This document shows, piece after piece, positions 1 through 64,000 of a stretch of 64,000 bases of DNA (positions are counted from its first letter, which is position 1; every line of letters starts with the position of its first letter). The stretch is taken from positions 4,898,001 to 4,962,000 of the forward strand of contig OX597821.1 of assembly GCA_951406725.2 (NCBI GenBank). The letters are read 5' to 3'. The notes below the pieces were generated by a model. That model ran no database searches. It saw only the letters and a list, made by a program, of their open reading frames with translations, and was not told the origin of the DNA. The position numbers were made by a program, and so were the translations under genes. This DNA comes from Octopus vulgaris. Its lineage: Eukaryota.

Positions 1-938
1 AAGAACAGGAGCTGCTTTCGTCCCCATCGTAATTCCACATTCCTGACGACAGTATGTGTCATCAAATAGGAAATAATTGTTCTGAAGTATAAATTTTACG
101 GATTCAATAATAAAGATCTGGTTTATGCGTTTCGGGAGGACTTCGGGGTACTTTTTCAACCAGAATTTAATTGCTTTTATTCCATAGTCATATATATATT
201 TATATATACTGAAGATAATTTGTACATTTTTGTATTTTTGTTCATGCTCGTACACGTTAAATTAATAAAGTCAAACAATTATAAAACACCAGGAGTCAGT
301 AGTAAACCAAGGACGAAACGTTTCTTGCTATATTTATTGAAACGCCTCTGCTTCCGTTTATGTTGCTTTTACAGAGCCGTACTTCTGTTTACCTATCTTT
401 TAGTTTCACTTTCATTTTTAATGAGAAAAACGTTTAACGTATCGTGAACTAAATCTGTTGTTACAATGACACTCTGTATTTTGAGATTAACAGTTGAGGA
501 TAATCCAAAACGAAATTAAATACGACCAAGTATTTTATTCAACACCGTTTCTAAGCTCTGAGATATTTGAGTTAAGCCTTGACAAGGCCTCCATCTCCAT
601 ACCAATAGAATATTAAACAATATTCCTTGAGGAATTAGTAAACGTGCGATATGTTATTCCATATTAGAATATGGAAAGAATGACTAATATTTCACAACGA
701 TACATTAACATGGTTAATCTGTGAAATATTGTTTTTTTATGTTGAGCTAGAATAATACAAATCTGCGTGGCATTAGCCGGCATTTAAATAATCTGATAAG
801 AGTGCTAAAATAACATAAGTACTCTCAGTATTGCGTGTATAATTAACAGCCTGAAATCTAAGTTTATGTAATATTTGAACTAAGATTTGATTAAAACAAA
901 GACCATTGGTATCAATTATTAAAAAGTTAACCTAAAGC

Positions 939-1435
939 ATAGGGTGTCCCACCCCATCAAAAAAAAGTTATTTCAGAGTCTAATAACATAGCCAATTCTT
1001 TCACAAATCATCTCAAATTTTAGCAAAGTTTGTAAAATGTAAGTTTGAGTCGGACATGACAGTGATAATGACAATGTGTGATTGAAATAGCCAGCACATT
1101 CTCCTAACTTGACACGTTGTGATTTCCTCTTTGGAGCTATGTGAAAAGACTGGTCTGTATTCCACCTCTTCTTTCAAGCCTAGAGGAAGTCCAGAAGTGA
1201 ATCACTGAGGAACTGAACTACAATACAATAACTGGTATTTATAGTGTCGCAGGCGGTGCGCATATTTTGAAGCTTTGTGGAATTTATTTTGAAATTTCCA
1301 TCACTCTGAATCTTTTGCTCGAATTTCGAATCTTTTATTGCTCAAGGTGAAACCAATTTAATTTCGTTTGCCTAGGCTATGCATTTACTCAGATATTCAA
1401 ATTTCAAATGACGTCAATTTTGGGGTCACTCTCTA
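939..1435 (+). mobile_element. Degenerate, internally deleted Tc1/mariner-superfamily DNA transposon
   Basis: TIR-like ends TAGGGTGTCCCA (~940) and TTTTGGGGTCACTCTCTA (~1418-1435). Bases 1088-1160 translate, with a stop and one frameshift, to *PAHSPNLTRCDFL/WSYVKRLV, matching the WPxxSPDLxPxDFFLWGYxKxxV transposase motif. Confidence 0.65.
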
Positions 1436-2332
1436 CTTTGGTCACCCACTAAGAACACAATGTACGAAGAAAATTATAAATGACAAGCATTTGAGACGAA
1501 GTTCCTAGAAAAATCTTGTTTTATAACATCCAAGCTTGGACTAAACTACAATATTGTGAATGCGTAGGAATGGAAAAAATGTAGATCATTGATTTTCAAC
1601 CTGGTAAGAATGAATTGAATCCTTGTACATTCTTAAGATATACTGTATTAGAAAATCAACATATAGAGATGAGGAACTATGAGAATGTTATATTATGAGA
1701 GGCATCGCATAAACATTTTATAGAGTAGCTGCGGAATGAGTTATTGTAAAGATCTGAAATTTATTCTCTACTATTACCTACCAAGGATATTGAATCAGGA
1801 GAGTATAATATTTCAGTTAATATATTATCCTCATGAGTTTCTTTCTTTTTCTTCTTGATGTATTACGTTTTAGCTTCTAAAACGTTTAAGATATATTGTG
1901 TTGGGTATTCTACATCAGGCAAACGAACACATACTATATGTATATAATACGTACCTTATTGCAAGAGAGAAAGAAAGGGGAGAGAGCGATAGAGAGATAG
2001 ACTGTGTGTGTGTGTGGAGAGAGAAAGGAGAAAATAAAAAGAAATACATCAGTGAAGAGCTATTTATGAGGATTGTCGTATCAATTCTTTTTCACCGATT
2101 TAAAAATTCATTAAACTATGAAAATAAATATTTATTGTAGAGGGACACCAACGAAACCATATAACTATAGCACGAAAATGGATGCATGAGGGCATAATGT
2201 GCTCTGTCCACATCCAGGAAAGGTGAGCAGATTCAATAAGTTATAGGATAATTTATTTGCTATCGCATGTGTGCAAGATCACAGGACGAAGTAATATAAG
2301 GATCTTGGCTACAGTCACTGAAAGAAATGTTT

Positions 2333-2618
2333 GTGGAAGCACATGGCCTAGTGGTTAGAGCAGCGGACTGGCGGTCGAGGAATCGTGGGTTCGAATCTCA
2401 GACCGGGCGATGTGTGTGTTTATGAGCGAAACACCTAAGATCCACGCGGCTCCGGCAGAAAGTAATGGCGAACTTCTGCTGATCTTTCGCCACAAATTCC
2501 TCTCACTCTTTCCTTTTGCATCTGGCAACGGACCGGCATCCCGTCCAGGTGGGAAACCTATACGCCAAGGAAAACGGGTAACCGGCCCTGATGAGCCAGG
2601 CGTGGCTCGAGAAGGAAC
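2333..2618 (+). mobile_element. tRNA-derived SINE with V-domain-like core
   Basis: A box TGGCCTAGTGG, B box GGTTCGAATCT, internal GGACCGGCATCCCGTCCAGG (V-SINE-like), and a 12-bp target-site duplication AAAGAAATGTTT at 2321-2332 and 2619-2630. Confidence 0.8.
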
Positions 2619-2899
2619 AAAGAAATGTTTTACGAAATGGCATTTTGTGTCCAGGTAGAAGCGCTCCTCACACAACTTCTGAGGACTGAATAGAAAATTG
2701 AACATCTGTTCGTCACCTCAAACGTAAGAGATGTATACATAGCATTTTTTAAAAAGAAAAATTGGATCCTTTTGCGCATTAGATAGTTTGTTAATAGATG
2801 GCTGTTATCATTATTGGTGGAAAAGGGTAGAAGACTCGTTGTGTATCAAATTGTTGTATCCTGTAATATCTGTCATAAACTGTTGCAATTCTGAGGATA

Positions 2900-3500
2900 G
2901 TAAATTAATTGAACGTTTTTAGATGTATTACTCACGAATATAGAAGGCTTAGTGCGGGTGTTCAGTTGATCAAACTATTCGATAAACATGGTCGGGAATT
3001 CTGGCTTCGATCTCCTTTCTCTCGGATATATGCAAAATTTTTAGAAGAACGACTCTTATTGTTTACATACGATGATACGAAGCCATGGAATGTAATTAGC
3101 CGTGCTGATTATTTTCAAAATTTTCAGAAACGCTTTAATGTATATAAGTCGATCGATATAACATTACAGCGTAGATACACAGGTCCAGGAGTTACTGCAT
3201 TCTTAGAATCAGGATCTTTGTAAATATTGCAATGAAAATATATGCTTCATTTCACGTACATATTGCAATAACGCCAATGGCTAACACGATTGACATGTTC
3301 TACGATGAGAACATGGAAAACACAATAATAAAGTAACTCTTTCGTGTTGTGGAAGTGGATTAAATGCCCCTAGCCATATTTCCTAATGAGTAGCAAACAA
3401 TTCGACTGTCATACACCAAACAAATCATTGTTGCAAGCAACAGATGAACACTGCACCGTACGCAATAGGGAGAAAATGGAAAGACATTCAGAAATTTATG
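2900..3500 (+). pseudogene. Possible highly decayed LINE (L1/Tx1-like) C-terminal region
   Basis: Weak. PWNVI..FQNFQKRF is followed by CCGSGLNAPSHI (~3340-3380), which resembles the Cx2C-x-H zinc finger after a LINE RT. Many stops and frameshifts. Confidence 0.25.
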
Positions 3501-5076
3501 AGTAAATATTTAAGGATACATTTCCAAAACCTTTCACTTTTAGTTTGGAGCTAAAGATTCCGGCGTTCGAACTTCCAACAATTGCTAGACATCCCTAGAA
3601 ATATAAATTATCGACATAATGTAAATTCGAAATATCAAATTCACTTCAACAGATCCCCGGCTGAGCAGCATTACAACCAGAGCCGCACTTGAACACACAG
3701 GAATTTTCATCCTCTATATCCAGCGAAACAACCTGTTATCGTTTTCGGGTCTAGCCACAAAGTTATTTTGGATATGGCATACCCCGTTCAGTTTGACACT
3801 ATATAATTTTTTATTGCACAATGTAATTTATATCTACCTCTGTATGTGTGTATATATGTTTATCGTTGTTATATTTGTAGTCTATTTTTTTGCTATATAT
3901 AAATATTAAAAATAGTAACAGCTGAGTTATAAACACAGTAGGCTTGTTACATTTCTTCAGTTTCATCATTCATCATATGTCATTTATCATTTACGTATTT
4001 CTATTGATTTGATTGTTTCAAATTTACTAAATACTGTAACAACACAATGCATAATACAGCTCCGAGATGTTAATTTACTTACTGAAAGGCAATATTCCAC
4101 TTTTTCGATACTCGGAGAGTCCCATATATCAAACCGCATCCATAGATGTATGTGTTGCAAAATATTCCGGGTGTCTCTTCATTTGCATTTTCAAATCAGC
4201 CAAAAGCAAATCGATTCTGGAAATTCCCAGCGCAATGTTGTTACAACTTTATTATTTGCAACACTAAAATTATAACAACATGGATGAAAGTGACCTAACA
4301 TCACCTAAGCCTGGCAGTAAATTACTGGAGAAATTTCAGGGTATTCATAATTTTGATGCTGCATAGAGGCAGAATTATAGCTATGCGTTAATTCTACAAA
4401 TAGTAATGGTGAGTATAATAAAGAAAATTATTTTGGCTTTAATTACAATTCTGAGGATATAGAAGAGAGCAAACTGAGACATTTGCTATATGTAAATGGA
4501 ACTTGTCATTATTTATGAAATTTGTCTTAATAATCTCTGTCATTTTTGCCACAGAATCCATCAAAATTTCCTTTGATTAAATTAATATAATTATTGCTGC
4601 CGACACCTGGGGAAATTAAACTTATAATTATTAATGGAAATATAGCCAAGACTATATTTTCTTTTTCGGAACTCAGCATTCAAATTGACATTTAAATAAG
4701 GAAGGTATATTTCATAGCAAAAAGAAACAAAAAATTCACACAGCTATGATAAATATCTTTCGGTCAAGTAAATGCCACGATAATAACTGCTAACACAGAT
4801 ATCAGTTTTAAAATATCTCGTTGACAATCAGTATTAAAATATCTTACTGACATTCAATATATTTCCCTCCCATGTGTATACGCTGTTAATCAAAATAACA
4901 GTTTAGACATCTTCAGTGTAATTTATTATGATGTTTTAGCACATAAGACATGTAAGGAAGTTGTCTTCCTAATATGGAATATATATACATATACACATAT
5001 ATGCATGCATATATGTATATATATATATACACACACACATATATATACATACATATGTACATATACTTATGCTCAT

Positions 5077-5107
<31 letters not shown>

Positions 5108-5239
5108 CATGCCTATATATATGCACATCTATACATGTATATATGTGCGTGTATGTACAATTTTGAGGACTGTCTGCATACATATACCTGTGTGTTTGTG
5201 CTTGTGATTTTGTGTGTGTTTGTGTGTAAGTGTGTGTGT

Positions 5240-5283
<44 letters not shown>

Positions 5284-6369
5284 TCGTTGCAACTCAACTT
5301 CGAGTTACTGAAAGCACTACATGGCTGTTTAGGTCTACTAAGGACCTACAGCGCTTAGCAAATATGTGACAACGTTGAGCGCTTATTCCAGTGGGTATTC
5401 AGAGAATTACAATCCATGTTAAAACATTAAATTCTGGAATTTTCCATTGAATATCTTACTGGTTTTGACTACATGTAACTCTCTCATGAAGCACATTATA
5501 GAAATGCCACATATAAAGAGATGACTGTGTTTGAAGCTTTTTTTACAACGAGGAAAGGACTTGCATGATGTCAACTCCACTGTAAAAAGTCCCTGCAGTT
5601 GCCTCAAAATAAGGTGGCTACTTCGTGGTTGTTATATCAGAGTTGTCCTTCTCCTGGTGAGATCCATAAAACCTCACACTTCCAGCTGATGGATGGCGAT
5701 TAGCTTCATTGAGTTCACGTGCTCTTTGACAAGTTTTGTTTTCATCTTGCTTGGTGTCCAGTGAAAATCATTGTCCGTACCAATCAGGATTGTAAATTTG
5801 TGCTCTTTAGTCGCAGATGGCCTAACCGTGCATACAAAGTAATTTATTTTTAAAGGTGGGTTTTGAAGTATTTAAAGTTATAAATAGTAGCGTGTAAAAC
5901 ATTGGGTTAAAAGAACCTTTACATTAAATAAAGTCAATGGCTACCGGTAAAACTGGAACCGACATTTCTGTAAATATGATAGACGTTCTGACCATAATAC
6001 CAAAGAAATTCTTGGAGGTTTATCCATCCATATTAGAAGCTTTATTCTCCCCAAAGGTGTTTATATTATTCAGACTTTATAAAGTTCGAGCCTTATTGGC
6101 TTTGAGAACTCAAAGTAGATAAAGTTATAAATATTAGTGTGTAACGTATCCGCTAAAAATATGATACTGTGGGTGAGAAAATTTTGAAATCTGAAAGTAG
6201 GACTCGCCCTCATCTTTTGTAAGTACGTCAGACATTCTAACCATGAAAGAACAGTTTTCATAAGGGAACACTTAGCATTTTCTCCTACCATTCTCGAAGT
6301 TTTGATCTTGCCAGCAAGAATTATATGAGAATTACCTTATGAGAATCTATAGACTGCACGAGATATGAA

Positions 6370-7190
6370 GTAAGACTAATAATGTTGATTTGGTAAATGG
6401 TGAGATTGTATGACATCTGTATAAAACATGTAGGTTTGAATTATACGAGTAACCTTAGATTTCCTTCCAATTTCTTTCCAGATATGAAGCTTATAACAAC
6501 GGACTTTTTCTTCAACCTTGTGCGTGAGCAATATCTTCCCTCTTGCTATTTCTAATCCTCGTCGATGTTCCATTTTCTATATATTCCACAAGAAACCATT
6601 GCATATACCAGTAAAAGTAAGTGACATTATTCAGCCAGGATCCTTGAACACCATCTGTTCCCGAGTCTTTCCAATTTTTTGCATCCTGCTTTAATATCAA
6701 TATTATCTACACCCGTTTTATTTTCTTTCTTTTATTGCCTAAGTCACTTTCAAATTTGTATAACCAGTCCACTTTCCTGTTGTGATGAACATATTTACTT
6801 CAAATATCTGATCAGATGTACTTTGCAGGTTCAACGTTTGTCACATTATTATTCCTATGTATATATTCAGTTGTTAAGATATCCTCTCATTGTTTCTGAA
6901 CAGGGCTGTGCTGATGCTGCTCTATTCTTTATCGGTATCTAGTTTTAATGACATTGTCTTTACATTTTCTCTTATCCTTTCTTTCACTATATATAATCCG
7001 CTATCTATGGTGTGGTACTTTCTATTAACCTTGTGCCTGTGTGTTTACCTCACCATCTGTTATTCAATTATTGCTTATAACCTTCTAACATCTCTTTTGT
7101 GATATTCAACATCAATTTTCAAGCCATTTTGTTTGGCTGTTATACTACAAGAATGTTGTGGCGGCAGAACTTGCATATTTTATGTCGTCA
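6370..7190 (-). mobile_element. Old R4/Dong-type non-LTR retrotransposon fragment (pre-RT and RT domain 0-1)
   Basis: Broken frames give KNWKDSGTDGVQGSWL...EYIENGT and IARGKILLTHKVEEK, similar to the KNWKAPGxDGIxGYWLK...WLxxGRTxLIxK pattern of R4/Dong RTs. Abuts the (ATT)n tract at 7209. Confidence 0.55.
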
Positions 7191-7208
7191 TAGGCAGCAA
7201 TTATATTG

Positions 7209-7363
7209 CATCATTATTATTATTATCATTATTATTATTATTATTATTATCATTATTATCATCATCATCATCATCATCATCATCATTATTATTATTATTA
7301 TGATTATTATTATTATCATCATCATCATCATCATCATTATTATTATTGTTATTATTATTATTA

Positions 7364-7412
<49 letters not shown>

Positions 7413-7438
7413 TATCATCATCATCATCATCATCATCA

Positions 7439-7506
<68 letters not shown>

Positions 7507-7514
7507 GTTATTAT
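7209..7514. repeat. (ATT)n/(ATC)n compound microsatellite
   Basis: Seen directly. Confidence 0.98.
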
Positions 7515-7517
7515 GAA

Positions 7518-8362
7518 GGCGGCGAGTTGGCAGAAACGTTAGCACGCCGGACGAAATGCTTAGCGGTATTTCGTCTGCCGTTACGTTCTGAGTTCAAATT
7601 CCGCCGGGGTCGACTTTGCCCTTCATCCTTTCGGGGTCGATTAATTAAGTACCAGTTAAGTACTGGGGTCAATGTAATCGACTAGTACACTCCTCAAGTC
7701 TTCAGGCCTTGCGCATATAGTGGAAAGGATTATTATTACCACTATTATTAAAAGTCGGTAAGGTGATAGAATCGTCATCACACCGTACAAATTAGTGGTA
7801 TTCGGCCGTCTTTACGTTCTGGGTTTAAATTCCACCGAGCTCGACTGCCTTTCATCCTTTTGTGGCGAAGCACTAGGGTGAGTGAAATCGATGCGTCTCC
7901 TCTCACCAAATTTGAGGCCTCGTTCCTTTAGTAGAAAAGATTATCATTATTATGAAAATAATTATATTCTGAAATCTAGACACATTTGCTGACAATATCA
8001 AAATCAAAGTCGCCATTGTGATTGCATAGGAAAATCCATACATGGACTCAAGTTAAATCTATGTATCCATCACAAATAGATACACCTTCTTTCGTTCTTA
8101 ATCCTTTTGCACCTAAAGCCTTTCCTTCAAGCTCTCATACGTGGAAATCGCTGGGAGTGACGATCATCATCGTCGTTTTTATTTTCAAGGCGGCGAGGTG
8201 ATAGAAGTGTTGCTGCTCCGAAAAAATACTTAGCGGCATTTCTTCTGTTGGAGTCGACTTTGACTCTCTTGTTTTCGGGTCGATAAAATAACAGTTTGGC
8301 AATAGATTCGTAATAATCCACTTCCACCCTCTATATTTACTGTCTTGTACCACAATTTGAAA
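7518..8362 (+). mobile_element. Three copies of Nin/Deu-domain tRNA-SINE (family A): 7518-7730, ~7753-7945, ~8188-8362
   Basis: Head GGCGGCGAGTTGGCAGAAACGTTAGC...GAGTTCAAATTCC and core GCCTTTCATCCTTTCGGGGTCGAT...AAGTACCAG (Nin-domain-like). The later copies are more degenerate. Confidence 0.8.
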
Positions 8363-10004
8363 TTATCATCTTCATCATCATTGTTATTATAAATGTACCA
8401 GATAGCAATAAAACACTAGACGAAGTACTCAGTGCCTAGTTTGTCTCAGGCATTTTATATGAGTGTGTGATTGTGTGTTTTAGTGTGTGTGTGTCTGTGT
8501 GTGTATGTGTGTGTGTGTATGTATGTGTGTGTGTGTGTGTGTGTGCGTGTGTGTGCGTGTGTGATGGAGAGAGGGAGAGAGTCAGACAGACAGAGAGTAT
8601 TCTGCGAGCATTGCGCCAGAATGTGTTTGAAATTTCAATAGAAACTCACTTTTAAAATCTTTGAAACATAAAGTAAATAAAAACTATTACAATATACTTC
8701 CATTTCTCAAAACTTGTGCATTGGCAACTTTGAGGCTGATCCGTATATAAAAGAGATTTCACTATTTTTTTATTTTTATTTTTATTTTAACAGCGCTGCA
8801 AAGTAAAACTTCTTCATACAATCTAATATTTCCTTCTGTTACGTAAAATCGCTTCCATTTGTAATTTTCTCATTTATTTTCTCACTCTTCCGTTTTTATT
8901 GCTTTCTCTCTAAACGTATTCATTATCTTGCCTTTATAGCTATCCTTATCTTCCTCCATTCGTGTTTCACATATCACGCAAACTATATCAAACACTCCAA
9001 AGGATTATACAATTCTATTGGCTCACTGCCCTAAATGCAATAATCCTTCTATCTTCATTGCTTCCTTGCTAAAGTTGAAAGACAAGCCTATAATTGGATG
9101 AAAGACAATGCTTGTACTTAGATCCTTACTTGATTCAATGAAATTTACCGATTAAAAGGAAATGCACTGGAACAGTAATGAGAAAACTACGTTAGTAATA
9201 TGATGGCGTTGTCAATCATGTCAACATGCTGCCGTCTTCTAATACATCTATTTCAATATAGGAATGTTGTTGTCTATTTGTTGTGGATGTTTGCCAAATA
9301 TTTCACCGTACAGGACTAGCCACTGAAACTGTCAGCTAATATATCATTTGCTTATTACTACAGCCAGTTGGCACAAATGTAAAAGCGCCGTACTACATGT
9401 ATTACAAAAGTTAGCGTGCACCTCCCAACGTTTCTACATTGCTTGTTGAAAAGCTACTGTACAAATATAGAAAGTGAGTAATAAAATTAGTACCAGTAAT
9501 ATGTGCTGCTCTGAATAATCGACTCTAGAATCAACTTCACGTTTCCATAAGAAATTTATGAATTTTGACATGATTACAAGTCTAGAATGCTTCATAGGCG
9601 TTGCAAATTTATTAGATAATACCTGAGTACATATTTCATGTGATTTTGTGATCCATATTCATTTCGTAAGACAGACGTCAGAAGTAATACGAAATAAGCA
9701 TAGAGTGCATGTAATAAGTTTTAATGTTATGTAATAGTTGTATAAATCGCTTTCTCAATCGTACGTTGTTGAAACGCTCAAAATGAAGGAATAATCATGG
9801 TATTAAGACCTTCATTTTTGGACATATATATTTGGCTGTTATTTCTAATATTCGACTTGAAAGCCCTCGTTCATGTGCATCCAAAATGAGGACATAATTG
9901 ATAGGAGGTTCGTTAGTACTAGGCATTTGAATATGTTTGTTTGGGTACATATATGTATATATACATGCATATGTATAAATGCGTTCGCACATAAACACAT
10001 AAAC

Positions 10005-10346
<342 letters not shown>

Positions 10347-11549
10347 CGACAAACATACATTCACTATAATTCTGCTAGTTTCTGAAATATATATGTAACT
10401 TTCTTTACAACAAAAGACATTTTTGAATATTGGCGTAGATGCTTCTTACGATTACAAAACGAATAAATCAAAGACTTACGCGTGTAAAAGACAGCATTGG
10501 AATATGTTAAGGGGAAAAGAGAGAAAAATGTACGAGCAGCATCTTTAATTTCTGGTGCAATTTTCTTTTCTTATGAAAACATTTTTTGTTCAGTTGTTTC
10601 ATTCTTGTCTTCTTCTAACTTTAAATGAGTTCGGAGAAGCAGTTCCGGATCGGATATCCATTAAATTTCGTCGAAATTTCCATGATGTCATTTGTTTCAT
10701 TTCAGGGTATAATTCAGAGAAACAAAACACACACACACATACTCACACACTCGCACTCAAACACACACACACACACACACACACAAATAACTCGTGGGCT
10801 TTATGAGATTAATATATGTAGCTCGATGCAGGTTTGGTTTGCTTGCCATTCTTGAATTCACCCACAGAAACAATCAGATAACAATCCGGCTTGCCCATCA
10901 CCTCCTCGCGCACCTTCGCCCACAACGCTTCTTCTTTCTCACTGCCTGCTGACATCTAATCAACTTAAATGAACTTAACTGACCTGTATCCCAGCCGTCA
11001 TATATTATAAACTGCATAAAATGCTTAGAGATTATAGGCTGATATCATATTTAGTTATTGGAAGAAAGTTCTAGATATAATTGAAGAGCTATGGCAATTG
11101 ATGCCAACATTTTATAAGGCGGTTGCAGGGTCGAAGCAAAAGGTTAATTACAGCCAGATAGAAGTAACTTTAACCAACTTAAATTATTCCTTGAATAAAT
11201 GCAAAAGTGATCTCAATTTAACAACATATTATGAGCGGGAGTTAGAATGAAACCTTTTTTTTTCCTTTTTCATCTTTTTTTTTTGTGGTTTCTATTATTT
11301 ACTGAAGTTCAAAAATATTACAAGGAAAATATCTAAATATAGATGCTCGTGATTCCTATCAATTTAAATCATAGAAATGTAGTCCGAAAGCACTAGAATG
11401 TGGAACATTGGAAAATAAATGGCAATAGAAGAATTGGTGCGCTAATAACTCTTTTCAATTCAATTTTTCCTCATTGAAGACCGTTGTCATACAGATCTGA
11501 ACTGTTTAAATGGAAAAGTTTCTTGACACGTGTATAATCACACATGTGT

Positions 11550-11589
<40 letters not shown>

Positions 11590-12347
11590 ACGCATGTAAG
11601 TGCATCTGTCTCTCTCACGCCATCTCTTGCGAACATGCTATATGTGTGTAAATATTTAGGTAGGTAAGTAGGCAGGCAGGTAGAGAGATAGATACGTAGG
11701 TAGGTATGTATGTAAGTATGTAGGTAGGTTGGTAGGTAGGTATGTATGTATGTATGTATGTAGGTAGGTATGTAGGTAGGTAGGTAGGTAGGTTGGTAAT
11801 GGACAGATGCCCCCCAGCAGGCAACAAAACTGCAGTCTAAAGTTGTGTAAAGTGCTCGCTCAAGGCGTGTGACATGGGAAGAGTGAATTGTTAAATTAAA
11901 GCTTGTCATCGGCATCAATGGAGGAAATAAGTAAAGGAAAGTGTGTATCAGATTTGGTAGAAACATGCGCTTTTCATATTGAATTTAAGCGAGCTGCTCG
12001 AAAAGCATCGCCAATGTAGTAAGCTGGAGACAGTTGGTCTACAGTGTCTACGGTCTTTGTAAGTCTCTCAAGAGTTGAGCTCACTTGTTACGAGCGGAAC
12101 CACAAGTGTAGATTATAATTATTTATGAGCGCACAATGTTCTTAATGGTCAGTGATGGCCTTCCGTCACGTAGAAATAGATAGATAGGTAGACAGACACA
12201 CACACAGTTAGACAGCTAGGAATGTTTCATTGAAAACTCATTCTTCCCTCGCATCTGAATCGCATAACACTGCGATCAGCAGTCGAGAATAGGGATATGA
12301 AACCGAACCGCGAGAACAGAATTCAGTTTCAGTAAAGCGTATACTTT

Positions 12348-12396
<49 letters not shown>

Positions 12397-12401
<5 letters not shown>

Positions 12402-12616
12402 CCGGAGTAAACACATAAATGTGAAACAAGGTGGAAAAAAGAGTACTCAAATACCAGTGGTAGAGTAATATGTTTATTTAAAGCAGCAGAAATAACATAT
12501 ATTTCTCGTTGCCGTATCAGACAGTTTTTGCTAGAAAAACTGTCTAGCAAAACTGTCTGATGAACGGCAACGAGAAACTGAGTAACAGATTTCTTGAATT
12601 TCTGCTTTAAATAAAG
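12397..12616. mobile_element. Short PLE footprint (inverted pseudo-LTR pair plus tail) within (TA)n
   Basis: Arms TTTATTTAAAGCAG...TTTCTCGTTGCCGTATCAGACAGTTTT (12473-12534) and AAAACTGTCTGATGAACGGCAACGAGAAA...CTGCTTTAAATAAA (12544-12615) are inverted. Flanked by (TA)n. Confidence 0.75.
12553..12588 (+). ncRNA. Minimal type I hammerhead ribozyme (weak stem II)
   Basis: CTGT-CTGATGA-ACGGCAACGA-GAAA-C-TGA-GTA-ACAG: stem I CTGT/ACAG, intact core, GTA cleavage triplet. Confidence 0.65.
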
Positions 12617-12647
<31 letters not shown>

Positions 12648-12742
12648 CTTTCTCCTCATTCATGGGTTTATGTGCATGTGTGTAGGTATTTATGTATATA
12701 TACATACTCATATATATGCACATATATATATATATATATATA

Positions 12743-13063
12743 CAAACAATTGCAGCGTGGAAGGTGTTTATAAGGTGTTTAAGAAAACAAAAATAACCGT
12801 TAGATTCACTTCAACATTTAAATTTATTTTCCAAAATATTTTCGTCTCTTTGAGACCGCCACCTGATCAATGGCAAAATTGAGTGCGGCATCAGTGATCA
12901 AGTTACGGCCTCAAAACGACGAAGATATTTTGGCAAATTAAATGTTGAAGTGAATCTAAAGGTTCTTTTGTTTTTAAATAGTTTATAAGCACCTTCCACC
13001 CACGTAACAATTGTTTTTGTTTCAGGACACGACCAGCATATTTTTGCAAGGATATCTTCGTAC
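12743..13063. mobile_element. Short PLE-like footprint: ~125-bp imperfect inverted arms plus tail within (TA)n
   Basis: 12744-12869 is the reverse complement of ~12895-13017, with an unpaired tail at 13018-13063. A related single arm plus tail occurs at 31297-31435. Confidence 0.65.
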
Positions 13064-13172
<109 letters not shown>

Positions 13173-13183
13173 GTGTATATATA

Positions 13184-13603
13184 GGCGTAGGAGTGGCTGT
13201 GTGGTAAGTAGCTTGCTTACGAACCACATAGTTCCGGGTTCAGTCCCACTGTGTGGCAACTTGGGCAAGTGTCTTCTACTATAGCGTCGGGCCGACCAAA
13301 GCTTCGTGAGTGGATTTGGTAGACGGAAACTGAAAGAAGCCCGTCGTATATATGTATATATATATATATGTGTGTCTGTTAGTATGTTTGTGTGTTGTGT
13401 TTGTCCCCCCGCAACATCGCTTGACAACAGATGCTGGTGTGTTTACGTCCCCTAACTTATCGATTCGGCAAAAGAGACCGATAGAATAAGTACTAGGCTT
13501 ACAAAGAATAAGTCCTGGGGTCGATTTCCTCGACTAAATGCGGTGCTCCAGCATGGCCACAGTCAAATGACTGAAACAAGTAAATGAGTAAATGAATGAG
13601 TAA
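13184..13603 (+). mobile_element. Bipartite tRNA-SINE with CORE-like segment and internal TA/TG microsatellite (family B)
   Basis: GGCGTAGGAGTGGCTGTGTGGTAAG...GGTTCAGTCCC...TTGGGCAAGTGTC, and 3' half ending CAGTCAAATGACTGAAACAAGTAAA. At least six copies in the window. Confidence 0.85.
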
Positions 13604-13908
13604 ATATATATATATAAAATAGTGAACATCTAAACACCAGAGAAACTACCTTTAACAGGTAATTTTCCACGCTAAAAGAAGCAGTCGAAACTACCAAAAC
13701 CATATTTAAGAGCAACAATTTCGAAAGAAAGGAAAAATAAAAACTGTTGCTTTGCTAATTTTTTATGGTTACACCCAGGTTTCTTAGCAAATAATTTAAT
13801 TTGCAAGGCGAAAATCCCATCCGTAACCGCGCCATAACGTTAATATATAATTTAGAAACAAATAACACGTATCTCACCATGATATATATCTATCTATCTA
13901 TCTATCTA

Positions 13909-13958
<50 letters not shown>

Positions 13959-14071
13959 TGTATATATATATCTTATAAAGAAGGTTATTCTAAAGCCAAT
14001 ACACTGATTTATCCAGTTATAATCTACTTGTTACCGGAAAATTGAACAAGCAGGTATATATTGGTAGATAG

Positions 14072-14132
<61 letters not shown>

Positions 14133-14334
14133 CAGGCAGACATACAGACAGGCAGATATATTAAAAGTCAGGGTACAATAGGTATCTGTTTGCTTGAAAG
14201 AATAGAACTCTCCAAAACCACGTATCTCTCGCATATATTATCTCTCGCCTTTTAGTAAATATTTTGCCTATTTGGGTTATGGTTGCCGGCCACTTTATTC
14301 ATACACACACACACATATATATATATATATTTAC

Positions 14335-14374
<40 letters not shown>

Positions 14375-14391
<17 letters not shown>

Positions 14392-27845: not shown

Positions 27846-28657
27846 AACCCATAACGAAAACATCTCATATATAATAACAGTATAAATTCCTTCTGCTACT
27901 TATATATATGTAACGGTAGATACTTGTGATAGTTGATACTCGTGATATTTGATACTTGTAGTGATGGTAGATAACTACAGTGATAGTAGAAAGTTTTATT
28001 GATGGCGGATCGCTGAAACCATGGTGGATAGCCTTAGTGATGGTGGATACCTACAATGATAATACCTAAAGTGAGAGTGTTTAGTCGTAGTCAAGGTGAG
28101 TAGCTCTGATTCTAGCAGACAGATCTAGTGATGGTGGAGAGCTCAAGTTATGGCAAATAGCTCTAGTGAGGATGTTTAGTGATAGAGATGTTTACAGCTA
28201 TATCTTTATAGCGTAGTGCCATTGGCGCTACAGTGCCATAGTGAAGAAGTGATCTGTAGAGTTGGTAAAAATCCTAAAGATGGTGGATCTCCTTCTCGAT
28301 CGTGAATAGCAGTTAAAGACCATGTCAGGAAATCATTGGTGACATGCATGGTAGGAAGATATATTTATGGCTGTCATATTTGATACTGGTCATACTGTTA
28401 TGGGTTATTATTATAGTAACTGGTGGTAATGTTCGAGTTGGTAATATTGCTGGCGTTAATATCAGAGTTGATAATGATGATGATCGTAATAGCAGTGATG
28501 AGAATGTGCTAATAGTTGTAGTAATAAAAGAGGTTCCAACCTTCATTAACTTACCGTTCGTTCACAGACATAATAAATAAGAAATGCGTGTATTTCTTTT
28601 GCATAAATGCGTGGCCGTGTGCGCACGCGAGTGGGAGCATGAATGTTCGTGTGTGTC

Positions 28658-28689
<32 letters not shown>

Positions 28690-28775
28690 TATGTATGTGT
28701 GAGTATGAATGTGCGCATCTCTGTGTGTGGGGTGAGGTTTGTGTGAGTGTGTGTATGGAATTGTCGGTTATTACC

Positions 28776-28812
<37 letters not shown>

Positions 28813-29938
28813 AAAAGAAAGATTTAGCTACTATATTTAAAAGCAGGAACGACCACATATCGGCTCGTTTTATTATAGTGGACGTGATGAAATCGACCCT
28901 ACGCACATACAACCGAGTGTCAAATTTGACTTCTGTAAAGTGTAGGCGTTTATACAAGGGCAGGTGCTTATAACTCCGAACGTGTGTAACATGAATCGTA
29001 AAATAGGAAATTTTCGGTTGAGGAAATACAGACGCCATTTTGTAGATACCATTTTGTGAAATAAAATAAACGACATAATATATTGCCCTAGATATCGTGT
29101 TGAAAACACGATAGTAAACTTACAGTTACTATGTAATAAAAAGTTAATATGTTATAAAAAGAAGTGATGCTTCCTATAAAAATCATATTTTAGATATTAC
29201 GATGCAAACAACACGACATCAACTGGTATTCGAGATGCCATGTCAGGAAACTATATCGTATATATTCTCCCGAGACATAACTTGTTAAAATATAATACGT
29301 CAATTGTTAAATGTAATTTGGCATCGTCCCGGAAACGTTTAAGCAATTATAGTCAAGAATGTAATATTCATACATATTGAGTAAATATATAAATTCAATC
29401 ACTTGAGGACTCTCCACAAGAGCATTATGTTTTGCAGCCATGCCTTTAAAAATGTGTCGTTGTACAATGGTTAACAATACACACACCCACCCACATACAC
29501 ACACACACACACTCACGCACATATATTGGTGTTATCGATAAATGCGGTTTTATCAAATAGTTACACGCTAAATGACAGTCTTTATGATAATTTTTGTTTC
29601 ATAACAGCTTTTATTTCCTTATCAGTCTTTCGTTTATCTCAAATTATCATACATATACAAATACGTTAGTCAATGAACAGTCCCAATAGACTAGTTGATG
29701 GTATTACAGTCCCACAAATGAAGAATTCTTTTACAAGAATATTTTGCTATAACGTTGCTCAAATATTGAACAGATGGTAATTTCTGCTATTAGATTATAT
29801 CTTATTACCGATCTTTTCTCCATAAATTTTGTTTGGGTTCCTTAGAGAAATTGCTTAACTTCATCATATTTCTACATTTTATCAGTAACAAATAATTCAG
29901 TAGAAGCACACACGTAAACTTACACACACGTAAACTTA

Positions 29939-29989
<51 letters not shown>

Positions 29990-30127
29990 ACACAGACACA
30001 CACACACACAGAAATATAGAAAGAATACTATCATACAGAAGATTTGCACATTCATAAACACACAAGCACATACAGAGGTATGTGTGTATATGAGTGGGTA
30101 TGTGTATATCATATGCCTGCGTGATGC

Positions 30128-30199
<72 letters not shown>

Positions 30200-30962
30200 G
30201 TATGTATACGAGTGTTAGTGTGTATGAATAGTGACAGAAAGACCAAAGCAACTTATGTGTACACAGACGCACATAAACATGTGTGTATATATATATATAT
30301 ATATATACATACATATTTATCTATATTCACATATCGACATATATGTATATATGCCTATATATGCTAGTATATACATATGTTATGTATATGCATATATATA
30401 CACACACATACACGGGCGTACGTGTATATATATATATATATCTATGCAGCACAAAACTAGAACACAGATACGCAAACACACAGAAATTCACGTATATACA
30501 TACATGCGCAAGCATCCATACATACATATACACACCCCAACTCATCAAAAACCATAATTGGCAAAAATTTGTAGATAAAATATTTCTTGAGAGTTATTTT
30601 TGTAATGAATTAACAAACGATAAAGAAAAAATATCACTTTATAAATATCTTTACAGAAATTCTTGAAAAATTGTATAAAAGGAATACAAGAAAAAAATTC
30701 TGATATGTTATCGATCGCTGTAAAACAAAAAAAAATTCACTTGAAGCCACTTCATATGACAATACTAAGTTTTAAAGCATTTAACCAACAAATTTGTGTC
30801 CATTGTTTCAAATGAATATTGTTTAGATATTTTTTTTTATGAGAAAAATTGTGCGTGCGTGCGTGTAGTTATATCGGACTGTTAGGGCTGTATACAGAGA
30901 AACAAAGACAGAAAATAATGCCGATGTACATGCACTTCATATATGTGTATGCATGTGTATAC

Positions 30963-31065
<103 letters not shown>

Positions 31066-31253
31066 TACATACATATGGCCAGATTGGAGCATTCTCAAGA
31101 ATAATCAGCCGAAATTGCGAGGATAATCTTGTGCTTGACTGAGGATAGGAAACTTCAAATGACCCGACCTTGTTTTATTTGTATCGTCTATCTTTTTTTT
31201 ATTATTGTCCCTTTTGGTATCACCTACATGTCCGGATGTTTTGCGTCCTTATC

Positions 31254-31296
<43 letters not shown>

Positions 31297-31298
<2 letters not shown>

Positions 31299-31435
31299 AC
31301 AAATTAAACTTAAATGTTGAAGTGAATCGAACGGCTTTTGTGTGTTTCTTAAATGGCTTATAAACACGCTGCAATTGTTTTCGTTTCAGCACACGATCTC
31401 AGATCAAATTACTTGCTATGCGAGTACATCTCCCT
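31297..31435 (+). mobile_element. PLE-like end fragment, same family as 12743-13063
   Basis: TAAATGTTGAAGTGAATC.AACGG...TTATAAACAC...CAATTGTTTT.GTTTCAG.ACACGA matches 12935-13035. Lies between (TA)n tracts. Confidence 0.65.
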
Positions 31436-32221
31436 ATATATATATATATATAATCAATGTCAAACAGATATAGACATGCGTCTTGTTTGTTCATAAATAG
31501 GATGCGTTTGTAAGCGCAAGGAAATATACTTTAAGTGCGCCTGGTGTTAAGGATACCTGAAAGTGAATCATGAGCAAGATAGACAACTCACATCAGGTCA
31601 CATTTCGGAGCGACAGACATCGATGTTTCTTCGTTGTGACTTTTCAATGCCGCGTATCGAAGAATGCCCGCTATAGGCTATAACGCCAACTATGACACTA
31701 TGCTAAATGCTTTAGATACCATCCGCTGGTAAGTCCCAACCTTTCATGCTACGGAAAAAAAGTCAAATATGAATTAGGCGTAGTTATATAAACTCCTCCA
31801 TTTATATAAACAAAATCGAACATACACACATACAGAGGGTATGTTTGTTGTTAGTTGTTGCGCCGGTTGCGGCTTTTAGGCTTGAGAATATATTGTCTGA
31901 GAGAATATATTGCCTATGAGCCTTGTGTAAAAAAAAAAACACCTGAAAATATGTCACAGTCCAACTAGAAAACTCACATCAGGTCTTTCCTCGGAGCGAC
32001 AGACATCAACGTTTCGACCTCGTCGGGTTGTCTGTCGTTCCGAGAAAAAATATTGAATAATATTTTCCCTATATTTTAATTAACTTAAAAAGAAGCATGA
32101 AAATATATGTGTATCTATCTAGCAATTTGTGTATCTTCATATATATATATAATACTTGCGCACAACCACACATTCAAACACCACAGACACACACACACAA
32201 GCTATGTGTGTCTATGTATAC

Positions 32222-32253
<32 letters not shown>

Positions 32254-32785
32254 ATATATATATATTTATATATGTATGTATATATACCTATACATAGATA
32301 TAGACACACATAGCTTGTGTGTGTGTGTGTGGTGTTTGAATGTGTATGTATAGGTATATATACATATATATATATATGTGTATATATAATAATAATAATG
32401 TATATATATATATATATAAAGTTCTACAAAGTAGTATGAAATTAATTTTTTCTTTCCCTTATACATAATTTTTTGTATTTTTTATAATTTTTAACGTTCA
32501 TAATAGTAATAACGAATTTAATGATTTAGTTTATAAATATTTTCAAATGGCGTCAGAAGGAATTTCGCTGGAATTCCTGAAGGAGCTTTTTTTTTGACTA
32601 AATGTATTGCATTGACCATTATTTAATTATTCATTTATTTAATTGACTGATTAAAATAGATATACTATTAGCAATTAAGCAGAAGTATATGTCGGATGTA
32701 TATTTGTCCTTATATTTATATAGATAAATAAAGGTTTATTATATGTTTCCATTGTCTACCTTATATATATATACACACACATATA

Positions 32786-32822
<37 letters not shown>

Positions 32823-33091
32823 TTCACCCACTCGAGATCGATAAAATAAGTACCAGTGATACTCTGGGGTCGGTGTAATCTATACGGGAATATCCAGGTT
32901 CATATAACTGATAAAACATGGTCGCAGGTAAAATCGATCGCTCTCGTCCTCTCTTCCCCTCACTCTAACTTGCTCTCACACCCTCTCTCTCTCTTTTTCC
33001 CTACTTCTTGCCATTTCTCTCCACCTTCTTAATTTTGTTGCCTAACGCAGTCACACATCCATTTTATTATCAATAATATTTAATGCATGAA

Positions 33092-33665
33092 AGCGTCGAG
33101 CTGGCAGAATCGTTAGCACGCCGGGCGAAATGCTTAGCGGTATTTTGTGTCTACGTTCTGAGTTCAAATTCCGCCGAGGTCGACTTTGCCTTTCATCCTT
33201 ACGGGGTCGATAAATTAAGTACCATTTACGCACTGGGGTCGTTGTAATCGACTTAATTCGTTTGTCTGTCCTTGCTTGTCCCCTATGTGTTTAGCCCCTT
33301 GTGGGTAGTAAAGAAATAGCTATTTCGTCTGCCGCTGCCTTCTGACTCCAAATTCCTCCGAGGTCGACTTTGCCTTTTATCCTTTCGGGGTCGATAAATG
33401 AAGTGCCACTTGCATAGTAGCGTCGATCTAACCGACTGCCCCTCTCCCCAAATTTAGGGCCTTGTGCCCGGAGTATATATACCGGTCTAAATGCTTAGCG
33501 GCATTCTGTCCGTCTTCACCTCCTGAGTTAAAATTCCACGGTGGTCGACTTTGCCTCCCATCCTTTCGGGGTCGATAAAATAAGTATTTGTTGAATACTG
33601 GGTTCGACATAATCGACTTGCTCTCTTTGCTTAAATTCCTGGCCTTGTACAAAATTTGAAATCCA
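33092..33665 (+). mobile_element. Family A SINE (33092-33318) followed by two partial copies
   Basis: Full head, Nin-like core and tail TTAGCCCCTTGTGGGTAGTAAAGAAAT. The core recurs at ~33360 and ~33545. Confidence 0.85.
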
Positions 33666-33980
33666 TATTACATGAGACATACTTACATTCACCCGAGTCC
33701 ACTCAGTTCCCAACGTTACAAACATGTATATTTATAGTAACATCTTACGTTTGCCACTCAAATCACAAAAGGCTTACACCAAAATTTCCCTGGCCAATCT
33801 CATTTATCTAATTCTTCAGTTCTGTTGTACAACAGCATCCCTAACTTAGTAAATATTCACATAAGCATATACAATACAGATGTCATTAAAACATTAATTA
33901 GGACTTAAGAATATGGCTACGAGGATTGACCTAACCGGAAATAATAACCAGGAAATAAGAATATCAGTCCATGTGTACAT

Positions 33981-34109
<129 letters not shown>

Positions 34110-34211
34110 TGCATTCTTGTGTTGTACATTGATATACATATGTGTGCGTGTTCGTCTGAATACATTTATATATACAGAGGGAGAGAGAGACAGAGACAGA
34201 GAACGAAAGAG

Positions 34212-34249
<38 letters not shown>

Positions 34250-34532
34250 ATAATCTACTGTGATATACAGTAGATCCGACTATGATTGAATTATATCTAG
34301 CTTTGTCTTCTGTACTTTATGGAAATAAATAGAATTATTAAATGGTACACATGGACTGATATTCTTATTTCCTAGCTACATATATATAGTAAATGTTTTT
34401 ATTTTTCATTCCCTTGGAGAATTTATCCTTAATTAGTGGTTTGGACTTTAGCTGTTCTTTCTAGTGTAAAGGATTCCTATGATGGAAACCTCTTAATGTG
34501 TTTAAACGTACACTGTATTTTATATGAATATA

Positions 34533-34722
34533 GGCGTAGGAGTGGCTCTGTGGTAAGTAGCTTGCTTACGAACCACATGGTTCCAGGTTCAGTCCCACTG
34601 CGTGACACCTTGGGCAATTGTCTTCTACTATAGCCTCAGGCCGACCAAAGCCTTGTGAGTGGATTTGGTAGACGGAAACTGAAAGAATCCCGCCGTATAT
34701 ATGTATATATATATATATATAT
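34533..34722 (+). mobile_element. Family B SINE, 5' half (interrupted by the PLE)
   Basis: Matches 13184-13365 and stops in the internal (TA)n. Confidence 0.9.
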
Positions 34723-34898
34723 AATAAATATTAGGGAATAAATCCAAATTTACAGGGAAAAAATCAGATTTAGGATTAAATCCAATTTTATAGTAAAATA
34801 TTATATAATATTATTAGAGACAAAACCACTATTTTGCAAAACAAACAAGGAAAGACTTAATCAATACATAAAATTTTAATAAAAAGTCAAAAAAACCG

Positions 34899-34941
34899 CC
34901 ACTACAATTGTTTCTTGTCCTGATCGACAATCTTCAGGTGG
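34899..34941 (-). ncRNA. Minimal type I hammerhead ribozyme in the PLE pseudo-LTR
   Basis: Minus strand: CCAC-CTGAAGA-TTGTC-gatcag-GACAA-GAAA-C-AATT-GTA-GTGG. Stem III is the palindrome ACAATTGT. Confidence 0.88.
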
Positions 34942-36050
34942 ACTTCCAATCTAAAATATCAATATTTTAAAATATAAAAATAATAATTTTAAAATAATTA
35001 AAGTATTAATGAAAAAATATAAATATATAATCTATATATAACCTATATATAATCCATATATAATCAATATATAAACAATATATAAATAATAAAAACTAAA
35101 CCTATCAACAATTAAATATAAAATATAAAATATAAAATATAAAACAAAACAAAAAATAAACTATATATACACCCATACACATATAACTAATTATATATAA
35201 CCATATCTAAATACATACACTAAATCACACACCTATATATATATCCCTATACATACACATAAAAACGTCTAGGCAACGATAAATAAATAAAATAGCCAAA
35301 TACTTCAACACAATACTTATTCATACTCCCTCACACACACATACAACCCACATTCCCGCTCTGGAAACGGACATCATTTAAAATCATGAATGGAGAAATG
35401 GAACAAATGGAATTAAAAATTATATTCACATGGTAAAACGAACATTACTTAAAAATTATGAATGAAACAATGCAATAAAACAACAGACATCGTAAATAGA
35501 CACAAATTACTACGAATTCCTTAACAAAACTACCATGACAAACCAAAACTCATAAAAACATATAATGATAAAATCTCCCTTTACTAAACTCTATAACATA
35601 CCTATATAGCAATCCCCCTAACCTAAACATTCACACACAAATACACACACGTAAACCACACACCCACGACATATACAAATACCCACCTCACTCACACATA
35701 CCTATACATATATATAAACCTCAATATATACTCCAAAAACCCACTCAACCCCACACAGACAAATAAACACATACATCCCCAAACCTATATAGTAAACCCA
35801 TAAACACATTCACACACAAATATACATACGTAAAACACACACCATATACATATACATACTCACTAAACTCGATATATACAACAATATTAACACACCCACA
35901 CTTATACAGACAAACAAATTATGCAACCAAAATACACACACACTCACACACAATCCCACATACATAAACACTCCAAATAAAAACAACATTATTACACATA
36001 ATACGATATATAAAATACATCGTAAGTAACCAGAATAATTAAAACTCATA

Positions 36051-39000
36051 AAAACATAAATGATAAAACCTCCCTTTACTAAACCCTATAACATACTTAT
36101 ATAGCAATCCCTTTAACCTATACATTCACACACAAATACACACACGTAAACCACACACCCATAACAAATACAAACACCCACTCACACACACCCACAAGTA
36201 CATATAAGCCTCAACATATCCACCAAACAAAATTACGTTACCAAGGAACCTAACATATGTATAAAAAGTATTCCCGCTCTGGAAACGAACATCTTTTAAA
36301 ATTATGAATGGAGAAATGGAAAAATGGAATTAAAAATAATATTCACGTGGTAAAACGAACACCACTCAAAAATTATGAATGAAATAATGCAACAAAACAA
36401 CAAACACCGCAAATAGACAAATTACTACGAATTCTTTAACAAAACTACCATGATAAACCAAAACTCATAAAAACATATAATGATAAAATCTCCCTTTGCT
36501 AAACTCTATAACAAACCTATATAGCAATCCCCCTAACCTAAACATTCACACACAAATACACACACGTAAACCACAGACCCACGACTTATACAAATACCCA
36601 CCTCACTCACACATACCTATACTAACGTATAAACCTCAATATACACCAAAAACCCTACTCCCTCCCCACACAGAAAAATTAACACATACATCCCCAAACC
36701 TATATAACAAACCCATATACACATTCACACACAAACACACATACGCAAAAACACACACACACAACATATACATATACTCCCTCACATATACGCATATACA
36801 TAATCACTAAACTCGATATATACAACAATATTTACACACCCACACTCATACAGATAAACAAACTATACAACCAAAATACGCACACACTCACACACAATCT
36901 CACATACATAAACACTCCAAAGAAAAACAACATTATTACACATAAAACGATATATAAAATACATCGTAATTAACCAGAATATCAAAAATAACAATAAGAC
37001 ATAAGGAGAAATAATATACATACAAGTCAGTTTCAAATTATGAAGTGAAATTAAATTCTAAGCCGTTAAAAAAAACCAAACCAAAATTACGTTACCATAG
37101 GAACATAACTTATGTATAAAAAGAATACGCGCCATGGAAGCAAACGTCATTTAAAATTATGAATGGAGAAATAGAATAAATGGAACTAAAAACTATATTC
37201 ACGCGGCAAACCAACACTACTCAAAAAAATTATGAATGGATTCTTTAATAAAACTACCATGATAAATTATTATATGTATTTATGAGCTTTAGCTCATCTT
37301 GGCAGTTTCAACAAACAATTCGTAGCAATCCACGTCTATTCCCGATGTCTGCCACTTTACTACATTATTCCACTCCCAATCCTAAGCAACGCTAGCCCAC
37401 CACCCGGTTACAATTCCCAATTCCATTTATTCCATTCACAATTTCAATGACGTTCGCTTCCATAGTGCTACGTATGAGCCTCAATATATGCACCGGTGAT
37501 TCGCTTCCACATCCGTGCGGATGGGTGAGAGTATGCATTGAGTGTAGTGATGGGGCTCCCTTTGCTATGCACGTTTGTACCTAAAACCATAAATGATAAA
37601 ACCTCCCTTTACTAAACCCTATAACATACTTATATAGCAATCCCTTTAACCTATACATTCACACACAAATACACACACGTAAACCACACACCCATAACAA
37701 ATACAAACACCCACCCCACTCACACACACCCACAAGTACATATAAGCCTCAACATATACACCAAACAAATTCACGTTACCAAGGAACCTAACATATGTAT
37801 AAAAAGTATACCCGCTCTGAAACGAACATCTTTTAAAATTATGAATGGAGAAATGGAAAAATGGAATTAAAAATAATATTCACGTGGTTAAACGAACACC
37901 ACTCAAAAATTATGAATGAAACAATGCAACAAAACAACAAACATCGCAAATAGACAAACTACTACGAATTCTTTAACAAAACTACCATGATAAACCAAAA
38001 CTCACAAAAACATATAATGATAAAATCTCCCTTTGCTAAACTCTATAACAAACCTATATAGCAATCCCCCTAACCTAAACATTCACACACAAATACACAC
38101 ACGTAAACCACAGACCCACGACTTATACAAATACCCACCTCACTCACACATACCTATACTAACGTATAAACCTCAATATACACCAAAAACCCACTCCTCC
38201 CCACACAGACAAATTAACACATACATCCCCAAACCTATATAACAAACCCATATACACATTCACACACAAACACACATACGCAAAACACACACACACAACA
38301 TATACATATACTCCCTCACATATACGCATATACATACTCACTAAACTCGATATATACAACAATATTTACACACCCACACTCATACAGATAAACAAACTAT
38401 ACCACCAAAATACGCACACACTCACACACAATCTCACATACATAAACACTCCAAAGAAAAACAACATTATTACACATAAAACGATATATAAAATACATCG
38501 TAATTAACCAGAATATCAAAAATAACAATATGACATAAGGAGAAATAATATACATACTTACAAGTCAGTTTCAAATTATGAAGTGAAATTAAATTCTAAG
38601 CCGTTAAAAAAACCAAACCAAAATTACGTTACCATAGGAACATAACTTATGTATAAAAAGAATACGCGCCATGGAAGCAAACGTCATTTAAAATTATGAA
38701 TGGAGAAATAGAATAAATGGAACTAAAAACTATATTCACGCGGCAAACCAACACTACTCAAAAAAATTATGAATGGATTCTTTAATAAAACTACCATGAT
38801 AAATTATTATATGTATTTATGAGCTCTAGCTCATCGTAGCAGTTTCAATAAACAACTCGCAGCAATCCACGTCTATTCCCGACGTCTGCCATTTCACTAC
38901 ACTATTCCACTCCCAATCTCAAGCAACGCTAGCCCACCACCCGGTTACAATTCCCAATTCCACCTATTCCATTCACAATTTCAACGACGTTCGCCTCCAC

Positions 39001-39119
39001 AGTGCCACGCATGAGCCTCAACATATGCACCGGTGATTCGCTTCCACATCCGTGTGGATGGGTAAGAGTATGCATTGAGTGTAGTGATGGGGCTCCCTTT
39101 GCTATGCACGTTTGTACCT
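36051..39119. repeat. Two tandem ~1.53-kb direct repeats (36051-37582, 37583-39119) inside the PLE
   Basis: Both start AAAA(C)CATAAATGATAAAACCTCCCTTTACTAAACCC and end GCTATGCACGTTTGTACCT. A further partial copy lies at ~35350-36050. Confidence 0.93.
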
Positions 39120-40234
39120 GTGTGGTAGTCTCCATGTGTATATTCGCGCACGGGTATAAATGCGGGGGGTATTCGCGCACGGCATGTGCGTGTACCCCTC
39201 ACATGTATGTGTGCATGCTTGTTGGGCTCGATATGTGCAACGGTGTGTTCGCGCCCGCATTCATGCGGATGGGTGAATTGCACAATTAAAATACGCACAC
39301 GTGTGTGTGTGCGTTTTTTGGTTGTGTAGTTTGTTTATCTGGGTGTGAGTGGGTGTGAGCGTATTGTTGTGGATGTCGAGTCTGATACGTATGTATATGA
39401 GTGTGTTTGGGGGGTTGTACGTATGTGTTGTGTGTGTGTGTTCTGCGCATGCGCGCCTGTGTATGGATGAATATATGGGGATTGCTATGTGGGTGTAATT
39501 GGGTATGGAGGGGGAGTTTTGTCATTGTATGGGTGTGGGTTTCATTTGTGATGGTGGTTTGTTGGTGATTTGTGGTATGTTCTGTATATTTGGGTTAGTT
39601 ATGTATTGTTCTTGTGTGTGTAATTGTATACATGTATTATTGGTGTGAGTGGGATTGCGCCCATTTTTGGGGATGTATGTGTTTATCTGTCCGTGTGGGG
39701 CGGGAGTGGTCCCTTGGTGCATATGTTGAGGCTCATACGTAATTTCAGGTACGCGTGAATGAAGTGGGCACTTGTATTTGTTATGGGTGTGTGTACTTTA
39801 TTATAACAGACAATACCCAAATAAAATCTGTCAATTCAACATACCAAATAAAAAACAAATAAAAAACAAAGGGATCGTAAACATTCACACATACATACAA
39901 AACTCAATATATACACCACTAAATAACACCCATCATCCATATAAATATATCCTCCAATATACATATAACAAATGCATAATAAAAATACATAATAAAATAA
40001 AATAAAAATAAAAAATATATAATTAAAGAAAATAAAAAAATCTAATATAAATTATTAAAGTTTTAACGTACCATAAACTGTTATATTAATATACATTAAA
40101 AATGAACTAATTAAAACAAAGAAATATCAACAAAGACTAACTATAAATAAAGCCTAGACTACATAACCAAATAAATATAATTATCTAAACTAAATTAAAC
40201 TAAACTAAAGTAACCTAATAGGGAACTATTAAAG

Positions 40235-42007
40235 CTATTTATCATGAAACTTATTATATAGGTAAAGTAACTTATGTCTGCATTTTATTTTGCGCTCTTC
40301 ACCAGTATTAAGTAAATTATCATACTTATAAAATAAAATTTCTTTAAACTCATTATAGCATAAATAACAACAATTAGCTCCTATAGTATATGATTTAGTT
40401 TTACAAATTATTTCCCAAATTAAACTATAATTAATATTTAGTGATTTAAGACTCCAAATGTACTTACTAAGTCCGGTTGAGTTGATTAAGTTTTTATTTT
40501 TAAAAGAATTCATATGTTGTGCGATTCTTAATTTTGAGGAAGTACTTGAGGAAGTAGAACCTATATAAACCGCTTTTGGGTAATTATTATTCTTAAAGTT
40601 ATTATCATGTAATGTAACTATACATTTATACACTACATCGTTAATATCACAATTATTATTTAATATACAATTAGATTTATCTCTACATGTACAATTAATA
40701 TAAGTCTTATCATTATTAATATTATTACCTAATAATTTCTTTTTATAAAAATTATTCAGTTTATATTTATTAAATGAAGAAATAATGTTACCTACATTAT
40801 TAGTGGTAGAATAACCTACTCCAAAATTATTAATAGAGAAAATGTTTCTATATTTACGATTATCTCTAATAAATAGTTCAATAACATCTAAAATCTCTTT
40901 AATAATATTCGTTTTTACTTGATCTCCATAAGGAACTATTAACCAAATTTTATTCTTATTAACCTTATTATTATTATCATTATTATAAATATATTTATAA
41001 TTCTTCATTTTATTAAAATTATTATCAGAATTATATCTATGTACAGCATTTAAGGAATTATTAATATTATTAATTTTATCAATATAATTATTATAATAAT
41101 TATTAAATTTATTTTTATTTTTATTATTCTTATTTGTATTATTATTATTATTATTTTTATTATTATTATTATTATTCTTATTTATATTTTTATCATTTTT
41201 ATTATTTTTATAATATCTATTATTTTTACCACTAAACCTAACAAAATTATAATTATTATTAGAAGTATCTCGAAAATTATCATTTAAATCTTTATCACTA
41301 ATATTATAAAATTTAATATTCCTATTATAACCTGCCCCTCTAAGGGCCTCATTATAATAATTAGCATGTTTATTAAAAATCTCTATATCATAAGAGAGTA
41401 ATGAAATACGTTTACTTATATTATTAATCAACGATTTTTTAATAGAAAATGGGTGATTACTATTAACATTTATATATCTAAGGTTCTCATTAAGTTTATG
41501 ATATGGTTGTGTTTTACCAGTAATAAGATTAAAATTAACATCTAAATAATTAACATTATAATTCTCCTTATATATAGTAATACTTAAACCATATCTTTTA
41601 AAGAAACTATATAGTTTTTTCTTATATACTTCTAGATTCCTATTAGTACAATTCTTTGTAACTAGTAGAAGATCGTCTCTATATAAGCCACCCTCTATCT
41701 TAAGATTTTCTAATTGGAGTTCAGATAAAAGAAAAATACCTACTAAATCAGTAGCCTGTGCAGAATCTGGTGCTCCCATAGGTATATCAAAACAATCTCT
41801 AGTATCATTCCTAGCCCATAATTTATTTTTATATTTAATTAGCGATTTCCTAGCCATTTTAATTACATTAACTTCTTCCCGTGACATACCCACTTTATTC
41901 ATTGCGAAAATAAGCGCTTTATTAAACACAATTTCATTAATAGAAGAATAATAATTATCTATATCTATTTGAATAAATTTAAAACGATTTTTATCTTTAA
42001 TATTATT
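40235..42007 (-). CDS. PLE polyprotein, N-terminally truncated: RT core, thumb, Asn-rich linker, Cys motif and GIY-YIG endonuclease
   Basis: The frame is open from 42007 to the stop at 40235 and extends upstream of the called GTG as KFIQIDIDNYYSSI (RT motif with catalytic Asp). It also contains IPMGAPDS, GLYRDD, NYLDV, CTCRDKSNCILNNNC, VVYK...YIGST...RIAQH, CYLC...E and terminal CRH. Confidence 0.93.
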   Translation of the reverse strand, partial: NNIKDKNRFKFIQIDIDNYYSSINEIVFNKALIFAMNKVGMSREEVNVIKMARKSLIKYKNKLWARNDTRDCFDIPMGAPDSAQATDLVGIFLLSELQLENLKIEGGLYRDDLLLVTKNCTNRNLEVYKKKLYSFFKRYGLSITIYKENYNVNYLDVNFNLITGKTQPYHKLNENLRYINVNSNHPFSIKKSLINNISKRISLLSYDIEIFNKHANYYNEALRGAGYNRNIKFYNISDKDLNDNFRDTSNNNYNFVRFSGKNNRYYKNNKNDKNINKNNNNNNKNNNNNNTNKNNKNKNKFNNYYNNYIDKINNINNSLNAVHRYNSDNNFNKMKNYKYIYNNDNNNKVNKNKIWLIVPYGDQVKTNIIKEILDVIELFIRDNRKYRNIFSINNFGVGYSTTNNVGNIISSFNKYKLNNFYKKKLLGNNINNDKTYINCTCRDKSNCILNNNCDINDVVYKCIVTLHDNNFKNNNYPKAVYIGSTSSSTSSKLRIAQHMNSFKNKNLINSTGLSKYIWSLKSLNINYSLIWEIICKTKSYTIGANCCYLCYNEFKEILFYKYDNLLNTGEERKIKCRHKLLYLYNKFHDK

Positions 42008-42065
42008 TTATGTATTGATTAAGTCTTTCCTTGTTTGTTTTGCAAAATAGTGGTTTTGTCTCTAA

Positions 42066-42077
<12 letters not shown>

Positions 42078-42141
<64 letters not shown>

Positions 42142-42358
42142 TGTATATGTTTGTGTGTCTGTGTTTGTCCCCCAACATCGCTTGACAACCGATGCTGGTG
42201 TGTTTACGTCCCCGTAACATAGCGCTTCGGCAAAAGAGACGGATAGAATAAGTACTAGGCTTACAAAGAATAAATCATCTGGTCGATTTGCTCGACTAAA
42301 GGCGGTGCTCCAGCATGGCCACAGTCAAATGACTGAAACAAATAAAAGAGTAAAGAGT
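42078..42358 (+). mobile_element. Family B SINE, 3' half (interrupted by the PLE)
   Basis: Resumes with (TA)(TG)n-TTTGTCCCCCAACATCGCTTGACAACCGATGCTGG...GACTGAAACAAATAAAAGAG. Confidence 0.9.
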
Positions 42359-43217
42359 ATATATATACTATGATCTGGTAGCATGAGTTATACGGAGTGT
42401 ATAGCATACCCTCTATTATCTAGAAGTATATTTAGTATTGCTCGGTAATAAACCTTAACCTTTTTAACCCGCAAGTCTTGAATATTTATATTACATATAT
42501 TCCCCTTCGATATTAGGATTTTATTCACTTGTAGTTATAATATAGTAGTTCCCCCTAGAAACAGATATTATTCTACCTAAATCAGCGTCTCAGATATATT
42601 TTATAAATATTCCTGAAGGTGTATTTATCTTCATTTATTCTTTAATTAGTATTTGACATACATATCGTGACTTAACCTCGTTTTTTTTTAATTCGGTTAT
42701 ACAGTTTATATCATTCGCAATGATTGATATCTTTATTTGAAAAAGAAAACTTTTTTTTATATCTTATATTATTAAATCTTTATATATCTATATACCTGTC
42801 TATATATTTGTGTATCTTCTACAGATTGTTGGTTAATAAAGATATTATTTCCTAAACTCATTCTGCCACAAATATAACAAGCAGACAATGTCATTGTTTG
42901 GGTTTCTAGTATCAATACTATCATACGCCAACTCGTTGTCTTTGAGATAGGAATATCTTTTTTGTCGTTAGCATCACTATGAGTGTTAATCTGGTCCTTA
43001 CAACGGCATTTGTGGGTCTCACAGATCTGGAAGCCAAGCCCTCAGATAAACACCGATGCGCATGCCGTTGTTATCAAACTGAGGGTCAGTGGAGGGTGAA
43101 AACACGACCGAATACCAATTATTTCATCTTAGCTTTACTGTTTACGCTAAACACATGATATTTTTGCCTTACGATATGAAATATTTCCTTTTCTTTCACT
43201 CTTTTTAAAAAAATAGA

Positions 43218-43535
43218 ACTCCGTCGGTTATGATGACGAAGTTCCTCTTTATCTGATCAACGGAGCAGTCTGCTCGTAAAATAAACGCGCAAGTGGCTGA
43301 GTACTCCACAGACATCCATGCCATAAGGTAGTTCTCAAGGAGAATCAGCCTCACACAGAATGTGACAAGGCTAGTCCCTTTGAATTGCAGCTATAACTCA
43401 TTTTTGCCAGCTGAATGGACTGCAGCAAGGTGAAGTAAAATAACTTGCTCAAAAGTACAGTGCACCGCAGAAAATCGTACTAATGATTTTACGATAGTGG
43501 CCCGAATACTCCTAACCACTGAGCCACGTACCTTC
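43218..43535 (-). mobile_element. Degenerate tRNA-derived SINE of another family
   Basis: Minus strand starts GAAGGTACGTGGCTCAGTGGTTAGG (A box), then TTGAGCAAG...CAGTCCATTCAGCTGGCAAAAATGAGT. Confidence 0.65.
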
Positions 43536-43871
43536 AGTCTCTTAACTGTGGAGAAAAGGAGTGAAGCGATAGAAACAGTGAAAGGAAAGCCTCAGTCTAT
43601 TACAAAGACAATTGGATCGAAAAACGATCAATCCTTTCTAGATTCACTTTTAACAATGAAGAAGAGAAAAACACATTTATTAATGAATAAAGGATAAATC
43701 TTTCAGGTGTTTACGTCTTTATTCTGGGAGTTCTAGAACAATCGATTGGTATTTCACTCTTCTTACTCCGACTCCCACTACCGCTACTTATTCGCCTTTT
43801 TCTTAGTTCTTCATGTCTTTTAGTTGGTGGGGAAGGGCCATGTTTTTTGGATCAGGCATATTTAAACGTTT

Positions 43872-44672
43872 TCTCCCTTTTAAGTAGAAAGAATAGCCAA
43901 AACTCTTTGACTGCTATTTCTAAATGCGGTATGTGGTGAGGCAAATCGTTGCTAAACCCTTAATTACTTAGTATTACTTAAACCTTCCTTGAATGGGGCT
44001 TTTATATGCCGAACTCTACTTGGTGAAATTAATGATTATTCGAAATTAATTAATTTCACCCTTTATTATTATTGATAATTATATTTCATCCCAATAAAAA
44101 ACTGTAGCATCTTGTTTTGGCAGCACGCTGACGGAAGGGGTATGGTGACATACTTTCATTCACCCTTTGAATTTGGTGGTACTGGTAACGGCTTACGCTC
44201 GCTCTGATACCATGAGTTGAGGTGATGTCTTCTAGTGCCTTCAAATTTAATACACAATTATTAATAATTGAGACGCAATTATTTATAATTGAAGAGTCCT
44301 ACGCTGAAGAGGAAAATAGTTGGGTAAGACATAATTATTTAATTTTTATGCTTTCCTATGACTTAATTCCGAAACGTACGTCCGTAGGTGACTTAATATA
44401 GAATGATTGTCGTCATTTCTTTCTCTTTTGCCTGCGTTGTTTGCCTTTTAAGTGCTGTGGTTTTACTGGGATCTCCCTTTTAAGTAGAAAGAATAGCCAA
44501 AACTCTTTGACTGCTATTTCTAAATTCGGTGTGTGGTGAGTCAAATCGTTGACAAACCCTTAATTACTTAGTATTACTTAAACCTTCCTTGAACGGGGCT
44601 TTTACATGCCGAACTCTACTTGGTGAAATTAATGATTATTCGAAATTAATTAATTTCACCCTTTATTATTAT

Positions 44673-44677
<5 letters not shown>
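43872..44677 (+). mobile_element. PLE end with partial tandem pseudo-LTRs
   Basis: ~205-bp direct repeats at 43872-44077 and 44472-44677 with a hammerhead between them. Ends in (TA)n. Related to 58174-58553. Confidence 0.8.
44298..44388 (+). ncRNA. Type I hammerhead ribozyme with ~60-nt stem II domain
   Basis: CCTACG-CTGAAGA-GGAA...TTCC-GAAA-C-GTAC-GTC-CGTAGG. Perfect 6-bp stem I, GTC triplet, palindromic ACGTACGT. Confidence 0.85.
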
Positions 44678-44728
<51 letters not shown>

Positions 44729-46349
44729 CTGTGAGTGTGTACATATATGCATATATATTTATATATTATTTATAGTGTGTGTGTGTTGGTCATCATATAT
44801 ATATATATGTATATATAAACTTATGTTTATACATATGTATGTATGTGAATATCTGTCATATGCATCTCGCTTAGACGTCATCTGATTAATGACAAAACTA
44901 TGGCAACGGGCTCGCGTATTTCGTTCCCCTCCTTTTAGGTTCAATTTCTAAGTAGCTCTGTATCACTAACCTGTTTTATTCGCTGAAATCCCGGCTGATC
45001 ATGTTTAGTGCTGAAATACCGTCGTCATCAATTTTCTCTTCCATCCTATCGAGGTTCATAGATTAAAGTAACAATTATGTACTGTCGCCGGTACAATTGG
45101 TGTTTGTACAATTCAAACAATTTTTTACAAGCTTCCATTAAAGGCAACAATGTGCTGTTTTTACTATCCACCAGAGAGCTTGTTTAATATGTGACAGCTA
45201 TATTAATATCTGTCTTATACCATCGGCTGGGAATGAAGTTTGTGGTGTTTTCTCTGAGGATCCGTCAACTACAACTGAAACGGTCAGCCAATACACCGTC
45301 TTTGTTTTGCTTTCCATGAACGAATGTTTTTCAATCTTTATTCTATTTAAACCATAACGAGGTTTCATCTTATTTGAATACACTCACACATACTTACATT
45401 AAATTAAAATGCTCCATACAGGTTAACAGCTGCCTATTAGTATTCTTCAATCATTAACCGTAAAAATGCAGTTAGAGGTTACCGTGCGTAATTTTGGTTT
45501 AGTTTTTGTTTTCGCATAAACGATTACGAAAAGGAATGATATATTCTTTGTCTAAATGTACATTGTTGATCCAGAAATATTCCGACGGCATAGATATATA
45601 TGTAAGTCATTATTCACTTTTATTTCAAGATTTCTTGCCAATAGAGAAAGAGTTGCTTTCTAACCAACAACCAAGGTTCCTTCACTGGAATTTTAACATC
45701 AACAGCAGGGTATTTTTGTATGTATATATGTATGTACGTATGTATCCATATACGTATGCATGTATGTATACGTGCAGATTTGTATGTTTTATTTTATGTA
45801 TATCTTCTCACGCATATACTTGCATATCTAAACATACTCATATATACTTAAATAATATGTATGTTTGTATGTATGTATATATGTATGTCTGTATCTATGT
45901 ATTTATTTATATATATGTATGTATGTATATATTTTGCAATTTATTATATATTCATGTTCATGTATCCACACACACAATTTTGCAAATCGTCCTTGTGTTT
46001 AAGATTTTCTTTTGTTACTGACAAATTTCTTTCATTATCCCCCCCCCTTCAACGATATTGGTTTCCAGAATACACGTAATAACAACGCGCTGCATAACAT
46101 AGTCGCACGTATTCGCAGATTATGTCAGAGATAGGACGTTGTACGTGAAATGTCCAGCACAAAACAGACTAATAAAATGAAGTTATCTTAGCAAAAGTGA
46201 AAACAGATGGATATGAAATGTGCCTGACATTGGTGAAGAAGAGAGAATTGTTTGATCCGAGAGCAGCAGCGGTAGCATCTGCAGCAGCGGCTGCACTGAC
46301 AGCAGCAAGTAATTGTGTACGTGATGACACAAAAGAAAGAAAATGAGAG

Positions 46350-47770
46350 TAAGCAAAATCTAAAAATCATTATGATGATGATAATGATAATGATGATGAC
46401 GATGACGACGGCGATGATGATGATGATGATGGTAAATAAGACGGTAATAATGATCATAACCATCATCATCATCATCATCATCATAGTTAGCTGTGATGAG
46501 AACGATGTTGGTGGCCGGTGTGGTGGCCATGGTGCGGCGACTGACTGATGATAATATCATTATGGTGATAACGATAATGATGACGATCACGCTGATGATG
46601 CTGCTGATGTTACTAGTGCTGATGCTGATACTGTTGGTGTGGCGAGGAGGAGGAGGAGGAGGATAATGTTGGTTTTAGTAGTAGTGGTGTTGGTGCTACT
46701 GCTGCTTCCCCTTGCTGTTGGTGGTGGTGGCTGTGGCGGTGTTGGCAGCGGTGGTAATAATGATGATGATAACGGTGATGTTGATGAGGAATGATGCTGA
46801 AGAAGAATGAGGAAGAGTCTAACGGTTACTGGTGGCGGTGATGACGACGACGACGGTCGAGATCATGCTCCTCATGGCTACGATGACGGAATTGAAGATG
46901 AAGATGAGAATGTCGACGGTGAATATAAAGATGATCGTGACTACGCTGATGATGAGGAGGATGATGACGATTCTGAAGCCATGTCAATGATGGAGAAGAG
47001 ACCGGCGATGCCGGTGTTGAGGCGAATGCTATCTGCCTATGGTGTTGGCTATCACAGACATAATCTATACAATGAACAGCTTTAGAAGTGACATTGATAT
47101 GTTGGCCATTAAAATCGATATGGTTATCATCGGTAACATATTTATGGCCCATTGTCATCACCGTAATGAACTTCCCTTATCGTCATCACCATCACCATAA
47201 ACATCACTACTGCTACAACCAGGAACAGAAACAGAACCATCATCATAATCACCACTATTGTTGTTGTTATCACCAAGTTGCATCATAGTCGTTATCATCA
47301 TCATCATCATCATCATATTATTTCCTTCGCTTCTTCTCCGCTTCCTCCCATCCTTCACCTCCTCCTCATCATCATCTTAGTCATAGTCGTAGTTATCATC
47401 ATCATTTTACCATCATCATCATTTTACCATCATCATCATCATATTCTTTCCTTCGCTTCCTCCTCCTCATTATCATCATCATCTTAATCATCATCATATT
47501 TATCATCACCATCGTAATCTTTATCTTTATCCTCACTATCGTCGTCGTAGTCGTCGTCTCCATTTCCACCACCACTACTACCACAAGTAATAATCGTTAC
47601 CATTATCATGAGTACCAACTGAAGCACCACCCATATCACCATCACCACCACCACCACTCCCACCTGCATCATCATCATCATCATCACTATCACCATCTTT
47701 TAACACTATACACATCAACTTCATCATCATTATCAACAACAACAGAAACAACAACGAAAGCAACAAAATC
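46350..47770. repeat. Degenerate trinucleotide low-complexity region, (GAT/GGT)-rich then (CAT/CAC)-rich
   Basis: Seen directly. Polarity switches at about 47000-47150. Confidence 0.85.
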
Positions 47771-47981
47771 AATTACAACAGCCTTCTCTCTACCACAGTC
47801 CGCATCATCATCAACTTCAGCAGCACCAGCACCAGCAGCAATGGCGGCAGCTGTAAGATCGCCACCAACCTTGTAACAAGACATAGAAGAGGTTTTTGAG
47901 CAGAAAATACTAGAAAAGTTTAACATTACCAAAAGCAATCAAACAAGAGATCCATTACAGGCAATCACATCCGTATTATTA

Positions 47982-48036
<55 letters not shown>

Positions 48037-48091
48037 TATCATCATCATTATTATTATCATCATCATTATTATTATTATCATTATTATTATT

Positions 48092-48345
48092 GTCTTTGCA
48101 CAGCTTCTAACACTGGAGATGTACTACAGTGTCAGCTGTTCACTACCAGTGAACTAAGCTAACACCTCTTATTTTTCGAGCATCTTCCGGAGTATTCGAG
48201 CGGTTCTACTCAGTGCTGTTTTCTGCAAGTATTTCACCCTTATTGCAGCCCATATTTATTCATTGTACTTCTCGAGATTTTTGCTCACTGTTCCCAAGGT
48301 TCCGACAATTATTGGTACTACTGCTACCTTTTTCACCGACTGCAA
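48092..48345 (-). mobile_element. 3' end of an R4/Dong-type non-LTR retrotransposon within (TAA)n
   Basis: Minus strand from ~48330 to 48169 translates to KKVAVVPIIVGTLGTVSKNLEKYNE*IWAAIRVKYLQKTALSRTARILRKMLEK*, matching the VVPIIVGALG...LQKTALLGTARILRKVL C-terminus of R4/Dong proteins. Confidence 0.85.
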
Positions 48346-48367
48346 CTGCTATTATTATTATTATTAC

Positions 48368-48433
<66 letters not shown>

Positions 48434-48434
<1 letters not shown>

Positions 48435-48982
48435 GAGTGAGAGAGCGGGTCATGCCATCAAAGTGACACTGGGGTAAAATATACGAAGCCCAATATACCC
48501 ATCATGACTACCCGTCTGATAAGGGTACACCAGGCACATGCATCACAACCATATGTGCGCGACATAATGATCTCATATCAAGATAAACAGCACATGACCT
48601 TGCAGGTGGGGCCCAGTTAGAATTTTCTTCAGGTTGAGTAGCCCATCCCGCTCAAAAGGTCCCTGAATAAGGGTTGTTTAAGGATGTTGAAAGAACCACC
48701 CATGTTTCCAGAGGTGAATTATTCAAACCCCAAAGAATCCCTCTCAACACATGGCTATGATGCTCCCCCACTACTTCTGCTCGTGATCAGAGATGCACAT
48801 ATCGTCAGCCACTAAGGGACATGCTCAACTGGTTAAAGTCAAACAACTGACAAGCAAATCTGAGGTATTGAGCAGAATATTTGCTGTAGCCCATCTTTTA
48901 TACCAAGACAAATCAATGTACATGATAACACTTCCAATCAGTTAAGATCAGAAGCCATGAGAGCCACTGCCTGGTACTGCTA
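48434..48982. mobile_element. ~550-bp non-coding element embedded in (ATT)n, unclassified
   Basis: Sharp-edged, higher-GC segment flanked on both sides by pure (ATT)n. No ORF. Confidence 0.5.
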
Positions 48983-48993
48983 TCATTATTATT

Positions 48994-49490
<497 letters not shown>

Positions 49491-50001
49491 CAAACTAAAG
49501 AAGGTCCGACACTCCCAATTGCCCAGGCAAATCAAAATCAAGTTGTTCATTGTAACTCTCGAATCGATACGGCAGTGAAACAAGGACACTGACAAAGGAA
49601 TTAGCAAATGAGCTAAATGTGTGTTACATATGTATAAAATCAGGAGACATGAGAAAGCATCGGACGAGATGAATTCACGCATTTATCCCATTGCTGAGTT
49701 CAAATCCCACGCAGTCAAATTTGCATTTAGTCCTTCCTGATCGATAAATAAGTTATCGTTTTGGCAACTGAACTGGTAGAATCGATCGAAGGCTACATAT
49801 CATGCCTTGTGTTATTTGTTCTATCTCATTGCCTATTTGATTCATAATTTAATCCGTCATCTTGTGTAGAACGAGAAGCTAGATATTGAGAGGAATCGTT
49901 GCGAATAAGTATCCCTTTTGAGGGTATTTTATCTTACTATTTTTATTTTTATATCTTATATTATTAAATCTTTATATACCTATATATCCGCCTATATATT
50001 T

Positions 50002-50231
50002 GTTTCTTTACTACCCACAAGGGGCTAAACATAGAGGGGACAAACAAGGACAGATAAACGTATTAAGTCGATTAGATCAACCCCAGTGCGTAACTGGTAC
50101 TTAATTTATCGACCCCGAAAGGATGAAAGGCAAAGTCGACCTCGGCGGAATTAGAACTCAGAACGTAACGGCAGACGAAATACGGCTATGCATTTCGCCC
50201 GGCATGCTAATGTTTCTGCCAGCTGGCCGCC
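50002..50231 (-). mobile_element. Full-length family A SINE
   Basis: Reverse complement of 33092-33318. Flanked by CCGCCTATATATTT / CCGCCTATACATTT duplication, inside another repeat that also occurs at ~42750-42830. Confidence 0.88.
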
Positions 50232-51179
50232 TATACATTTATGTAGCTTCTACAGATTGTTGAAGAGTTTAACATTTCTTTTCATGAAACTCACTGTATA
50301 ATATAATACAATTTTATATTTATATTTGGAATTATACGTTTTATAAATTTTATAATTTCCTTTATATATGTGATATTTTTATACATTCCTATATCCTTTC
50401 ATAGCCTTTTCCTCGTGCTTATAATTTATAAATAATTTTAGGTGTTACCCTCCCGTTTGAGGGTATTTTCAAACTTCCTTCTGCTAGCCACAGACGCTAT
50501 GTAAACTTTCCTTCTCACTATGATATAAGAAAATACATAGACATATACACAGGTACATACATGCATACATACATATATACATCACCGGAACTGTAAACAT
50601 TTGTAAAATACTCCAGCTTAACATTTAAGTGTATATACGCAAGTTTAGACTTGCAAATATATGCATGAGAATACATACATACGAACTATTCAATTCTGCT
50701 AATGCAGTGACTCCAAATATTGCATATATACATGCAAAAGTACCCAGTTGATGTCGTTGAAATCCCAATGAACGAGTGTAGGTTCTAAGTTAGAAACCAG
50801 CTCTTTCTCTATTGGCGAATCTGGAAATATAACTCAATAATGATACATACACACATACAAACAAACATACATATATACATAAACAGACATTTGCATCCTT
50901 AAATACACACACATATGCATATAAACAATTTGAAGTTGGTAGAAGAGACCAGATCGAGGGGAATCTATACACATTACCAGGAAACATTACGTAGGACAGA
51001 AGAATACTTGCCATGGTGAGCTTGGTGGGCAGAATAATTCGGTTGCCTTCGAAATCATCCAGTATCAGTAGGATAGCATCACCACTATCCTGTTAATAAT
51101 GTATGCCGGCTATACTATTTTGCCCAAGCTCTCAAAATTGGTAGCCTTTTATCAAAATATAAAGGGCCATTATCACTAC

Positions 51180-51258
<79 letters not shown>

Positions 51259-51288
51259 GTTATTATTATTATTATTATTGTTATTAAA

Positions 51289-51503
51289 CCGGTGAGCTGT
51301 CAGAATCCTTAGCACGCTGGACTAAATGCTTTGTGGTATTTCACCCATCGGTACGTTCTGAGTTCAAATTCCACCGAGATTCTAATTTGCCCTTCATCCT
51401 TTCGTGTTCAATATAATAAATACCAGTTAAACGCTGGGGTCGATGCAATCGACTCATCACCTCACCCAAAATTGATTGTTGCCTTGTGGCAAAATTTAAA
51501 AAA
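51289..51503 (+). mobile_element. Family A SINE between (ATT)n and (AGT)n
   Basis: Head, B box and Nin-like core are recognisable. Confidence 0.75.
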
Positions 51504-51571
<68 letters not shown>

Positions 51572-51940
51572 TCAGTGGTGGTGGTGGTGGTAGTGGTGGT
51601 GGTGGTGGTGGTGCTGGTGATGTTGGGAGCAGCAACATGGTGTCATCATCAACATCATTCGATTTGCATGTGGTATCACTAATATTATTTTCTTTTTTGT
51701 CTGATCTGCCATTTTTACAACCAATCCTTACATTTAATGAAACCGTTGAATAAACAGGAGTGACTGTTCGCTACGAAATCACTGATAGGATATCAACAGC
51801 TCCGTTCTTCGTGAATAAGAACATGAACAGTAAACAGCCTGTCAAACTATGATGGAGAATCACAAACAAGTTTCATACATGTACAGCACACATATGTAGA
51901 TACACAGACAGACGGAAGGACGCACAGATAGATACGCATT

Positions 51941-51949
51941 TAGACAGAC

Positions 51950-52024
<75 letters not shown>

Positions 52025-52026
52025 GG

Positions 52027-52092
<66 letters not shown>

Positions 52093-52125
52093 CAGATAGA
52101 TAGATAGATAGATAGACAGATAGAT

Positions 52126-52194
<69 letters not shown>
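51941..52194. repeat. (GATA)n followed by (TA)n
   Basis: Seen directly. Confidence 0.98.
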
Positions 52195-52196
<2 letters not shown>

Positions 52197-52513
52197 ACAA
52201 ATATGTCTGCATTGTTTAGTTTAGAAAGACGGGGTAATGCCTCATTGTAGTGAACAAATAAACAGTTATGATATTGGTTAATTTTGAATGGACTGCTTTA
52301 CCCAGAAAACTATGTCCTCACGTATGCACACAGCCCGACAGACAGACACACATACGCACACCCATACGCACACAAACACATATGCAATGGATGTGTCATT
52401 TATGGTGTATATATATGTGTGTGTTTGTATCTATACGTATATAGATATATATATACACACACATATATATATATATATAAACCTATATTTATATAATTTT
52501 ATATATACATAAA

Positions 52514-52554
<41 letters not shown>

Positions 52555-52555
52555 T

Positions 52556-52594
<39 letters not shown>

Positions 52595-52601
52595 GATATA
52601 G

Positions 52602-52632
<31 letters not shown>

Positions 52633-52674
52633 CATATATATACATATATATATATATATGTACATACACGTATG

Positions 52675-52716
<42 letters not shown>

Positions 52717-53544
52717 CTTATGCATGTGTCCACGAGAGTGCCTGCCTACGTATAAATCAGTTTGTACATATTTTGTTTACTTAGCGCTTGATGAATTCAG
52801 GTATTTTTTACGTTTTCTTTTTTTTTTCTTTGTCTCAACTACTTCTGCGACTACTTGCCCTCATTGACACACATATAACACACACACACACACACGCACA
52901 CACACACACACACACACACAAACACTCTCTGTTCCACCCTCTCTGTAGCACACGCACTCCTTCTTCCTCTAACTTTCTCCCACTTTGTGTAACATATTTA
53001 AAATTAGAATTTCTAACGTTAATTGCAAATCATATTAAATGCCATACAATAACAACAAACAAAATCCAAAAAATAAGACAAACAATTTGTCATGATTGAG
53101 TTGTAATTACCAAACAGCTTCTGATGAAGGGCTTTTGAAGTATGACATGTCTCTGTGTAAAGTGTTCCACCTCTGGCAGTTATCTTTGTATATGAATGTT
53201 GATAGCTGAGAGCCATGTCACCCAACCAGTAAAATAACACAATTAACTGTTTAAAACAATCTGTAATATAACCAATTGACTACGCTTCATGTCAGAGGTG
53301 GAAATCGAATAATGATTACCTGCCGTATTGCTTTGGTAATAGATTCGTTTGTAGCGTCAGTCGGGAATGAGATTTTGTCGATGTGAAACCGCTATGATTA
53401 CGTTTCAATCCCTTGTAGAACATTTTTCACCCCTGTCGTTCTTTTTCAAGGAATTTTGAGTTTTCATCACGTCTCTCAAATCAAATCAACATTCATATAA
53501 ATCTGTGCTTCTTACAGAAATGCATTTATTTGTGAACAGAAATG

Positions 53545-53602
<58 letters not shown>

Positions 53603-54189
53603 ACGTGTGGTAGGCCCCCGCTTCCTCGACGAAATCTCACTCTGCAGGATATTCATATATAGATTTTCAAGCAAAATACATTTGCTGATTTCGAAAATCT
53701 GTTCGACAGCAATAATAATTCTCTAAATGAGATATATACAGTAACTGCTCCATAACATAAAGGACTAAAGCCATCTGAATATGGCTAGGGACAGGGCAGG
53801 GTGGTGGGGGTGTTACTGTTGCATTTAGCCCCAGGCGAACATATATAGATTATCACACGCTCAACTAAACACGAAACCACTTGATTGCAAAGCGAAGTTC
53901 TTAATCGCGCCTCGGTACATGCACCTATAACCACGCCTGCGCCTATGTTGTTCATGTTTGCTTGTACTGTAGCATCCTATAGCTGAAATTTCTAATTTAA
54001 CAGAAATACATAGAAAGCTGGGTGGTAGTACTAATTATGTTTTCTTTTATGTCATGTGCCTAACTTTAATTTCCGTTTCACAGTCTAAATTATTCATAAT
54101 GATCTATAATTACTCGATGAACATTTTAATTATCTATTATCATAAATTATAATATATACGATATATTTCATTTTTATTGTCAGTGTCGT

Positions 54190-55880
54190 TAAGGCTGCGA
54201 TCTGGCAGAAACGTTAGCACGCCGGGAGAAATGCCTCGTGATATTTCATCTGCTGCTACGTTCTGAGTTCAAATTCCGCCGTCCTTTCGGGGCTGATAAA
54301 TTCAGTTGCATACAGGAGTCTATCTACTCGACTGGGCCCTCGCCCAAAATTTCGGAACTTGTACCTAAAGTGAAAAAAGAATGAAAAGAAAACAGAATTG
54401 TTAGCACGCAGAGAAACATGTTTAGCAGCATTTGTTCTGAGTTCATCTGCTGCGGTGGTCGAATTTATCTTTTCCTCTTTTAGTGGTCGTTTAAATATAC
54501 TACCAGTTGAACACTGCTGACAATGTAATCAACTATTTTCCTTTACCTAAAAAATTTCTGGTTTTCTGCCAAGTTCAGTAAGAATGATTTACTGATGGAA
54601 AGAAGGTGTGATGTCAGAATCGTTAGCACGCCGGATAAAATGCTCATGAGCATTCGTTCTGAGTTTCTATGCTGCCCTTAATTTTCATCGGTCTGGGTTG
54701 GGGAAATAAGTATGAGTCAAGGATTGAGATCGATGTAATCGACTAACCCCGCAACCACTTTATAATTTAAATCTTTGTGCATATAGTAGAAAGTATTTAC
54801 TAATTAGAATACGTCGAACAGGCAGAATGGTTAGCCCGCTCGACAAAACGCTAAGCGGAATTTCTACAGGTTTTACGTTCTGAGTTCAAATACCTATTTT
54901 TTTATTACCCACAAGGGGCTAAACATAGAGGGGACAAACAAGGACAGACATAGGTATTAAGTCGATTTCATCGACACAAGTGCGTAACTGGTACTTGTTT
55001 AATCGACCCCGAAAGGATGAAAGGCAAAGTCAACCTCGGCGGAATTTGAACTCACAACGTAACGGCAGACGAAATACCACTAAGTATTTCGCCCGGCGCG
55101 CAAACGTTTCTGCCAGCTCGCCGCCTGAGTTCAAGTAACGTCGAGGTCAACTTTGCGTGTTATCCTTTCAGTTAAGTACCGGAGTTGCTGCAAATGATTA
55201 GCCCCGTTCACCAAATTTCCGAGCTTGTGTCAATAGAAGAAAGAATTATTTAGTGATAAGGCAGCGACCCTGGCAGCTTCTCGCCTTAGCTGAATTGTAA
55301 AATTGATTCAAATATTTTCACCAAGCTAGGAAATTCCGGGTAGGGGTATGTCGATTATATTGACTCCAGTAATTAACTGGTACTTATTTTATTGATCTTG
55401 AAAGGATAAAAGTCAAATCGAACCCGCAGAATTGTGAACTCAGAACATAGAAACGGACGAATTGCATCTTAGCATTGTGCCATTTGTACTAACGAGTGTG
55501 CCAGATCGCTGCCTTACCCGAGTCGTTATATTAAATCACACTTTGCCTTTCATCCTGTCGAGGGCAATAAAATAAATACCAGCTGAAAATTAGGTTCAAT
55601 ATAATCGACCAACCCGCCTCACGAAATTACTTTTTCCAAAACTTGAGACCAATATTATGAGTATTTAAGGCAACAAAGGGAGAGAATCATTAGCACACCG
55701 GGAAAAATGTTTAGGGGTATTTCCTCCATTTTTTATTTTCCGAATTAAAACTCCGCCGGGCTCGACTTTATCCTTTCGGGGTCGATAAAATAAGTGCCGG
55801 TTGAGCACTGATATCGATGAAATCCCCTTACACCCACTCACCCCTGAAATTGCTGGCCTTCTACCAACATTTTTAACCAA
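54190..55880. mobile_element. Cluster of ~7 family A SINEs, mostly head-to-tail, two nested in reverse
   Basis: Heads at ~54193, 54395, 54605, 54815, 55260 and 55668. Reverse copy 54893-55125 has TSD TGAGTTCAA(A/G)TA. Reverse copy at ~55300-55515. Confidence 0.8.
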
Positions 55881-56762
55881 TATAAATCATATTTTCTTAA
55901 AACTCATAGATCAAAACTTTGTGTCTTACTTCTTTCGATGCCCCGAATACATAAGCAAATTCACTCCCCTGCAATGTATTATCAGCTATCATTTTTTTTT
56001 TCCTTTCTTAGATACACAAATACACGGTTTTTATATAACACTATGTCATTTCATACATAATATATATTTTTGTGTAATATATTTTCTTGTCGTCAATTTT
56101 ACTACGACAGTGCCAAAAGGTATTTTGTTTTTCCATTTCCCATCTATCAAACAACTAATAGCAGATATATCGCCGTCCAATAATTTTCCTTTGTTATTTC
56201 CGCTTAACATTGCAGTTCTTCATATGCAACTGAAATTTTCCTTGTGCTCCAAAAATATTAAGTTTTTATGTTGCATTATTTATAATCGTTAGAAGGTCTG
56301 TTCAGAGAATTCGCTAAAATGGTTTTCTGAAGTTTCAGCTTCCGATAAATTTTGTCACTAAAATTTGATCTTTGACTAATCTTTTTCTTTGTCTTCTATT
56401 TTTTTTACACTAACGTACACACACCCACACTAACACATACACACACACACGCACACAGACATACACACATCCATAATATTTGATATATAGATAGCTACAC
56501 ACGGACATGTGTATGGACACATACATATAGATTTATATGTATACCTAAATATACATGCATATAAATTCATATATACATATGGATGTGTCTGTGTGTCCAT
56601 GGTGTATGAATATGTGTGCGCGGTTGTATGTGTGTGTGTGTGTGTGTGTACCATGGCTATTATGAGCATTTCATATATAATGTAATAAAGAATATTCTAC
56701 ATTTATACGGTTGCATATCGACTTCTGCAATATACCGCATTTGGTTGATTCAGCAGAAATTC

Positions 56763-56800
<38 letters not shown>

Positions 56801-57463
56801 GGAGAGAGATGGAGAGAGAGAGAGAGAGGAAGATTGAGAAAGAAAGGAGTGAGAAAAAAAGGGAGAGAAAGAGAGAAGAGACAGTTACAGACACTCGATG
56901 GCTGTCCACTCGCCGAAAGTGTTGACCATACATCACTATTAGAACATATTATCTTTTCTTAGATTATCTCTCCTAGCATCACACTTCTATCCTACAAAAG
57001 ACTTGGACATGTTATTGCCAACACGACACACTTATGTGTTTAGTTTGTATTCCATGAAACTCAAACCATCGTTGTTGTCAGTTTTAGAAGTATAAGAGAG
57101 ACAATATTTACTCTTTCTCACATATCATGTTCCACTCGTATGAGACACTCTACTCACATTCACTGATGACATTAAAACCTTGCACCCCTTCTTGCAATAC
57201 AGTTGCACTCATGATTTCAATAAGCTTCTACAAACAAATATGGCTTCGCAACCTCACAATTAGAGGGTAGTGGATTTCCCTCCGTTATGTCCTTTCCTGG
57301 CAGTTCCTCTCATGTTTGCATGCCGATGCGTTTTGTCATCAATTAAACACACATGAATACATATATATACACACAGACATATATATATCTATATACGTAC
57401 GAGCGTTTGTATGCGTGTTTTACGCATGTATTCCCATATATAAATGTATGAGTGTAAATTTAA

Positions 57464-57497
<34 letters not shown>

Positions 57498-57570
57498 ACA
57501 CATACATACATATATATATATATACATACTTTGAAAAGGATGTGTAGCGTTCTATCATATAATAATATAG

Positions 57571-57617
<47 letters not shown>

Positions 57618-57631
57618 CCTATATATACATA

Positions 57632-58060
57632 CATAATAACAATTTAATAAATAAAACATATGCATACATACATACATATATGTACATACCTACATATATA
57701 TGTATATATACATGCATATATGAGTACAGGACACCACAAATAAACGTAGAACACAACAAGAAACGAAAACATAAAAACAAACAAGGAAACGGACTTTTTT
57801 TAACACCGAAAAAACAGAGTACAAGACAAACAATACAAGGAACATTCCCCTTCTTCAGCTGCCCCTGTTTCGACTCAATGCGTGCTCGTTATGTTCTACG
57901 TTTATTTGTGGTGTCCTGTACTCATATATGCATGTATATATACATATAGATGTAGGTATGTACATATATGTATGTATGTATGCATATGTTTTATTTATTA
58001 AATTGTTATTATATGATTGAACGCCACGCGTCGTTTTTTTATTCTCAAAGTAAGTTTTTA
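57632..58060. mobile_element. Inverted-arm plus tail footprint (PLE-like) within (TA)n
   Basis: ~57632-57755 is the near-perfect reverse complement of ~57889-58016, with an unpaired tail to 58060. Confidence 0.7.
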
Positions 58061-58064
58061 TTAT

Positions 58065-58145
<81 letters not shown>

Positions 58146-58173
58146 CATATATATATATATATACATATATATA

Positions 58174-58553
58174 TACTTAATAATTAGGGCTCAGCAAAGA
58201 TTTGCTTTACCACATAACGAAGTTTAGAAATAGAAGCCAAAAACCTTAGCTATTTCTTCTACTTTAAAAAGGGACTCCCAGAGAAACCAAAATACTTGAA
58301 AACAATCCACACAGGCAGAGAGGAAAAGTAACGAAAATCAATCAATATCTGGTCACCCATGGACGCGCGTTTCCGAAACTAAGGTTTTTGGCTTCTTTTT
58401 CTAAACTTCGGTATGTGGTAAAGCAAATCTTTGCTGAAACCTAATTATTAAGTATTACTTATGTTTACCGTGAAATGGTCCTTTTTTCATGCCGAATTCT
58501 ACTTGGTGAAATTATTGATTACTTCTTAATTAATTAATTTTACCCATTGTTTA
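58174..58553. mobile_element. Inverted-arm plus tail PLE footprint, related to 43872-44677
   Basis: 58174-58249 is inverted relative to 58379-58454. Tail GCCGAATTCTACTTGGTGAAATT is shared with 44008 and 44608. Half hammerhead GAAACGCGCGTC on minus at ~58362-58373. Confidence 0.8.
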
Positions 58554-58591
58554 TATATATACATGGCTATATATTTGCTTTTGAGCCAAAT

Positions 58592-58663
<72 letters not shown>

Positions 58664-59157
58664 TATATACATACATATATATGCCTATATACATACGTAT
58701 ATATACATACTTACATATATGCGTATATATATATTTGTGCGTATGTGGACACAGGACGACATGAAACATGTACAACAAAGAAGTACGAAGCACGAGTACA
58801 TAGAACATAAACTATTTTTTCGAACAGCGAAAGACACAAATGGAAATCAAAACAAACGAAATAAAAGAACTTCATCGTTCTGGGGTTGACGAGATAAATT
58901 TCTATTTCGGAGCGATTGATTATCGAATTATTAGAGTTTCTGTGGCGGTTGTTAATGTATTGCGGCGTCAATTCTGGTTTTACGTATTCTCTTCCTGTCG
59001 CCGAATAAAACGAGACTCTTTTGTTAGGTGTTTTTAGAAAGCCGAGAAAATATCTGTATCTGCTCAAGTCTACATACACACTTAAACTAATGAGCAAACT
59101 CACTGGGCACCTTACTAAACCACATTCGTTCGGGACTAACGGTTACCTGTACTCTCC

Positions 59158-59560
59158 TATTCTTTAATTCTTTTACTTGTTTCAGTTATTTGACTGCGGA
59201 TATGCTGGAGCACCGCCTTTAATCGAGCAAATCGATCCCAGGACTTATTCTTTGTAAGCATAGTACTTGGTCTCTGTTCCCGAACCACTAGCTAACGGGG
59301 ACGTAGACACACCAGAAACATTTGTCAAGTGATGTTGGGAGCGAGGAGACGAGCACAGACACGCAAATATGCACACACACACACACACACACATATACGA
59401 CCTGTTTCTTTCAGTTTCCGTCTACAAAATCCACTTACAAGGCTTTGGTCGGCCTGAGACTATAGCAGAAAACACTTGCCGAAAGTGTCGCGCAGTGGGA
59501 CCGAACCCGGAACCATGTGGTTGGTATGCAAGCTGTTTACCACACAGCCACTCCTGCGCC
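59158..59560 (-). mobile_element. Family B SINE
   Basis: Reverse complement of the family B consensus. Confidence 0.82.
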
Positions 59561-59691
59561 TATGTGTGTCTAGTGTGTAGATGAAGCAAAATTTTCAGCT
59601 ATTTCTAGCAATTAAGAGACTTGCAGTTTTTCCTGAATAATAATTTTTCGGTTTCTCAACAATCATTGTCGATCGATTAATACCATAAACA

Positions 59692-60060
59692 AGGCAGTGA
59701 GCAGCCAAAATTGTTGATGCGTCGGACCAAATGCTTAGCGGTATTTCTTCCATTGGCTTTGCCTTTTACTCCCTCGTAGGTCGATAAAACAAATACCAGT
59801 GAAATATTGGAATCGATTTAAACTCCTACCTCAAAATGATGGGCACGTATTAAACATTGAAACAATTATTAAGGCAGCGAACTTGCAGATTTGTAAGCAC
59901 GTTTAACAAAAGCCATAGCGCCATTTCTTCCGGCCCTGTACGTTCTGAATTTAAATCGTCTATGCCTTTCATTCTTTCCTGGTTGATGAAAGAAATATCA
60001 GTCAAGCAAAGGGGTTAGATGTATTCTACTAATCCCACCCTACTAAAATTCCTGGCCTTT
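59692..60060 (+). mobile_element. Two degenerate tandem family A SINEs
   Basis: Heads AAGGCAGTGAGC (59691) and AAGGCAGCGAAC (59871) separated by ATTATT. Confidence 0.6.
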
Positions 60061-60873
60061 CAAAAAATTAATATTTTAGTGTGTGAGAAAGAGTATTTAG
60101 GTTAGTTGACGTCTACATAGAGACTGAAATAAATTTTCCAACTCATGGGACAGATCACTAAGATACACCCTATCAAATCGTAGTCGTCAGGAGTGAGAGC
60201 TAAATTTATTGTACTTGCATGTAACAGAAGGGAACATTTTCTACTATTTCTAGTAATTAAATCCAAGGCAATGATTTTCTCTTCTTAATATCATTGAGAC
60301 TCTCAAAACCATTTTCAGTCGATTAATATTATAAGCAAATTCGAGACAAATTATTAGAGCCAAAAAATGAAAGTCTTACTGAGAACTTAAATTGGCATCG
60401 ACATAGCTTCAGTCTAAATAACAGTGCTCACCAGGAGATAAAATTATTCAACCATCAATTTGTTCTTTCACTACAAAAATTGGAAGCTAGGGCATTCCAT
60501 TTAATGAGAACGGGTTTCAAATTACTGTAACGGTATTACACTCTCTTTTACCAATCACGTGTTTGTTGTTCTTGCTGCCGTTGTTATCGTTTGCTTATTT
60601 CCCCGGAGGACATTAAATTCTCTTAAAAAAATCCTATTCTTTGATCGACACTAAATCGAAAATTTCGTTTTTGAAATTATCATTTTTTTTTTTACTATTG
60701 TTATTATTCTATTGTATTTATTACATTTTTGTATATTTCTTCTTATTTTTGTTTTCCCTTATACTTTTGTATTTATACATCTTTTGTTCTTTTTTCTATT
60801 ATTTTTTTTCATTTTTAGATTTACCATTATCACCACAGACATAGATGAACGTATATGTATATATGCACATCTA

Positions 60874-60904
<31 letters not shown>

Positions 60905-60911
60905 ATATCTA

Positions 60912-60960
<49 letters not shown>

Positions 60961-61631
60961 ACATTCATAAATGCATGCGTATATCTATGTATATGTGCGG
61001 GAGTACGTGTACATATGTGCGTGTGAGTATGTGCATTTATGTATGCAAGTACGTACGTAGGTGTGTATTCTTCAGGATGTTATTCACTGAGTTTATTTTT
61101 TTCCTTTTCTCTTTTATATGTTTCATTGCCTATTTTACGCTGCATGATCACGTGTTAATGAAAATGAAATAACAAGAGGAACAACAACAACAACAGCTAC
61201 ATCAACAATAATTATAAATGAAAATGTGAAACAAAAAACACTCTCCAAAAATTGGCAATAATAAAGTAGTTGAAATAAGGGTCCCTGATATTGGATATAT
61301 AGGTTTTAGGCTATCAGTGATTTAATGTATACCTCAATAAAAACCTAAATCTAACTCTGCAACAAGAAGCATTGAACTGAAGCGAAATATAGAAATTAGA
61401 AACCCAGAGAGCAACCAACATCACAACCATTCCAACCCCATAACGACAACAAATAAAGAAAGAAACAACTGACAACATGACTGGTCTTGGCGGCAAATCC
61501 ATTAAAATTTGAGTTCATACAGGGTAAATGTTCCTCATCATTTACCATTAAATGTTGGTTATATGATAGAGAAAGAAATTAAAACGAATCAACAAACTTC
61601 ATTTCTACTAGCAGTACTACTACAAGAAAGG

Positions 61632-62595
61632 GGCAGTGAACTGGCAGAATTATTAGCACGCCGGGCGAAATGCTTAGCGATATTTCATCTGCCGTTACGT
61701 TCTGAGTTCAAATTCCGCTGATATCGACTATGCCTTTCATTCTTTCGCGGTCGATTATAGAAGTGCTAGTTACGCACTGGGGTCGATGTAATCGATTTAA
61801 TCCCTTTGTCTGTCCTTGTTTCTCCCCTCTATGCTTAGCCCCTTGTGGGCAATAAAGAAAGTAATATTACTATAGGTAATCATTTCGGTCATCTTTACGT
61901 TTTGAATTCAAAATTCCACTGTGGTCGACTTTGCCTTTAATCCTTTCAGGATCGATAGAATATGTACCAGCTCAGCTCTTCGGTTGATATAACGAGCTTA
62001 TCCACTCTACTGAAATTGCTGGGCTTGTCCCAAAATTTGAAATGAATATTACCGGGGTCCACTTTGATTTCTAATCTTCCAGGTTCGATAAAATAAGTAT
62101 TAATTGAACACTGGAGCTGATGCAATCTATTTACCATCACTAGCCTTGAAATTGCTGGCCTTGTGCCAAACCTTGAAATCAATATTACTACAAATACTAA
62201 GACGGTGAGTTGGCAGAATTATTAGGACGCCGGGAAACAAGCTTAGCGGTATTTCGTCCGTCTCTACTTTCTGAGTTCAAATTCCGTTGAGGACGACTTT
62301 GCCTTTCATCCGTTCAGGGCCGATAAAATAAGAATCGATTGAAAACTTAAGTTGATGTAATCGACCTATCATCCCCGTCCCTCAAATTACTAACTTCATA
62401 CCAAAATTTGGATCAATAATCCTACATGTAATATTACTAACTCTGCTATTAAGACTAATCGTTTCAAAATTTGGCAGAGGCCCAACAGCTTTTGAGGGGA
62501 GGAGGATATTAATACTTGCCTAAATCGTATGTTGTCGCTAACAAAAGAATGACAAGTAAAGTCGACTTCTGCAAAATTTGAACTCAGAACGTTCG
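61632..62595. mobile_element. Cluster of ~5 family A SINEs
   Basis: Full copy 61632-61860, partial copies at ~61880 and 62050, head at 62200, reverse partial copy at 62460-62595. Confidence 0.78.
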
Positions 62596-62663
62596 AACAG
62601 ATAAATCTATATATATGTGTATGTATGTATGCTTGAATGTGTATATATATATATATATATATA

Positions 62664-62828
62664 ACGGGAAGCTTTATGGAAATAAACAAAAGACAAAGGC
62701 AGGTGGAGTAAAAACAAACAATTGTATTAGTATGGCACTCAGAAATATAAATAAAACAAGTCTTTTACGTTTCGAGCCTACGCTCTTCAACAGAAAGATA
62801 CACAGAATAGAAACACGGAGAGAAACAA

Positions 62829-62830
<2 letters not shown>
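62664..62830 (-). mobile_element. PLE pseudo-LTR fragment in (TA)n with hammerhead-like motif (62761-62798)
   Basis: Minus strand: TCTTT-CTGTTGA-A-GAGC-gtag-GCTC-GAAA-CGTA-AAAGA. Confidence 0.65.
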
Positions 62831-62909
<79 letters not shown>

Positions 62910-63253
62910 CCACAAAATGTGTATATATGTGTGTCAGGTGTCTGTGTCTGTGTGCGTGTTGTGTGTGTATGTTACAAATCGAGTGATTATGTGTATATTC
63001 GCAGAATTGAAGCACTTGGGGTACCATATTCACATTACGAGGCGAATTTATCCAACTGTCCCGTTGCAACCGTATATGATTCTACAACTGTTTCAATTCT
63101 GTGTATATACATATATTTAATAGATCAATAACGTCTATGAATGGTTTCTGTCGTTGCTTTTATCATTAATATAGTGTTTACCATTAATGAAACTGTCGGC
63201 ATTTTTTGACGACACGAGCATGTTAGTATTGACAATAAAATTATAACAAGGCT

Positions 63254-63272
63254 AGTGTAGTAGAAGTAGTAA

Positions 63273-63320
<48 letters not shown>

Positions 63321-63925
63321 CAGCAGCAGTAGTAGTAGTAGTAGTGGCAGCAGCTGCAGTAGCAGCAGCAGTAGTAGTAGTAGTAGTAGTAGTAGTTGTA
63401 AAAGTAGTAGTAGTAGTAGTAGTAGTTGTAAAAGTAGTAGTAGTAGTAGTAGTTGTAAAAGTAGTAGTAGTAGTAGTGGTGGTGGAGGAGGAGAAGAAGA
63501 GGAGCAGTAGGAGTGTGGCAGCAGCAGCAGCAGAAACAGCTGGACGAGGAGGCAAGCAAAGAAGAGAGGAACTGGTGGAGAAAAGAATGAGGAGAGGAGG
63601 TGGGAGAGAACAGGTGTGGAAGGGCAGGTGGAAGAGAGCACATGGAAGAAAGTAGGAGGGAGAGTGTATGAGAATGAGAGGAAGGGAAGGAAAGCAGGTA
63701 GTTGATAGCCCGGACGGAGGAGGCGCAGAAATAGCAGGTAGAAAAGAGCATGATCAGAATAGCTGGAAGAGGAGAGTAGTAGCAGGAGAGCAAGTAATGC
63801 TGAGCAGAAAGAGGAGTAGGGTAGGAGGAGGAGAGCTGCTTGAGGAGAAGGAAGAGAAGGAAAAGAGGTGTAAGGGAGGAAGATGAGGAGATGGAGAGAG
63901 AGGAGAGCATGGAAAGGAGAACTGC
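63254..63925. repeat. (GTA)n/(GCA)n microsatellite grading into a purine-rich (GGA/GA) low-complexity tract
   Basis: Seen directly. Confidence 0.9.
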
Positions 63926-64000
63926 AAGATAACATAGGATTAAAAAAAAAAATAATCCTTTGATAACATGAAAGAGAGAAAAAAGGGAAATCCGCAAAAA

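Follow-up and report, generated by a model that had tools for sequence, protein, structure and literature searches.

Sense-strand A>G changes in the inverted repeats of an octopus Penelope-like retrotransposon family: probable A-to-I edits fixed by reverse transcription

The window analysed here, a 64,000-nt stretch of Octopus vulgaris DNA (GCA_951406725.2 OX597821.1:4898001-4962000), contains a 5′-truncated insertion of an element recognisable from its sequence as a Hydra-type Penelope-like retrotransposon. The sense strand of the element is the minus strand, and the inverted repeat under study lies in its 3′ UTR. The insertion extends from 34725 to 42075, both ends being approximate since they fall inside a TA repeat. 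The insertion point is the (TA)n tract inside a common short interspersed repeat, one half of which now lies at 34530-34730 and the other at 42070-42354; further copies of both flanks (34530-34704 and 42169-42354) are found at other places in the window. The truncated ORF (40235-42007, minus strand; 590 aa) covers the C-terminal half of the reverse transcriptase (RT), an Asn-rich linker and a GIY-YIG-type endonuclease; a Pfam scan of this 590-aa frame matched no family. An intact 840-aa frame is present in another copy of the family (L038), where the YRDD and VVY...YIG motifs were identified by eye. DKT stands in place of DKG (QSDKTRN in protein P0002), the linker motifs CxCX5C, CxxC and CxH read CTCRDKSNC, CYLC and CRH, respectively, CCHH is absent, and one Cys lies between the VVY and YIG motifs of the Hydra-like ORF. 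An N-terminal RWK motif was also looked for, and RIKWK was found there, not the exact RWK. The linker that separates RT from endonuclease includes an Asn-rich, (AAT)n-like segment (40950-41300) that recalls the N-rich inserts described for Penelope elements (PMC3846280).

The long 3′ UTR (34960-40234, minus strand) is made of direct and inverted repeats and is G/U-rich on the sense strand. It measures ~5.3 kb in the window copy and ~4 kb in unduplicated copies, and the window copy carries an internal 1.54-kb tandem duplication (36049-39119, halves 36049-37582 and 37584-39119) that is also found in copy L031 on a different contig (G000:C21). A candidate minimal type I hammerhead motif was recognised by inspection at 34899-34941 (minus strand). 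It comprises stem I (CCAC/GUGG), CUGAAGA, a 5-bp stem II, GAAAC and GUA, and is 94-100% identical across family copies; Rfam gave no hammerhead match at 34899-34941, the motif is missing from the minimum-energy fold, and the single-strand fold is not significant (z=0.29). The hammerhead-to-hammerhead unit is ~6.8 kb. At the 5′ junction lies an inverted copy (41988-42091, plus strand) of the element's 3′ terminus (34789-34892), 89.5% identical to it over 105 nt, which is the usual Penelope inverted end, and the (TA)n target with tandem and inverted ends is seen at the window junctions and in the family maps. The region 34733-34878 had been considered as an RT fragment; it was rejected as such, being the element's own end. 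Elsewhere in the window, 24000-26000 shows a strong plus-strand G/T skew (GC skew 0.41, AT skew -0.28) and is possibly a fragment of a related G/U-rich UTR, and a 128-nt inverted repeat, 98% complementary with a 124-nt spacer, is found at 57633-58012.

In the part of the clade description available (Craig et al. 2021, PMC8557442), Hydra elements are recognised by a C-terminal GIY-YIG domain, DKT, a CxCX5C linker, CxxC plus CxH, no CCHH, a hammerhead and (TA)n targets, and the octopus element resembles them in all those motifs as well as in its partial tandems and inverted ends. Hydra families are generally <3 kb, a tendency that is not diagnostic, whereas the octopus unit is ~6.8 kb with a 4-kb 3′ UTR built of repeats; the same portions of that paper mention neither an internal UTR hairpin nor editing. 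Partial tandems, an inverted pLTR, Asn-rich ORF inserts and a minimal type I hammerhead are features in common with the Penelope elements treated in the work on insertion models (Arkhipova 2013, PMC3846280; de la Pena 2020, PMC7761336).

Within the UTR, a direct unit (D) is present on the minus strand at 35355-35570 (its 3′-most copy and a possible partner of the inverted arm), at 36270-36480 (the copy pairing with the inverted arm in the predicted sense fold of 35300-37600) and, inside the duplicated block, at 37808-38017. The inverted arm, hereafter arm I, is the most heavily A>G-changed segment; the position given for it in the earlier note is corrected here to 37262-37468, and that of its second copy to 38799-39005 (both minus strand). 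A short copy of D adjoins arm I (37129-37240, duplicated at 38666-38777, minus strand) and may serve as an alternative partner. A second inverted block (39303-39793, consisting of 39303-39488 and 39614-39793; minus strand) is also A>G-enriched and is predicted to pair with 'mid' repeats, e.g. 38239-38421.

The starting observation was a 58-nt comparison of 35461-35518 with the reverse complement of 37317-37374, which was reproduced exactly: the 16 differences are 11 A/G, 4 C/T and 1 T/G, and all 15 transitions form G·U pairs on the minus strand. When the register is moved by 1-3 nt, the number of differences rises to 42-48. We then aligned the full-length arms locally, scoring both transition classes symmetrically. 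Over 35327-35588 against 37244-37499 there are 58 minus-strand G·U pairs and 6 plus-strand G·U pairs, i.e. A·C in the sense (p=9e-12), besides 167 identical positions, 20 transversions and 16 gap columns, so the two classes, which might have proved equal over the whole arm, are not. Six further arm pairings gave G·U:A·C ratios of 64:7, 61:5, 36:6, 73:7, 64:7 and 63:9, and the sum over the 37 family rows with both arms, which are not independent copies, is 1943 to 185. The bias claimed earlier therefore holds for the full arm; the wording that the repeat pairs through G·U 'only' on the sense strand is too strong, because ~10% of arm transitions are A·C. The two copies of arm I show 19 A/G differences within 37289-37518, and at 15 of them the second copy is the one with G. 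Pairings of the second inverted block (39300-39800) are mixed (57:40, 66:47, 25:68 and 19:37).

Skews as extreme as that of arm I, in either direction, occur in simple-repeat DNA, so that a binomial test alone cannot identify the mechanism and a comparison of copies is needed. Nor do folding energies settle the matter. The predicted duplex of arm I with D 35355-35570 reaches -212.7 kcal/mol in the sense and -107.8 in the antisense, and folding of both whole strands favours the sense strand as well; such a preference follows from G/U-rich composition and is not counted as independent support. On the element, Rfam returned only sub-threshold miRNA-hairpin matches, far below gathering scores.

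Copies of the element were sought in the octopus's own 2.8-Gb genome, where the best 40 of 369 candidates were scored and 36 regions, corresponding to 38 matches outside the window, were retrieved. They were mapped on L038, 18 chimeric or paralog-mismapped alignments were dropped and 85 rows were kept. The copies split into a star-like older group (the window plus 11 loci, 25 rows) and a ladder of later lineages, groups that were defined after inspection of the data from those best 40 of 369 candidates. The 5′ part of the ORF is 98-100% identical in nearly all copies, and arm I only 83-99%, so that ages based on the divergence of such arms would come out much too high. Among the star copies, arm I reaches an A/G diversity of 99.8 per kb. 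The corresponding values are 28.7 for D1, 32.7 for D2, and 26.7 and 42.5 for the second inverted block, but only 1.7 for the ORF and 1.8 and 1.0 for UTR outside the arms; C/T diversity in arm I is 3.1. Likewise, 180 of 542 A-bearing sites are variable in the arms, where a duplex is predicted, versus 34 of 597 outside (p=3e-34), and the T/C control sites show no contrast (12/696 versus 16/939). The duplication offers the same picture within the window: 24 of the 26 transitions separating its halves are sense A/G, one of these 24 following a G; 19 lie in or beside arm I, five in or beside D and none in 36500-37260. Between the window and L031, duplex sites have G in the window and A in L031 at eight positions, the reverse at three. 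In L031/L032 (G000:C21), the arm of the upstream unit is a chimera of two arm copies, a case of recombination between arm copies.

Long hairpins can interfere with long-read sequencing, and sequencing or assembly error at the inverted repeats could in principle have produced such differences. This explanation is refuted by the observations that the bias tracks the sense strand of the element in both genomic orientations, that different units of one insertion agree with each other, and that the same spectrum appears in four other sequencing runs. In contigs of the multicopy family from those runs, the plus-strand spectrum is again dominated by T/C, with A>G at 0-3 places; the presumed-RNA runs and the two runs of unspecified kind share it, editing and copy differences not being separable in multicopy contigs.

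The base changes themselves allow the direction of mutation to be read. At A sites opposite U, A/G is variable at 38 of 75, whereas at C sites opposite G, C/U is variable at 1 of 22 (p=5e-5). There are 23 U·G columns in which D supplies the G, and for 21 of these some other copy of D still has A. The G·U pairs thus arise by A>G on both arms. With the 5′ neighbour of arm I A sites read from the partner arm, 2 of 13 sites following G are changed, compared with 64 of 84 following any other base (p=4e-5), and over all arms the rate of change with 5′ U or A exceeds that with C or G (p=7e-7). Over the whole UTR, unpaired parts included, 5′-G depletion is not significant (p=0.19). Nor is a 3′ G preference (10/12 versus 52/31, p=0.21; p=0.14-0.27 over the range of tests). 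Depletion of an upstream G is the ADAR motif of both metazoan clusters in the hyper-editing survey of Porath 2017, which gives the 3′ G preference as reduced in octopus (PMC5625713). A_deamin domains were found on four contigs of the genome, in a domain family that also covers ADAT/ADAD. Co-editing of partner arms was not specific, rho being 0.76 for predicted partners and 0.81 for a non-partner.

The earlier note had left two causes side by side, cumulative A-to-I editing and selection for an RNA duplex with little palindromy in the DNA. According to the latter, ordinary mutations would be filtered so that the duplex is kept, DNA palindromy or dsRNA sensing is lowered and A·C changes are purged. 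As the main cause this is contradicted by the data, and we consider it improbable: selection would take C>U as readily as A>G, it cannot lift diversity ~60-fold over that of the unpaired UTR, and it yields neither a 5′-neighbour rule nor repeated changes at the same sites across insertions. On its side stands a gain of C>U with rare G>A in the later lineages, described below; selection could be a genuine secondary force and may contribute to that slower drift.

Errors of the element's own RT on the sense strand, or strand-biased DNA damage, could be imagined to be commoner in a structured template and to give A>G. The UTR sense strand is G/U-rich throughout, which counts in its favour, and a structure-dependent polymerase error is compatible with the sequence evidence alone. 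Three observations nevertheless make it very unlikely: no A>G excess is seen in the ORF or in unpaired UTR, although these belong to the same molecules, a sister family has symmetric transitions, and the rate drops ~30-fold in later lineages whose ORF stays 97-100% identical. As regards that control, a related family (38% aa identity, no long repeat, 38 rows) has A/G about equal to C/T throughout. Furthermore, near-perfect inverted ends made by integration show no consistent skew (0:2, 5:1, 3:4, 1:0, 0:0, 0:0 and 6:4), and other Hydra-like families, among the matches listed, mostly have short UTRs or simple-repeat palindromes skewed both ways.

Identical sites have been changed repeatedly in separate insertions. 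Four-gamete conflicts affect 505 of 903 site pairs, including 78 of the 138 within 15 nt, and linkage is close to the permuted value (r2 0.13-0.15 versus 0.11), so the sites are near-independent. Such a pattern might also be left by recombination or template switching between A-rich and G-rich templates, or by mismatch repair of a DNA hairpin, reshuffling old differences. Chimeric arms do occur, in L032 and L036, and r2 lies slightly above the permutations in two of four distance classes. Yet the G-rich lineage itself has A at 26 of the 60 variable sites and therefore cannot be the donor, and the conflicts are as common within 15 nt as at long range. Hairpin repair predicts T>C in the partner arms, where T>C is not raised, and the first origin of the bias would be left unexplained by recombination. 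We regard this explanation, like polymerase error, as very improbable.

The changes, then, are A/G rather than C/U, confined in polarity to the sense strand, concentrated in the arms, averse to a 5′ G, recurrent at particular sites and common to the units of one insertion, and it is the editing alternative of the earlier note that they support. We conclude, with a probability of about 0.88, that the G·U pairs are ADAR A-to-I edits made on both arms and fixed as A>G by reverse transcription over several rounds.

The copies also appear to record a succession. When the partner arm is taken as outgroup at non-A/G sites, the star group matches it at five sites and the last lineage at one; on these sites and a weakly resolved tree the star group would precede the later lineages. 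Among arm I columns opposite U, 15 show G throughout the 10 star rows and a further 51 are still variable, which suggests that editing began before the burst and went on during it. Of the A·U pairs, a share of 0.32-0.44 has been converted in the star group; the later lineages stand at 0.42-0.48, a plateau of ~45%. Within-group A>G changes per 1000 arm A fall from 100 to 15 to 3, a count that takes any variable A/G site as A>G and so favours the star figure, and T>C stays flat. Over the same series, the predicted duplex loses stability (about -198, then -180, then -165 kcal/mol), and its Watson-Crick runs shorten, the longest being 9-17 bp at first, then 8 and finally 6-7 bp. ADAR action on a duplex is a self-limiting deamination, and the falling rate alongside a weakening predicted duplex fits such a process.

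One later change is of another kind. In the 5′ arms of a later lineage, C>U is found at 32 of 279 sites versus 3 of 157 (p=2e-4), which ADAR does not explain, and G>A is rare (1/115 and 5/356). The gain was observed on the sense strand of L044-L066, in the equivalent of window positions 38799-39793, with no matching G>A and no CpG preference. CpG decay was rejected as its cause, C>U affecting 8 of 39 sites before G and 28 of 139 before A, and G>A at CpG 0 of 31. It may reflect selection that preserves pairing, renewed editing at A·C mismatches or the action of a second deaminase.

Insertions with more than one unit bear on the strand that is copied. Five of the star insertions have a second unit, tandem or inverted, and their sister units have 54 of 62 G alleles in common, as opposed to 228 of 726 between non-sisters; these comparisons are not independent, and the sequence available for them lies in the 3′ arms rather than in arm I. 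The sharing implies that the edits predate integration and that both units likely stem from one RNA or cDNA. It is therefore suggestive of an origin of the units of one insertion in a single sense RNA or its cDNA, a pattern that a close unsampled parent could mimic. In addition, the coding-strand changes are A>G and not T>C, so that sense RNA is likely the template for this Penelope-like family. Arkhipova 2013 proposed an antisense template and left a sense one open (PMC3846280); compared with the insertion models given there, the polarity of the edits in the octopus family points to the sense strand.

On the ADAR reading, an internal inversion would have created a long duplex in the sense 3′ UTR RNA, and every transcript would have received an individual set of edited adenosines, in cells whose DNA is handed on to offspring. 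Insertions would then have frozen these edit patterns while rounds accumulated, as the 15 fixed and 51 variable columns may reflect, and the tandem and inverted units would have been copied from one sense RNA molecule or its cDNA. One heavily edited copy may finally have founded the later lineage. There, ~45% of the A·U pairs of arm I have been converted, Watson-Crick runs measure 6-8 bp, and the weakened duplex would now hardly be edited. A bolder version, which we offer tentatively and hold to be somewhat more doubtful than probable, is that of an ADAR-driven, self-limiting germline mutator loop. Edits would be written until a G·U-saturated hairpin escapes both editing and dsRNA surveillance and the escaped lineage takes over; the edits would act as single-molecule barcodes of tandem and inverted ends made from one sense RNA, and the loop may turn captured (TA)n into strand-polarised (TG/TA)n mosaics genome-wide.

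Several observations were made on other Hydra-like elements of the genome. At least five more such families (L097-L116) have long open frames of ~780-910 aa and young tandem or inverted copies, and L102 is a 99.9% tandem array of 3.6-kb units. In a related element, the 5′ junction bears a near-perfect 290-bp TA/TG-repeat hairpin, probably formed at integration (L112:8980-9570; 342-923 on the reverse strand). A Hydra-like family with 38% aa identity and 889 candidates (L117-L136, and L113 on the reverse strand, ~2.3 kb past the ORF stop) has a 3′ UTR of (TA)n-like purine-pyrimidine repeats in which the sense strand contains G and hardly any C (G/C counts of 62/5, 73/6 and 91/14 per 300 nt); its A/G diversity reaches 47 per kb, as against 12.5 at most for C/T. 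This UTR looks like edited, captured (TA)n, although slippage can mimic its A/G excess.

ADAR-type A>G hypermutation was reportedly described in avian retroviruses by Felder 1994 and by Hajjar and Linial 1995. A review (PMC12925331) gives A>G at nearly 50% of adenosines in an inverted repeat of these viruses. As in those viruses, the changes in the octopus family are A>G, lie in an inverted repeat and affect an element that reverse-transcribes its RNA; the avian cases are isolated viral sequences, whereas here dozens of chromosomal non-LTR copies are concerned, in which edits appear to accumulate and level off. APOBEC-edited LTR retrotransposons likewise carry a deaminase signature in genomic copies, found by copy comparison, but there the change is G>A on cDNA rather than A>G on sense RNA concentrated in a duplex (PMC4866542; Zaranek 2010, PMC2873906); the word 'ADAR' is absent from the main text of Knisbacher and Levanon (PMC4866542). 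Porath 2017 described transcriptome hyper-editing of repeats, including those of octopus, and heavily edited Penelope RNA of a lizard (PMC5625713). Clustered A-to-I changes in repeat dsRNA with upstream G depleted are common to both data sets; those edits were measured in RNA reads and are not inherited, whereas the pattern of the present family is in genomic DNA. A search of openly accessible literature, at the level of listings and abstracts, returned no account of a non-LTR family with ADAR edits fixed among its copies, and avian retroviruses are the sole precedent found for ADAR-type edits in a reverse-transcribing element.

The contribution of this locus is a family series running from burst to saturation, together with a strand read-out. 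RNA edits are normally not inherited; here they have probably turned into heritable mutations from which the RNA strand used as template can be read, and the retrotransposon family appears to hold a graded genomic record of ADAR activity, from a burst to a saturated lineage. Such a record would be a natural read-out of ADAR specificity and RNA pairing in the cells that transmit DNA. Two questions about Penelope elements, namely the template strand and the origin of pseudo-LTR tandems and inverted ends, thereby become testable by sequence.

Follow-up and report, generated by a model that had tools for sequence, protein, structure and literature searches.

Host deaminases of the APOBEC family leave one-strand bursts of changes, termed DNA editing, in genomic copies of vertebrate LTR retrotransposons. 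The locus described here, a hairpin in a Penelope-like element (PLE) of Octopus vulgaris, resembles these scars in the putative involvement of a host deaminase and in one-strand bursts within retrotransposon copies, but APOBEC changes are G>A, arise by deamination of cDNA and are not tied to a duplex, whereas those of the Penelope hairpin are A>G and are confined to predicted double-stranded RNA.

ADAR-linked A-to-G hyperediting is known from the avian retroviruses RAV-1 (Felder 1994) and avian leukosis virus (Hajjar and Linial 1995), both as cited in PMC8586724. As there, A>G changes are clustered on one strand of a reverse-transcribed element and RNA edits appear to have ended in DNA; unlike in the viral cases, the edited molecule seems to have founded a multi-copy, inherited, nonviral lineage, which was later re-edited and in which the changed strand switched with an inversion. 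The Drosophila sigma virus (PMC2790459) is similar in that roughly one adenosine in two was changed within a delimited region, with the preference A=U>C>G, and in that the inference was based on outgroups; it differs in being a viral RNA genome whose edits are rare and not fixed in host DNA. A-to-I hyper-editing of repeat transcripts is strongest in octopus and frog, and Penelope is heavily edited in lizard; ADAR acts there on repeat dsRNA, including Penelope, with upstream G depleted, as it may have done here, but the edits described in PMC5625713 concern RNA only. For human L1, PMC5224506 reports an editing-independent restriction by ADAR1 in which no edits were found. Our literature search, largely confined to open-access papers, found no report of ADAR edits fixed or inherited along a retrotransposon lineage. 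Reverse-transcribed one-strand A>G changes and APOBEC scars are known; the present locus adds a hairpin birth dated against unedited relatives, an intermediate copy and a strand switch at an inversion.

From sequence comparison, we consider it very probable that the hairpin is a fold-back in which about half of the arm adenosines were changed to guanosine, likely by ADAR acting on the sense RNA with the edits fixed by the element's own reverse transcriptase, and that its antisense orientation stems from one later inversion in a subfamily founder.

A G·U-rich hairpin in the 3′ region of a Hydra-type Penelope-like element

We analyzed a stretch of 64,000 nt (GCA_951406725.2, contig OX597821.1, positions 4,898,001 to 4,962,000 of the forward strand), here called the window, and all coordinates are given on it unless stated otherwise. 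The hairpin is composed of three parts.

39005..39300, plus strand: left arm, the inverted duplicate, heavily A>G, with a 141-nt deletion junction near 39078
39301..39306, plus strand: loop, as defined by pairing and fold
39307..39740, plus strand: right arm, the original repeat unit, also A>G, as defined by a pairing census

Direct counting of 39267-39300 against 39307-39340 on the plus strand gave 23 Watson-Crick pairs, 10 G·U pairs, and 1 mismatch, exactly the figures in a preliminary description made from the letters alone. Mononucleotide shuffles of the right arm, the type of control proposed there, failed to reach this pairing, with at least 33 of 34 positions paired in 0 of 200,000 shuffles and a maximum of 28. 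The plus strand of 39005-39790 folded as one extended rod with an energy of −367.6 kcal/mol (20 dinucleotide shuffles gave z −17.8), compared with −172.4 kcal/mol for the minus strand. Consistent with the earlier statement that wobble-rich pairing continues outward from the core, the whole stem (39005-39300 with 39307-39740, about 290 pairs) contained 169 Watson-Crick and 99 G·U pairs; 7 A·C and 17 other pairs made up the rest, and the deletion in the left arm left a single large bulge. The best matches to microRNA families in Rfam were generic hairpin matches far below threshold (30.3 bits against a gathering threshold of 94) and do not support a microRNA precursor.

The left arm had been described as a direct copy of a nearby A/C-rich unit rewritten by A-to-G and C-to-T changes, and both parts of this statement needed revision. 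The copy relation holds for 39103-39302 against 38220-38421 (117 matches, 51 A>G, 20 C>T, and 11 others), but not for 39005-39078, the outer end of the arm. As for the changes, comparison with hairpin-less relatives over 211 columns confirmed A>G in the left arm (56 of 96 A sites) and left little of the C>T (9 of 57); the inner part of the right arm showed A>G at 24 of 51 sites, and 70 of the 78 G·U pairs in the window had an A-U source. Most of the apparent C>T was spurious because the earlier comparison was made to a paralogous unit instead of outgroups, and the polarization by outgroups ruled out A>G and C>T having built the hairpin jointly.

The element that contains the hairpin is a young Penelope retrotransposon of Hydra type, lies on the minus strand, and carries the hairpin in its 3′ region. 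It has the following features.

40238..42007, minus strand: 5′-truncated Penelope-like ORF (RT and GIY-YIG, Hydra-type motifs), a 590-aa open frame
41996..42082, plus strand: 3′ end of the element in inverted form, matching the reverse complement of 34798-34883 at 95%
39795..40237, minus strand: proximal 3′ region U1, unpaired and used as an internal control, with A>G at 0 of 107 A sites on internal branches
36049..39119, no strand assigned: tandem duplication of about 1.53 kb at 96.8% (36049-37582 and 37582-39119), which duplicates the sense-strand hairpin
34899..34941, minus strand: minimal type I hammerhead-like motif found by eye, core CUGAaGA ... GAAA, 93 to 100% conserved in siblings
34720..34883, minus strand: terminal 3′ segment of the element, with (TA)n after it, from sequence and siblings

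Beyond the ORF come 5.3 kb of G/U-rich repeats, the hammerhead-like motif, and a 3′ end in (TA)n. At the other side, the element proper ends near 41995, and the inverted piece at 41996-42082 adjoins the truncated 5′ end and precedes (TA)n/(TG)n, a typical arrangement for PLEs according to PMC8557442. The hammerhead-like motif had no Rfam match at E ≤ 5 and was not the minimum free energy fold. A second copy of the tandem-duplicated segment was also present in two siblings (L031 and L064). Separately, the outer-segment copies within this duplication differed by about 9% in the window, and a similar joint was seen in contigs of runs X2 and X7.

A Pfam profile search of the 590-aa ORF gave no match. 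A full-length sibling (L033) had an 841-aa frame with YRDD, PMG, and YIG in order, DKT at 129, CTCRDKSNC at 692, CYLC at 798, and CRH at 827, while the N-terminal RWK was missing and KWK was found near the N-terminus instead. The marks described for Hydra-clade PLEs are DKT in place of DKG, a CxCX5C linker, CxxC and CxH near the C-terminus, and an N-terminal RWK (PMC8557442, section 11). The C-terminal GIY-YIG, the DKT, CxCX5C, CxxC, and CxH motifs, the (TA)n flanks, the hammerhead core motif, and the inverted 5′ piece fit a putative assignment by motif to the Hydra clade. On the other hand, the described Hydra-clade families have RWK where the present element has KWK, and their length is generally below 3 kb, whereas the repeat-rich 3′ region of the present family measures about 2 to more than 5 kb and includes edited fold-backs. 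The family is young, with at least 84 protein matches among the 74 candidates scored, many of them 97 to 98% identical and with frames of about 840 aa.

The G·U pairs derive from A>G changes on the ORF strand

Around matches to the hairpin block, we retrieved 38 loci of ten kb each and sorted the copies by orientation: type W, with the block antisense to the ORF or the ribozyme as in the window, and type S, with the block on the ORF/ribozyme strand. Four of the 38 were of type S (L050, L053, L066, and L068), and in these the stem was about 430 bp long and almost free of A·C pairs, as in L068 with 253 Watson-Crick, 169 G·U, 1 A·C, and 8 other pairs. To polarize the changes, we took the columns in which three or all four hairpin-less outgroups aligned and agreed, 412 of them in L068.

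In the left arm of L068, A>G was found at 108 of 187 sites, C>T at 7 of 105, G>A at 0 of 20, and T>C at 1 of 100; the corresponding counts for the right arm were 47/100, 0/20, 0/105, and 1/187. Both arms together therefore had A>G at 155 of 287 adenosines (54%) on the ORF strand, compared with C>T at 7/125, G>A at 0/125, T>C at 2/287, and 10 transversions, and 153 of the 160 G·U pairs derived from A-U. The three other S copies agreed with L068, and 141 of the 164 changed sites were common to all four. The A>G changes were evenly spread along both arms with sharp edges at the stem ends: the immediate flanks had 0/53 and 0/43, and the adjacent 3′ region and the ORF had 2/328 and 0/352 (Fisher p 1e-61). 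Over the span of the 155 stem changes, 815 ORF columns changed once. The 5′ neighbor of the changed A was biased (U 69/110, A 40/64, C 27/62, G 9/25; p 0.012), although the depletion of 5′ G taken alone was borderline (p 0.055), and the 3′ neighbor was mildly informative (A 43/63, G 11/17, U 56/120).

These comparisons show that a hairpin-less ancestor gained an inverted duplication of about 430 nt in its 3′ region, which gave a hairpin in the ORF sense; the relative L075 is collinear with L068 except for the hairpin insertion. About 54% of the adenosines on both arms were changed to G up to the stem edges, putatively by ADAR at an RNA stage, and the changed molecule founded a lineage, as shown by the sites common to the four unflipped copies. 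Four loci with an adenosine-deaminase domain were found in the genome; this domain family also covers non-ADAR members. On long dsRNA, ADAR changes up to 50% of adenosines with the 5′ neighbor order A=U>C>G (PMC2790459), and the level in L068 is slightly above this, perhaps reflecting more than one round.

The sense-strand G·U hairpins of an older subfamily (L088 to L099) and several flanking copies were rejected as an ancestral form, as the ones inspected (L095, L089, L081, and L101) turned out to be alternating purine-pyrimidine microsatellites with trivial self-pairing. In one hairpin-less copy, L086, the 3′ region is interrupted by an essentially perfect 445-bp inverted repeat at 731 to 1624 nt after the ORF end, with 2 gaps and no mismatch. 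Such an unedited fold-back is perhaps the kind of starting state inferred for the hairpin.

Besides A>G, C>T changes were also in excess on the ORF strand. Their rate was similar inside and outside the hairpin (7/125 against 5/74; p 0.76), and C>T exceeded G>A regardless of pairing across 38802-40235 and the 3′ regions of siblings: on internal branches, the 3′ regions had C>T at 66 of 338 C sites against G>A at 14 of 287 G sites, and twofold ORF sites had 13 C>T against 4 G>A. C makes up only about 6% of the hairpin-less 3′ regions. This excess is real, is not tied to the stem, and is not explained by ADAR.

It shows that another asymmetric process acts, which speaks for a non-ADAR origin of the A>G changes in paired regions, either by misreading of a structured template by the reverse transcriptase or by deamination of DNA in an RNA:DNA hybrid. 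We consider this improbable, since the level of about 50%, the even spread, the sharp edges, and the U/A>C>G order of 5′ neighbors all match ADAR on long dsRNA, and since the near-perfect repeat of L086 indicates that inverted repeats as such are left unaltered.

A single inversion in the subfamily founder

Most of the other copies have the hairpin in the antisense orientation seen in the window. The block, which was mapped to the window from the comparison of a basal flipped copy (L033) with the unflipped L053, is as follows.

38802..39793, plus strand (the former ORF-sense strand): block of about 1 kb that was inverted in the subfamily founder

In answer to the question of orientation raised by the preliminary description, 33 of the 38 siblings had the block in the same place and orientation as the window, with the same neighbors. 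Among 40 further loci chosen by ORF match, 14 were of type W, none of type S, and 26 had no left arm. A search with an S-specific segment, for which the best 40 of 118 candidates were scored, gave at least 6 matches that included the segment and 35 partial ones, out of 41; of two loci fetched from it, one (L109) was an ORF-bearing S copy and the other (L110) a rearranged fragment. The unflipped set thus comprised five copies oriented by their ORF or ribozyme plus L048, an intermediate.

In L053 coordinates after the ORF end, type W corresponds to S positions 1-432, the reverse complement of 2615 to 1484 minus 141 nt, and then 2789 onward; accordingly, positions 434-1426 of L033 are the reverse complement of 2615-1484 of L053 minus the deletion. 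L048 (G000:C6, about 4574-6440), whose 5′ truncation falls within the left arm and which bears an inverted piece of the 3′ end as a cap, has the deletion junction and lacks the inversion, being collinear like type S; its locus has no ORF or ribozyme, and its orientation was taken from this collinearity. It was rejected as a plain unflipped copy on account of the deletion junction. As L048 has the deletion without the inversion, the deletion came first and the inversion second. Of the 28 fixed differences between S and W, 14 were common to L048 (including 5 C>T, 1 A>G, and 1 G>A on the old strand), and 13 were fixed in W only (including 6 T>C, 2 G>A, and 2 C>T), mostly A>G when read on the new sense strand.

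We built trees of the ORF (64 rows; L034, L035, L054, L056, and L059 set aside for short ORFs) and of the block (set aside: L048, L039, L043, L067, L090, and L056; L048 was included in a later block tree). The ORF tree was a ladder in which all 36 W rows and three copies without a left arm (L071, L101, and L107) formed one clade (support 100/99), nested above L053, L068, and the hairpin-less L075, L078, L085, and L086. In the block tree, L048 was sister to all W rows (bootstrap 100). The trees place one flip at the base of the subfamily, after the editing. The preliminary idea of a block edited in an ancestor and then flipped stands at the level of the family, but not as an event of this particular integration. 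The window copy is an early-branching W copy, which explains why its hairpin still looks good.

The order given by L048 shows that the 141-nt deletion was followed by an inversion of about 1 kb, possibly by a mechanism like twin priming, which the block geometry resembles. Extension of both target strands by a PLE in vitro is reported in PMC11167929.

New A>G changes after the inversion follow the new sense strand

We counted post-flip changes by parsimony, in ORF-sense letters, on the branches internal to the W clade of a tree with 43 W and 4 S rows. On a ladder-shaped tree, such counts can be disturbed by homoplasy and by recombination among copies, and 6 G>A in the outer segment look to be of this kind. 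Two features of the window are needed here.

38803..39004, minus strand: outer part of the flipped block, where most A>G was gained (50 at 80 A sites, internal branches)
38077..38419, minus strand: G/U-rich sense repeat unit, the predicted partner of the flipped right arm in sense RNA, from the pairing census

The flipped block gained 94 A>G, 61 C>T, 8 G>A, and 3 T>C, compared with A>G at 1 of 365 A sites in the ORF, 0 of 107 in the proximal region, and 2 of 110 in the tail. No A>G excess was seen at synonymous ORF sites (2 A>G, 4 G>A). The outer part, which is duplicated at about 37266-37465, is predicted to pair in the sense RNA with 36276-36484, with 179 Watson-Crick and 12 G·U pairs in the pre-flip letters and 132 and 52 in the present ones; with the flip, it is predicted to have supplied one arm to new duplexes of the sense strand. 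The predicted pairing of 38077-38419 with the flipped right arm comprised 236 Watson-Crick, 26 G·U, 22 A·C, and 43 other pairs. The predicted partner units in L033 also gained A>G (8/36 and 8/38) and almost nothing else. This new predicted sense pairing, together with the fresh A>G, accounts for the element's other, sense-strand hairpin. The changes came in bursts, with up to 15 A>G on one tip and a per-tip variance/mean of 6.0 against 1.9 (C>T) and 2.6. Their 5′ neighbors were A 43/118, U 29/79, G 6/34, and C 15/140, with C below G, unlike in the founding burst.

In the new sense RNA, the G·U pairs of the old stem are replaced by C·A, and only poor folding is predicted for it. The flipped block, by contrast, is predicted to pair with the downstream repeats, and it gained fresh A>G in bursts. 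The antisense hairpin is an eroding relic. Over the 43 W copies, its G·U pairs fell from about 39% to about 25%, A·C pairs rose from 1% to about 9%, and other mismatches increased, a trend whose Spearman values overstate its significance because the tips are not independent; the identity of the left arm to an unflipped copy fell from about 91% to 81% while the ORF changed by about 1%.

The preliminary description had offered the alternative that an antisense transcript forms the hairpin, is edited or selected for its structure, and is copied into new insertions, and indeed the plus strand of the window still folds far better than the minus strand. We found nothing in support of an antisense role for the hairpin, and this alternative is very unlikely. 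The G·U pairs were already there, in a more regular stem, when the hairpin lay on the ORF strand. T>C on the ORF strand, the mark of antisense A>G, was seen 3 times at 180 sites of the internal branches and was at background level on the tips. Post-flip changes that added antisense G·U numbered 11, against 155 in the opposite sense, and the declining pairing along the W lineage, with fewer G·U pairs and more mismatches in the 43 copies, is not what compensatory upkeep of the antisense strand would give. As antisense edits are not normally copied, their absence rules out an antisense origin but not antisense transcription. A T>C excess was present in contigs covering the element, though these are unstranded and the excess is inseparable from differences between sibling copies.

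Slightly less likely still is that no editing took place and that selection for pairing tolerated the wobble changes A-U to G·U and G-C to G·U. Selection of this kind gives strand-specific G·U with almost no A·C, as was observed in the unflipped copies, but it should allow C>U as well, and the stem had 155/287 A>G against 7/125 C>T, the latter at the same rate as outside. Moreover, 155 changes in the stem against one in the 815 ORF columns, as many as 15 A>G on single tips, and a neighbor bias without a selective explanation argue against it.

Finally, PLE insertions often carry inverted pieces (PMC8557442), and the window copy has one at 41996-42082, but a flip in this particular integration or an assembly artifact has a negligible probability, given that 33 of 38 siblings share the orientation and the junctions, that contigs of three independent runs contain the deletion junction (X18, X20, and X13), and that the inversion junction near 39795 is crossed by a contig in runs X1, X2, and X12. 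The S segment was likewise present in contigs of X18 and X20, and its recovery along with the junction in independent runs shows that neither form is an assembly artifact.

Implications and additional observations

Under the preferred reading of ADAR editing in sense RNA followed by one inversion, A-to-I editing, which is normally lost with the RNA, appears here to have been passed down an active retrotransposon lineage and to have recurred in it. The inversion serves as a built-in control, as the changed strand tracks the ORF strand and the changed segments track the predicted pairing; by virtue of this control, dated genomic copies may record germline ADAR activity and which RNA strand Penelope copies. 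A further caution is that a genomic G·U hairpin restricted to one strand can be the scar of editing instead of a selected structure.

More speculatively, the process may work as a ratchet, in which the element's own inversions keep making long RNA duplexes, host ADAR edits them, and the reverse transcriptase fixes the edits. The editor would then be the main mutagen of the 3′ region, building its G/U-rich composition and converting perfect palindromes into forms that survive as master elements, thereby driving the succession of subfamilies. We regard this only as a tentative proposal and doubt it more than we credit it. Arm identity after editing was 59%. The 3′ region had A 0.31-0.33 and G 0.12-0.15 in an older subfamily (L088, L093, L095, and L096) and A 0.24-0.25 and G 0.21-0.22 in younger hairpin-less copies (L075, L078, L079, L083, L085, and L087), a fall in A and a rise in G consistent with repeated editing cycles. 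The ratio of flipped-type to unflipped matches, 35 to 6 among those scored, is also consistent with the ratchet.

Several other features were noted in the window and the siblings. Three loci (L050, L044, and L062) are double insertions of the tails-out kind, in which ribozyme motifs or copies of the block face both ways. The plus strand of the window at 23000-26500 is G/T-skewed, being a degenerate (TG/TA)n microsatellite in which we saw no match to the Penelope element. A dispersed repeat of about 190 nt lies at 34528-34718 and again at 13179, 18114, 26883, and 59389 (87 to 93% alike), and the Penelope copy ends in its TA tail.
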